This document shows positions 1-56,715 of a stretch of DNA of 56,715 bases, in pieces. The stretch spans positions 1 to 56,715 of the forward strand of contig CAMNEB010000001.1 in the NCBI GenBank assembly GCA_946536155.1, given 5' to 3'. Every line of letters starts with the position of its first letter. Within the stretch, counting starts at the first letter, position 1. Under the pieces are notes generated by a model. The model saw nothing but the letters and a program-made list of their open reading frames with translations, made no database searches and was not told the DNA's origin. The stretch is from an uncultured Lachnospiraceae bacterium (GTDB lineage: Bacteria; Bacillota; Clostridia; Lachnospirales; Lachnospiraceae). Made by a program: the position numbers and the translations under genes.

Positions 1-1187
1 TCCGTCTGTCCTGCGGTTACGGCTTTTCCAAGGATGACTGCGGACAGTACCGCTGTCAGAAGTCCCAGATATTTTCCGGATGAAAAAACGCTCTGATCGC
101 ATGCGACGAGCACGGTCAGAAGTATTCCCACACTTCCCGTGCCGTACACCCTGAGCATTTTCGCGGCTTCTCCTTTACAGAGCTTATCCCGGAAGATGCA
201 GAAAAGACCGATGACGCATACGAACAGTATCCCTCCGAAGGTATATTCAACGGAGTAAAAATCAGTCTTCAGAAGTATGTGCAGGAATTTCCATACAAAG
301 ATGATAAGGAGCGAGACCGGAAAGAGAAGCTCTTTATTCTTAAGCACCCGTGACAGAAGATATGAAACGGTGCCAAAGCCTGCGACAAACAGGATGAGGA
401 CGCCTGCATCTCCCGCATATCTCACAAATTTGGACGCGCCCTCCGCATGTGAAAAATCAACCTCTATCATCGCAGAGACCGTATTTACAAGCTCTCCCAA
501 GGATATATATCTGAGGATCCCCGCCATATACAGAGCGCCGGATATTCCGCACACAGACACAAGGGTCAGTGCGGGCTTAAGGCCTTTCTTTTTTTCCGCG
601 ATGAGCAGTCCGAAGACAAATACCGCAAAGATAAGGGCGGGAGGATAGGACAGAACGCACAGTGAAAGGAACAGTCCCGTGATCACGGAGCAGGTAAGGA
701 TCTTCTTTTTGTCACTGCCTTTCCGTATCTCCTCAATAAGGAGATCAAGACAGATGAGCGTGAGCGTTGCGGTCCAGTTCAGAAGATTTGAAAACTCGGG
801 AGTGCTGAGCTGCTTCGGAGTCAGATTCGCATAAAGGATCGCAGCAGCAAAAGCGGCATCTGCGGGCACATGCTTTTTCAGGGCTCTGTAAACAATATAT
901 GAAACTGCCAGCTGTATGGCCGCGCCGCAGAGTCTTACGAACAGCACCTCCCCTTCGGAAGTGCCCGTCACGCATCTGTAAAGCCACAAAAAGAACTCCA
1001 CCGCAAACCCGGAAGTCTGGTGGAGTTCCCACATATCTCTTAAAAGAATATCTCCCGCAAGAAGCCTGCCGCCTATGGCAAATGCATATCCTTCGTCAAC
1101 GATCCTGCCGAATATGCTCACCTTCAGAGCCGCGGCAAGAGTCATCAGTACCAGTATTATTTTTACAGGTTTATTTATCCTGAACAT
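1..1187 (-). CDS. Polytopic membrane protein, GT-C glycosyltransferase-like (partial; runs off the window start)
   Basis: Not in the ORF track. Manual translation from ATG at 1187 gives MFRINKPVKIILVLMTLAAALKVSIFGRIVDEGYAFAIGGRLLAGDILLRDMWELHQTSG..., with many hydrophobic segments and a DE motif after TM1, as in GT-C enzymes. The start overlaps the end of the upstream gene. Confidence 0.7.
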   Translation of the reverse strand, partial: MFRINKPVKIILVLMTLAAALKVSIFGRIVDEGYAFAIGGRLLAGDILLRDMWELHQTSGFAVEFFLWLYRCVTGTSEGEVLFVRLCGAAIQLAVSYIVYRALKKHVPADAAFAAAILYANLTPKQLSTPEFSNLLNWTATLTLICLDLLIEEIRKGSDKKKILTCSVITGLFLSLCVLSYPPALIFAVFVFGLLIAEKKKGLKPALTLVSVCGISGALYMAGILRYISLGELVNTVSAMIEVDFSHAEGASKFVRYAGDAGVLILFVAGFGTVSYLLSRVLKNKELLFPVSLLIIFVWKFLHILLKTDFYSVEYTFGGILFVCVIGLFCIFRDKLCKGEAAKMLRVYGTGSVGILLTVLVACDQSVFSSGKYLGLLTAVLSAVILGKAVTAGQT

Positions 1188-2997
1188 CTTTAAGCATTTC
1201 ATCCGTGATCTCGATCACATCAAGATCATCATCTTCCTCGCTGTTTTCGATTTTTTTATCCCCGGATTTTTTGTCCCCGGATTTTAAGCTTCCGGTTTCT
1301 TTCTTTCCGGAATTTTCCTTCTTTCCGGCCATTTCTTTCTTTTCGGAACTTTCCTTCTTTCCGGCCATTTCTTTCTTTTCCGCGCCGCTTTCTTCTCCGG
1401 ATTCTCCGGCTCCACTCACATCTGCCTGTACGTTTCCAGCAAAAACGGGAGTAAGGACCGCAGGGATCAGCAGGAAGAAGGGATACATATATCTGAATGC
1501 GGAAACGGGACCAAGCAGATAGGTCGCCCAGAGCGCAAGGATCATCGCCGCCGCAAGACCTGTGCCTCTTTTCTTTGTAACAGATACGATATAAAGGAGC
1601 AGGAGGCAAAAGTAAAAAGGTATAGCCGGTGAAAAGAGCACCCTGCCGGCCATCCCGCTGTTTTCAACGGAAGTGATGAATCCTTCGAAAAATCCGAGTC
1701 CGGCGGGAAGCAGGCTCTGTCTCTCAACCGGATACTCAGGGATAAAGATGTCCGCCGTTTCGATATACTCCCTGGCGGAGTACCTGTCCGTTATCGCTGC
1801 TGCGGGATACCAGAGCTGTACATTCTGGGTGAGGAATGCGTTTGCAAATTCCTCCGGATATTTTGCGCCCAGATGCATATACAGATCCCAGAATGCCGAC
1901 CTGTCCGAAGAATAAAGCTCATCGTCAAACGTAAACTTGACCGTATCCGCAAGCCTGGGGTTATATCCTCCGGCTTCCATGTATTCGTCTATGATGAATT
2001 TCTCAGCGACCGTAAGATCAGAATGTTCATGCACATAAACCGCGGCAATCTGGTTTATGGGAACGCTCAGAAGCTCGTGGGATTCTGTCGGGACAACCCC
2101 CGCAAAGGGATAAAGCACCTTCATGATGAGCACTGCAAAGACAAGTGCCGAAAGGACGGATGCGGTTATCTTCTTTATCCCGTCTTTTTTTACAAGGATC
2201 AAAGATATCAGAAAAAGGAACGCCGCCGCAGGGAGGAAATTATTCCTGAGAAGTGAGGCCGTCAGTGTCAAGATAAATATCTTCAAAACGTCCGTCTTCT
2301 TTACTTTTTCCGGATCGTCAAATTTTGAAAGCACAAGGAACAGAAGGACGACCGCGCATGAAAACAGCACGTCCTTGGTCATCTGGACGGAAAAAATGGA
2401 AAAAACAGGGTAAAAGACATAAAAGAGTGTTGTAAGAACGGGCAGTGTCCATCCGCATCCGCATTTGATCTCACGGTCCACAACACATCCGCAGACAAAA
2501 GAAACGATAAGTATCTGAAAGATGCAGTACAGGGCAAGTCCGTAAGGATGAGGGATCCCGGCCCATTCCAGTGCTATGAAGAGATTCCACAGAAGGGTAT
2601 GCAGCACGGGATGATGGTTTGAAAGAGGGAGAAGTCCAAGAGCCTGGAGCGTCTGCCACTCCGAATCATATCCCAGTATCCCCGGAAAATATGACGCAAG
2701 TGCCACTCCGCAGGAAGCCGCCACAAGAACCGAAGTTATGAGGGGCATGAATCTGAATACCTTCACGCTCCCGTCCTTTTCACGTATCAAAGCCTTGCCG
2801 GCAAGTGAAAAGAATATGAGGAGGGGTATGAAGAACAGCGCAAAGACCGCGGCAGTCTCGCCCGGCTTTGAATACACCCCCGAAAGAGAATTGAAATTAT
2901 ATATGCTCCGTCCGCATGTTATGAATGCCGATGCGGCAAACGCAAAAAAAACTTCCGCAAAACCTATGAAATGTTTTTTCTTAACCGATCCTTCCAA
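1171..2997 (-). CDS. DUF6020-family membrane protein (putative GT-C glycosyltransferase)
   Basis: 608 aa multi-TM protein. Motifs YFPGILGYDS, SNHHPVLHTL, KDVLFS, LLRNN and FRYMYP. Charged low-complexity C-terminal tail. Confidence 0.7.
   Translation of the reverse strand: MEGSVKKKHFIGFAEVFFAFAASAFITCGRSIYNFNSLSGVYSKPGETAAVFALFFIPLLIFFSLAGKALIREKDGSVKVFRFMPLITSVLVAASCGVALASYFPGILGYDSEWQTLQALGLLPLSNHHPVLHTLLWNLFIALEWAGIPHPYGLALYCIFQILIVSFVCGCVVDREIKCGCGWTLPVLTTLFYVFYPVFSIFSVQMTKDVLFSCAVVLLFLVLSKFDDPEKVKKTDVLKIFILTLTASLLRNNFLPAAAFLFLISLILVKKDGIKKITASVLSALVFAVLIMKVLYPFAGVVPTESHELLSVPINQIAAVYVHEHSDLTVAEKFIIDEYMEAGGYNPRLADTVKFTFDDELYSSDRSAFWDLYMHLGAKYPEEFANAFLTQNVQLWYPAAAITDRYSAREYIETADIFIPEYPVERQSLLPAGLGFFEGFITSVENSGMAGRVLFSPAIPFYFCLLLLYIVSVTKKRGTGLAAAMILALWATYLLGPVSAFRYMYPFFLLIPAVLTPVFAGNVQADVSGAGESGEESGAEKKEMAGKKESSEKKEMAGKKENSGKKETGSLKSGDKKSGDKKIENSEEDDDLDVIEITDEMLKDVQDK
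1315..1380. repeat. In-frame tandem duplication with 36-bp period (encodes EKKEMAGKKE twice)
   Basis: TTCCTTCTTTCCGGCCATTTCTTTCTTTTC at 1315-1344 and 1351-1380, within degenerate G/E-KK hexapeptide repeats. Confidence 0.85.
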
Positions 2998-3009
2998 AGC
3001 TGTCCCCGC

Positions 3010-3474
3010 TCATTCGATCACTTCAGCAAGGTGCTCATCAGCTCCGAGCCCCTCATATCTGAGTGTCATATTTATCTCATCCCTGCCCTCAAGAAGCGGC
3101 TTCAGGAAATATCTGTCCCCTTCCCACATCGGAAGATCCATGACCTTAGAAACTTCCGTCCATCTAAGATCTCCCTCGTCGCAGTCGGAAGTCATCTCAC
3201 CTTCAAATCCGTCCCCAGAGTACAGATACATCTCTTCATCGTCCCAGTTTTCGGAAACAAAAGAGATGACTCCGCGCCTTTTAAATGAAGTCAGTTTAAG
3301 CCCGGTCTCTTCATATACTTCCCGTACGACGCATTCATCCGGAGTCTCTCCCGCTTCGACCTTGCCGCCTACGCCGATCCATTTTCCGCCGTTCGGGTCG
3401 TTCTTCTTTTTGTTCCTGTAAAGAAGAAGTACCCTGTCTTCTTTGAAAATATAACAAAGGGTGGATTTTCTCAT
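3010..3474 (-). CDS. mutX: 8-oxo-dGTP diphosphatase (MutT/MutX NUDIX hydrolase)
   Basis: Nudix box GGKVEAGETPDECVVREVYEETGL. MutX-type N-terminus (TLCYI...LLYRNKKKND...KWIGVGG) and LPMWEGD. Confidence 0.9.
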   Translation of the reverse strand: MRKSTLCYIFKEDRVLLLYRNKKKNDPNGGKWIGVGGKVEAGETPDECVVREVYEETGLKLTSFKRRGVISFVSENWDDEEMYLYSGDGFEGEMTSDCDEGDLRWTEVSKVMDLPMWEGDRYFLKPLLEGRDEINMTLRYEGLGADEHLAEVIE

Positions 3475-3486
3475 GAAAGGATTCTA

Positions 3487-3675
3487 TCACTTTCCGTCTG
3501 TGTTCTCAATCGAGCGGCTGCAGGGACCTTTCTTTGTATTGCGGTACGGGCACTTTCCGGCAGAGGGGCATCCGATGCAGTGATTTCCTTTTTTCTTTTC
3601 CAGATACAGGTAAATACAGGCCGAAAAAAACAATACGGCTATTATGAGTATCGCGATAATATCAGCCATGTTCAT
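3487..3675 (-). CDS. FeoB-associated Cys-rich small membrane protein
   Basis: N-terminal TM helix followed by KKKGNHCIGCPSAGKC. GGAGG RBS 6 nt before ATG 3675. Lies downstream of feoB. Confidence 0.8.
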   Translation of the reverse strand: MNMADIIAILIIAVLFFSACIYLYLEKKKGNHCIGCPSAGKCPYRNTKKGPCSRSIENTDGK

Positions 3676-3792
3676 GGTGCACCTCCGAAAGAGCCCTGCA
3701 ATTACGGGCATTATCATAACATTTTCCGCGCCTTATATAAACCGCTCGGGGGCAGCGGGCGTACGCTTTCAGTATAAAAAGGAAAGCAGCTG

Positions 3793-3840
3793 AAAGAAAA
3801 AGGCACACGGCATCTGCTTTTAAGGCAGATACCGTGCGCC
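3793..3840 (-). terminator. Intrinsic terminator after feoB
   Basis: Minus strand GGCGCACGGTATCTGC-loop-GCAGATGCCGTGTGCC followed by TTTTTCTTT. Confidence 0.75.
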
Positions 3841-3868
3841 GGCCAGAAGGGGAAACTTCGTTGTAAGC

Positions 3869-5860
3869 TTAACTGAGTTTGTAATCCGCAGCCACCGCTC
3901 TGTTTGCTCTCATGATCAGATATGCAAGAACAAGGGCGAAGCAAAGGATGAATATGAAGCCTCCGATGAATCCCGGACCGAAAGCTCCGGTGGTAAACAG
4001 TGTTCCGAACTGGTAGACAAGAAATCCGACGGAATAGCCCGTTGCCAGCTGAAGGCCGATGCCTCCCCACAGCCACTTTGCGCTCCTCATCTCGGAATTC
4101 ATTGCACCGAGCGCTGCAAAGCAGGGAGGAGTATAAAGGTTGAACATCAGATATGCGAGAGCTGCAGCCTTGGTGAGTCCCATAGCGGCAGCAACGGCAT
4201 TTCCGCTTCCCACGAGTTCAAGCTCCTCGGTATCGATGAAATTGGTGACGGCATATACCGTAGCAATGGTTCCGACGACATTCTCCTTGGCGATGAATCC
4301 GGTGATCGAAGCCGCAGCAAGCTGCCATGCGGATATTCCGACAATGGGAATGAGCAGTACAGCGAAAGGTCCGGCTATACTTGCAAGGATCGATGTATCC
4401 TCCATTCCCTCTTCAACGACTTCAAAGTGCCAGTTGAAGGACTGCATGATCTGAACGATGGTGTTGCAGACGAGGATTATGGTTCCGGCCTTGATGATGT
4501 ATGCCTTTCCTCTTTCAAGCATGGATCCGAGAGCAAATTTAAGGCTCGGACGCTTATATTCGGGAAGCTCTATTATAAAGAATGACTTTCTGTACTTTGC
4601 ACCGGTAAGGGCCTTGATGAGTACTCCTCCGAGAAGCACAAGAGCAATTCCCGTGAAATACATGAGAGGGCTGACCCACTTTGCTCCGGGGAAGAATGCT
4701 CCGACAAAAAGGGCGATGACGGGGATCTTCGCTCCGCAGGGCATGAATGTTGCCAGCATTGCGGTAGCTCTTCTCTCCCTTTCGTTCCTGATGGTCCTGC
4801 AGGCCATGATGGCGGGGATTCCGCATCCGGTACCGATGACCATGGGAATGACGGACTTTCCGGAAAGACCGACCTTCTTGAATATGGGATCGAGCACGAC
4901 AGTGGCACGTGCCATATATCCGCAGTCCTCAAGGATCGCAATGAGGAAGTACATTACCATGACAAGGGGAAGGAATCCCACGACGGCTCCGACACCTCCG
5001 ATGATACCGTCCACAAGGAGCGCATAAAGAAGAGGATTTGCATCCGCCATCTTCTCACCGACAAATTCCTGGAAGGTCTCGATCCATCCCACCAGATAAT
5101 CGGCAAGCCAGGTTCCGACCGTTGACTGTGAGATATAAAATACGGCGAACATTATGCCTGCGAAGATGACAAGACCCAGAATGGGATGTGTAAGGACCGC
5201 ATCCACCTTGTCGGCGGTGGTCTTCGTATTTGTCTTTACCTTTTTGACCTCGACTTCTCCGACTATCTTGTTTACAAAGTCAAACCTCTTGCGGTCCGCT
5301 TTTTCGACTTCGGACTTGTTCGTAAGATCGATATCTCCCTGATCGTAGGGAGCCTTCTGCTTCTGTCCTTTGAGAGAAACCGCGGCACTTACCACATCCT
5401 TCAGTCCCTCTTCGTTGACAGATACCGTCTTTATTACCGGACATCCCAGCTTTTCGGAAAGAAGCTTTTCATTGATGCGTGTATCTTTTTTCTTGTTAAT
5501 ATCATCCTTGTTAAGCGCAACCACAACGGGGATCCCGAGTTCAAGGAGCTGTGTCGTAAAAAACAGGCTCCTGCTCAGGTTTGTTGCATCCACTATATTT
5601 ATGATCACATCAGGACGCTCGTTCCTGACATAGGAGCTGGTGATGCTCTCCTCGGAAGTAAAGGGGGACATGGAATATGCTCCCGGCAGGTCCACCGCTA
5701 TCAGTTCCTCTCCGCCGTCATAGAAATTCTTCCTGATCGGGCTCTCCTTCCTGTCTACGGTAACTCCGGCCCAGTTGCCGATCTTCTCATGTCTTCCCGT
5801 CAATGCGTTATACATTGTGGTTTTGCCGCTGTTCGGATTACCCGTCATCGCAAGTCTCAT
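3869..5860 (-). CDS. feoB: Ferrous iron transporter B
   Basis: G-domain motifs GNPNSGKTT, GNWAGVTVD, DLPGAYS and NKDD. Membrane domain with LEDCGYMAR, GTGCGIPAIM, FMPCGAK and YTPPCFA. Confidence 0.97.
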   Translation of the reverse strand: MRLAMTGNPNSGKTTMYNALTGRHEKIGNWAGVTVDRKESPIRKNFYDGGEELIAVDLPGAYSMSPFTSEESITSSYVRNERPDVIINIVDATNLSRSLFFTTQLLELGIPVVVALNKDDINKKKDTRINEKLLSEKLGCPVIKTVSVNEEGLKDVVSAAVSLKGQKQKAPYDQGDIDLTNKSEVEKADRKRFDFVNKIVGEVEVKKVKTNTKTTADKVDAVLTHPILGLVIFAGIMFAVFYISQSTVGTWLADYLVGWIETFQEFVGEKMADANPLLYALLVDGIIGGVGAVVGFLPLVMVMYFLIAILEDCGYMARATVVLDPIFKKVGLSGKSVIPMVIGTGCGIPAIMACRTIRNERERRATAMLATFMPCGAKIPVIALFVGAFFPGAKWVSPLMYFTGIALVLLGGVLIKALTGAKYRKSFFIIELPEYKRPSLKFALGSMLERGKAYIIKAGTIILVCNTIVQIMQSFNWHFEVVEEGMEDTSILASIAGPFAVLLIPIVGISAWQLAAASITGFIAKENVVGTIATVYAVTNFIDTEELELVGSGNAVAAAMGLTKAAALAYLMFNLYTPPCFAALGAMNSEMRSAKWLWGGIGLQLATGYSVGFLVYQFGTLFTTGAFGPGFIGGFIFILCFALVLAYLIMRANRAVAADYKLS

Positions 5861-5882
5861 ATCCGCTCTCCTTATTTAATAT

Positions 5883-5898
5883 ATTAGTTAAGGCTAAC
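5883..5898. promoter_or_regulatory. DtxR/MntR-like metal-repressor box upstream of feoB
   Basis: ATTAG-TTAAGG-CTAAC, the same (G/A)TTAG-N6-CTAAC dyad found upstream of feoA. Confidence 0.55.
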
Positions 5899-5933
5899 CC
5901 CGGTGCAAAAAATAAGTCCGCCCGGACCATTTA

Positions 5934-6143
5934 TCAGATGATAATGGTCTGAGCGAGCTCTCTGTCGATGTTGTATCTCGCATCCTTGACGGAGATCACG
6001 AGGTTACGCTTTTTATCGATGACCGTGATCTTCTCTCCGCCGTAACATCCGAGTGTGAAGAGAAAATCCTTCATCTCCTCGTCATCCGTATCGATGCTGC
6101 TTATAACATATTCTTTTTCAAGTTCCGCATCATTAAGATTCAT
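5934..6143 (-). CDS. feoA: Ferrous iron transport protein A
   Basis: 69 aa SH3-like FeoA (MNLND...FLFTLGCYGGEKITVI...ISVKDARYNID). AGAGG RBS. Upstream of feoB. Confidence 0.9.
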   Translation of the reverse strand: MNLNDAELEKEYVISSIDTDDEEMKDFLFTLGCYGGEKITVIDKKRNLVISVKDARYNIDRELAQTIII

Positions 6144-6156
6144 ATGACTACCTCTT

Positions 6157-6207
6157 GTTAGCATTCCCTAACCGCTACCATTATATTAAATAATCCCGAA
6201 AAGTCAA
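6157..6207 (-). promoter_or_regulatory. feoA promoter with DtxR-like operator
   Basis: Minus strand TTGACT (6207-6202), 16 bp, TATAAT (6185-6180). Dyad GTTAG-CATTCC-CTAAC at 6157-6172 lies just downstream. Confidence 0.6.
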
Positions 6208-6243
6208 CAAGTTCCGTCATATAAAAAAATCTGTGTGGAGATG

Positions 6244-6297
6244 TTGACAAGTACACTTGGCAAATATATAATCCAATCATGACAAGTATACTTGGCA
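6244..6297 (+). promoter_or_regulatory. Consensus sigma70 promoter with two near-identical palindromic operators
   Basis: TTGACA (6244-6249), 17 bp, TATAAT (6267-6272). Operators TGACAAGTACACTTGGCA (6245-6262) and TGACAAGTATACTTGGCA (6280-6297). Confidence 0.8.
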
Positions 6298-6353
6298 AAA
6301 CAAAAAACTGCGCAGACAACCACACAAACTTCAGCTTCAAAGAGGGAGATCAT

Positions 6354-6521
6354 ATGAGACATTTTTACATCAGACTTGTCATCGGCATCATCTGGCTCAT
6401 CGCAGCAGCAGTAACACTCATGAGCGGGAACCTTTCCGCGGGGGCCTTCAGTGCCGTTTTCGGTGTCATGTTCATCGTTTCGGCTTTTTCGATACGCAAA
6501 AAGAACACGAATGACAGATAA
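6354..6521 (+). CDS. Small two-TM membrane protein (55 aa)
   Basis: MRHFYIRLVIGIIWLIAAAV...: two hydrophobic helices, GGGAG RBS, first gene of the ABC operon. Confidence 0.65.
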   Translation: MRHFYIRLVIGIIWLIAAAVTLMSGNLSAGAFSAVFGVMFIVSAFSIRKKNTNDR

Positions 6522-6535
6522 AGGAAAAAAATGAT

Positions 6536-7240
6536 ATGAAAACCAACGATCTGCTCAACATAAAAAACTTGGGTGTCTGGTATACGAAGGGAAAGCCCGT
6601 TATCAAAGGACTGGATCTTGATATCGCACCGGGTGAGATCACAGGCCTGATCGGCTTAAACGGTGCCGGCAAGACCACCCTGATAAAGACCATATCCGGT
6701 ATCCTGGACAGCTTTACCGCCGACAGCATCCTGCATGACGGAAAGAGCTTTTCATTCAGGGACGAAGCCTTCAAAATGAGCCGCTTCGTAGTTTATTCGG
6801 AGGATCATTCATTCGGAGAGCTGACCTTTGACGAATACTGTTCATATGTATTCAAGTCCTACAAAAAGCCGGAAACAGATACTTCCGGACTGGTAAAAGG
6901 ATTTCATTTCGAAGAATATACCGGCGTGCCGATGAAAGAGCTCTCCATGGGAAACAGAAAAAAAGCATCCCTGATAACGGCCTTTGCGCTGCGCCCGGAG
7001 CTTCTGATCCTGGATGAGCCGGTAAACGGCCTGGACTTTCAGAGCACGGAATATCTCTATAAACAGATATACGAATACCGCACCTGCGGATCACTCCTGT
7101 TTTCATCACATATCCTCGAAAGCATATGCCTGACATCCGACAGGGTGATCGTGCTTGAAAACGGAACCATAAGCAATACCTTCAAAGGGGATGAGATAAC
7201 CCCCGAACAGGTAAGAGGAGCCTTAAATGAACAGCTTTAA
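6536..7240 (+). CDS. ABC transporter ATP-binding protein
   Basis: Walker A GLNGAGKTT, signature LSMGN, Walker B LILDEP, H-loop SSH. Confidence 0.93.
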   Translation: MKTNDLLNIKNLGVWYTKGKPVIKGLDLDIAPGEITGLIGLNGAGKTTLIKTISGILDSFTADSILHDGKSFSFRDEAFKMSRFVVYSEDHSFGELTFDEYCSYVFKSYKKPETDTSGLVKGFHFEEYTGVPMKELSMGNRKKASLITAFALRPELLILDEPVNGLDFQSTEYLYKQIYEYRTCGSLLFSSHILESICLTSDRVIVLENGTISNTFKGDEITPEQVRGALNEQL

Positions 7241-8528
7241 AGTTTTTACAAAAGAATATTCGGGACATGACTGTAAGAAGCTGCGGTCCGGCGCGCTCCT
7301 GTCCGTGATTTTATTCTGCTCCGTTTATTTTTCGGAGATAAAGCTCCCCATTGCCCCGAAGATAATGCATCTTATGGCTTTTTCATTTACCGCGGGCATC
7401 ATGCTGCAGACCCTTTCGTCAAACAAAAACAGGGAATCCCTCTCGGAGATCTTCACCCTCCCGTTTTCGGAAAATAAGTTAAAGGCTTCCTTCATCACAG
7501 CCGTTTCCTTATATGTGGCTCTCACAAAGACCCTGCCTCTTCTGGCCCTCCTGTCTGCCCTGGGAACCCCGGCGGTCCCGGAGATCCTTATGTGCGCAGA
7601 ATGCATCGTTACGGCCTGCCTTCTCACACCGGCCCTTTATCTTACTTTCACCGGAGTGTTCTCTGATACTGCCGGACTCCCCGTACCGGCAAAGGCGATA
7701 TGTTCCGTACTTGCGGCAGCCGCTGTCATCTACGGCATTTTCATGACTGATGACTTATCCTGTGCATGCATCATGGCTGTCTCGATGATCGTCTCGGCGG
7801 CGCTCATCATAAAAAGTGACATATACCTCTTTACCGTGCAGAGCAGGGGATCAGCCCGTATATCGAAAAAAAGGACCCGTGCGGGGATCATGGGATATAT
7901 GGCAAGAAGGATGAAGGCAAATCCCTCCTATCTTACAAACACTGTATTCCTCTGTGCGTTCGCATGTATACTGCCTGTCTTTTTCAGATCGATGAACATG
8001 CCCGTTTCGGTATTCATCGGCCCCGGGATACTGACTCTCAACACTCCGCTGTGCACCATGCTCTCATCGGATCCCGATACGAAGACCGCGGTGCGTACCC
8101 TGCCCTCACAGGCTTCGGGCTTCAGGAACAGATACTGCATATTCATCTTTATTTTCAATCTGTTCATCCAGCTCATATACCTGTGCGCCGTCCGGGTGAT
8201 ATCCGGCGGGATACAGCCGGAACTTATCGCGGCATCGGTCCTTGCATCACTCCAGGGAGCGCTCCTTTCGGCATGGCTCGAGTGGAACTTCCCCGTACAC
8301 GGATGGAAGACCGAACCCGACCTCTGGCATCATCCCAGAAAATATATCGTTCCGTCCATAACCTTCATCCTCGTGATGGCGGCAGGAACGGTCCCGGCTG
8401 CGCTGTATGCATGGTCTGCGATCCTTGTCGCAGAGCTTGTCATATTCTTCGGCGCAGAGAAAATGCCACGGAATTTTATCGTAAAAGATTATAATGATAT
8501 CAGTTTTAAAAACAGGAGTATGAAATGA
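7227..8528 (+). CDS. ABC transporter permease (multi-TM)
   Basis: 433 aa with many hydrophobic segments. Overlaps the ATPase stop. Confidence 0.75.
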   Translation: MNSFKVFTKEYSGHDCKKLRSGALLSVILFCSVYFSEIKLPIAPKIMHLMAFSFTAGIMLQTLSSNKNRESLSEIFTLPFSENKLKASFITAVSLYVALTKTLPLLALLSALGTPAVPEILMCAECIVTACLLTPALYLTFTGVFSDTAGLPVPAKAICSVLAAAAVIYGIFMTDDLSCACIMAVSMIVSAALIIKSDIYLFTVQSRGSARISKKRTRAGIMGYMARRMKANPSYLTNTVFLCAFACILPVFFRSMNMPVSVFIGPGILTLNTPLCTMLSSDPDTKTAVRTLPSQASGFRNRYCIFIFIFNLFIQLIYLCAVRVISGGIQPELIAASVLASLQGALLSAWLEWNFPVHGWKTEPDLWHHPRKYIVPSITFILVMAAGTVPAALYAWSAILVAELVIFFGAEKMPRNFIVKDYNDISFKNRSMK

Positions 8529-8851
8529 ACAGAGAAGAAATACTTGAGATCAGCAGGAAGGAAAATAAAAACCGCGACGAGATGGAGCAGAGAGCCTTCG
8601 AAACCGCCGGCCAGAAAGCCTGTGCCGTCGGAGGCATCGTCTGTGCGGTCATTGCACTGGTCGAAGGATTTTTCGGAGACGGCTTCAATGCCGGATTATT
8701 TGCGATCTATCTTTCCATTACGGGAACAATGCTGGTCGGAAAATACAGGACTCTCGGCAAAAAACACGAACTCATATCAGGAGTGATCCAGCTCCTTCTT
8801 GCCGCAGCATTTCTTGTAATGCACATGATCGGGATCTTCAGTAACAGGTGA
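8525..8851 (+). CDS. DUF6442-like small membrane protein
   Basis: N-terminus MNREEILEISRKENKNRDEME, three TMs, adjacent to an XRE gene. Confidence 0.65.
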   Translation: MNREEILEISRKENKNRDEMEQRAFETAGQKACAVGGIVCAVIALVEGFFGDGFNAGLFAIYLSITGTMLVGKYRTLGKKHELISGVIQLLLAAAFLVMHMIGIFSNR

Positions 8852-8855
8852 AAAT

Positions 8856-9062
8856 ATGAACGATGAACTCATACTCAAAAATCATCTTAAAGAGATCCGC
8901 TCAGAGATGAAAATGTCACAGTCGGATCTCGCAAAACTGGTGGGTGTATCACGAAATACCATCAGTTCCATCGAGACGGGCCAGTTTACCCCGACGGCAA
9001 AACTGGCTCTGATTCTGTGCATCGCACTTGATAAAAAATTCGAAGAGATCTTCTATTTCTGA
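8856..9062 (+). CDS. XRE/Cro-family HTH transcriptional regulator
   Basis: LKEIRSEMKMSQSDLAKLVGVSRNTISSIETGQFTP. Confidence 0.92.
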   Translation: MNDELILKNHLKEIRSEMKMSQSDLAKLVGVSRNTISSIETGQFTPTAKLALILCIALDKKFEEIFYF

Positions 9063-9120
9063 GGCCGGAGTCTCCGCTGCGGCGTCACTTTTTTGCGGCG
9101 TCATTTGTCTTTAGCCGGAA

Positions 9121-9175
9121 CACTTATCTTCCGCTGCATCACTTATCTTCCGCTGCATCACTTATCTTCCGCTGC
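9121..9175. repeat. 19-bp tandem repeat (about 3 copies) spanning the MFS stop codon
   Basis: CACTTATCTTCCGCTGCAT at 9121-9139 and 9140-9158, plus a 17-bp partial copy at 9159-9175. Confidence 0.9.
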
Positions 9176-10366
9176 GGACTGTGTGCGGTGCGGAAGTCTC
9201 TTCATGCCCCATGCGGCTATCAGTACACCTGCTGCGCATACGGCGCATCCTGTTATCAGCATGGGCCTTATCCCGAAATGATCCAGCAGCACGCCGCTTA
9301 TCAGATTTGAAAACACGCCGCCCAGAGTGATGGCACTGGTGACATATGCCTGTCCCTTTACCTGGTCCGATTCATCCATCGTACTGCTGACATAGAAGGC
9401 CGCAGCCGGGATGAATACCGCATACGCAAAGAGCTGCACGGACTGGCTTATATACATCCACTTCATATCCGGGGCAAATACCAGTATCAGTATCTTCACA
9501 AAGAATGCGGCTCCCGAAAAAACAAGCATCTTATCAGATGATATCTTCTTAAGGAAAAATCCTATCACCGCCATCACCGGCAGCTCCAGTATCGCCTGCA
9601 GGAAATTCGCATATCCCAGCTGTGTCTCCCCTCCACCCAGATTCCTTATTATCTGGATCATGAAGTCATTGATCATGTTATGCGCAAAATAAAAGCATAT
9701 CGTTCCGAGTAAAAATACGGAAAACGCGGGATATGTCCTCGCAAAATCAAACAGGTTGCCGTGTCCTTTTCCTGATGCGGCAGCTGCTGAAGCCTGCTCC
9801 TTATCTTCTCCCGGCTTTTTAAAGGTAAATACGACAAGCGCCGAGAGGAGCATCGTTATGATATTTACCAAAAGAAGAAGCTTTACTCCGTGTTTTTCGA
9901 CGGCGCCGCCTATAAATGCCGAAGCTACGGCAAAGCTGGCGGAGCCCAGTCCTCTTGCGAGTCCGTAATAGATCCCGCATCCCGCCTTCTGATATTCAAA
10001 ACAGAGGGCGGTCATCACCGGCTGATATGCAAACTGGATCATATATATCAGCGCATATACTATGAAGACCAGCCACTTCACGTTTGAAGCAAATTCCAGT
10101 ATCAGAGATCCCGCCATGATCACAAGTACCGAGATCAGTATGAACCTTCTGTTTGTCAGAGGGCCCGGTTTATCGATGATCCCTGCTATCAGAGGCTGAC
10201 AGACCGCAGAGGTGATATTTGCTATGGCAAGCAGCATTCCGACTTCCGTATTCGTAAATCCGTTTGCCAGCAGATACACCGCAGCCATGGCATGTATCGT
10301 ACAAAACGCCGCAAAGTATGTGACATTTATGAGAGTATATCTGAGTGTCCAAAATCCGTTCTTCAT
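9158..10366 (-). CDS. MFS transporter (oligosaccharide:H+ symporter-like)
   Basis: 402 aa, about 12 TMs. Motifs YGLARGLGSASFA, ELPVM and VKGQ. Confidence 0.85.
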   Translation of the reverse strand: MKNGFWTLRYTLINVTYFAAFCTIHAMAAVYLLANGFTNTEVGMLLAIANITSAVCQPLIAGIIDKPGPLTNRRFILISVLVIMAGSLILEFASNVKWLVFIVYALIYMIQFAYQPVMTALCFEYQKAGCGIYYGLARGLGSASFAVASAFIGGAVEKHGVKLLLLVNIITMLLSALVVFTFKKPGEDKEQASAAAASGKGHGNLFDFARTYPAFSVFLLGTICFYFAHNMINDFMIQIIRNLGGGETQLGYANFLQAILELPVMAVIGFFLKKISSDKMLVFSGAAFFVKILILVFAPDMKWMYISQSVQLFAYAVFIPAAAFYVSSTMDESDQVKGQAYVTSAITLGGVFSNLISGVLLDHFGIRPMLITGCAVCAAGVLIAAWGMKRLPHRTQSAAEDK

Positions 10367-10388
10367 ATTCTTCCGGAGTCTCCTGTTT

Positions 10389-11804
10389 TTACCTGACTAT
10401 CTTGCGCATCCATATTCCGGTGCGGACCATTATAAATCCCACAAAGCTCTTAAGTATATCCACGCTCAGGACGCATGCCATCATCACGGGTACCGAAACA
10501 AGGGTAAACCTGCTCAGGATATATGCCAGCGGAACCGACACGAGCATCATAAAGCATGAATCGAATATCATGGTGATACCCGTCCTTCCGCCCGAGCGGA
10601 TTATAAAATATGTCGCATGCAGGTATGAACAGACAGGCATGAACAATGCATTTAGCAGTATCAGCTTTGCCGCGAGTGTCCGTACCTGATCTGTGGTGTT
10701 GTACAGCAGCGGGAAAAACGGACTTGAAAGCGCCATCAGGACCGCAAATATGCTTCCGCAGAAAACAGTGAAGGCCGTAAGCTTTACGGCATAGTCACGG
10801 GCTTTTTTCATATCCCCGGTTCCGAGGATCTGTCCCACGATTATACCGACCGCGTCACCCATGGCAAGGAACGCGACTCCGAGAAGATTCCAGATGGTAC
10901 TCTCTATGCTGACCGCCGCCACCGCATCAAAGGATCTGTACGAATAACTCTGATTGAGCAGTGTGCATCCCAGGGACCAGAGTCCTTCATTCAGCATGAG
11001 AGGCATGGCTTTTATGAGAAATTTAATGAACAGATGCCCGGGAACATAAAGGCTTTTCAGGGCTCCCTTTATGAAAGGATGCCTGTCCGCATTTCTGTGG
11101 GTATAGACGATCAGGATCAGAAGCTCCATAAATCTGGAGATGACGGTCGCGATAGCGGCACCGTCGGCACCGAGCTCAGGAAGGCCCATATGTCCGTATA
11201 TCAGAAGATAATTGCCTGCCAGATTGACGAACACCGCGGCAAACGAAGCGTACATGGGAACCTTTGTCTCACCCGTCTCCCTTAAGGTGCCCGCATATGC
11301 GTGGGTCACGGCATTTGCAAAAAGACCGATCAGCATGATCTTCAGATACGAGATACCTATGGAAAGCGTCACCGCAGCCTTTGACTGTATGTAGACCACG
11401 CTGCTGTCCCTTGCTTCCGCCTCAAGAAATGCCGCTATGAAACGTCCTCCGAGGAAATACAGCACCGCAACTGCCATCAGGGTTATGGTCATATTGACCA
11501 TGAGCTTTGCCCTGAAGGAATATCTGATACCCTCGTTATCTCCCGTACCGTGATACTGGGCGGTAAAGATACCGATGCCCGCGGATGCTCCGAACACCAG
11601 AAGATAATATACAAAGATCAGCTGGTTTGATATCGCAACGCCCGACACCGCTTCAGTGCCGACACGTCCTATCATCAGATTGTCCAGAAGACCCACAAAA
11701 TTGGAGATCCCGTTCTGGATCATTATGGGCAGAGCGATACCAAGCACAAGCCTGTAAAACTCTCTGTCACCTATCAGTTTGCCTTTTAACTTTCTCTTTT
11801 CCAT
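10389..11804 (-). CDS. MATE family efflux transporter
   Basis: ALPIMIQNGISNFVGLLDNLMIGRVG, LGADGAAIATVISR and GQILG motifs. Confidence 0.92.
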   Translation of the reverse strand: MEKRKLKGKLIGDREFYRLVLGIALPIMIQNGISNFVGLLDNLMIGRVGTEAVSGVAISNQLIFVYYLLVFGASAGIGIFTAQYHGTGDNEGIRYSFRAKLMVNMTITLMAVAVLYFLGGRFIAAFLEAEARDSSVVYIQSKAAVTLSIGISYLKIMLIGLFANAVTHAYAGTLRETGETKVPMYASFAAVFVNLAGNYLLIYGHMGLPELGADGAAIATVISRFMELLILIVYTHRNADRHPFIKGALKSLYVPGHLFIKFLIKAMPLMLNEGLWSLGCTLLNQSYSYRSFDAVAAVSIESTIWNLLGVAFLAMGDAVGIIVGQILGTGDMKKARDYAVKLTAFTVFCGSIFAVLMALSSPFFPLLYNTTDQVRTLAAKLILLNALFMPVCSYLHATYFIIRSGGRTGITMIFDSCFMMLVSVPLAYILSRFTLVSVPVMMACVLSVDILKSFVGFIMVRTGIWMRKIVR

Positions 11805-11855
11805 AAAACCTTTTGACCCTGCCTGTATGCATCATCCGGATCCGCTTTCAGTCCT

Positions 11856-12665
11856 TTATCTTGCCTTGTCCCTGGGGCTTAGTCCGTACCTTTTGACGTA
11901 TGCCCTGTAAAATGACGAATAATCGGAAAAACCGACAGACTCCGCAGCCTCTCCCGCGGGCACACCGTCCCTTATCATATCACCCGCGGCAATGAGCCTC
12001 TTTGCGATGATATATTCCCAGGGTGATGCTCCGGTTGCGCTCCTTATGATCCTGTTCAGTCCGGAGGTGCTGATATAGAAGTTTTCCGCAAGAGCTGGGA
12101 CCGAAATATCCTCATACAGATGATCGTTGATATATTTGAGTATCTTTCCCGCAGGCGCGTTTTTGCCCGCGCGGGATCCTTTTTTGACGGATGAAAAGTC
12201 CCTTCCGATATCCGTCATCATCTGAAGCAGGATCGAATAAGCCTCGACCCTGCGCCCGTAAACATCATCATACTCCGAACTCAGTCTCAAAAACAATTCT
12301 TCATATTCCGGTTTTTCATACAGATTGCAGGTCCCAAGCGCCCTGTCTGTAAAGGGTCTCATTATCCGCCTCTCGGGATCGATATCATCGAAGAGCGAAA
12401 TGGGGAAATTGACCGCAAACCTCTCATAGACCCCGTTGTCCAGAAGCTTCGGTCTGTGGACCTCGCCGGGGCGTATGATCAGCGTGGAACCGTGACTGAG
12501 AACATACTCGGAGCCCTCCACCAGATATCTCGCATTTCCCTCCGCGAAAAAATAGATCTCGCAGCGCTCGTGGATATGCATGGTATAGCCGCTCCCGTCG
12601 CTGTGCTCCTCACGCACATGCCTGGTATAGATATTGTCGGATTCAAATTCTTTTAACAGATCCAT
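11856..12665 (-). CDS. AraC-family transcriptional regulator
   Basis: Cupin sensor domain (HIHERCEIYF...PGEVH) and C-terminal HTH (VGFSDYSSFYRAYVKRYGLSP). Confidence 0.93.
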   Translation of the reverse strand: MDLLKEFESDNIYTRHVREEHSDGSGYTMHIHERCEIYFFAEGNARYLVEGSEYVLSHGSTLIIRPGEVHRPKLLDNGVYERFAVNFPISLFDDIDPERRIMRPFTDRALGTCNLYEKPEYEELFLRLSSEYDDVYGRRVEAYSILLQMMTDIGRDFSSVKKGSRAGKNAPAGKILKYINDHLYEDISVPALAENFYISTSGLNRIIRSATGASPWEYIIAKRLIAAGDMIRDGVPAGEAAESVGFSDYSSFYRAYVKRYGLSPRDKAR

Positions 12666-12808
12666 ACATGCAAGGTATCACTTTGTGAATGGATTTACAA
12701 TCTTTTTGATTTATTTTTCAATTCTAATGCAAATCCCGCCATGATACTCTGAATCCAACGATACGTATCCCTTCAACCTAAACATCATCTATACCACAAG
12801 GAGAAAAA

Positions 12809-13615
12809 ATGAAATTCAGGATAGCGGCATTTGCGGACGAAGCATCATCATCCCTTGATGGACAGATCCGCAATATGAAAGAAAACGGCGTCACACTCCT
12901 AGAGATCCGCGGCGTGGACGGCGAGAACATTTCGGATATCTCCCTTTCAAAGGCATCGGAGGTAAGGGAAAGGCTTGACGAGGCGGGCATAGGCGTATGG
13001 TCTCTGGGTTCGCCCTACGGCAAGATATCTTTGGAAGATGACTTTGATGCGCATCTTAGGAAATTCGAGCACGGACTTAAGCTCTGTGAGGTGCTGGGAG
13101 CAAAGCATATCAGGCTCTTCAGTTTCTACGGCTCCGAGGGAAAGACCGACGAAGTTTTTAAACGACTCGAAAGATTTCTCGATTCTTCAAAGGGAAGCGG
13201 CATCATCCTCTGTCATGAAAACGAAAAGGGAATATACGGTGAAAAAGCACCTAAGTGTCTTGAGATCCACAGACAGTTCCCGGATATCAGAGCGGTCTTC
13301 GATCCCGCAAACTTCATACAGGCGGGCCAGGATACGCTTAAAGCCTGGGAAATGCTCAGGCCCTTCATTGAATATATGCATATAAAGGATGCTCTTCCTG
13401 ACGGATCCGTCGTCCCCGCAGGCAAAGGCACCGGCAATCTCCCCTTCCTCTTATCGGAATATGACGGGGATGTCGTAACCGTAGAGCCCCACCTCACCGT
13501 ATTCGGAGGACTTTCGGAGCTTGAAAGGGAGAAAAAGAGCAGACAGGCATATGCCTATCCCGATCAGGAGACCGCGTTCAAAGCGGCGGTCGATGCACTA
13601 AAAGCTCTTATTTGA
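12809..13615 (+). CDS. Sugar phosphate isomerase/epimerase (xylose isomerase-like TIM barrel)
   Basis: Metal ligands in CHENE, FDPAN, HIKD and VEPH. Confidence 0.88.
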   Translation: MKFRIAAFADEASSSLDGQIRNMKENGVTLLEIRGVDGENISDISLSKASEVRERLDEAGIGVWSLGSPYGKISLEDDFDAHLRKFEHGLKLCEVLGAKHIRLFSFYGSEGKTDEVFKRLERFLDSSKGSGIILCHENEKGIYGEKAPKCLEIHRQFPDIRAVFDPANFIQAGQDTLKAWEMLRPFIEYMHIKDALPDGSVVPAGKGTGNLPFLLSEYDGDVVTVEPHLTVFGGLSELEREKKSRQAYAYPDQETAFKAAVDALKALI

Positions 13616-13639
13616 AAATAAATGCGGAAAGGAAATGAC

Positions 13640-14758
13640 ATGGAAAGGATAAGACTCGGAATACTGGGTGTCGGCAACATGGGACGCGGGCATCTGAAAA
13701 ACGTTGAAGAGGGACTTTGCCCGAATGTATGCGTTACGGCCGTCTGCGATATCGACCCGGACAAACTGAAAGCGGCTGCAGAGATCGCGCCAAAAGCTGC
13801 GGCCTTTACCGACGGTTCGGAAATGTTAAAGAGCGGACTGATCGATGCGGTGCTCATCGCAGTGCCCCACTACGATCATCCGAAATATGCCATGGAAGCT
13901 TTCGAAAACGGCATCCATGTGCTCATAGAAAAGCCCGCCGGCGTCTATACCCGCCAGGTCAGGGAGATGAATGAAGCCGCGGAAAAGAGCGGTCTTAAAT
14001 TTGGTATCATGTTCAACCAGCGCACCAATCCCCTCTATATGAAAGCCCGTCAGATCGTCCGCAGCGGTGAGCTCGGCGAGCCCAAGAGACTGGTCTGGAT
14101 CATCACCAACTGGTACAGGACCCAGAGCTATTATGATTCCGGAACCTGGAGAGCCACATGGGACGGCGAGGGCGGAGGAGTCCTCCTCAATCAGGCGCCC
14201 CACAATCTGGACCTGTGGCAGTGGATCTTCGGCATGCCAAAACGCATAAGGGCATTCTGCTCTGTCGGAAAATACCATGATATCGACGTTGAAGACGATG
14301 TGACCATTTACGGAGAATATGAAAACGGCGCAACGGCGGTCTTCATCTCGACAACGGGAGAAGCCCCCGGAACAAACAGACTGGAGATCTCAGGCGATAA
14401 GGGCAAGATCGTCATAGAAAACGGAATCCTTAAGTGGACAAAGCTAAGGACTCCGGAAAGAGAATTCTGCTTTACCTGCGAATCCGGCTTTGCATCCCCC
14501 GAGACAGAATATGAAGAGTATACAGATGAAGCTCCCGACGGCCATCCCGAGATCCTGAATGATTTTGCGGATTCTGTCCTTAAAGGCACCCCCATGCTCG
14601 CTCCCGGTTATGACGGGATCAATTCTCTCTCCATATCAAATGCGGCATATCTGTCTTCATGGACAGATGCCTGGGCTGATATCCCGGTAAATGAAGAACT
14701 CTTTGAAGAGCACTTAAACAGGCTCCGTGAAAATTCTAAAAAAAAAGCAGGAAAATAA
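13640..14758 (+). CDS. Gfo/Idh/MocA family NAD(P)-dependent oxidoreductase
   Basis: GILGVGNMG, HVLIEKP, GGGVLLNQAPHNLD and VEDD. AAGGAAA RBS before ATG 13640. Confidence 0.92.
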   Translation: MERIRLGILGVGNMGRGHLKNVEEGLCPNVCVTAVCDIDPDKLKAAAEIAPKAAAFTDGSEMLKSGLIDAVLIAVPHYDHPKYAMEAFENGIHVLIEKPAGVYTRQVREMNEAAEKSGLKFGIMFNQRTNPLYMKARQIVRSGELGEPKRLVWIITNWYRTQSYYDSGTWRATWDGEGGGVLLNQAPHNLDLWQWIFGMPKRIRAFCSVGKYHDIDVEDDVTIYGEYENGATAVFISTTGEAPGTNRLEISGDKGKIVIENGILKWTKLRTPEREFCFTCESGFASPETEYEEYTDEAPDGHPEILNDFADSVLKGTPMLAPGYDGINSLSISNAAYLSSWTDAWADIPVNEELFEEHLNRLRENSKKKAGK

Positions 14759-14761
14759 TAA

Positions 14762-14781
14762 AACGGGCCCCGGAGCCCGTT
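14762..14781. terminator. Hairpin between convergent genes (probable terminator)
   Basis: AACGGGC-CCCGGA-GCCCGTT directly after the oxidoreductase stop, flanked by an A-run. Confidence 0.55.
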
Positions 14782-14806
14782 GAAGAACTCAGGAAAAGAT
14801 GGAGGA

Positions 14807-15682
14807 TCAGGTGGTAAAAAGCACTTCTTTGTTTATCCTGTTCAGAACATGCTTTTTATCACCGCTCCAGAGAGGCGCCGTGAGGATCTTCTTATCACCG
14901 TCTCCCGTGAGGCGGTGTATCACGACCCTGTCCGGTATCAGTTTTACGCACTCTTTCAGGATATCTATATATTCATCCTCCGTAAGAACGGAGAATTCTC
15001 CTTTTTCATACATACTCTCAAGGACGGTTCCTTTAAGCACATGCAGGAGCTGAAGCTTTATTCCGTCCGTCCCCGCATCGCATACATACTTAACGGTTTC
15101 ATACATATCATCCCTTGTCTCCCCGGGAAGTCCCAGGATCACATGGGTGATCACCTCGATGCCTCTTTTTTTCAGTTCGGACAAAGCCCTGTCATATACC
15201 TTAAGGTCATAACATCTGTTAATGAGCTTTGCGGTATTTTCATGGATCGTCTGAAGTCCAAGCTCGGTCCATACAGGTTTGATCCGGTTAAGCTCCTCCA
15301 GCAGATCAAGGACCTCCTCAGGCAGACAGTCCGGCCTTGTTGCGATGCTGAGCGCCGCAACATCCGGATGGGCTATCGCCTCTTCATAAAGCTGCCTTAA
15401 TCTTTCTGTGGGTGCGTATGTTCCGGTAAAAGACTGGAAATATGCGATGTATTTTCCGTCCTTTATCTTTGAGGATACCTTTTTTCGGGCCTCTTCTATC
15501 TGGTCCGTGACAGACATCAAAGGATCTGTCGAAAATTCCCCGCTCCCTCCCGCGGAACAAAAAATGCAGCCCCCCGTCCCAACAGTTCCGTCTCGGTTGG
15601 GACAGGTAAAGCCGCCGTTTATCGATATCTTATAAACTTTACATCCGAATCTTTCGCGAAGATATCCGTTCAGCAGAGTCAT
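14807..15682 (-). CDS. TIGR01212/YhcC-family radical SAM protein
   Basis: GFTCPNRDG-x-GGCIFC with the extended Cys spacing of this family. Also YFQSFT, IATRPDC, ELGLQT and VIHRLTGD. Confidence 0.92.
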   Translation of the reverse strand: MTLLNGYLRERFGCKVYKISINGGFTCPNRDGTVGTGGCIFCSAGGSGEFSTDPLMSVTDQIEEARKKVSSKIKDGKYIAYFQSFTGTYAPTERLRQLYEEAIAHPDVAALSIATRPDCLPEEVLDLLEELNRIKPVWTELGLQTIHENTAKLINRCYDLKVYDRALSELKKRGIEVITHVILGLPGETRDDMYETVKYVCDAGTDGIKLQLLHVLKGTVLESMYEKGEFSVLTEDEYIDILKECVKLIPDRVVIHRLTGDGDKKILTAPLWSGDKKHVLNRINKEVLFTT

Positions 15683-16425
15683 TATACGGTCAATCCCTCA
15701 AGGAAGCTCTTTACCTCGGAAGTCACGACATCAAGATGTCTTCCGTAACAATGATCGTCGCCTTCTACAAAGACCGCCCTGCAGTCGGAATATTTTCCCG
15801 CAGCATCCTCAGAATACGATACCGGGACCGCTTCGTCCTCGGTACCGTGGATGATGAGAGTCTTTCCCTTATAACGTCTGATGCACTCATCCACATCTAT
15901 GGTCTGGGCTACTCTTACATAGTTGCCGTCAAGTCCTCTTCCGTCCCAGCTCTTAAGCTCAGCCGGAATGTGATCGGGATCGAAGGGAGTTCCCAGAAGG
16001 TTCCCCTTCTTTGCACCGTCAGCTATCACTATGGCGGGAGAAAGAAGGATCAGCGCCTTTATGACATCCCTCTCCATCGATGCAACAAGGATCGACAAAA
16101 GTCCGCCCTGTGAATGTCCGCAGAGGTAAATATCTGTCACAAAATCAAGAGACTTTGCGTAGTCTATCGCGGTCATGGCATTGGATGCCCATTTGTAGAG
16201 GGTATGTTTTCTGAACTCACCCTCGCTTTTTCCGTGTCCGTACATATCAACGCGCAGGGTTGCGACCCCCGCTTCGTTCATGGCTTCCTGAACCGCCGTG
16301 ATATGTGCTTCCTCGCTGTGTCCCGTAAAGCCGTGGATGATAACGCATATGGGACACTTGTCCACAGGTGCCGCGGGCATATCAAGGTATGCGTTCAGTC
16401 TGATGCCGTCATCTGTCAAAAACAT
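15682..16425 (-). CDS. Feruloyl/cinnamoyl esterase (alpha/beta hydrolase, Est1E/CinI-like)
   Basis: HGFTG oxyanion motif, GHSQGG nucleophile, HGTEDEAV acid and DDHCY His. Closely resembles the recalled Butyrivibrio Est1E sequence along its length. Confidence 0.85.
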   Translation of the reverse strand: MFLTDDGIRLNAYLDMPAAPVDKCPICVIIHGFTGHSEEAHITAVQEAMNEAGVATLRVDMYGHGKSEGEFRKHTLYKWASNAMTAIDYAKSLDFVTDIYLCGHSQGGLLSILVASMERDVIKALILLSPAIVIADGAKKGNLLGTPFDPDHIPAELKSWDGRGLDGNYVRVAQTIDVDECIRRYKGKTLIIHGTEDEAVPVSYSEDAAGKYSDCRAVFVEGDDHCYGRHLDVVTSEVKSFLEGLTV

Positions 16426-16435
16426 ATTAAACCCC

Positions 16436-17233
16436 TTATTTTAAGAGCATTTCGAATTTCTCTTCGTCATGCATGTTGCTGACCACATCGGATATCTCGT
16501 GGACCAGCTTCTCGATCCTGTCATTGGCGATGGAACTGCTCTCAGAGAGCTTGCCCACTTCGTTGGCTACGATGGAGAATCCTCTTCCGTGCTCCCCTGC
16601 TCTTGCCGCTTCTATATTGGCATTAAGAGACAGGATCTTCTGGCTGTTCTGGATCCTCTTGAGCTCCTGAGTGGACTTCATGATCTCGCCTACGATGGAT
16701 GAAGTCTTCTCAACGCCCTCTTTGAGTCCTACCACTATGGACCTTACGTATTTGCGCTCAAACTCCGCGTTGATGAACTCGTTGAGCACCTGTCCGAGAA
16801 GATTGGCTGCGGCATTTATGGATTCTTCGGTGCGTACGTTTACCTTCTGAAGAGCCTTTATATATGTTTCCTCGTCTACGCCTATCTCTCTTGCAATCTT
16901 CCTGAAAGCCTCCTCATCGGGCTCCTCCGGGAGAACCTGGCCTCCGATGACGGAACCCAGCTTTTCACCCTTTACCACAAGATCTATCCCGAAATCGATC
17001 AGTCCGGCATGACAGTGGTAAACTCCGTTTCCTTCTCTGTCACACTTCATGCATCTGCGGAGTCCCTCTTTACTGCCTCTGGTGTATTTGATGCAAAAAT
17101 CGGTGAAGTTATAGCACTGGGATATATATTCGCCGTCGGCATCCACAGCCACGGTAGCAAGTCCGGTAGCTGTTGCCCAGTTTCTCATGATAGCTTCGAA
17201 CTCATCCATATTGACAAAATCCTGAATCTTCAT
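16436..17233 (-). CDS. Soluble chemoreceptor: PocR ligand-binding domain plus MCP signalling domain
   Basis: PocR motifs FTDFC, RCMKCD, YHCHAGLIDF and GGQV. MCP hairpin ILSLNANIEAARAGEHGRGFSIVANEVGKLS. No TM segment. Confidence 0.88.
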   Translation of the reverse strand: MKIQDFVNMDEFEAIMRNWATATGLATVAVDADGEYISQCYNFTDFCIKYTRGSKEGLRRCMKCDREGNGVYHCHAGLIDFGIDLVVKGEKLGSVIGGQVLPEEPDEEAFRKIAREIGVDEETYIKALQKVNVRTEESINAAANLLGQVLNEFINAEFERKYVRSIVVGLKEGVEKTSSIVGEIMKSTQELKRIQNSQKILSLNANIEAARAGEHGRGFSIVANEVGKLSESSSIANDRIEKLVHEISDVVSNMHDEEKFEMLLK

Positions 17234-17337
17234 ACGCCCCGTCCTTTTCCGAATATCTGATCTGCGGTTACCGGTCTAAAGTGAATATATTATACCATAT
17301 CGGCGGGATTTTGGGGTATCAGTCTGTTCGGGGCAGA

Positions 17338-18129
17338 TCAGGCTGCAAGATCTCTTCTGTCAAAATATATGACCGCACCCGCCACGCAGCAAAGAAGTAT
17401 CAAAAGTCCGCACACAACAGCCTTTGCAGGTATTTCACTGCCGGAGAAGATCTCCGATGCATTGACATATGAATAAGGACCTGCGAACAGATAATCCTTC
17501 ATATCGGGAACGATCCTGCCTATCAGATCATATACATAAAAAACAAGCGCGATGCCGATTCCCATACCCATGCGGTTTTTCCCGGAAAGAGACGATATGG
17601 CAAAACAGATTCCGCCGATCTCCGCATTCATCACAAAGCTCATCATCATAAATCTCAGGAATTCCTCAGCAGGGATCTCTTCCCCCAGGATTACAAAGCC
17701 CAGCAGATACAAAAGCCCGCAGATAAGCGTAAAGACCGCGAGATCTATGACCACGCAGAGTCCCTTGGCGAGCAGTACCTTCCTGCGGGATATGGGAAGC
17801 GCGAAGAGGAATTCACCGCTGTGTCCCTCTTCTTCCTTGGATATGATGCCTATGGCAAGTATGGCGGCAAACATTCCTCCGCCCAGTCCGTGGACCGTCC
17901 CGACCTCGGTCGCAAAATATCCCTTTAAGGTGGCGATGCTGAGCGTGCTCATTCCGAATGCATCGGAAAAAGCTCCCATATTTGAAAATGCATCCGCCAT
18001 TTCCTGCATGTCACCCTGCATGCTGCTGTAGAGTAGTATGCAGGCAAGCCCCATGCCGCCCACAGACAATGCCCAGATGAGCAGGGTCTTAAGGTTCATC
18101 TTCATCTCCCGTAAAAATACATATTTCAT
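17338..18129 (-). CDS. ABC-2 type transporter permease
   Basis: About 6 TMs. ISKEEEGHSGEFLFALPISR motif. Confidence 0.88.
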   Translation of the reverse strand: MKYVFLREMKMNLKTLLIWALSVGGMGLACILLYSSMQGDMQEMADAFSNMGAFSDAFGMSTLSIATLKGYFATEVGTVHGLGGGMFAAILAIGIISKEEEGHSGEFLFALPISRRKVLLAKGLCVVIDLAVFTLICGLLYLLGFVILGEEIPAEEFLRFMMMSFVMNAEIGGICFAISSLSGKNRMGMGIGIALVFYVYDLIGRIVPDMKDYLFAGPYSYVNASEIFSGSEIPAKAVVCGLLILLCCVAGAVIYFDRRDLAA

Positions 18130-18133
18130 ATGA

Positions 18134-18823
18134 TCACTCCTCATCTTCATAAAACTTAAGAAACGTATCGTCGTCGATCTTCGGATCGTCCAGCATGGTG
18201 AGCATCCCGTCCCTCATGATCGCGGCATTTTTGCAGTATTTGTTCACCTCTGAGAGAACGTGGGTGGAAAGAAGACATGTGGCACCCTGTGCGACATACC
18301 CGTTTATCAGTTCAAAGAACTTCTTCTGTATCAGCGGATCGAGGCCGCTGGTAGGCTCATCAAAGATAAAAAGCTTCGGCCTGTGCTGCATCGCGCACAC
18401 TATGCTGACCTTTTTCCTGTTTCCGAGGGACAGTTCCTTTATCCGCCTGCCCGTATCGAGCTTGAGTTTTTCGGATATGATCCCCGCTTCCTCCGTACAA
18501 TCCATGCCTCTTACGTCCGCCGCATACCTGATGACATCGGATACCTTCATGGATCCGTAAAACCATGCTTCCGACGGCATGTATCCGCATTCCGCAAGGA
18601 TCTTCCCATGCTCCTTTCTGCTGTCATACCCGAGTATCCTGATCTCACCGGAATCCGGCTTTATGAATCCCAGCATGGACCTGATGGTGGTTGACTTGCC
18701 GGCGCCGTTTGGACCGATGAAACCGAATACATCACCCTCTGCAACCGTAAAGGAGACATCTGTAACTCCCCTGTTTTTTCCGTATGTCTTGGTCAGACCT
18801 TTTATCTCAATAACATTTTTCAT
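18134..18823 (-). CDS. ABC transporter ATP-binding protein
   Basis: GPNGAGKST, LSLGN, FIFDEPTSGLDP and STH. GAAGGGAG RBS before ATG 18823. Confidence 0.92.
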   Translation of the reverse strand: MKNVIEIKGLTKTYGKNRGVTDVSFTVAEGDVFGFIGPNGAGKSTTIRSMLGFIKPDSGEIRILGYDSRKEHGKILAECGYMPSEAWFYGSMKVSDVIRYAADVRGMDCTEEAGIISEKLKLDTGRRIKELSLGNRKKVSIVCAMQHRPKLFIFDEPTSGLDPLIQKKFFELINGYVAQGATCLLSTHVLSEVNKYCKNAAIMRDGMLTMLDDPKIDDDTFLKFYEDEE

Positions 18824-18855
18824 ATGTTCTTCTCCCTTCACCTTATGATTATCAG

Positions 18856-18888
18856 AAAAAAAATACGGGAACAATATCTGTTCCCGTA
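18856..18888 (-). terminator. Intrinsic terminator after the DUF3021 gene
   Basis: TACGGGAACA-5 nt-TGTTCCCGTA followed by T8 on the minus strand. Confidence 0.7.
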
Positions 18889-18909
18889 AAGTGCACTTTA
18901 TGACCGCTA

Positions 18910-19377
18910 TCATTCACTTTTTTTATGTTCCGACTGGAAAAGCTTCAGGTCCTCATTCAGCTTTTTGTCATCTATCTTCCTCTTGGTCCTGTAGATCAGG
19001 ATGACACAGAAGTAGAGAAAGAGCACATACAGCACGAAGATGAGCGTCGCCGGAACGGACCTGTCAAACCATCCGCCAAAATACGACACTCCCGTATATA
19101 TAAGGGTACATACCGCCATTCCGATGATCTCTCTGAAGCCGAATTCTCCGGATTCATCAAAATCCCCGAACAGATACACCTGGAGATATCCTATGACATA
19201 GCAGGTCAGGATCATCTCCGCCATATGGATCATGCCCGCTTCAAATATGCCTCCCGTCATCCTGTATACGCAATAGAAGAAAAGTATCGCAAAAAAATAC
19301 AGGCATGCCTTGAACTCTATCCCTATCTCTGTTGTCAGGTATCTTTCCCAAAGGGAAAGCTTATTATTTTTTTTCAT
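18910..19377 (-). CDS. DUF3021-family membrane protein (LytTR regulatory system inhibitor)
   Basis: About 4 TMs, C-terminal KKLNEDLKLF, directly downstream of a LytTR gene. Confidence 0.75.
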   Translation of the reverse strand: MKKNNKLSLWERYLTTEIGIEFKACLYFFAILFFYCVYRMTGGIFEAGMIHMAEMILTCYVIGYLQVYLFGDFDESGEFGFREIIGMAVCTLIYTGVSYFGGWFDRSVPATLIFVLYVLFLYFCVILIYRTKRKIDDKKLNEDLKLFQSEHKKSE

Positions 19378-19821
19378 TTATCTCTCCCCCTTAAGTACCT
19401 TTCTGAATTCCACGGCATATCTTCTTGAGATGATGATGTGCTCCCCTCCTTCGAGGCAGGCATCGATCCTGTTTGACGACATTCCCTTAAGGGAGACGAC
19501 TTTGTTGATGTTGATGATCATGGATCTGCTGCATCTGAAAAATGTTTCTCCGCCCGCTTCTTCCATAAATGAATTAAGTGTCCCGTCCAGCTTTATGACA
19601 GCTTTGTCGGTATAGGCAAATACCTTGTCATCCACGGATTCAAGATACAGTATATCCTCCGCATCGAAGCATATGCTCCCTTCATCCGTCCTGCCCCAGA
19701 GTTTGCTTTTTTCCCCATTTAGGATCGATATTATCTTGCTCACGGGGGGAGTCATTTCCCTGTACCTTACGGAAATACTCTCTTCTCCCTCCGATATCCT
19801 GACGATATCTATCTTCATCAT
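19378..19821 (-). CDS. Stand-alone LytTR DNA-binding regulator
   Basis: ILYLESVDDKVFAYT, FFRCSRSMIININKV and IIISRRY. No receiver domain. Confidence 0.92.
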   Translation of the reverse strand: MMKIDIVRISEGEESISVRYREMTPPVSKIISILNGEKSKLWGRTDEGSICFDAEDILYLESVDDKVFAYTDKAVIKLDGTLNSFMEEAGGETFFRCSRSMIININKVVSLKGMSSNRIDACLEGGEHIIISRRYAVEFRKVLKGER

Positions 19822-19871
19822 CTCTCCGTTTTATAAAGCCATGATGCATTTATGACATGGCCGTCATGATC

Positions 19872-21098
19872 TTACGTCCACTTTCTGAATATCAGGCAGG
19901 CATTGTGTCCTCCGAACCCGAAGGAATTGGATGCAGCGTATTCCATATCGGGATTGCTCTGCGCCTTTCCAAGCACAAAATTAAGATCGCATTCGGGATC
20001 GAATTCCTTATAGCCTGTCATGGGAGGCATCATTCCCGTCTCAAGTGCCTTGACCGTTATCAGTGCTTCAAGCGCTCCGCTTGCTGAAAGGAGATGTCCC
20101 GTCATGGACTTGGTAGATGAAACATAGGGCCTTTTTCCGAACAGTTCATTCACAGCCCTGCTCTCTGTCCTGTCATTTATGACGGTAGAGGTTCCGTGGG
20201 CATTGATATAGGCGATCCTGTCAGCACTTATCCCGGCATCATCCAGGGCTTTTTGCATAGCTCCTATACATGTCAGATTCTCATAATCCGGAGCCACCGG
20301 ATTATACGCATCGCAGTTGCATCCGTATCCGGCTATCTCGGCATAGATTCTCGCACCGCGGCTCTTTGCATGACTTAAGGATTCAAGGATCAGCACCGCT
20401 GCTCCTTCTCCAATGACAAAACCGCTCCTCCTCTTATCGAAGGGGATCGAGGCATTGTCCGGATCATCGCCCTTATGAAGCGCCTTCATTGCCGAAAAAC
20501 CCGCCACGGGGAAGGGAATGATGGATGCATCCGATGCGCCCGCCGCCATTATATCCTCATATCCGTATCTTATCTTGATATATGCTTCTCCTATGGACAT
20601 AGCACCACCGCTGCAGGCCGATACGGAAGCCATGTTGCTGCCTTTTGCGGAAAGGTCTATCGCAACTCTTCCGGATGCCATATTGGGAAGTATTGAGGGG
20701 ATCATCATGGGAGACATCCTGGAGGGGCCTTTTTCCTTCATGACCCTCAGCCCGTCTTCGATCTTCTCGACACCGCCCATGCTGTTTGAGATGTAGACAC
20801 CGAATCTGTCACTGCAGACCGTATCCGGATTAAGGCCGCTGTCCTTATACGCCTGAGATGCGGATACTCTTGCCATATTTATGAATCTTGAATCAAAGAG
20901 AAGATCTCTTTTGGGCAGTGAACTGAAATCCGCATCCTTTACCTCAGCGGCAAGCTTTGCATCAAAGCCCTCCGTATCAAATGATGTTATGAGACCGATG
21001 CCGTTTTTTCCGTTTTTGATATTTTCCCAGAGCGTATCAGGGTCGCTTCCCAGCGAAGCCATGACCCCAAGTCCGGTGACGACCACTCTTTCAGCCAT
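19872..21098 (-). CDS. fabF: 3-oxoacyl-ACP synthase II (KAS II/FabF-like)
   Basis: RVVVTGLG. Catalytic Cys in SACSGG, His in NAHGTST and His in KSMTGHLL. SNSFGFGGHN. GGAGG RBS before ATG 21098. Confidence 0.93.
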   Translation of the reverse strand: MAERVVVTGLGVMASLGSDPDTLWENIKNGKNGIGLITSFDTEGFDAKLAAEVKDADFSSLPKRDLLFDSRFINMARVSASQAYKDSGLNPDTVCSDRFGVYISNSMGGVEKIEDGLRVMKEKGPSRMSPMMIPSILPNMASGRVAIDLSAKGSNMASVSACSGGAMSIGEAYIKIRYGYEDIMAAGASDASIIPFPVAGFSAMKALHKGDDPDNASIPFDKRRSGFVIGEGAAVLILESLSHAKSRGARIYAEIAGYGCNCDAYNPVAPDYENLTCIGAMQKALDDAGISADRIAYINAHGTSTVINDRTESRAVNELFGKRPYVSSTKSMTGHLLSASGALEALITVKALETGMMPPMTGYKEFDPECDLNFVLGKAQSNPDMEYAASNSFGFGGHNACLIFRKWT

Positions 21099-21135
21099 AG
21101 GTATTCCTCCGGCACCTACCTTCTGTGCACTCATC

Positions 21136-22035
21136 TTATATCGAAAGAAGATCCGATATCTTTTCGATATGACTTATCTTTACTTTTTCATTCTTCTTAA
21201 GCGCGGTGGAACGGATGAATCCGTCAACGGATCTTCCCGCACCTATCGTGATAAACTCATTTATCCCATCGGTCAGCATATTTTTGACGATCTCTTCAAA
21301 TCTGACCGGACTGTATAACTGCCTGACAAGAAGAGTTCTGACATCCGTGTCGGATCTGTTCCCCGTGCAGTTAAAATACATCGCCGCAGAGGGCTTTAGT
21401 ATCTCGTATCCGTCAAGCTCCTCAGCCAGTTTTCCGGAGGCATCTTTAAGAAGCGGTGTATGAAATGCTCCGGTAACGCTGAGTCTGACCGCCTTTTTCG
21501 CACCCTTTTCCAGGCAAAGCGCGGCGCATTCATCAAGCTGCTTATTATCGCCGGCTATCACGATCTGATCCGGTGAATTGTAATTGGAGATCCATACCTT
21601 ATCAAACTTACTGACCGCATCTTCAAGAGCTTCACGCTCCATGAACATGATCGCCTGCATCCCGGTATCCTTGTCCTTAAGCGCTTCGTACATGAGCTCC
21701 GCTCTTTTTTCAAGGATCCTGAGCGCCCCTTTTGGTCTTATGGAATCCGTGCTTCCCAGTGCCGTATACTCGCCGAGGGAAAGCCCCGCGCAAGCATCCG
21801 GTGTTATTCCTTTCTGTCTGAGCAGTTCGGAGAGGATATATCCGAACACAAAATTTCCCGGCTGGGAATAACGCGTATCATGTATCCGATCGCTTTCCGC
21901 GACATATATGCTCTTTATGTCAAATGAAAGATTAAGTCCGTCAATAAAGTTCGAAGCAAAGGAGCTTTGTTCGTAAAGTTCCTTAAGCATGCATGCATAT
22001 TCACTTCCCTGTCCGGGAAAAATAAATGCTCTCAT
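21136..22035 (-). CDS. fabD: Malonyl-CoA:ACP transacylase (FabD-like)
   Basis: FPGQGSE, AGLSLGEY nucleophile, NYNSPDQIVIAG and GAFHT. Start overlaps the AccDA stop (TGATG). Confidence 0.9.
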   Translation of the reverse strand: MRAFIFPGQGSEYACMLKELYEQSSFASNFIDGLNLSFDIKSIYVAESDRIHDTRYSQPGNFVFGYILSELLRQKGITPDACAGLSLGEYTALGSTDSIRPKGALRILEKRAELMYEALKDKDTGMQAIMFMEREALEDAVSKFDKVWISNYNSPDQIVIAGDNKQLDECAALCLEKGAKKAVRLSVTGAFHTPLLKDASGKLAEELDGYEILKPSAAMYFNCTGNRSDTDVRTLLVRQLYSPVRFEEIVKNMLTDGINEFITIGAGRSVDGFIRSTALKKNEKVKISHIEKISDLLSI

Positions 22036-23549
22036 CAGTCTCTCACCTTCCTGTCCCATCTTCTTATCCGTTCATACCTTGATTCGATAAGTTCTGCGGT
22101 ATCTTTTTTCATAAGAATGTCATACTGCGAGATCAGATGATCCCTGATACCTGCAGAATCTGTTTCAAGGTCTCCGCTTTCTTCGATGATGCAGTCTATG
22201 ATACCGTCTTCAAGAAGATCCGAAGCCATGATCCTCATTTCCTTCAGGAGCTCATTCCCGACAGGTTCATCCCTTCTCATTATCTTCAGATATGATTCGG
22301 GTGATATGACCGTATAAACGGAATTTTCAAGCATTGCCAGGGAATCGGAAACAGAGAGCGCAAGAGCGCCTCCGCTGGATGCCTCACCGATGACGACGGA
22401 GATCACCGGGGTCTTAAGATCGGAAAACCTGACGAGGCACCTGCTTATCATCCCCGCCTGTCCGTTCTTCTCGGAATCAACGCTGGGACATGCCCCGGGG
22501 CTGTCTATCATGTTTACAACGGGAAGCCCAAGCCTCTCCGCAAGATCCGCCATCCTCAGGACCTTTCTGTAGCCCGAAGGTTTGGTCATTCCGTAATTGC
22601 ATTCTTCTATCTCATCGACGGATCTGCCCTTGTTCTGTATGTTAAAAACAAAGCTTCTTCCGCTTATAAGGCCTATTCCGGATATTATGGACGCATCATC
22701 GCCTCCGATCCTGTCACCCTTTAATTCGACATAAGAATCAAACAGTCTTCCCAGATGATCGGCGCCCTTAAGCCTCCCGATATCCCTGACACATTTAAGG
22801 ACCTCTTTCAGATCCTTTGAGGCAGTATCTTCTGCAGAGGTCTTCCCATAGAGCGGATCTTTTCCGGAAATGACACCGGGGTCATTTTTTCGGACAGACA
22901 GGATGCCAAGTATCTTTTTAAGAACATCCCTCATCTCCTCCCGGGGAACGATCATATCCACATTTCCGTACTTTTCATTAAAAAGATCTGTCTGGAAATC
23001 CTCCGGAGTTTTTTCCTTGTAGATATTTTCAACTATGGTCTTTCCGGAAAAGCCTATGCGGGCACCCTTCTCCGCTATATTGATATCACCCGCAAGTCCG
23101 AAGGAAGCCGAAACGCCTCCCATGGTAGGATCCGTAAGGCATGATATATACAGCCCGCCGCTGTCCCGGAACCGCTTTACGGATGCGCTGACCTTGGCCA
23201 TCTGTACAAGTGCAAAGAGCCCTTCCTGTATCCTGGCTCCGCCGCTTGCGCAAAAAAGGATCACCGGCATCTCTCCGGCGGCATATTCAAAAAGTTCTGT
23301 CACAGCTTCGCCGACGGATACGCTCAGGGTTCCCATCATGAATCCCGGATCCATGACACCGATCGCGGCGGATATCCCGCCTATCCTGCAGATGCCGGTA
23401 ACAACGGCTTCTTCAAGTCCTGTCGCCGTAACCGCATCCCGCATCTTATCCCCGTAGCCGCACCTGTCCGAAAGATCTGTCTTTACCAGGTCAAATCCGA
23501 CAAATGTGCCTTCGTCGACTATGCTCTTTATCCTCTCCTCAGCAGTCAT
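22035..23549 (-). CDS. accD: Fused acyl-CoA carboxylase carboxyltransferase beta-alpha (AccD-AccA)
   Basis: AccD half: FMMGT, SGGARIQEG, LTDPTMGGVSASF. AccA half: GDRIGGDD, GYRKVLR, IDSPGA, IGEASSGGALA, YTVISPES. No N-terminal Zn finger. Confidence 0.88.
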   Translation of the reverse strand: MTAEERIKSIVDEGTFVGFDLVKTDLSDRCGYGDKMRDAVTATGLEEAVVTGICRIGGISAAIGVMDPGFMMGTLSVSVGEAVTELFEYAAGEMPVILFCASGGARIQEGLFALVQMAKVSASVKRFRDSGGLYISCLTDPTMGGVSASFGLAGDINIAEKGARIGFSGKTIVENIYKEKTPEDFQTDLFNEKYGNVDMIVPREEMRDVLKKILGILSVRKNDPGVISGKDPLYGKTSAEDTASKDLKEVLKCVRDIGRLKGADHLGRLFDSYVELKGDRIGGDDASIISGIGLISGRSFVFNIQNKGRSVDEIEECNYGMTKPSGYRKVLRMADLAERLGLPVVNMIDSPGACPSVDSEKNGQAGMISRCLVRFSDLKTPVISVVIGEASSGGALALSVSDSLAMLENSVYTVISPESYLKIMRRDEPVGNELLKEMRIMASDLLEDGIIDCIIEESGDLETDSAGIRDHLISQYDILMKKDTAELIESRYERIRRWDRKVRD

Positions 23550-23563
23550 GTTCGGTAATCCCT

Positions 23564-23794
23564 TTAGTCGCTTACGCCCTTGCTCTCGAGAAGATCGATG
23601 ACATCACCGACTGTCTCAAGCTTTGCGATCTCTTCCTCCGTGATCTCTATCTCAAATTCATCCTCGAGAAGAACGGACATCTGAAGCGCAAGAAGGCTGT
23701 CGATATCCAGATCGTCCCTGAGCTTTGAATCGGGTGTTATGTCGACCTCTATTCCCAGCTGTTCCGATATGACTTCCTTTATCTTTTCAAGCAT
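23564..23794 (-). CDS. acpP: Acyl carrier protein
   Basis: Acidic 76 aa protein. DLDIDSL phosphopantetheine site, LEDEFEIEI and TVGDV. AGGAGG RBS. Confidence 0.93.
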   Translation of the reverse strand: MLEKIKEVISEQLGIEVDITPDSKLRDDLDIDSLLALQMSVLLEDEFEIEITEEEIAKLETVGDVIDLLESKGVSD

Positions 23795-23809
23795 TGTTTA
23801 TCCTCCTGT

Positions 23810-24745
23810 TTAAAGGTTCAGTAACAGTATATTACATGTAAGGCCCGCGGCTGTTCCGCACAGTATTACCCTGCTGCCCTTTTTAAGGCGTCCGCTCTCT
23901 ATCATCTCACAGAGCACATAGGGAACGGATACGGATACCATATTTCCGAGCTCGCTTACCCTGTTTACGTATTTATCCTCATCGATCTTTAATATCTTCA
24001 TTATGAACGGCAGTACCCTGCTGGCCTGATGAGGGATTATGAGATCCACATCATTTACGGAGACGCCGAATTCTTCCTCGAATTCCTTAAACATACCCGG
24101 AAGCTTTTTGGTGCAGAGGCTGAATATGGGCTTTCCCTTCATATCGAACTGATAATCCGCCCTGTCCTCTTCCCGGTATTTCATGGCGGTCCTCAAAGTT
24201 CCTCCCCCCCTGATCTCCGTTGCATGCACGCCTTCTGAATATGTCCTGATCATGCTGCCAACAACTCCCTGATCGGGATCGTCGCTCTTTGAGATGATGA
24301 CCGCACATGCTCCGTCGGAAAAAAGAGTGTAGCTTTCCTTCTGGTCTTCATTAAGACCTTCGGATGCTATATCACTTGAGATGATGAGGACGTTTCCGTA
24401 TCTTCCGTCCTCTATCAGATATGACATGGTATCGAGGGCGGATATAAAGCTGGTGCAGGTAGTATTGATATCCATTGCGGGGATACAGGTACCCTTTGCG
24501 ATCCTCTCGTGGATCAGAGCCGCACTGCAGGGCAGGGGCTGGAGCATCACGGCGCCCGCGGAGACTATGCAGTCAATATCTTCGATCTTCATCCCCGCAT
24601 TTTCAAGAGCCCTGAGGGCAGCCTTTTCGGCCATGTCCAGCTGAGTCTCTTCTCCGTTGCATCTGTATCTCGTCTCACCGTTAAATTCAAATACATTGCG
24701 GGGCAGATATGATCCGTAACCTGCGATCTTTATATGTCTCATCAT
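23810..24745 (-). CDS. 3-oxoacyl-ACP synthase III family (FabH-like condensing enzyme)
   Basis: GYGSYLP and FSDGA. Cys-His-Asn triad in INTTCTSF, IPHQAS and LGNMVSVS. GTAAGL. Confidence 0.88.
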   Translation of the reverse strand: MMRHIKIAGYGSYLPRNVFEFNGETRYRCNGEETQLDMAEKAALRALENAGMKIEDIDCIVSAGAVMLQPLPCSAALIHERIAKGTCIPAMDINTTCTSFISALDTMSYLIEDGRYGNVLIISSDIASEGLNEDQKESYTLFSDGACAVIISKSDDPDQGVVGSMIRTYSEGVHATEIRGGGTLRTAMKYREEDRADYQFDMKGKPIFSLCTKKLPGMFKEFEEEFGVSVNDVDLIIPHQASRVLPFIMKILKIDEDKYVNRVSELGNMVSVSVPYVLCEMIESGRLKKGSRVILCGTAAGLTCNILLLNL

Positions 24746-26031
24746 CTTACCTTTCTCTCAACTCTCTTCATTTTTCTGGCGGGATCGTATGTATAATCTT
24801 CAAATCTTATCTCCGGCATTTCAAATCCCATCCTGCCTGACAGAGTCCTGAATTCTTCCGTTATGCGGTTTCTGATCTCATCACCTGTAACATCGAGATA
24901 TACGGTGATGTTTTTTCTGTCTTCCTGAACGACCTTATAATTCCTGACGCCCTCGGCATATATTATGCATCTGCTGATAAAATCGGGAAATACCGTTACG
25001 TCTTTTCCGTCCGGTCCGTCAAAGATAAAGATGTCATCCTCCCTGCCTTCGATCTTCTTTATCACCGCACATGCTGAGCCGCAGGGACATTTTTCCTTAT
25101 CGGCGACAAGGATGTCATTAAGTCTGTATCTGATTATGGGCTGGGACTTGCGGGTAAAATCGGTTATTATGGGAACGAATCTCTCGTCATCTATATACTC
25201 TCTCTCAACATAGATGACATCCTCGCTCAGATGGAAGCGTCCGCATTCGCACACATATCCCAGAAACCCTTCAGTACACTGGTATGCCTGATGGATGATA
25301 TCAAGCCCGAATATCCTCTTAAAATACTTCTCGTCATTTTCGGTCAAAACCTCCGCAACGGAAACTATCTTTACAGGCCTGACGTTTATCTCACCTTTTT
25401 CCATGGCAGAGGCAATAAGGAGCAGGACGGAAGGAGGTGCCACGAGTATAGAGGGCTGATATTCGTTAAGTTCCTTCAGATTCCCATCCATGCTCTTTAA
25501 GATATCGAAATATCTGAACTGTATGGCTTTTGAGTCAATGGTCTCGTACAGATTGTTATCTGCCCTCAGGAAAAAAGCGATCTTATGTCCGAATATGTTT
25601 CCCTTCGGAAGAAACCTTGCCAGAACGCCTCCGGCCCACATGGCTCTTTCATCATCGCTGATGATGAACAGTCCCCTGGCACCGCTGGTACCTGAGGACA
25701 GTCCCACAGAGATGCCGTCCAGCTTCTCGTCGAAATCCCTGGTCTTTTCCCCGTTTATCGCGATCTCAAGAGCCTTATCCCTGTCGATGCCGACACAGTT
25801 AAGGCGGTTGAAATTCTCCATCATGACATGCTTGTCCATATAGGGAAGAGCTTTAAGATCATCTGCGCTGTCCGCTTTTATGTCTCTGAAATATTCGGAG
25901 TGGGCCTTTATGTACTTCAGCTGCGCAAGGATGTTCTTCTCCTGGAATCTTTCAAGTTTCTCCCTGCTCCTAAAAACACTGAAGTACCGCCTCATAATAA
26001 AGTTCTTAACGACCTTTATCTTCTCATTCAT
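24742..26031 (-). CDS. Coenzyme F390 synthetase-related adenylate-forming enzyme (TIGR02304-like)
   Basis: P-loop GLSSGTSG, FFLRADNNLY, HQAYQCTEG, PIIRYRLND and IEGREDD (PaaK/F390-type adenylation family). Confidence 0.85.
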   Translation of the reverse strand: MNEKIKVVKNFIMRRYFSVFRSREKLERFQEKNILAQLKYIKAHSEYFRDIKADSADDLKALPYMDKHVMMENFNRLNCVGIDRDKALEIAINGEKTRDFDEKLDGISVGLSSGTSGARGLFIISDDERAMWAGGVLARFLPKGNIFGHKIAFFLRADNNLYETIDSKAIQFRYFDILKSMDGNLKELNEYQPSILVAPPSVLLLIASAMEKGEINVRPVKIVSVAEVLTENDEKYFKRIFGLDIIHQAYQCTEGFLGYVCECGRFHLSEDVIYVEREYIDDERFVPIITDFTRKSQPIIRYRLNDILVADKEKCPCGSACAVIKKIEGREDDIFIFDGPDGKDVTVFPDFISRCIIYAEGVRNYKVVQEDRKNITVYLDVTGDEIRNRITEEFRTLSGRMGFEMPEIRFEDYTYDPARKMKRVERKVR

Positions 26032-26825
26032 ATCTTTATAATACTCTCACTGTATGTATCATGACTGAAAGCAAGCCTGATACCGTCATCCGCCATCTTC
26101 CTAAGCAGCCTGTCGCCTTCGATATACGCCTTCATATCGGCCTGTATGAGCCTCGGGAAAAACCTGAACTCATCGGCCTTTCCGACAAAGCCGTTTCCCC
26201 AGCTCGAATCCGCTCCGAGGAACAGGGAATCTTCTATCATGCAGCAGAGCTGTCCGTTTGCATGTCCGTTTATCTTTGTGAGAAGGATTGATCCGTCTCC
26301 GAAAAGATCGTGATACGAAAAATATTTATTCTTTTCCTTCATGAGCATCTCATCGCTCATGAGCATCAGTCTCTTCTCGAAATCATCCGGCAGGAGCTTA
26401 TCAAATATCAGGTATAAAAGCTTATTGTTCTTATATGAATCAAAAGCCTCTGCTGAGAGGATGATCCGTGCATTCTTAAAACTCCCGACACACCCGATAT
26501 GGTCCGGATGAAGATGGGACAGTATCAGGTATTTTATCTCCCCGCAGTCTATACCGTCCTTCGAAAGCCTTACATCGATCCTGTCCTCATGTTTTATGAC
26601 GGTTGGATTTATCAGGTTATATAACTTTCCCTTCCATCCCAGGTCGTAGATCTTTTCGCTGTATCCGGTGTCGTACAGTATATATCCGGCTTCGGGGTGC
26701 TTTATCAGAAACACTCCCGCGGGGAATCTCACTTTTTCTTTTTTATGATGTCTGAATACCAGCTTCAGGTCATTGGTGCAGTATCCGCAGTCATAATACT
26801 TTATTTCGTTTATAATCTTCGGCAT
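26028..26825 (-). CDS. Metallo-beta-lactamase-fold hydrolase
   Basis: LYDTGY, SHLHPDHIG (HxHxDH), GHANGQ, GAD and SHD. Confidence 0.9.
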   Translation of the reverse strand: MPKIINEIKYYDCGYCTNDLKLVFRHHKKEKVRFPAGVFLIKHPEAGYILYDTGYSEKIYDLGWKGKLYNLINPTVIKHEDRIDVRLSKDGIDCGEIKYLILSHLHPDHIGCVGSFKNARIILSAEAFDSYKNNKLLYLIFDKLLPDDFEKRLMLMSDEMLMKEKNKYFSYHDLFGDGSILLTKINGHANGQLCCMIEDSLFLGADSSWGNGFVGKADEFRFFPRLIQADMKAYIEGDRLLRKMADDGIRLAFSHDTYSESIIKI

Positions 26826-27777
26826 ATTTTGCGATCCCTTCACTGAGGGTAATTAAGGGCTTATAATCCAGTTCTTCTTTTGCCTTTTCGATATTAAGGG
26901 TCTGGCTGTAGCCCAGCGTACAGATATTATATCTGGTGATCATGGGTTCTTTGTATATACGGAACAGTTTGAAGATAAACTCTATGAGTGATGATACTCC
27001 CAGCATGAATCCCAGCCCGAGCTTCAGATATTTCGGAGACTCCCCTATCTGCTCAAAGAGTTCTTCGAGTATGCTCTTGAATTCTCTGGGCTCTCCGTTT
27101 GTTATGTTATATACACTGCCGGACGGGACATCCTTTTCCATGGCAAGTCTCAGCGCCAGGGCGACATTCTCGACACAGGTTATATCCACGATATTCTTCC
27201 CGCCGTTAAAAAGAGGGATGCCGATCTTCCTGTTTGCCCTGATGAGCCTCGGGATTATGCTGGTATCGCCGATACCGAACAGTCCTCTGGGTCTTATCAC
27301 CACGTAGGGGATATCCGATGCACGAAGCTCCTTCTCTGCCAGGATCTTGCTCTCTATATAGTAATTCAGGCTGTTGGTCTCATCGTAATCGTCTTCCGTG
27401 ATGTTCAGCCTGTCCCTTGTTGTTGCATAGATGCTGGGAGACGATACGTAAACGAGCTTTTTTATATTATTGGCCCTGCATGCTTTGATGACATTGGCCG
27501 TTCCATCCACATTGGTCTTTAAAAAATCATCCCTTTTTCCCCATACGGTGGAAAGAGCTCCCGCATGGATGATGTAGTCCGCACCCTTCGAAGCCTCAGT
27601 AATGGCCTCTTCGTCACAGAAATCACCCACAAAGGTCTCGACGTTTTCCCGCTTCAGCTTATCGAGCTCAGCCTTTTTTCTTCCGAAAGCTATTACCGAA
27701 TAACCGTTTCCCGTCAGCTCTTCGATCAGATACTTTCCCAAAAAGCCGTATGCACCCGTCACCAGTACTTTTATCAT
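26791..27777 (-). CDS. NAD(P)-dependent epimerase/dehydratase, 3-beta-HSD-like extended SDR (OleD/YbjS-like)
   Basis: VTGAYGFLG, HAGALS, YVSSPSIY, YIESK (YxxxK) and IRPRGLFG. Confidence 0.9.
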   Translation of the reverse strand: MIKVLVTGAYGFLGKYLIEELTGNGYSVIAFGRKKAELDKLKRENVETFVGDFCDEEAITEASKGADYIIHAGALSTVWGKRDDFLKTNVDGTANVIKACRANNIKKLVYVSSPSIYATTRDRLNITEDDYDETNSLNYYIESKILAEKELRASDIPYVVIRPRGLFGIGDTSIIPRLIRANRKIGIPLFNGGKNIVDITCVENVALALRLAMEKDVPSGSVYNITNGEPREFKSILEELFEQIGESPKYLKLGLGFMLGVSSLIEFIFKLFRIYKEPMITRYNICTLGYSQTLNIEKAKEELDYKPLITLSEGIAKYAEDYKRNKVL

Positions 27778-27913
27778 ATCCTTCTTTGTTCCTCCGGAAA
27801 TGTATATGCTCCTTCATGTTATTCTATCCCATTAATCAGGTAAGGTAAAGAATCGTTGACTACCTGTGACCCTGTGGGATTATAATCATATAAAAATCCC
27901 AAAGGAGTATTTT

Positions 27914-29317
27914 ATGGCCGCATTTTTCGGTGCCGACGATATATGGAAGATAAGTTCCGCAGACGATGAAAACGAGAGGGTGATCCTCGTCGGAGTGTTC
28001 ATCACGGGTGAAAGATCCGGCGCATCAGATGCGGGATCCGGAATGAGCGAATATGTTTCGGAAGCGGATTTTATGCATTCCCTCGATGAACTCTCAGAGC
28101 TTTCAAAGGCATGCAATATGAAGCCCGTATATACAGTGACCCAGGCCCTTCCGTACGCGGACAAAGCACTTTATGTAAGGTCCGGCAAGGCTGAGGAGAT
28201 CGCGGGATATGTAAGACAGTTTGAGGCGGAGAGAGTTATCTTTAACGATACCCTGTCCCCTTCACAGATAAGAAACCTTCAGAAAGCACTGAGCGTCCCC
28301 GTTACGGACCGCACCAGGCTTATACTCGATATTTTTGAGAGAAGGGCAAGGACAAGGGAAGCAAAGCTGCAGGTGGAACTTGCCAAGCTTGAATACCTGA
28401 AGCCCCGCCTTATCGGAATGTGGGAGACCCAGAACAGACAGGGCGGGGCATCCGGCGCCATGTCCAATAAGGGAGAAGGCGAGACCCAGCTGGAGATAGA
28501 CAGAAGGACCATCGATCACAGACTGGCCCAGCTCCGAAGGGAGATAAAGGAAGTCAGCAGGGAAAGACAGACCCAGCGAAAAAAGAGAAAAGAATCCGGC
28601 ATTCCTCTGGTTGCACTTGTCGGATATACCAATGCGGGCAAGTCCACCATCATGAATTCACTCATCGGAAAATGGACATCAGGGAGCTCTGCAGATGACA
28701 AAAAAGTATTTGAAGCAAATATGGTATTTGCCACACTTGACACCACTGTCAGAAAGATCTCACCTGAAAAAGGAAGGGAATTTCTGCTGTCAGATACCGT
28801 AGGATTTATAAGACATCTCCCCACCTCACTTGTGGAGGCTTTCAAGTCGACTCTCGAAGAGGTGACGGAGGCGGACCTCCTGCTGCAGGTGGTGGATGCA
28901 TCGGATGAATATTCGCCCGAACATATCGAGGTGACCAAAAAGACAATTGCAGACCTCGGGGCCGGCGGGATCCCCATGATCACGGTCTTTAACAAAGCTG
29001 ACCTCTGCGATCCTCCGATAGAATATCCGAGGCGGGGTCTTAAACAGGGTGATGCTGACGGAGTGACCAATGAAAATATCTACCTCTCCGCCAAAGATCC
29101 GTCATCCCTGGATCTTCTTACCTCCGTGATACTCGAAAAGCTTGAGGCAGACCATATAGAGACGGAATTCCTGATTCCCTATGACAAAGGAAACGTCCAG
29201 GCATTCCTCATAAAAAACTCGGGAGTCATCAAAACGGAATACCTGGACGCAGGTGTATATATAAAGGTTAACTGTAAAAAATCCGTTGCGGATAAAGTCT
29301 TACATATGCTGGGATGA
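27914..29317 (+). CDS. hflX: Ribosome-associated GTPase HflX
   Basis: LILDIFERRARTREAKLQVELA, GEGETQLEIDRR, GYTNAGKST, FATLD, DTVGFI and NKAD. AAGGAG RBS. Confidence 0.96.
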   Translation: MAAFFGADDIWKISSADDENERVILVGVFITGERSGASDAGSGMSEYVSEADFMHSLDELSELSKACNMKPVYTVTQALPYADKALYVRSGKAEEIAGYVRQFEAERVIFNDTLSPSQIRNLQKALSVPVTDRTRLILDIFERRARTREAKLQVELAKLEYLKPRLIGMWETQNRQGGASGAMSNKGEGETQLEIDRRTIDHRLAQLRREIKEVSRERQTQRKKRKESGIPLVALVGYTNAGKSTIMNSLIGKWTSGSSADDKKVFEANMVFATLDTTVRKISPEKGREFLLSDTVGFIRHLPTSLVEAFKSTLEEVTEADLLLQVVDASDEYSPEHIEVTKKTIADLGAGGIPMITVFNKADLCDPPIEYPRRGLKQGDADGVTNENIYLSAKDPSSLDLLTSVILEKLEADHIETEFLIPYDKGNVQAFLIKNSGVIKTEYLDAGVYIKVNCKKSVADKVLHMLG

Positions 29318-30601
29318 TCAGTCTTCCCAGATCTCGATGGGATGAACTTCATAGCAGAGGATCATAGCATCATACATTTCGGTGGGCACCATTTTTACCT
29401 GATGGTATATCTTAATGAAATGGTACAGTTCATGGAAATCCTCTCCGAGAGAGCCGGTTCTTACAGTGCGGTTTATCACTTTCCCGAGAGGGCTCGAAGG
29501 ATCGACCGAGTCAAAATCAAGGTAATACATGTTCTCAGGCATGTTTCCGACCTGATATGCGAGCACATCATCGGAGCAGAACTTTTCTAAAGTCCTTCCG
29601 TCAGGTGCGGGAAGATTATCCTCGGTAAGATAATAATCGGTTCCTATGGAGAAGTAGCTGTCGCCGTAATCCTCCTTCAGATATGCTCCGAGAAATGTAA
29701 ATCTCGTGGAGAGCTCCTCCGTCATATGATTATTGTGGCAGCCGATCATTATGCCGGAACCGTATTCGCTCTCCTCAAGCTCAAGGATCCTGTCAACGAT
29801 ATCCTTCATGGCCGTATCTCTGTATTCATGAAATCCGGTGGTGATCTTAACCTCAAGCTCCATGAAATCCTTTATGACAAGAGCGGCTATGCGGGCCTTC
29901 TCGATCTCGGTTTCCGAGGTCTTCCCGGCATACTCTTCATGATTCGCCTCAAGGTCTCCGCAGATCTCATCCATCAGAGCGATGATCTCATCATATCTTG
30001 ATGCATCATATGTATCATAGGAATCGCCCAGAAGCTCATCCATCTTCGATGAATAATCCTCATATTTTGCATCATCAATTCTTTTGTAGAGATTGCTGAT
30101 GTATATCTTGTCATCCGTATCCTTCTGGATATCCATTCCGTAGAGACGTACCCTGTCTTCTTCGGGAGCCGTCATATTATATTCTCTCATCCATTCGATG
30201 AGATCATACATCTGCTGCGTTCTGTAGATCCTGTATCCCAGATGCTTTACCAGTTCACGGGGATTACCCTCGCCTCCCTGGATATATTCATTTACGAGAG
30301 CGCATCCGCCGTAATCTCCTTCAAGGACAAGTGCCCTGATATCGGTATTTTCCACCAGCACTTTGAATACTTCGAGTTTGAGTTCCTGAAATTCCCTGTT
30401 TCCGTGAGTCGCCTCGCCTAAGGCAACGATCCTTGTCCCCTCAGGTATCCTGATGTTCTCCACAGATGTGACGGCAGTGTCAAATCCTTCGATCCTTCCA
30501 GGCTTTTTAAACAATGCGATGCATACGACCACCGCAGCTAAAAGCAGAACCGCAGCTGCGATGATCACCTTTGTATTTTTCTTCACTTTCTCTCTCCTCA
30601 T
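29318..30601 (-). CDS. Erythromycin esterase (Ere/ChaN-like) family protein with N-terminal signal/anchor
   Basis: IVALGEATHG, LVLEGD, LIEWMREYN, LYGMDIQ, RD..M and HNNH. Basic then hydrophobic N-terminus. Confidence 0.85.
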   Translation of the reverse strand: MRREKVKKNTKVIIAAAVLLLAAVVVCIALFKKPGRIEGFDTAVTSVENIRIPEGTRIVALGEATHGNREFQELKLEVFKVLVENTDIRALVLEGDYGGCALVNEYIQGGEGNPRELVKHLGYRIYRTQQMYDLIEWMREYNMTAPEEDRVRLYGMDIQKDTDDKIYISNLYKRIDDAKYEDYSSKMDELLGDSYDTYDASRYDEIIALMDEICGDLEANHEEYAGKTSETEIEKARIAALVIKDFMELEVKITTGFHEYRDTAMKDIVDRILELEESEYGSGIMIGCHNNHMTEELSTRFTFLGAYLKEDYGDSYFSIGTDYYLTEDNLPAPDGRTLEKFCSDDVLAYQVGNMPENMYYLDFDSVDPSSPLGKVINRTVRTGSLGEDFHELYHFIKIYHQVKMVPTEMYDAMILCYEVHPIEIWED

Positions 30602-30717
30602 AATTTATTGCAAACAATCCTTGTCCGGTTTTTACAGCATTATCTGTCTGTATTTTCCGGGCCTCTGAATGTCAGACAGCAGTGAGTATACCATCCGCAA
30701 ACTTTTCGTACAATCAA

Positions 30718-30755
30718 AAAAACCTTACAAAGACTTACGTTTTTGTAAGGTTTTT
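30718..30755. promoter_or_regulatory. Inverted repeat/CTTAC-repeat site between the divergent Ere-like and TraX genes
   Basis: 14-bp arms AAAAACCTTACAAA and TTTGTAAGGTTTTT. Internal CTTACG-N4-TGTAAG. Confidence 0.45.
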
Positions 30756-30864
30756 CACTCTTATATTCTCATTAAGATATCTTTAAATCATTTGAAATAC
30801 GTTATCCGTACGGATTTCATCTGATATAATGTGAATCAGTTTTGTTTTTGAAAGGAAATCTGAA

Positions 30865-31566
30865 ATGGAAAATCTCAAAAAGATCAACAGAACCTCTTTA
30901 AAATATCTCGTGATCGTCGCAATGCTCATCGACCATATCGCATGGGACTATGTCCCCACAGGATCCATCCCCGGGCAGATCATGCATTTCATCGGAAGAC
31001 TTACGGGTCCGGTAATGGCATACTTCCTTGCCGAAGGATATATACATACTCATGACAGAAAAAAATATGCCATTCGTCTCGGTATATTTGCTCTCATCTC
31101 ATGGATCCCCTACAGCCTTCACTCCGCAGGTTACTGGCCCTCCATTCGGATGAGCGTCATCTACAGCCTTTTCCTCGGTTTCATATGTCTGTGGATGTGG
31201 GATAAGGCGAAACTCCCCAAAGCCGTGAAGATACTGTTCACAGTACTTCTGTGCATCGTCTCCTGCATAGGTGACTGGGCATTTTTCGATGTGCTGTGGC
31301 CGCTGTTTTTCTTCATTTACAGAGATGACCCCAAAAAGAAATGGATCGCATATTCCATCGTGGCATTCTTCGCCGCATTCATCCCCATCCTTGCAGGCGG
31401 TATCAGCAATCTGTTCCAGATCGGTGTCTATATGGTACCCTTCATCATCACATTTTTCTACAACGGAGAGGGCGGCAAAAAAAGCGCATTCAATAAATGG
31501 TTCTTCTACATCTTCTATCCGCTTCACCTGTTTATCTTATATCTGCTGAAGGCATTTGTTTTCTGA
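30865..31566 (+). CDS. TraX-family membrane protein (putative acyltransferase)
   Basis: LKYLVIVAMLIDHI, IGRLTGP, LAEGYIHT, YNGEGG and FFYIFYPLHL. Confidence 0.85.
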   Translation: MENLKKINRTSLKYLVIVAMLIDHIAWDYVPTGSIPGQIMHFIGRLTGPVMAYFLAEGYIHTHDRKKYAIRLGIFALISWIPYSLHSAGYWPSIRMSVIYSLFLGFICLWMWDKAKLPKAVKILFTVLLCIVSCIGDWAFFDVLWPLFFFIYRDDPKKKWIAYSIVAFFAAFIPILAGGISNLFQIGVYMVPFIITFFYNGEGGKKSAFNKWFFYIFYPLHLFILYLLKAFVF

Positions 31567-31586
31567 CAGAGGTGTCAGTTCAGACA

Positions 31587-32966
31587 TCAGATCTTGATCT
31601 TTACCCACTTGCCCATTCTGTATCTGATGCTTGCAAAGATGAATCTCGAGAGCTGATCGGCCAGAACTCCCAGCCATATGCCCACAATCCCGAATCCCAG
31701 CACGAATCCGCCTATCCAGGATACGAGGGTTCTTATTACGGTAACGGACATTGTCGCAGCAAATGCGGTATAAAGCGTATCGCCTGCGCCCCTTAAGCAT
31801 CCCATGTAAATGACCTGGATTATCTGGAAGAGTACGACAAAGATTATGACTCTCATTATTGATACGCCGATATCAATGATATGGGGCTCCGCAAAGAACA
31901 TGGACATGAGCCATCTTGCTCCGAAGAAATAGAAGAGTATGAGCACGCAGGCTATCATGATCCCGAATGCCTTGCAGGTGCGGCCGTATTCCCTGGCTCT
32001 GTCCGGATCTCCTTCACCCAGCGATCTTCCGATGAGCGCCACCGCAGCAGCCTGCAGTCCGTCTCCGAAGCTGAAGGTAAGACCCATAAGATTCATGCCG
32101 ACCTGGTGAGCGGCCATGGAATCCATGCCCATTTTGGCAGCCATGACTGCGGTCGCCATAAATCCGATCCTCATGAGCATCTGCTCGAAAAAGATACCGT
32201 ACCCCACCTTTACAAGACTTACGAATGCGGAGGAAGACGCCTTCAGCCTGTTTGCAAAAATATAGGGAATGCTCACGAAGGTATCCTTCCCCCTTATGGA
32301 GAGGATACTCATAACGGAAGAGACCACCGTACCTGAGACCGTCGCAAGAGCCGCGCCCACTATGCCAAGTGCGGGGAATCCGAAATGTCCCTCTATCAGA
32401 AGGTAATTAAGTACGATGTTCACAACATTTGAAGTAACATTTGTCCTCATGGTGATCCTGGTATTTCCGGCTCCGCGCTGCGCGGAGTTTATCACCATCT
32501 GAACGCAGTTGAATATCATTCCGCCCATAATGATGCGGAAGTACGTGACTGCGGCATTGTGAGTCATTATATCGGATGCCGTTTCATGCGATGAACCGCA
32601 CAGTCTGATGATCGGATCCGCAGCAGTCACAAACAGGATGCTGAGAATGGCAGCTGCCGAAACAACAAACAACCCGGCAGTCAGAAAGATCCTGTTTGCA
32701 TCCTCCCTCTGTTTTTCTCCGAAACGTCTGGCCACCAGTGCGGAGACCGAAACATTGACCGCAAAAAACAGCGACAGTCCCATGAACTTGGGCTGTGTCG
32801 TAAGTCCCACAGCAGCCACCGCATAAGAGCCCAGACGGCTCACCATCAGTGAATCCACAAGGCCCGCAAATGCCACAAAAAAAGACTCGACGATCGCAGG
32901 CCAGGCCATGGCGATCACCGTTTTGAAATTTTCCCTGCTGTATCCCTTTATTCCCGGAATATTCAT
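31587..32966 (-). CDS. MATE family efflux transporter
   Basis: AWPAIVE...VDSLMVSRLGSYAVAAVG, RGAGNT, LGIVGAALAT and LRGAGDT. Confidence 0.92.
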   Translation of the reverse strand: MNIPGIKGYSRENFKTVIAMAWPAIVESFFVAFAGLVDSLMVSRLGSYAVAAVGLTTQPKFMGLSLFFAVNVSVSALVARRFGEKQREDANRIFLTAGLFVVSAAAILSILFVTAADPIIRLCGSSHETASDIMTHNAAVTYFRIIMGGMIFNCVQMVINSAQRGAGNTRITMRTNVTSNVVNIVLNYLLIEGHFGFPALGIVGAALATVSGTVVSSVMSILSIRGKDTFVSIPYIFANRLKASSSAFVSLVKVGYGIFFEQMLMRIGFMATAVMAAKMGMDSMAAHQVGMNLMGLTFSFGDGLQAAAVALIGRSLGEGDPDRAREYGRTCKAFGIMIACVLILFYFFGARWLMSMFFAEPHIIDIGVSIMRVIIFVVLFQIIQVIYMGCLRGAGDTLYTAFAATMSVTVIRTLVSWIGGFVLGFGIVGIWLGVLADQLSRFIFASIRYRMGKWVKIKI

Positions 32967-32967
32967 A

Positions 32968-33026
32968 TAAAAAGATCTCCCTGTTTTCGCATGTATCTAT
33001 TATACGAAAACGGGGAGATTATTCCA
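32968..33026 (-). terminator. Terminator of the ABC permease containing a nested promoter for the MATE gene
   Basis: Minus strand ATCTCCCCGTTTTCG...CGAAAACAGGGAGAT followed by CTTTTTA. TTGGAA-17 bp-TATAAT overlaps the 5' arm and loop. Confidence 0.6.
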
Positions 33027-33028
33027 AA

Positions 33029-35743
33029 TCATTCTCTGTTCTTGAGGACCTCGGCAGGCGTCATGCGATTCAGTCTGCCTGTAAGGACCAGACTGACAAG
33101 GGTGTAGAACACCATGATCGCCGCAAATATCACCGGATAATAATACCACTCAAACTTAAGATATATCCCGCAGGCAACATTCGGAACAAAGACCGGGAAT
33201 ATCTTATCGGTAATGAGCTTGGCAAGAGGGATACTGATAAGTGCTCCGATCATCACCGCAATTCTGTTTCCGTCAAGATAGAGTTTTTTCACCTCTCCTC
33301 TCCTGAACCCGAATATCTTCACCAGAGAGATACCGAAGGAAGCTCTGTCGATCATGACCGATGTCATAAGAAACATCACAAGACTGAAGATCACGGTGCT
33401 CATCACGATCAGCAGCGTATAAAGAGGGGCCAAAAGATCCACAAAAACGCCGGATGCCTTGACTATATCCGCCTTATCGGTCACGGAGTACAGTCTTCCC
33501 TCTTCTATATCCAGCTCATGATCTGACATTACCGCATTATAGTAGTCATCATCCTTACCGAAGAGTTCCCTGCTGCTGTCTATATCCATAAATACCGTAA
33601 GTCCCGAGGAATACGGAACTATCCCTTCGACCGTAAATGCATGATCCATATCATCCGCATTATCCGTGAGAATGAATTTATCCCCTTCCTTAAGGTCATA
33701 TCTCGTGGCCACGGCATCGGATATTATCACCTTATTCTTACCCTCTGCCACCTTCACATCTATGTAGGGATTATCATCATCTATCCCCATCACAGTAATA
33801 TCCAGTGTATATCCAAGTTCTTCTCTCTGAAGCGAAGTCACAAAAACCGCTTCTCCGCCCTCCGGAATCTCCTTCGGAGGATACTTAAAGGTGTACATAT
33901 ACTGATAATGCGTATCCTCTACCGGCCTGTCTCCCATATTCCGGCACAGAACATAACAGTTCATACCCATCATCAGGAGCATAAGGGATATGACCATACC
34001 GATCACCACGGTAAGGACCGTCCTTCTCTCGCGGATCATCTGTCTTATCCTGAATTTTCTTATAAAAGGCATTTCGGGGAGTGATATATCCCTGCCCCTT
34101 GAGGCTTTCTGCTCATTTTTTATGAGGGAGAGAGCCGTTCTCGACAGACTCTTGTTGATAACGAGATAATTGACGATGATACTGACAAGAGGGGGCATGA
34201 CGACCGCATATACGATCAGATACGCAGGGACGACCCTGTCAAACACCGGTATGGAATAATATCCGTATGAATCCGATGTCTGCCAGCTGCTCCCGAGCCC
34301 GCTGAGTCCAAGCGATGCTCCGCATATCCCGCCTGCAAGGGATATCACTGTAGGCATCAGGATATAGTGCTTAAGAAGATCCTTTTTTTTCACGCCGAGT
34401 GCATATAAAGCCCCGATGGTGCTGCTCTCTTCCCTTATCTGATTTATCACGAACACGGAGAGCACATACGTAAACAACATGATCACGATGATCCCGGCAA
34501 ACAGACCCACCGTTTTATTGATCTCTATATCACCGGCTGCCCCTCCGACCCTGAGATTGTCCTCCTGAAGAAGGAATTCCGTCAGATTGTCGGGCGATTC
34601 ACTGAATATCTCATCCAGCATCTCATCAGACTTATCCCGGAGTTCCTTTACGCCGTCATACAGCTCCTCCGCCCCGTCACGAAGCTCCATGCTCCCGTCG
34701 CGAAGCTCCCCTGCTCCGTCAGAAAGTTCCGAAGCTCCGTCATAGGCTTCATGTACCGCATCATTGACATCCGAGACCCCGTCAAAGATTTTTCCGGCAC
34801 CGGGGATCACCGCAGATAATTTTACGAAACCGCGTGAAGCATCATTAAGTTTATCCGTACCATCTGACAGTTCCTCCAATCCGTCCCTGAGGCTGACCGT
34901 ACCATCATACAGCTCCCCTGCTCCGTCAGAAAGTTCGCAGCTTCCGTCATACAGCTCTTTGCTTCCGCTTAAAAGTTCCTCTATACCATCTGTTATCTCA
35001 TCCCTTTTTCCGTAGGTATCTTCCAAAAGCTCTATATAATACGGATCATCGACGGATTTATAGTCAAACTCAAAATCCATTATCATCTGCTTTAAGTCAT
35101 CCGCATCCGTTTCCCCGTTCAGAATAAATGCATATGTAAGCTCCTCACTGCCGGCCCTTCCCTTGCTCCGGAGATATTCATATCCTTCGGGAGAAACAAA
35201 TCCCGTTCCAAAGATCGTACTGTCCACAGCAGTATCCGAGAGTTTCTTAAGAGGGGCATCATAATCTGCGGAGCTTCCGATACCGGTCACCGTCACCGCC
35301 AGATTACCGACTGTTATGACATTTCCGACATGTATGTCATGTTCCTCGCAATATCTTTTTTCCAGTACTATCTCATTCTCCGCAGAGGCAAGTCTGCCTT
35401 CATCAAGGACCTGGATATCTACCGCTTCCCTGTTTTCAAATATCCTTATCACCGATCCGTCCTCAAGCGTCAGATCATAGCTGAAATGAGGCTCCACGGT
35501 AACTCCGGTATTCCTTATCGTTTCCAGCTCTGCATCGGATAATCTGTCGAAGACGGTAAACTGACCGTCCTCCAGATGACTTTCGATCTGATTTTTTTCC
35601 GTACCCCTTATGACGATCTCGGCGGCATCCACCAGGGCAATGACTATGTACATGCAAAGAGCGATCATCAAAAAGAGTGAACCCAGTCTGAAAAAATCCG
35701 CTCTTATCTGTCTTGGAAATCTTTTTCTCAATACTCTGTTCAT
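33029..35743 (-). CDS. FtsX-like ABC transporter permease with X-X-X-Leu-X-X-Gly heptad repeats
   Basis: Two FtsX TM blocks (IGALYALG; ISLVKIFGF) and large extracellular domains. ELYDG/ELSDG heptads. Confidence 0.88.
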   Translation of the reverse strand: MNRVLRKRFPRQIRADFFRLGSLFLMIALCMYIVIALVDAAEIVIRGTEKNQIESHLEDGQFTVFDRLSDAELETIRNTGVTVEPHFSYDLTLEDGSVIRIFENREAVDIQVLDEGRLASAENEIVLEKRYCEEHDIHVGNVITVGNLAVTVTGIGSSADYDAPLKKLSDTAVDSTIFGTGFVSPEGYEYLRSKGRAGSEELTYAFILNGETDADDLKQMIMDFEFDYKSVDDPYYIELLEDTYGKRDEITDGIEELLSGSKELYDGSCELSDGAGELYDGTVSLRDGLEELSDGTDKLNDASRGFVKLSAVIPGAGKIFDGVSDVNDAVHEAYDGASELSDGAGELRDGSMELRDGAEELYDGVKELRDKSDEMLDEIFSESPDNLTEFLLQEDNLRVGGAAGDIEINKTVGLFAGIIVIMLFTYVLSVFVINQIREESSTIGALYALGVKKKDLLKHYILMPTVISLAGGICGASLGLSGLGSSWQTSDSYGYYSIPVFDRVVPAYLIVYAVVMPPLVSIIVNYLVINKSLSRTALSLIKNEQKASRGRDISLPEMPFIRKFRIRQMIRERRTVLTVVIGMVISLMLLMMGMNCYVLCRNMGDRPVEDTHYQYMYTFKYPPKEIPEGGEAVFVTSLQREELGYTLDITVMGIDDDNPYIDVKVAEGKNKVIISDAVATRYDLKEGDKFILTDNADDMDHAFTVEGIVPYSSGLTVFMDIDSSRELFGKDDDYYNAVMSDHELDIEEGRLYSVTDKADIVKASGVFVDLLAPLYTLLIVMSTVIFSLVMFLMTSVMIDRASFGISLVKIFGFRRGEVKKLYLDGNRIAVMIGALISIPLAKLITDKIFPVFVPNVACGIYLKFEWYYYPVIFAAIMVFYTLVSLVLTGRLNRMTPAEVLKNRE

Positions 35744-36444
35744 TACAGATCCTCCAATTCGCAGGCGGGAATCCTGGTCTCGTTAAGATACTCGGTTTTG
35801 ACGATGCCGTCCTTAAGGAAGATGACCTTATGCACCATGTTCTTTATCGAGTTGTTATGGGTAACTATGAGCATGGTCGTCCCGTACTTTTTGTTGATCT
35901 CTTCAAGCAGCACGAGGATGTCTCTTGAAGTATTGGAATCAAGCGCGCCGGTGGGTTCATCGCAGAGGAGCAGCTTGGGATTTTTGATCAGGGCTCTGGC
36001 TATTGCACATCTCTGCTGCTGTCCCCCGGAGAGCTGTGCGGGAAATTTGTTCTGATGCTCCGCAAGTCCCAGCACATCCAGGAGCTCATCCATGTTCAGA
36101 GGATCTTTTGTCAGATATTCGCACACCTGGATATTCTCTTTTACCGTCAGGTTCGGAACAAGGTTATAGAACTGGAAGATAAAACCCAGGTTGTCCCTTC
36201 TGTAATCGGAAAGAGCATTGTTCTTCATGCCGAAGATCTCTGTCCCGTCCACCTTTATGGACCCCGAATCCATGGTGTCCAGTCCGCCTATGCAGTTTAA
36301 CAGCGTGGATTTTCCCGAGCCGGAAGTGCCCTGTATTACACACATCTGCCCCTTCTCTACTCCCGTGCTCACGCCCTTAAGTACCTGAACATAACTGCCA
36401 CCTGTTCCGTAGCTTTTTTTGACATCCCTGATCTCAAGATACAT
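35743..36444 (-). CDS. ABC transporter ATP-binding protein (LolD/MacB type)
   Basis: GTSGSGKST, GFIFQFYNL, LSGGQQQR and CDEPTGALD. Confidence 0.95.
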   Translation of the reverse strand: MYLEIRDVKKSYGTGGSYVQVLKGVSTGVEKGQMCVIQGTSGSGKSTLLNCIGGLDTMDSGSIKVDGTEIFGMKNNALSDYRRDNLGFIFQFYNLVPNLTVKENIQVCEYLTKDPLNMDELLDVLGLAEHQNKFPAQLSGGQQQRCAIARALIKNPKLLLCDEPTGALDSNTSRDILVLLEEINKKYGTTMLIVTHNNSIKNMVHKVIFLKDGIVKTEYLNETRIPACELEDL

Positions 36445-36466
36445 TTTCTCATTTCCTCTCTTTCAG

Positions 36467-36481
36467 CATAACATTGTTATG
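36467..36481. promoter_or_regulatory. Putative TetR operator upstream of the ABC operon
   Basis: CATAACATTGTTATG dyad. It shares ATAAC-N3-GTTA with the palindrome upstream of the TetR gene. Confidence 0.65.
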
Positions 36482-36596
36482 TAAATGTTATTTTTTTCCG
36501 CTTCCCCCAAAACCGGCTATCCGGCCGGGAGGAAGCGGTCATTTCAGACGATCTGTTTTCTTATGATGATCATTTTTATTGACCATTTTTATTGAT

Positions 36597-37223
36597 CTAT
36601 TTTTTTATCATCACCAGCTGCACCCAGCCCATCACGAGATAATTCAGGATCCCCGCCAGCCTCTGCTTGGCTTTTTTTACATTTTTTTCATGCTTTATGA
36701 CGTGGATAAAGGCATCGATGGAGATGTGTGCCATCCAGTGGGACATGTATTCATCGTATGTATAACCGTGCATGGCTGCCATCATGGGCGGGATGGATCC
36801 TTCCACCATCTCAACTATCTCATCAACAACATTTTCGTAGACCGTATTCTCCGATGCCGTGAGAAGAAGCATGAAACTGTCGTAATTATCGTATATATAT
36901 CCGACGATCCTGTCGCTGATCTCACTGTGATCCATATCGAGCCCTTCAAGTGTATCAAGGGCTTTCATATTCTCAACATCTTCCCTGAAGTGCTCTGTCA
37001 GGATCTTCTTAAGTCCGTTCAGAGGAGGATCCACTATTGCGGAAAACAGGTCCGCCTTATTTTCAAAGAAAAAATAAAGCGCCCCGGTGGTGACACCGGC
37101 ATCCGCACATATGCTCCGCAGCGAAGCCTTATTGTAACCCTTCTCAAGGAATTCCTTCTTAGCCGACTCTATGAGGAGTTCCCTGGTCCCCTGATCGTTT
37201 TCTCTTTTCATCGGATCCACCAT
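36597..37223 (-). CDS. TetR/AcrR-family transcriptional regulator
   Basis: AKKEFLEKGYNKASLRSICADAGVTTGALYFFFENKADLF. Confidence 0.94.
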   Translation of the reverse strand: MVDPMKRENDQGTRELLIESAKKEFLEKGYNKASLRSICADAGVTTGALYFFFENKADLFSAIVDPPLNGLKKILTEHFREDVENMKALDTLEGLDMDHSEISDRIVGYIYDNYDSFMLLLTASENTVYENVVDEIVEMVEGSIPPMMAAMHGYTYDEYMSHWMAHISIDAFIHVIKHEKNVKKAKQRLAGILNYLVMGWVQLVMIKK

Positions 37224-37229
37224 AAAAAC

Positions 37230-37261
37230 AGGATAACATCGTTACGTAACGATGTTATCCT
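37230..37261. promoter_or_regulatory. Perfect 32-bp palindrome (putative tandem TetR operators)
   Basis: AGGATAACATCGTTACGTAACGATGTTATCCT, immediately upstream of the TetR start. Confidence 0.75.
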
Positions 37262-37388
37262 ACATTATTCTGCTTTTTGTGTCAATATTCTTTTTCGGGA
37301 ACCGCCAAAGACCTTTACTATTCTGTTATCTTTCGCCCAAAATATGTTCCGGATCCGGCTGTATGCCGATTCCGTTTTTTACCGTGAT

Positions 37389-38525
37389 TTACGCCCGGTG
37401 ACTTTTCCGGGCAGAGAGAGTCAGATCGAATAAGCGTTTCAGTCCCAGAGGACCAAGGATACCGAAGAGCATATATACTATCTTGAAATTATTGCTCAGA
37501 TCCCAGAAATACCATTCCGATTCCCGGAAGTACTCCGCATCGAAATACAGCAGGCGAGTGATATGCTCATGCACAAAGAGAAGAATGCAGTTTAAGATAT
37601 TGAAAAAGAGGATATGAAATCCCATTATCCAGAAGGTGTTGCAGGACATGTAATTTACAAACCTGCTCTCAAAAACCGGCTTTCCGGCCAGTTCTACAAT
37701 GGTGAGCCAGAAGAGGATACCCACTATGGAAGATATCACGGGAGTGACGATATACGGACTGGTAAATCCTGCGAGTTCGCCCAGGGAGTCGAATGCGATA
37801 TCGTATGAATCCGGAAGATACATCGTCCTTATGGCATTGATGGTAAGAAGAACGGCGAGCAGTGCAATCTTTCCGCCGCCCGTCATGGCAGAATGCTTCT
37901 TTTCAAGATGATCTCTGTAGATGATTCCCATTTCCAGGAAAGGCAGGAAGAACATCACCTTAAGGGGCACAAGAAAATACTCTATGGCCTCCGGATCGTT
38001 TGTTTTGGCGATATATACAGTCAGCAGATGCAGTATGAGAAATACGGCGAGCATCACATAGCTGTTCCATATCCTGCCGAGAATTTTTTTCATCAGTGCA
38101 TAAACCAGCAGGGTTGCAAAAAGACTGATGACAAACCACATGGGTTCTACGATCGGTCCGAACGCACCGACGGTCACTATCCTGACGAACATATATTTCA
38201 GATACCATCCCGAAAGTGAAAATGGCTCCCCTGCTTTCAGGAAATTAATCAGCTGCTGAAACAGAAAAACACATGCCGATATCCCGATATACGGTACCAG
38301 CAGTGTTTTTACCTTTTTTAATATATAGGGGAAAAGCTTTGTGGAACGGTCAACTTTGTTGAAGTAGCCGGAGATGAATACGAACATCGGCATGAAAAAA
38401 GAATTATACGGAATAAAATCTCCGAAGAGATTAAAGGTGATCCATGTATGATGATCCACCACCATAAAGATTCCTATGGCGGAAAGAAGCATGAATTTCC
38501 TGTTTGATTTACTGCGGCGTTCCAT
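37389..38525 (-). CDS. Acyltransferase-3 family membrane O-acyltransferase
   Basis: AIGIFMVVDHH, FFMPMFVFISGYF, LLVPY and MWFV. About 10 TMs. Confidence 0.85.
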   Translation of the reverse strand: MERRSKSNRKFMLLSAIGIFMVVDHHTWITFNLFGDFIPYNSFFMPMFVFISGYFNKVDRSTKLFPYILKKVKTLLVPYIGISACVFLFQQLINFLKAGEPFSLSGWYLKYMFVRIVTVGAFGPIVEPMWFVISLFATLLVYALMKKILGRIWNSYVMLAVFLILHLLTVYIAKTNDPEAIEYFLVPLKVMFFLPFLEMGIIYRDHLEKKHSAMTGGGKIALLAVLLTINAIRTMYLPDSYDIAFDSLGELAGFTSPYIVTPVISSIVGILFWLTIVELAGKPVFESRFVNYMSCNTFWIMGFHILFFNILNCILLFVHEHITRLLYFDAEYFRESEWYFWDLSNNFKIVYMLFGILGPLGLKRLFDLTLSARKSHRA

Positions 38526-38555
38526 TTCCTGCAGATCCCCCCGGTGTGTACGTTA

Positions 38556-40061
38556 TTATACGGTTCTTTCCAGCTTCTTACGAAGATTCTCCTCTGTCAG
38601 GTGTATGACCATTCTTCCTTCGATCACTGCATCCTGATGCTGTCCCTTCTGCAGCCACTCCTCGAGAACCTGTACGCAGGATGTAGCTATCTCACGCTGG
38701 GGATGATCCTTCTCAACCTCTTCATGAGTAAGATCGAATGAATCTTTGAGATTCTTGTAGTGAAAATCCTGAAGTCCGACGGTAAAGAGCCTGTCATCCT
38801 CAACCGGCTCGCCCTCAAAGTTCAGCTTCAGGAGAGTATGCGTATTTTCATCATACTCTAATTCAACTCCGTGGGATACCTGATAGAACTCGGTATGTTC
38901 CCCGGCGAGGGCTTCATCCCTGAGCATCCTCAGGAGCGCATGCCGCAGCTGTGCTCCTGTCCAGTACATCAGATGAGCACTGTCATCAAAGGGAAAACAC
39001 TCGTCGAAATCCCCTTTCGTAACGACCGGTCCCAATTCCTTCACGCGGAATGAACCCGAAGCAAGAAGAAATATATCGACGCCGAGTGCATCCTTCAGCG
39101 CATCCGCAAAAAGATTTCCTATCTCGGTCTCCTCTATATGTGACGGAGCCGTCAGTTTTCGTACGAACTTGGTTATGATGCGACCGTATTTTTCATCCGT
39201 CGTATCCTTATATGAGCGGATGACCTCTTCTATGGATTCATCCCTTGGACATGTGGTGTTATTGATGGGTATTGAGTTCCATGTATAACTGTCGATCCTG
39301 TTTTCATCCGTATCGATCATCATATCGAAACGGCCTATCTGATCGGTTCCCGTACCGACCTGAACTATGGGAATCCCGTTAACTGTCACGGGAGCATCAA
39401 GAAGATCATGCGAATGGCCGCCTATTATCACATCGACTCCCCACGCGGGATCAAGCATCGCAGCCAGTTTTTTATCCTCTTCAAGACCGATGTGGGTAAG
39501 AAGGACCGTCAGATCCACATCCGTCGAATTATAGGTATTGCAGATCTTGCCCACCTCGGCAGCAGCATCTTCAAGAGTCACGAAGGTACCCACAAGCTTG
39601 TCCATCTTGCACTTCATAAGGGTGATCTCTGTAAGCACGCCGATAAAGAGGATCTTCATCCCGTCGATCCTCAGTACTTTATACGGTTCGAAAAGTCTGG
39701 TGTGATTTGTCTTCAGATAGAGATTGGCATTGATTATCGGAAATTCTGCGCACTTCTCGAGAAAGAGAAGGTGCGATACCCCATAGTCAACCTCATGGTT
39801 TCCTATGGTCACGATATCCGGGGAGAGCATATTCATTATCTGTATGGTGGAGATCCCGTGGAACTCGGAATCTATGACAGATCCGCAGAACATGTCTCCC
39901 GCTATCGCATATATTACATTCTTTTCTTCATGTCTTACCTTACTGATATATCCGGAAAGGAGCGATACTCCGCCCACAAGATTTTCATCCACCTGTTCCG
40001 CAAGAAAATCTCCGTGCATATCATTTGAATGCAGCAGAGTCAGCTTCTTTAGATGCTTCAT
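38556..40061 (-). CDS. Bifunctional metallophosphatase/5'-nucleotidase (UshA/CpdB-like), no signal peptide
   Basis: HSNDMHG, AGDMF, GNHEVD, LTHIG and GGHSH, plus a C-terminal 5'-nucleotidase domain. Start at ATG 40061 after GGGGGA. Confidence 0.9.
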   Translation of the reverse strand: MKHLKKLTLLHSNDMHGDFLAEQVDENLVGGVSLLSGYISKVRHEEKNVIYAIAGDMFCGSVIDSEFHGISTIQIMNMLSPDIVTIGNHEVDYGVSHLLFLEKCAEFPIINANLYLKTNHTRLFEPYKVLRIDGMKILFIGVLTEITLMKCKMDKLVGTFVTLEDAAAEVGKICNTYNSTDVDLTVLLTHIGLEEDKKLAAMLDPAWGVDVIIGGHSHDLLDAPVTVNGIPIVQVGTGTDQIGRFDMMIDTDENRIDSYTWNSIPINNTTCPRDESIEEVIRSYKDTTDEKYGRIITKFVRKLTAPSHIEETEIGNLFADALKDALGVDIFLLASGSFRVKELGPVVTKGDFDECFPFDDSAHLMYWTGAQLRHALLRMLRDEALAGEHTEFYQVSHGVELEYDENTHTLLKLNFEGEPVEDDRLFTVGLQDFHYKNLKDSFDLTHEEVEKDHPQREIATSCVQVLEEWLQKGQHQDAVIEGRMVIHLTEENLRKKLERTV

Positions 40062-40120
40062 GATCTGTTCCCCCCATATCTTACTCCGCAGGCGTTCAGA
40101 ACATGAAGAACGTCCCGTCA

Positions 40121-40492
40121 TCAGTTCACTGCGGTGAGTCCGTCTATGGAATCGAGCCTGAATATCCTGAGGATCACCTTTTTGGGTGTTGTTATCTCCA
40201 CCAGGATCCAGTTATCGTCCGCATCCATTATAACATTTTTTCCTTTGGTATTTCCGTATGTCAGTACATCCGGATCCCAGCAGTCCTCCTTAAAGGAAAT
40301 TATCACCTGTTTTCCGATATATCCTGATGCTATCCCGGCAAGAGATTCCTTTGAAACGGAAAACGAAGTCCCCTTTATCTGTGAAAGTTCGTCCTCGAGC
40401 CTTTTAATGCGTTTTTTAAGATCCGACTCGGAAAGAAACGCCATAAATCCCATAAGACCGAAAATAAATCCGAGAATTCCAAACGTATCCAT
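40121..40492 (-). CDS. Hypothetical protein: N-terminal TM, coiled coil and Sm-like beta domain
   Basis: MDTFGILGFIFGLMGFMAF (TM), LKKRIKRLEDEL (coiled coil), then a domain similar to the C-terminus of the adjacent XRE protein. Confidence 0.75.
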   Translation of the reverse strand: MDTFGILGFIFGLMGFMAFLSESDLKKRIKRLEDELSQIKGTSFSVSKESLAGIASGYIGKQVIISFKEDCWDPDVLTYGNTKGKNVIMDADDNWILVEITTPKKVILRIFRLDSIDGLTAVN

Positions 40493-40493
40493 A

Positions 40494-40952
40494 TCAGCCC
40501 TCCTCTATGATCTCAAATGAAAGGACCGATGAAAGGGGGATAAATTTCTCAAGCGATCTTCCTTTTTTATCGACTGAAGATACCTTCATCCAGTTTCCCT
40601 CGAAACTGTCGACGGTAACCACAAGATCGAAAAGATCTACATCCGTCTCTCCGTCACAAAATGAAAGCTTTACCTTCTTGCCAAGTATCCCTTTCAGGAT
40701 TCTTCCCGCTGACGAAGCCGGGGTTCCTTCCTTATCGCTTTCCTCCGTTTCAATGTCATCCCGGAGAAGGTAGTCACAGCTTACTCCGAGGATCCCCGCA
40801 ATGTCGGATATCTTATCTATATCCGGCATTACGGTACCGTTTTCCCATCTGCTGACAGTCTGTCTTGTCACCGACAGCCTGTCGGCAAATTCCATCTGAC
40901 TTAATCCGATGTCTTTTCTCTTAGTGGCAATCTTTTCTCCCATTTTACTCAT
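40494..40952 (-). CDS. XRE-family HTH regulator with C-terminal Sm-like domain
   Basis: LSQMEFADRLSVTRQTVSRWENGTVMPD HTH. AGGAGG RBS. Confidence 0.9.
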   Translation of the reverse strand: MSKMGEKIATKRKDIGLSQMEFADRLSVTRQTVSRWENGTVMPDIDKISDIAGILGVSCDYLLRDDIETEESDKEGTPASSAGRILKGILGKKVKLSFCDGETDVDLFDLVVTVDSFEGNWMKVSSVDKKGRSLEKFIPLSSVLSFEIIEEG

Positions 40953-40980
40953 GAGATATTCCTCCTGTGTGTTGTTAATG

Positions 40981-41028
40981 GCAACCGGTTACAATGCCGA
41001 TTCTAAGAAAAAGTGCCACCCGGGACAA
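40981..41028 (-). promoter_or_regulatory. Promoter and candidate operator of the XRE pair
   Basis: Minus strand TTGTCC (41028-41023), 17 bp, TAGAAT (41005-41000). Dyad GCAACCGGTTAC at 40981-40992. Confidence 0.5.
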
Positions 41029-41113
41029 GAAATTCTCCTGTGCAAAATGTAACATGGCAGTTTACATTTGCCGGTTTTTCGCTGTTTTTCGTATGTTTTT
41101 CCGTTTTCAGCTT

Positions 41114-42298
41114 TCACCTGCCGCAGTGCCAGAAACGGGATCCGATCTCTATGACTGCCTCCCCGTTTTTTTCGATCAGATCCGAAAAATAGTCAAACAT
41201 ACGTTTCTTATCTGCCGGGGTCAGCCTTGCGGGATCGTCCATCGCTTCCTCCATCTTGGCGATGATCTCCTCCGCATCCGTATAATGCCATTTGTTTGAA
41301 ACGATAACAGGATCAACTTTTCCGAAATACCTGCCCAGCATATCCAGGCATGTGCGTCTCTTTTCTTCGATCTCCTCAAGCTTTTTGTCGTAATAATGTG
41401 ACCCTGCGCCTGCTGCCTCCATGGCATTTTTGAAAAACAGCTGCCATGATCCGCATGAACCGGCTCCGTTGTAAGAGAAGACGCCTTTATCGGATAACAC
41501 TTCGCTCACCCTGCGGATAAACTCTTCGGGACTTTTAAGCATGTAATCAATGTAATGGGCTATGATCACATCATATCCTTTATCTCCGGCGATCTCATCC
41601 CAGGTCTGTGCTTCCTCAAGATCCGAAAATCTCAGGTTTATTCCGACTCCGTCCGGAAGGGCCTGTCTGTTCTCTTCAAGATACTGTGCGAAATTATCTG
41701 CCCAGCTTCCGTGGACATCGTATGCAAAGATACTGCTTCCTGCAGGGATCTTATTCCAGTTGTTCCTCCAGAGCTTGGAAAAACCGCATCCGAGATCCAG
41801 TATCTTATCATTTTCCTTAAGGTTCAGGGAACCGAAGATCTTCACATACCAGTCGGGCTCAGATCCGGTATGCTTAAGTGCATCCCAGTGTCTTTCATCT
41901 GCCCTCTGGTCAAGGCTTATGGTCTGGACTATCTCAGCAACATCATCCCAGTCCAGATCCTTTTCTTTTCTCTCAAGAGTTCCGGAGATGGCAGCTATCA
42001 CCTTATCCATCTGATACCTGCGCTCTTCCATCTCTTTAAGCTGTATTCTGAGCGCCTCCTCAACATCGGAAGCATCTCCCGCGATCAGATTGTCCCTTAT
42101 CTCTTCAAGGGAGAAACCAATCTGCTTGAGAGCAACGATCTTCTCAAGTATCCTGAGCGAAGATTCGTCATACAGCCTGTAATTGCCCTCCGAATAACCC
42201 GAAGGCTTCAGAAGTCCCTTCTCGTCATAAAGTCTGACCGCTTTCTGGCTCACTCCCGCTATTCTGGCGATCTCGCCGGATGTCATTTTCTTATCCAT
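41114..42298 (-). CDS. MerR-family regulator fused to a class I SAM-methyltransferase-like domain
   Basis: EIARIAGVSQKAVRLYDEKGLL...NYRLY (MerR HTH) and ILDLGCGF (SAM-binding motif I). GGAGG RBS before ATG 42298. Confidence 0.88.
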   Translation of the reverse strand: MDKKMTSGEIARIAGVSQKAVRLYDEKGLLKPSGYSEGNYRLYDESSLRILEKIVALKQIGFSLEEIRDNLIAGDASDVEEALRIQLKEMEERRYQMDKVIAAISGTLERKEKDLDWDDVAEIVQTISLDQRADERHWDALKHTGSEPDWYVKIFGSLNLKENDKILDLGCGFSKLWRNNWNKIPAGSSIFAYDVHGSWADNFAQYLEENRQALPDGVGINLRFSDLEEAQTWDEIAGDKGYDVIIAHYIDYMLKSPEEFIRRVSEVLSDKGVFSYNGAGSCGSWQLFFKNAMEAAGAGSHYYDKKLEEIEEKRRTCLDMLGRYFGKVDPVIVSNKWHYTDAEEIIAKMEEAMDDPARLTPADKKRMFDYFSDLIEKNGEAVIEIGSRFWHCGR

Positions 42299-42360
42299 AC
42301 ATACCTCCTTTGGTGATATCATTACCCGTCCGTTAAACCGGATCTTTCTGTTACGATCTC

Positions 42361-42391
42361 ACCTTAAGGGGTTCCCCAGGGGAAGAGTCAA
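42361..42391 (-). promoter_or_regulatory. MerR-type promoter (19-bp spacer with dyad)
   Basis: TTGACT (42391-42386), 19 bp, TAAGGT (42366-42361). Dyad TTCCCC-N-GGGGAA at 42372-42384. Confidence 0.7.
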
Positions 42392-42498
42392 TAACCTTTT
42401 TCCCTGTCAACGATATATTTAAGAGGACGGCCTTCGGCATAGTTTTCGAGGTCCTCCAGGAACATATCCACATTTTTGTCCAATGTATATTCAAGCAT
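42388..42498 (-). pseudogene. Remnant: C-terminal 36 codons resembling a D-2-hydroxyacid dehydrogenase
   Basis: Translates to MLEYTLDKNVDMFLEDLENYAEGRPLKYIVDREKGY*, resembling the family's C-terminal signature (N/D-L..Y..G.PL...VDR..GY). The rest of the gene is absent. Confidence 0.6.
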
Positions 42499-42528
42499 CA
42501 GACTGCTCAGGGTTCTCTCGTAATAAAA

Positions 42529-43626
42529 TCATTCCTGACCCTCAAAAACTGTGCTCTTAAGTTCTTCCGGAGTTATCCCCGTATCCATTTTATAATACAT
42601 ACGGTCAAAATATCCCATGATAAGTTCCATATCTTCGTCTATGACGGCATGACCCTCTTTATGGAAATGGATCGCAAGATGATCTCCGAGTCCTTCCTCT
42701 TCATAAACGGGCGCAGCCTTTTTATAGCATTCCCACATCGCCGGGGCATTCACCCAGTCCTCATTCGTGCATGCGGCGATGATGAAATAATACCTGTCAC
42801 GCCCCATAGCCATGACCACCAGACCGTCCTGGTCCAAAGGGATATCGGACGGAGCCTTATACCGAAGGAATCTGTCGTTGAACCATCCTCTCTCCGCATC
42901 CGACTGAAGGCAGTCAAGCGGTTCATTCTTGCCGTAGGTATAATCGGAAGGACCTCCCACAGCGCTCAGATCGTATGTCTTACCTTCGGAAACGACGCTG
43001 TAGAGCGCAAGTCCTCCCGCTCCGGAACAAGCGGGGATCACCATGCGGAATCTCTCATCAAAGGCTCCGCACACAGCCGTCGCCTTTCCCCAGCGGGATA
43101 CTCCGGTGACAAGGGATGCGTCCGCATCAAGACCGAATTCTTTATCGAGCCCCGCAAGGACCGCATCCAATATCTTCGATGCTCCCCATGCCCAGGCCAT
43201 CAGCACTCCCGTCTGTTCCTCATGCTTTTCCCCGTAGGGATACAGATCGTAAAAAGCGCCTTTGTGTTCCGTATTATCGGATGCTATCGCTCCGTTTTCC
43301 ATGACGATGAGAGCATATCCCGCAGAAAGGGCGCATCCTGAGGACAATAGAGGATGCATGCATACTATGAAGGGATTTCCGGACGGATACTTCTCCCCTG
43401 AAGACTTATCGGGAAGATACACATGGACCGTAAAATGCGCTTTTCTGCCATTTGCCGTGACATTTATCCGAACCAGCTCTCCGCCAATGACTTCAAAAGG
43501 ATTTTTGACCGAAGAAGGATCCCTGTCGTCAGGCCCCAAGCGCTCATAAGTCACTTCTTCGCCATGTCTTTTGACTCCGTAAACGTTATTTTCGAAATGA
43601 TCCCTCAGAAAAGAATTGTCATTCAT
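42529..43626 (-). CDS. Carbohydrate esterase family 15 (glucuronoyl esterase-like)
   Basis: GVLMAWAWGASKILD, VTGVSRWGK (CE15 G-x-S-R-x-G-K nucleophile), GAFDERF and SGAGG. No signal peptide. Confidence 0.8.
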   Translation of the reverse strand: MNDNSFLRDHFENNVYGVKRHGEEVTYERLGPDDRDPSSVKNPFEVIGGELVRINVTANGRKAHFTVHVYLPDKSSGEKYPSGNPFIVCMHPLLSSGCALSAGYALIVMENGAIASDNTEHKGAFYDLYPYGEKHEEQTGVLMAWAWGASKILDAVLAGLDKEFGLDADASLVTGVSRWGKATAVCGAFDERFRMVIPACSGAGGLALYSVVSEGKTYDLSAVGGPSDYTYGKNEPLDCLQSDAERGWFNDRFLRYKAPSDIPLDQDGLVVMAMGRDRYYFIIAACTNEDWVNAPAMWECYKKAAPVYEEEGLGDHLAIHFHKEGHAVIDEDMELIMGYFDRMYYKMDTGITPEELKSTVFEGQE

Positions 43627-43757
43627 ATAAGAACTCCCCTTTATCCCCGTTTTTGAAATACCTATACTATCTTAAATGTTTATATCACCACATTTCAAGA
43701 GTGGTATAATACCTTACGGGCGTATTGGAAAAATATGAAACCCCGGAGGAGAAAAAA

Positions 43758-45257
43758 ATGGAAACGATCCTCAAGACCGAATACGAAGATTTTTTACATG
43801 CGAACCGTATCAAAGTAAACGGATATCTCAACAGAGTGCTCTGGTTCTTCGTTCTCACCGGACCTGCCATAGCATCGGGAGTAAAGGGAGGCGTCTTCGG
43901 TGACATCACATATACCACCTGTATATACATCTCCGTATATGTGGCAGTCATGTCGGCCATTCATCTCATTCTTTTCAAAAAATATCCCGCCAGTACACTT
44001 ACCTGTATTTTTGCACTGACGGCTCTGGATCTGCTGATCGTTTACATGTCCTACTCCCATGTCAGCATCTATCTCACATGGTTTCTTGTTCCGCTCCTGA
44101 GCCTGCTCTTTTGTGATAAGTACCTGTATTATTTTACGGCGATAATGAACTACATTCTGATGTGCCTCGCCACATGGCTCATCTCCCCTTACGAATCGTC
44201 CCTCAGGGAAGATCTCAAAGAGCCCACGGCATATTTTCAAAATACCATCGGCGGATTCACCATCGAATCCATCATCATGTTTGTTTCGGGGTATATCATC
44301 GGAAAGCTGACGCTTGAGTATTTCAAGGGTCTGTTCGAGCAGTACAAGCTCATAAAAGAACAGGAACGCAGCATGAAAGAGAAAATGGATATCCTCGATT
44401 CCATGGCAGAGATCTATGACAATGTCAACCTCATAGATTTCACAAACAATACGGAGATGTCCTTAAGAGATTCCGGTCAGGAAAAGCACGGCATAGACCT
44501 GACCGCCCAGACACACACCCTCATGAACCAGAAGATCAAAAACCAGGTCATGCCTGATCAGATCGATGAATTCCTCAAATTTACAAACATCAAGACATTA
44601 AGATCGAGGCTTTCCCAGAAGAAACTCATAAGTGCCGACTTTATCGATGTTATCTCGGGATGGTTCCGCGCCCAGTATATAACGGTGGAATCTGCGCCCG
44701 ACGGAATTCCGAACGTGATCATCTACACGACCAGAAATGTGGATGAGGAAAAACGCCGCGAAGAGCATCTCATCAGGATCTCTATGACCGACGAGATGAC
44801 CAGGCTGTTCAACAGAAGATGCTTTGATGAAGATCTCCGCGAGATCAGAAACGGTGAACTTTCCGACGATCTTGTCATCTTCTCGATAGATGTCAACGGA
44901 TTAAAGTCAGTGAACGATACAAAGGGACATGCCGCAGGTGACGAACTCATAAAGGGTGCGGCCGACTGTATCGCTCTGTCTGTTGGCAAGAAGGGCAAAG
45001 TCTACAGGACCGGCGGCGATGAATTCATGGCCGTAGTCCATACGGGTGAACCTGAAGAACTGCGTAAAGCGATCGGAAAAAAAGCAGAAGAATGGCACGG
45101 TGTTTACTGCGATGAAGTCACCGTTTCCATCGGATACGCATCACACTCCGCAAATCCGGAAGCGTCCGTCGACGAACTCGAGCGCATCGCGGATGCGGAT
45201 ATGTATGCCGAAAAAGGTAAATATTACAAAGAACGCGGCATAGACCGGAGGAGATGA
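43758..45257 (+). CDS. Membrane diguanylate cyclase (TMs, PAS-like domain, GGDEF)
   Basis: About 6 N-terminal TMs. DEMTRLFNRR, DVNGLKSVNDTKGHAAGD, YRTGGDEF and ADADMY. GGAGGA RBS. Confidence 0.92.
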   Translation: METILKTEYEDFLHANRIKVNGYLNRVLWFFVLTGPAIASGVKGGVFGDITYTTCIYISVYVAVMSAIHLILFKKYPASTLTCIFALTALDLLIVYMSYSHVSIYLTWFLVPLLSLLFCDKYLYYFTAIMNYILMCLATWLISPYESSLREDLKEPTAYFQNTIGGFTIESIIMFVSGYIIGKLTLEYFKGLFEQYKLIKEQERSMKEKMDILDSMAEIYDNVNLIDFTNNTEMSLRDSGQEKHGIDLTAQTHTLMNQKIKNQVMPDQIDEFLKFTNIKTLRSRLSQKKLISADFIDVISGWFRAQYITVESAPDGIPNVIIYTTRNVDEEKRREEHLIRISMTDEMTRLFNRRCFDEDLREIRNGELSDDLVIFSIDVNGLKSVNDTKGHAAGDELIKGAADCIALSVGKKGKVYRTGGDEFMAVVHTGEPEELRKAIGKKAEEWHGVYCDEVTVSIGYASHSANPEASVDELERIADADMYAEKGKYYKERGIDRRR

Positions 45258-45280
45258 GGCCTTTACCAAGGCTCATCCCT

Positions 45281-49454
<4,174 letters not shown>

Positions 49455-49497
49455 TTTTTCCCCCAAAAAAACGTCGTTCCGCATCCGGTAATTATAT

Positions 49498-49536
49498 AAA
49501 AATACCACCTAAAATTTAACATCATTTCAGGTGGTA
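49498..49536 (-). terminator. Probable intrinsic terminator after the GGDEF-PAS gene
   Basis: Minus strand TACCACCTGAAAT...ATTTTAGGTGGTA followed by TTTTT. Confidence 0.55.
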
Positions 49537-49560
49537 AATCAATGGTATATATAAATTCGG

Positions 49561-51039
49561 TCATTTGTCCTTTTTCTGGTCGTTTATGTCAACGAACATC
49601 CCAACATAGGACATGGGTGTTCCGTCATCCCTTCGGAGGAGCCTGCCGATGGCATGGAACCATCTCCATTCCCCGCTCTTGACCTTTAGCCTGTAATCGA
49701 CATCATAGGTCTTCTCGCCGGAATAATCGGATATGGTATCATTGAATTCCCTGAGGACTCTTTCCTTATCATCCGGATGCAGGAGATCCGACCAGGATTC
49801 AAGTCTGTTCGGAAAATCACTTTCATCGGTGTAGCCTATCATCTTCCTGAATTCGGGGCTCCAGTCCACCGAGGTCATCTTGCCTTCTTCGTCAAATTCC
49901 ATGCCCCACATACCGGAACCCAGAGCTTCGTGCATGACTCTGATGGTCTCTTTCCTGAGAGCCGAGAGCTTCTTTTCATCGGACTTTTTGATCTTCGCCT
50001 TATTGGAATACATTTCCCTGTCGGCAACGAGCATGGCTTTGTCTACGTCCTTATCCTTTACCATCTCATAACCGAAGGCACAGACATAGGGGGTCTTCGC
50101 CAGTTCCGCCCTCATCTGCTCTATATCCTTCTGCACCTCTTCCTCGGTCCTGCCCAGGTAAAAGACCGCATACTCGTCACCGCCTATGCGGTATACCTTT
50201 TTATTCTTCATCCCGCCCTTTGTCAGGCACTCCGCAACCGTCACGAGAGCGGTATCACCCGCATCATGTCCCTGTGAGTCGTTGATCTTCTTAAGATCGT
50301 TCATATCTACCGATACTACCGCAGAGATCTGATCCCTAAGATTCTCCGAATCCGAATAGTAACACTGCCTGTTCAGCAGATGGGTGAGGGTATCCTCCTT
50401 GGCGGTCAGGACATAGAGGGACAGATAGTATATGAGAAGGAGCGAAGCAAAAAGCGTGCTGTAATCCGCATCTATCTCGAAAATGATATGCAGCACGACT
50501 CCGATGGCAGCGGCTATTATACTGGCAAGAATGCCCTTTCTCTCCGCAGATCCGTAACGGGCATATCTGTATGTGAAGGCGCTTACGAACAAAACGACAT
50601 AGAACAGGAACAGGATATACGGATAGTACCTTAATATGCTGTCCGCGCCTATGTAGAGGTTCTTTTCGTCAAACCAGTAGAACAGATGGGTCCACTGGGA
50701 GGTGTACAGAAACGGCGCACTGATCACCACCGGCAGATAATAGAGGAATCTGTTCTTCCTGACAAATTCCACCATCTCCATGATGGTCAGCAGGATCAGC
50801 GGATGAATGAGGTAAATCGAGGGAGTGAGGATTATCCTGGTCCATGTAAGGTACCCGATCTCCCTGGTCCATCTCTCCACAGCCCACATCACGGCTTCTA
50901 TGACTATGAGAAGGATCACTATACGGGTGACATTTATGGTCCTTTTCTTCAGATGGACATTGGAGTCAAGCATCAGCCACAGTCCGAGGACCTCGGCTAC
51001 CATTATGTAATTACCCAGTACCAGAGGAATGACGCTCAT
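49561..51039 (-). CDS. Membrane GGDEF protein with C-terminal PAS domain
   Basis: About 7 TMs. DTLTHLLNR, DLKKINDSQGHDAGD and RIGGDEY. PAS_3 motifs WSPEFRKMIGY, LHPDD and YRLK..GEWRW. Confidence 0.88.
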   Translation of the reverse strand: MSVIPLVLGNYIMVAEVLGLWLMLDSNVHLKKRTINVTRIVILLIVIEAVMWAVERWTREIGYLTWTRIILTPSIYLIHPLILLTIMEMVEFVRKNRFLYYLPVVISAPFLYTSQWTHLFYWFDEKNLYIGADSILRYYPYILFLFYVVLFVSAFTYRYARYGSAERKGILASIIAAAIGVVLHIIFEIDADYSTLFASLLLIYYLSLYVLTAKEDTLTHLLNRQCYYSDSENLRDQISAVVSVDMNDLKKINDSQGHDAGDTALVTVAECLTKGGMKNKKVYRIGGDEYAVFYLGRTEEEVQKDIEQMRAELAKTPYVCAFGYEMVKDKDVDKAMLVADREMYSNKAKIKKSDEKKLSALRKETIRVMHEALGSGMWGMEFDEEGKMTSVDWSPEFRKMIGYTDESDFPNRLESWSDLLHPDDKERVLREFNDTISDYSGEKTYDVDYRLKVKSGEWRWFHAIGRLLRRDDGTPMSYVGMFVDINDQKKDK

Positions 51040-51063
51040 ACAAACCTCCCGTGAAGGTATCTG

Positions 51064-53730
51064 TTATTCCGGAGAAAATTCAAAAATATCCTGATCGTCG
51101 CTTTCGACGGATGCTTCCGTAACATCTTTACCGGCTGCATCTTTTAAATCAGCGCTTATCAGAAGGACAAGCTTTTCATACCTTTGCATCGTATCTGCGT
51201 GGAGAAGATCTATTACCGACTTATCCTCCTCTTTTGCCGCAGCTTCAAGCCTTGCAGCCATATCGGAGAGTTCCGAGGCTCCGATCATCCTTGAACTGCT
51301 CTTAAGAGCATGTACATAGATACCATAATCCTTAAGATCACCCAAAGCAAGGCATTCATCCAGCTTACGGATCCTTGAAGCGCCTTCTCCTGCATATGCT
51401 TCAAGGATGGCACGGTACATGGCTTCATCTCCCGCGCTGTAGGAAAGACCCGCCGAAGTGTCGACTCCGGCATCTTCAAGCTTCCCGAATAATCCGGTCT
51501 TTTTTACCTTGTTCACAGATCCCGAAGGTTTTACAGTTGTCATCTCAACCTTTCCCGCGGGAAGATATCTGACGAGCATCTTCTCGAGCTCGGTCCCGTC
51601 TATGGGTTTGGTGAGATAATCGTCAAAGCCCTGTTCTATGTATCTTTCACGTGCCCCGCTTATGACATCGGCGGTAAGGCATATGATGGGTGTGCGCTTT
51701 CCGGAAGCCTCCTCTTTTTCGCGGATCTTTTTCATAGCCTCGGTTCCGTCCATTCCGGGCATTCTCTGATCCATCAGTATGACGTCATAGTCATTTTCCG
51801 AAGAAAGGCTGATGGCATCATTTCCGTTTATGGCCGTATCTATCTCTATACCGGTCTTTTTGAGGAGGTTTTCGACAACGAAGAGATTGAGCTTCGTATC
51901 ATCAACGACCAGTATCTTTGAATCGCGCGCATAGAAGGATTCCCTGTAGGAAGCCCCGGATTCGGCGTTTTCGTCCACCTTCCTGTAATCGCCGACGGGC
52001 TCTTCGTTTTCTATCTTCTGGGTCAGTTCAAAAGAAAACGAGCTTCCCTTTCCGTAGGTACTTTCAACCTTAAGCTCACTTCCCATGAGCTCCAGGAGCC
52101 TTCTTGTTATGGTCATTCCGAGGCCGGTGCCTTCGATATTACGGTTCCTCACAACATCGAGTCTTTCAAAGGACTCAAAGAGCTTCTTCATATCCTCCTG
52201 CCTGATGCCGATACCTGTATCGGATATCTCATAGCGGAGGCGGATATTATCCTTCTCTCTTGAAAGTTCCCTGACACTTAAGGTCACAGAGCCCTTCTCG
52301 GTGTATTTGACCGCATTGGTGAGCAGGTTCATGAGGACCTGATTGATGCGGGTGTCGTCTCCGAACAATTCCGAAGGGATCCCCGGATCGATGTCCGTAT
52401 TAAGCTCCAGATTCTTGGCCGCCGCACGGTCCGAGATGGAATTGACCAGATAAGTCATCTGGGATGCAACACCATAGTTTACCGGGACTATCTCCATTTT
52501 GCCGTCCTCGATCTTGGAAAAATCGAGTATTCCGTTTATGAGCTGGAGAAGATTATTGCCGGACTGTTTGATATTCCTGGAATACGCCATTATATCCCTG
52601 TTATCGGTCTCCCTTAATATCATCTCATTCATTCCGATGATCGTATTGATGGGAGTACGTATCTCATGGGACATATCTGCAAGGAAACGGCTCTTGGCTT
52701 CGCTGGCTTCATAAGCAGCCTGCTTTTCAAGCCTTAAAACCTCCTGGCGGTATTCCTGCTCTTTGGTGTTGAGCTGATCCAGGACCCTTGCAAGGTTCAC
52801 CGCAATGATGACACCTATCAGTATCGCTACGCCTGCTGCGATCACAAAGCCCAGCATCAGCGATACCACGCTTTTCTCCAGTTCCTTCTTATCCGTGGCA
52901 AGGCACACATACCATCCGGTATTGATCATCCTTGCTGAGACGATCCCTCTGACGGCCCCGTCATAATCATCCACAAACACCATGGCTCCTTCGCCGGCCT
53001 CAATGCTCTCCAAAAACGGGGCGTAGGGCGAACCGGGGACATCCATGATATTCATGGGCTTATCAGGATAATCATATGCGCTGTCCGGATGAGTTATGAC
53101 ATTCATGTTCTGGTCCAGCAGAAAAGCGTAGCTGTTCACGCCCACGTCAGCCTTGCTGACCATATCGACCAGGACATCGACAAAAATATCCGCAGCAAGT
53201 ACGCCAAGGAGCTCATCATCCTTGTATACCGCCTTGGATATGGTAATAACGGGTTTTAATGTATCAGAATCAAGATAGGGAGCGGAGTAGAACAGTTCCC
53301 CCGTCAGGGCCGAAGTGGTGTACCACTCTCTTTCGTGAACAAAGTCCACCGTTCCGTCCGCGAGAAAGTCGGAAGCACATACCATATAATTGTTTGGGTA
53401 TGTGAAATAGACATCGTAGACATATCCGTTCTTATTGAGAAGTTCATTGCTCTTCTCCAGATATGCGTGAAATTCATCATACCCTTCGAAAGAAATACCG
53501 TTAACGGCTATCTCTGCGGCAAGGGTATCGATTATAGTGGCATTCGTGCTGACCCATGCCGTAAGTTCAAGGGCATATCTCTGGGCCGCGGCATCATAAT
53601 TGTCCTCAAGCTGGGAAACAAGGCTGCTCTTGGCTCTGAGATAACTGAAAAAGGAAAGCAGGATCGAACTGCCCATGACCACAAGGACTATAAGGATTGT
53701 CATCTTTCCTCTTAAAGTCTTCATGGTCAC
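51064..53730 (-). CDS. Hybrid sensor histidine kinase (Cache, HisKA, HATPase, REC, Hpt)
   Basis: Cache domain (REWY...APYLD), FLADMSHEIRTP, NLLTNAVKYT, DTGIG, GTGLG, ILMDQRMPGMDG, LTKP and Hpt VHALKSSS. Start is GTG 53730 or ATG 53724. Confidence 0.95.
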   Translation of the reverse strand: MTMKTLRGKMTILIVLVVMGSSILLSFFSYLRAKSSLVSQLEDNYDAAAQRYALELTAWVSTNATIIDTLAAEIAVNGISFEGYDEFHAYLEKSNELLNKNGYVYDVYFTYPNNYMVCASDFLADGTVDFVHEREWYTTSALTGELFYSAPYLDSDTLKPVITISKAVYKDDELLGVLAADIFVDVLVDMVSKADVGVNSYAFLLDQNMNVITHPDSAYDYPDKPMNIMDVPGSPYAPFLESIEAGEGAMVFVDDYDGAVRGIVSARMINTGWYVCLATDKKELEKSVVSLMLGFVIAAGVAILIGVIIAVNLARVLDQLNTKEQEYRQEVLRLEKQAAYEASEAKSRFLADMSHEIRTPINTIIGMNEMILRETDNRDIMAYSRNIKQSGNNLLQLINGILDFSKIEDGKMEIVPVNYGVASQMTYLVNSISDRAAAKNLELNTDIDPGIPSELFGDDTRINQVLMNLLTNAVKYTEKGSVTLSVRELSREKDNIRLRYEISDTGIGIRQEDMKKLFESFERLDVVRNRNIEGTGLGMTITRRLLELMGSELKVESTYGKGSSFSFELTQKIENEEPVGDYRKVDENAESGASYRESFYARDSKILVVDDTKLNLFVVENLLKKTGIEIDTAINGNDAISLSSENDYDVILMDQRMPGMDGTEAMKKIREKEEASGKRTPIICLTADVISGARERYIEQGFDDYLTKPIDGTELEKMLVRYLPAGKVEMTTVKPSGSVNKVKKTGLFGKLEDAGVDTSAGLSYSAGDEAMYRAILEAYAGEGASRIRKLDECLALGDLKDYGIYVHALKSSSRMIGASELSDMAARLEAAAKEEDKSVIDLLHADTMQRYEKLVLLISADLKDAAGKDVTEASVESDDQDIFEFSPE

Positions 53731-54188
53731 ATTATATCATCTGATATCCTTTTCTGGTATTCCTCCAGATAAGTGTTCAGCTCCCTGGCCTGTATGAGCT
53801 CAAAAATATATTCAACGACCATGGTGAGGATGTACACCACCGTGATCCCCACTGCGATCCCGGCCACCACCTCGGGACGGTCCGAAGGAATGCTCGGCGC
53901 CTTAAAAACCAGCATCATCACCAAAGCCTCCACCAGGAGCAGACGGAGGATGTTCCTGATGACAAGCCTTTTCATGCTGAGTTCCCTGTCCGAATGAAAA
54001 ACGAAGACCGGTATCACACCGATCAGGGCATACAAAAGCGGTGAAAAATAGATCTCATAGCCGAAGGTCCTGTCTGAGTCAAACATAAGTCCGAGTATCA
54101 TCAAAAGGACGGTAATGAGCGTCACGAGAATAAAATACAGCCTGAATGCTTCCCCGAGCCTCTCCTTTATTCCGGATACGATCCTCAT
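53727..54188 (-). CDS. DUF3021-like four-TM membrane protein (LytTR partner)
   Basis: Four TMs and C-terminal ARELNTYLEEYQ. Overlaps the LytTR stop and the kinase start. Confidence 0.65.
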   Translation of the reverse strand: MRIVSGIKERLGEAFRLYFILVTLITVLLMILGLMFDSDRTFGYEIYFSPLLYALIGVIPVFVFHSDRELSMKRLVIRNILRLLLVEALVMMLVFKAPSIPSDRPEVVAGIAVGITVVYILTMVVEYIFELIQARELNTYLEEYQKRISDDIM

Positions 54189-54634
54189 TTCTCTTCACCT
54201 CCCTTAAGTGCCTTCTTAAGATCCGCCACATATTTTCTGGATATCACTATCTCTTCGCTATTCCCGAGAAATGCGGTATATCTGCCACCCAGCGCAGGTT
54301 TTATGGACTTTACCTTCATCAGGTTGAGGAGCATCCCCTTCTGAACCCGCAGGAAAGTCCTTCCTTTGAGCATTTCCTCCAGCTCATACAGTTTAAGCTT
54401 TATCTCGCAGCTTTCCTTAGCCGTATATATGAAAACCCTGTTATCCACGGATTCCGCATAATATACATCCACTATCGGGATCTCCGTTTTCCGTCCGTCC
54501 GTTTCTGCGCTCAGCTGCCCCTGTCTGGACTTTACGAATGATACGATCTCCCGGACATCATCGGATACCTTATGACACCGTATCTCCAGGACCTCGGGTT
54601 CTCCGGCAGGTATTTTTTTAACGCTTATCTCCAC
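54185..54634 (-). CDS. Stand-alone LytTR DNA-binding regulator
   Basis: VYYAESVDNRVFIYT, LYELEE, FLRVQKGMLLNL and ISRKYV. GTG start after GGGAG. Confidence 0.92.
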   Translation of the reverse strand: MEISVKKIPAGEPEVLEIRCHKVSDDVREIVSFVKSRQGQLSAETDGRKTEIPIVDVYYAESVDNRVFIYTAKESCEIKLKLYELEEMLKGRTFLRVQKGMLLNLMKVKSIKPALGGRYTAFLGNSEEIVISRKYVADLKKALKGGEEK

Positions 54635-54708
54635 AGGCAGTCACACTCCCGCAATCATTTTCTGCAAAAAAGAATAACAAGCATGCCGTTTTATTACAAG
54701 GTCAGACA

Positions 54709-55464
54709 TTACGCGGTCTCCGCAGCCTTACCGTCTGAGAGTGTCTTCCACATTGCAATGCTGTAAAGGACACATAGGATGACAGAGACGGTAACGGAAA
54801 CAAAAAGTTCCCTCTCAGCGCTTCCGAATACCCTCAGAGCCGCTTCATCGCTGCCTATCGCCGAGCAGGCATTGTTTACACCGTGAAAAACGATACAGGG
54901 GATCAGGCTTCCTCCCTTATGGAAAAGCGTGACCAGCATAAAACCTACGGAGACTGCAAATATGATCTGGAATACCGTTTCCGTCAGATCCTGTCCGTTC
55001 AGCAGATTCACGATATGCCCGATCCCGAAGGTCACGGATGATACCGCAACCGCAGTCTTTATGTTTTTCCGCGCCATTCCCTTAAAAAGAAAGCCTCTGA
55101 AGATGATCTCTTCAAGAAATCCAACCCAGAGCATGCTCACGATGTAAAAAACAGTCTCAGGAACCGTATACTTAAGTGTCACTCCAAAGAAAACCCCTGA
55201 TAACCCGATCAGAAAAAGAGGTATGAAAAACCATGCTCTGACGGCCGGGTAAGCAGGTACTGCAAGCCCGTATCTTTCAAAGAGACCGTTCCTGCGAAGC
55301 CATATGAGAAGCATGATACCAAAACATGTGTGGAATATCATTGACGGAAGCTTAACGATCCCAAGGCTCTCTGACAGGGCTTCGCACATACTCGTTCCCA
55401 CCACATATATGGCTATACAGATGATCGCAAAAGTCACTTCGTTTTTCTTATATATCCTGTTCAT
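54709..55464 (-). CDS. CPBP (CAAX/Abi) family intramembrane metalloprotease
   Basis: EEIIFRG, FGIGH and HGVNN motifs. Multi-TM. Confidence 0.9.
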   Translation of the reverse strand: MNRIYKKNEVTFAIICIAIYVVGTSMCEALSESLGIVKLPSMIFHTCFGIMLLIWLRRNGLFERYGLAVPAYPAVRAWFFIPLFLIGLSGVFFGVTLKYTVPETVFYIVSMLWVGFLEEIIFRGFLFKGMARKNIKTAVAVSSVTFGIGHIVNLLNGQDLTETVFQIIFAVSVGFMLVTLFHKGGSLIPCIVFHGVNNACSAIGSDEAALRVFGSAERELFVSVTVSVILCVLYSIAMWKTLSDGKAAETA

Positions 55465-55521
55465 TTCTCTTTCCTTTCTTAAACAAAAGACCGGTCACAG
55501 CCGCTTTGATCTATGATCACG

Positions 55522-55591
55522 ACTATAACCGGGCCTTTATGTTTAATCCATATCAGAACAGGCAAGATGCATTTTTGCACCGCAAGATGCA
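55522..55591 (-). promoter_or_regulatory. Putative LytTR-activated promoter with direct repeats
   Basis: GCAAGATGCA at 55562-55571 and 55582-55591 (20-bp period), upstream of TGGATT-17 bp-TATAGT on the minus strand. Confidence 0.55.
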
Positions 55592-55613
55592 CAAAAACAG
55601 GTCTTAAACGGAT

Positions 55614-56591
55614 TTATCTCATGATATCGAAAGCCATATCATACATATCCCTTGCATCAACGGTGTTGCGGATATAATTCGGATGATCCGGCTCGTATCT
55701 GACATATTTTTCCACTTCTTCGATAAGGGCAAGATAGGCGACGGCACAGGCATATCTTATCTCCGTGTTCCTGTTTAGCTCAATCTTTTCTGCGGCTTTC
55801 CCGTTATATATCTCAAGCTCTTTTTTCTTTTCCGAAAGCGGAGCCTTCTGTCCCTTTCCGACCGTTATGAGATCAGCCACCGGATCTCCCCAGAATCCTC
55901 TCTCGGGATCAATCCATATAAGGCGCCCGTTATCGTAGAGGACATTGCTGTCCCAGAGGTCAAAGTTCACCATACGGCAGGGTGCCTTCAGGAGCTCGTT
56001 CTCATTTTTGTCTATGAGTCTCAGAAACTCTTCTCCGTCCGGAGTCTCATATCCGATATTCCTGCAGTCCTTCACCAGGTTTTCCGTCATGGAACGGACC
56101 GCCTCATACCAGGAATCGTAAAGTCCGGTCTGTCTGTAGCCGTACTTATCATTCCTGACGGCATGTATCCCGGCAAGCATTCCGAGCTTCTCTGCACTGA
56201 CCCTTTCGGCCTCTTCATCTGACAGACTGCACCTGCTGAGGGGCTCGCCGTTCATCATCTCCATGATAAAGCAGGCACTTTTTATTATCCTGCATGTAAA
56301 ATCCCGCATATATATTTCGGGGCAGAGGATATCCGTATACTCCTTCATCTTGGAATACCAGAACAGTTCGGAATCCATCATGTTCTTCTCATATGTCAGG
56401 ACTCTCGCATCAGCGGGAGGCGCGATCTTAAGTGCGTACTCCCTGCCGCCTTCGCATGTCACTTTAAATGCAGCATTAAATTCTCCGTCTCCGAGAGGGG
56501 AGGCGCCTGTGACCCTGCCGAAACCTCCCGTTTCAAAAAGAGCGCTTATCTCTTCGGATGATGCCTGATACTTTGTACTGCTCTTTACCAT
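55614..56591 (-). CDS. Aminoglycoside phosphotransferase-like (APH/fructosamine kinase fold) protein
   Basis: LGDGEFNAAF, ALKIAP, catalytic loop NFDLWDSNVL and WIDPER. Confidence 0.8.
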   Translation of the reverse strand: MVKSSTKYQASSEEISALFETGGFGRVTGASPLGDGEFNAAFKVTCEGGREYALKIAPPADARVLTYEKNMMDSELFWYSKMKEYTDILCPEIYMRDFTCRIIKSACFIMEMMNGEPLSRCSLSDEEAERVSAEKLGMLAGIHAVRNDKYGYRQTGLYDSWYEAVRSMTENLVKDCRNIGYETPDGEEFLRLIDKNENELLKAPCRMVNFDLWDSNVLYDNGRLIWIDPERGFWGDPVADLITVGKGQKAPLSEKKKELEIYNGKAAEKIELNRNTEIRYACAVAYLALIEEVEKYVRYEPDHPNYIRNTVDARDMYDMAFDIMR

Positions 56592-56662
56592 ATTATCCGC
56601 CTTTCACGTAATGCAATCCTGCATCCGGCAGCAGGACTTACCTTGTACACTATTATATGGTT

Positions 56663-56692
56663 TAAAGCCACACCCGGATGAGTGTGGCTTTA
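56663..56692. terminator. Intrinsic terminator-like hairpin
   Basis: TAAAGCCACAC-8 nt-GTGTGGCTTTA with T-rich flanks. Confidence 0.6.
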
Positions 56693-56715
56693 TTTTATCC
56701 TATCTCACGTATTCT

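Follow-up and report, generated by a model that had tools for sequence, protein, structure and literature searches.

A trimmed modular cassette in a Lachnospiraceae genome, with a predicted role in building a two-chain, C2-branched hydroxy lipid

Introduction

Eight adjacent genes in the 56,715-nucleotide stretch of uncultured Lachnospiraceae DNA analysed here (the window; contig CAMNEB010000001.1 of assembly GCA_946536155.1) resemble parts of a lipid pathway, and the question that they raise is what they make. A sequence-only reading had described them as a self-contained operon for an acyl or lipid metabolite with no characterised product, possibly a beta-lactone, a branched lipid, an olefin or a signal molecule. 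In agreement with that reading, no product for the cassette was found in print (subscription journals and supplements aside). From the comparisons below, we judge the chances to be evenly balanced that this is a trimmed, likely horizontally acquired modular cassette, in which the likely task of a four-gene core is to build a two-chain C2-branched hydroxy lipid and that of a supply tail is only to provide 3-oxoacyl-ACP.

Results

Gene layout and assembly support

Eight ORFs, all on the - strand, fill positions 19872..27777. The features are as follows.

26791..27777, - strand: extended SDR, OleD/NSDHL-like; core gene, predicted to reduce a 3-oxoacyl group branched at C2
26028..26825, - strand: metallo-beta-lactamase-fold (MBL) hydrolase, AHL-lactonase-like; core gene, predicted thioesterase or transacylase
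24742..26031, - strand: TIGR02304 "F390 synthetase-related" adenylating enzyme, PaaK-type fold; core gene
23810..24745, - strand: KAS III of PRK07204 type, nearest to MxnB/CorB; core gene, absent from the Corynebacterium copies
23564..23794, - strand: dedicated ACP, DSL motif, Ser33; supply tail
23550..23563, - strand: ACP-accDA junction, 14 bp; putative deletion site
22035..23549, - strand: fused carboxyltransferase AccD-AccA, without N-terminal Cys4 zinc finger; supply tail
21136..22035, - strand: FabD malonyl-CoA:ACP transacylase; supply tail
19872..21134, - strand: FabF ketosynthase, likely start 21098; supply tail, predicted maker of 3-oxoacyl-ACP

The layout was as first described, a co-oriented eight-gene operon in which four of the seven junctions overlap: SDR/MBL by 35 bp (with the MBL start taken as the ATG at 26825), MBL/F390 and F390/KAS III by ATGA, and AccDA/FabD by TGATG. 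The gaps measured 15 bp (KAS III/ACP), 14 bp (ACP/AccDA) and 1 bp (FabD/FabF), the last becoming 37 bp if FabF starts at ATG 21098, downstream of GGAGGA. No indel was found in any of the eight ORFs in four of four gut DNA runs from four studies, and the ACP-accDA junction was spanned by contigs from runs X2, X4 and X10 (X2 possibly being the source sample); the eight-gene arrangement is therefore no assembly artefact. Four RNA runs gave short contigs only, at a depth of 2-7, over cassette and flanks alike, and a promoter scan performed at chance level (15 found, 16.6 expected).

A widespread four-gene core with an occasional tail

Related loci were retrieved with an alignment query; a single-protein query returned none. 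The genes for SDR, MBL, TIGR02304 and KAS III, adjacent and co-oriented in the window, form a widespread cassette carried by streptococci, Fusobacterium and E. coli (674 of 5,426 genomes, 12%). The core hosts are commensals and opportunists of the mouth, gut and urinary tract. SDR and MBL genes were located upstream of the adenylase gene in 142/142 assessable loci, and KAS III downstream in 116/144 by script; one listed miss, L173, has a partial KAS III. An ACP/FabD/FabF/AccDA-type tail was present in 22 of 110 assessable loci, which bears out the expected co-occurrence of the four tailoring genes with such genes in other genomes. The core stood alone in the other 88, and the eight genes as a conserved unit must be given up. 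Moreover, a glycosyltransferase lay beside the core in 80 of 85 well-covered loci, and four of the five loci without one instead carried an AMP-binding didomain protein.

The same four core genes are 40-59% identical to the window's in cassettes of oral streptococci and Fusobacterium, and 21-42% identical in the E. coli narI-purU locus and on a Bacillus mycoides plasmid. None of these cassettes has a FAS tail, and their additional genes are for desaturases/PAP2, an ATP-grasp enzyme or glycosyltransferases; the window's copy has a tail and has lost accB/accC and the glycosyltransferase.

The window's tail is incomplete and separate from housekeeping FAS II

FabF scored 488 against a family cut-off of 494; the remaining tail genes matched the ACP, AccD+AccA and FabD families. 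The catalytic residues of ACP (S33), FabD (S94/R119/H200) and FabF (C174/H313/H347) are all in place and hardly vary among relatives. As predicted from the sequence, the cluster is not the housekeeping FAS II: it is missing FabG, FabZ, an enoyl reductase, AccB and AccC, all of which are encoded in a complete housekeeping fab/acc operon on contig C44. The tail genes are homologues of the ACP, AccDA, FabD and FabF genes of that operon, 33-46% identical to the C44 copies; unlike it, cassette tails hold no reductive steps and are co-inherited with the core. The window's ACP shared 59-72% identity with the ACPs of its closest related cassettes and 41% with a housekeeping ACP.

The 504-aa AccDA has no N-terminal Cys4 zinc finger, so that the statement that all catalytic motifs were intact stands for the motifs checked and falls for this protein. 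Of 10 AccDA proteins from related cassettes that were compared, 9 have the finger, and E. coli carboxyltransferase activity is reported to require it (PMC2831308). One related AccDA (L133) is also fingerless, yet that locus has kept accBC. All 10 AccDA-bearing related loci have accB and accC. In relatives these lie between ACP and accDA and, together with the first ~40 accD codons (about 1.7 kb), occupy the junction that in the window is reduced to 14 bp, presumably by deletion. A topology placing the accBC-bearing AccDAs in a clade that excludes the window's was rejected (p-AU 0.008). Neither the Cys4 finger nor the AccB/AccC partners of a functional ACC were found at the cluster, AccB and AccC being encoded only on contig C44. 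Relatives also have a GT1 glycosyltransferase after fabF, and none follows the window's fabF. Without accB-accC, a zinc finger on AccD and a glycosyltransferase, the cluster cannot be called self-contained. The window's cassette is the least complete version and thus a poor choice for expression.

The core enzymes, with an MxnB-like KAS III

The KAS III carries an intact catalytic triad (C97/H239/N268), nearly invariant in relatives. Its best family was PRK07204 (298.6 bits, below the cut-off of 402), the members of which are longer by about 18 N-terminal residues than the KAS III of the window's clade. In sequence searches it matched MxnB (E 5e-40) and CorB (3e-39) ahead of the best FabH (9e-35), with OleA entries at 2e-18 or weaker. 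MxnB was also the closest fold (4v2p; Z 41.8, next 38.7; rmsd 1.7, 307 aligned), at only 29% identity, and fold likeness alone says nothing on function. MxnB and CorB are each reported to couple two carrier-bound chains (PMC5724707, PMC5506619), beta-ketoacyl chains that yield the pyrones of myxopyronin and corallopyronin; the cassette has no type I PKS donors, and here reduction and adenylation genes follow the KAS III. The OleA motif [LIVYF]-E-P places its Glu 26 residues ahead of the catalytic Cys (PMC8180931). This Glu was found in 0 of 120 KAS III sequences, position 71 (OleA Glu117) being Ile in 116 and Leu in 4. The Cys-His-Asn triad and the want of an aligned OleA Glu are shared with MxnB/CorB, and the earlier assignment as an OleA-type condenser is not sustained. 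Where CorB reads His-Gln-Pro, a motif (P266) tied in PMC5506619 to loss of decarboxylation, the window's enzyme reads His-Gln-Ala, with Ala241 in at least 97% of the 120 sequences; a decarboxylating reaction is therefore possible.

The adenylase exceeded the curated TIGR02304 cut-off (527 bits; 251.9). Its six family matches comprised TIGR02304 and PaaK-type families, with OleC not among them, and its predicted model (pLDDT 89) had as best Foldseek matches BT_0428, PaaK1, NatL2, ClxA and AjiA1. The PaaK-family enzymes NatL2, AjiA1 and ClxA have ester- or amide-forming roles. PaaK relatives mostly use small aromatic acids, which counts against the pathway proposed below. The best NCBIfam match of the SDR was OleD, far below cut-off (203.8 bits versus 580), and its best PDB match was sterol-4-alpha-carboxylate 3-dehydrogenase (E 6.5e-29); its best matches act on alpha-branched 3-oxo/3-hydroxy acids. 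The MBL matched AHL-lactonase AttM best (74 bits, cut-off 390), every lactonase family being far below cut-off, and its metal ligands H110, H112, D114, H115 and D212 are present in 140/140 sequences. Motifs of the adenylase (S112-S-G-T-S116, Y250/E254, D306, R330, K420/K422), SDR (G8/G11/G14, Y140, K144) and MBL (H110-x-H112-x-D114-H115, H194, D212, H261) are likewise intact and nearly invariant in relatives. ESM Atlas matches carried uninformative names only.

The tail follows hosts apparently lacking fatty-acid synthesis

Searches for FabZ gave matches in none of the 12 genomes that have a fuller tail, versus 8 of 8 core-only non-corynebacterial genomes. In 10 of those 12, the cassette FabF was the only FabF match, and a separate FabF above cut-off was present in 8/8 of the core-only set. 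FabG exceeded its cut-off in 0/5 tail genomes, and none of the 25 tail loci contains FabG, FabZ or FabK. The pattern comes from draft genomes of unstated completeness; a naive Fisher test on 23 rows gave p=1.6e-4, and the four independent pairs gave p=0.25 in a sign test. Hosts with the fuller tail thus appear unable to make fatty acids. The window's own genome departs from the pattern in having both tail and FAS II. It is also at odds with three Lachnospiraceae whose minimal tail is ACP+FabF: these were scored by judgement as without canonical FAS II, yet FabZ is present in them, next to a ~795-aa double-KS gene. Since tails track FAS II-less hosts and hold no FabG or FabZ, the tail likely supplies 3-oxoacyl-ACP; a point against this reading is that tails L040, L041, L042, L044 and L131 have no ACC to provide malonyl. 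Clades of the adenylase, taken from a quick tree, recur in the FabF tree.

Tailed cassettes were also found in six genomes of Saccharibacteria, which are very small parasites, and one similar genome, none with detectable FabZ or PlsY, and are rare in that class (2/401 sampled). Their tails include a separate FadD-like ligase. Published work describes CPR bacteria as incapable of membrane-lipid synthesis (PMC10939385); no paper on the cassette among Saccharibacteria lipid genes was found, subscription journals and supplements aside.

Corynebacterium copies without a KAS III

In five Corynebacterium genomes with SDR-MBL-adenylase, KAS III was found in 0/5 (the positive control G073 was detected). 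Pks13 matches were present in all five, above cut-off in two and split on contigs in three; this is unremarkable, since all tested corynebacteria have Pks13. The trio showed dN/dS of 0-0.25 in seven close pairs, two comparison sets (L046/L047) being saturated. Pks13 performs the mycolate condensation, which yields a C2-branched (2-alkyl) 3-oxoacyl thioester. A thioester of this kind is predicted for the cassette as well, where a stand-alone KAS III takes the place of the PKS and the reductase and release enzymes differ.

Proposed pathway

We infer the chemistry throughout. ACC and FabD would load malonyl onto ACP, and FabF would carry out a single condensation of it with a preformed acyl chain; as no tail has FabG, FabZ or an enoyl reductase, the product would stop at 3-oxoacyl-ACP. 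FAS II hosts may make their own 3-oxoacyl-ACP and drop the tail. The MxnB-like KAS III would then add a second acyl chain at the acidic C2 of the 3-oxoacyl thioester, a joining that should need no OleA-type base; in corynebacteria, the 2-alkyl-3-oxoacyl product of Pks13 could stand in. The OleD/NSDHL-like SDR would reduce the oxo group(s), the MBL free the acid, and the PaaK-fold enzyme adenylate the carboxyl and hand the acid to an acceptor as ester or amide. In relatives, a glycosyltransferase or amino-acid-adenylating didomain protein may decorate a hydroxyl, for a predicted sugar-coated product. In the window's genome, AccB and AccC may come from contig C44, and the product may be undecorated or decorated in trans. 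The logic of condensing, reducing and adenylating a branched 3-oxo acid, proposed from the sequence, is still the best reading.

Judging by the tailed variant, what the core requires is 3-oxoacyl-ACP rather than de novo fatty acids, and this variant is a portable system that lends itself to reconstitution. As a speculative extension that we hold tentatively, the product may be a glycerol-free, two-tailed, mycolate- or ceramide-like glycolipid made from scavenged fatty acids and one malonyl unit; it could provide Saccharibacteria and other bacteria without FAS with a self-made membrane lipid, and the same lipid class would then have gone unnoticed in E. coli (12% of genomes), in oral streptococci and Fusobacterium, and in some corynebacteria (Pks13 replacing KAS III).

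Alternative explanations

Two other orders of reaction start from the same genes. The MBL could free a 3-oxo acid from 3-oxoacyl-ACP and the adenylase activate a second fatty acid, so that KAS III would form a beta-diketone with loss of CO2 and the SDR a mid-chain beta-diol, then glycosylated. This gives each of the four core genes a role, accommodates a tail without FabG/FabZ, fits the FabH-type His-Gln-Ala...Asn clamp, and has reported precedents in PqsE (a thioesterase) with PqsBC (PMC4807248) and in the barley thioesterase and PKS beta-diketone pathway (PMC10638390). PqsABCDE and the barley pathway likewise combine a ligase, a thioesterase and a FabH-like or type III condenser on a 3-oxo acid; they differ in having no SDR or glycosyltransferase and other ligase and hydrolase subfamilies. 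We regard this route as rather unlikely: it has no diketone-forming step in Corynebacterium, where the trio is under purifying selection without KAS III; the FadD-like ligase of Saccharibacteria tails makes a plain fatty-acid activator an improbable role for the adenylase; and the nearest families of the SDR use branched 3-oxo acids. Unlikely too is a linear route, in which KAS III and FabF extend a starter once or twice, and the SDR yields 3-hydroxy or 3,5-dihydroxy acids that the MBL sets free and the adenylase turns into rhamnolipid-like or N-acyl amino acid-like esters or amides before glycosylation. The decarboxylating type of triad, NatL2/AjiA1/ClxA among the adenylase fold matches, GT1 and amino-acid-adenylating neighbours, and a lactonase-like MBL all suit it; yet FAS II hosts already make 3-hydroxyacyl-ACP and the SDR is kept in 142/142 loci, and the KAS III is nearer to chain-joining MxnB/CorB than to FabH.

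OleABCD and lipstatin-type oleACD systems share with the cassette a thiolase-fold condenser, an OleD-like SDR, an adenylating enzyme and a hydrolase. On their model, two acyl-CoAs would be condensed without malonyl and reduced, and the adenylase would close a beta-lactone, which the MBL might open or convert to an olefin. OleD is indeed the best NCBIfam match of the SDR, OleACD clusters with a glycosyltransferase have been described (PMC7064751), and the Corynebacterium/Pks13 pattern is compatible with a 2-alkyl-3-oxo intermediate. This reading is nonetheless improbable: Glu117 is replaced throughout, the SDR lies far under the OleD cut-off, no OleC family is among the six matches of the PaaK-type ligase, and the hydrolase is an MBL and not an alpha/beta hydrolase; moreover, such chemistry needs no ACP, FabD, ACC or FabF, yet all are co-inherited. 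Because a glycosyltransferase nearly always adjoins the core, a free beta-lactone, olefin or signal molecule is disfavoured. Most improbable is that the window's cassette is a decaying relic, or that its tail and KAS III serve only as a backup for housekeeping fatty-acid synthesis. The lost accB, accC, glycosyltransferase and zinc finger (the latter needed in E. coli) would fit such a fate, as would the finding of no other KAS III in the genome; against it stand eight open frames free of indels in all four DNA runs, the fingerless L133 with its accBC, and an AccDA branch no faster than those of the core, relative to sisters (ratio 1.42, versus 1.49-1.63 for MBL, adenylase and KAS III and 1.94 for FabD). 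Also against it, searches of 33 further genomes of the genus gave no KAS III in 29.

Origin and surroundings

TIGR02304 exceeded its cut-off in 0 of the 33 other genomes of the genus. The G+C content of the cassette (47.6%) matches that of the genome (48.2%), so composition shows no sign of transfer, and composition analysis gave no genomic island. In three congeners some 15 kb separates hflX from LytTR, so that no exact insertion point could be assigned. A downstream LytTR-DUF3021-ABC block was considered as part of the system and rejected, because LytTR is present in 0/160 loci and homologues of the downstream LytTR are common in congeners (27/33).

Identity and distribution of the eight-gene cassette

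The cassette and the housekeeping operon of the same genome were located as follows.

27777 to 19872, minus strand: eight ORFs of the cassette
L029:1225-10825 (G000:C44, another contig of the window's genome): housekeeping fab/acc operon

NCBIfam and Pfam assigned the ORFs to an OleD-like SDR, a lactonase-like MBL, a TIGR02304 adenylase and a PRK07204-like KAS III (the core), and to ACP, a fused AccD-AccA (AccDA), FabD and FabF (the tail); only the adenylase scored well above a specific family cut-off. The four overlapping junctions described in the sequence-only reading were present. Its claim of intact motifs held for the catalytic residues, which are nearly invariant across related sequences (120-155 for core genes, 17-22 for tail genes), but not for the Cys4 finger of AccDA, which is absent. 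Four studies contributed one gut DNA run each (two labelled sheep or goat); all four runs show the identical layout with no coding-region indel, and in one of them, X4, a single contig spans all of it. The proposal that this is not the housekeeping FAS II was borne out by the separate operon on C44, which contains ACP, FabK, FabD, FabG, FabF, AccB, FabZ, AccC, AccD and AccA. That operon is missing fabH, and a KAS III C-terminal domain was found in only 4 of the 33 other genomes of the window's genus.

Of 61 related genomes (the window's genome counted), 3 had a TIGR02304 match above cut-off; the 33 others of its genus had none. The closest adenylases (72-76%) came from metagenome contigs and from genomes bearing the labels Erysipelotrichaceae, Clostridia and Bacteroidaceae; G+C was 26-30% at these relatives, compared with 47.6% for the window's cassette. 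Because the distribution is patchy, we infer that the cassette was acquired by transfer; composition gave no signal. The mapping covered 160 loci, the 80 top-ranking hits each from 343 in genomes and 384 in metagenomes, a set biased towards close relatives and oral streptococci. SDR and MBL lay upstream of the adenylase in all 142 with enough sequence. Downstream sequence of 2.5 kb or more was available for 110 of the loci with KAS III; 88 of these had the core only and 22 an ACP/FabF tail. More distant copies were found in Bacillus mycoides, with ATP-grasp, and in E. coli (674 of 5,426 genomes), where PAP2 and a pair of desaturases accompany the core. Locus L033, from a 1.3-Mb genome labelled Bacteroidaceae, has a cassette of 26.5% G+C that groups with a Bacillota copy; the record is possibly mislabelled or misbinned. 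In a Streptococcus MAG, MBL and adenylase share one 692-aa ORF (L066:3950-6028), either a real fusion or an assembly error, and likewise at L172, on a noisy contig.

Judged from search listings, no publication on the cassette was found in the literature, in line with the earlier statement that no characterised product is known for this gene set. The enzyme families are all known already, and MxnB, OleD and mycolate chemistry supply the precedents for the logic. Three features are new: the trimming of the window's copy, the complementarity of tail and FAS II, and the KAS III-free corynebacterial form.

The proposed condensing step

In sequence, MxnB and CorB were the best PDB matches of the window's KAS III. 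When its model (pLDDT 94) was compared with 48,161 chains, MxnB was the best structural match (Z 41.8, rmsd 1.7, 307 aligned), followed by a runner-up at 38.7; OleA scored 37.0. MxnB and CorB are described as joining two carrier-bound chains (PMC5724707, PMC5506619), and NocG as a non-decarboxylative condenser of two fatty acids (PMC9486936). The sequence-only reading had proposed Ole- or lipstatin-type synthesis of an olefin or beta-lactone, and the SDR does resemble OleD. However, OleA is reported to need Glu117, within an [LIVYF]-E-P motif (PMC8180931). All 120 cassette KAS III sequences compared have Ile or Leu at the equivalent position, which argues against an OleA-type condenser. At the acidic C2 of a 3-oxoacyl thioester, an OleA-type base is unnecessary.

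KAS III could join two chains into a C2-branched 3-oxoacyl thioester, or condense them decarboxylatively into a beta-diketone. Since Pro266 of CorB is lacking in the window's KAS III, decarboxylation by this enzyme may be possible. Loci lacking KAS III after the adenylase bear on this choice; there are 27 (L173, with a partial KAS III, is outside this count), and the four named are Corynebacterium. The trio of SDR, MBL and adenylase was present in 4 of 151 Corynebacterium genomes, with dN/dS of 0-0.25 in close pairs. In five of five trio-bearing Corynebacterium genomes, no KAS III was found and Pks13 matches were present. Pks13 produces 2-alkyl-3-oxoacyl thioesters, and the cassette SDR is close to both OleD and NSDHL; the KAS III-free form and this SDR similarity together favour the C2-branched intermediate over the beta-diketone, circumstantially, because Pks13 is general in corynebacteria. 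The Corynebacterium adenylases, with L044 as their sister, nest inside a clade of Saccharibacteria (95*, quick tree; loci L044, L046, L047, L054, L132), and this nesting may reflect transfer between epibiont and host lineages.

Trimming and proposed supply role of the tail

FabG, FabZ and FabK were absent from 25 of 25 tail loci. The tail FabF would condense acyl-ACP with malonyl-ACP; because reductases are absent, 3-oxoacyl-ACP is its only possible product, which FAS II hosts would supply anyway. In a search of 24 draft host genomes, FabZ was found in none of 12 with fuller tails, where the cassette FabF was the sole FabF match in 10, and all eight core-only genomes had FabZ together with a housekeeping FabF. 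FabZ was also present, beside a double-ketosynthase gene, in three Lachnospiraceae whose tail is just ACP+FabF, and one Corynebacterium had FAS I. The table of tail versus FAS II (13/1/1/8 over 23 rows, with G063 and G068 outside the test) is strong by raw count and comprises just 4 independent pairs (p=0.25). We infer that the tail makes 3-oxoacyl-ACP, not needed from it where the host has FAS II. The FabF phylogeny follows that of the adenylase, and several loci carry extra tail genes (FadD-like ligase, phosphopantetheinyl transferase, biotin ligase). At L193:3168-9679 (contig C12 of genome G074), a 792-aa double-ketosynthase gene leads a FAS-like operon AccDA-FabD-FabZ-FabG; G075, G076 and G079 have similar ORFs of ~795-810 aa.

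In 10 of 10 related loci with AccDA, the gene order was ACP-accB-accC-accDA-fabD-fabF, and in the five nearest a GT1 glycosyltransferase comes next after fabF. The window has only 14 bp between ACP and accDA, its AccDA starts ~40 residues in, without the finger, and no homologues of the relatives' GT1 or GT4 enzymes were found in its 83%-complete genome. As the window AccDA nests among accBC-bearing AccDAs (support 100/99), and a clade of these excluding it was rejected (p-AU 0.008, long branches flagged), loss of accB and accC within the window's lineage would be the simplest reading. In E. coli, the AccD zinc finger is reported as required for activity (PMC2831308). The AccDA of L133 is also fingerless, yet its accBC is intact, and the window AccDA is evolving no faster than the core.

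Predicted end product and neighbouring genes

Of 85 well-covered loci, 80 have a glycosyltransferase next to the core, belonging to GT1, GT2, GT21 or GT4 (the last of monoglucosyl-DAG synthase type). Four of the five others (L045, L049, L052, L133) have a large AMP-binding didomain protein, of amino-acid adenylation type at L052, and the fifth, L140, has the same layout as L052. Given these neighbours, a product with two chains and a free hydroxyl is likely. The window adenylase has a PaaK fold; the two-chain model is at its weakest on the acceptor for this enzyme. At four loci of Enterococcus and Fusobacterium (L053:4429-8240, L057, L168, L028), the genes ahead of the cassette encode a short SDR, a GT21 of the ceramide glucosyltransferase/HpnI family, a protein of 213-216 aa that matches nothing in Pfam and, at all but L168, a GT1; in genome G052, GT21 lies within the core.

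In the window, LytTR, DUF3021 and ABC-2 exporter genes (17338-19821) begin 50 bp after fabF, with no terminator-like site between. This block was rejected as a cassette part, being native to the genus with no link to the cassette elsewhere. At 29318-30601, convergent with hflX, lies an erythromycin-esterase-family protein (Pfam E 7.5e-42; EreB 43 bits against a cut-off of 750) with an N-terminal hydrophobic stretch.
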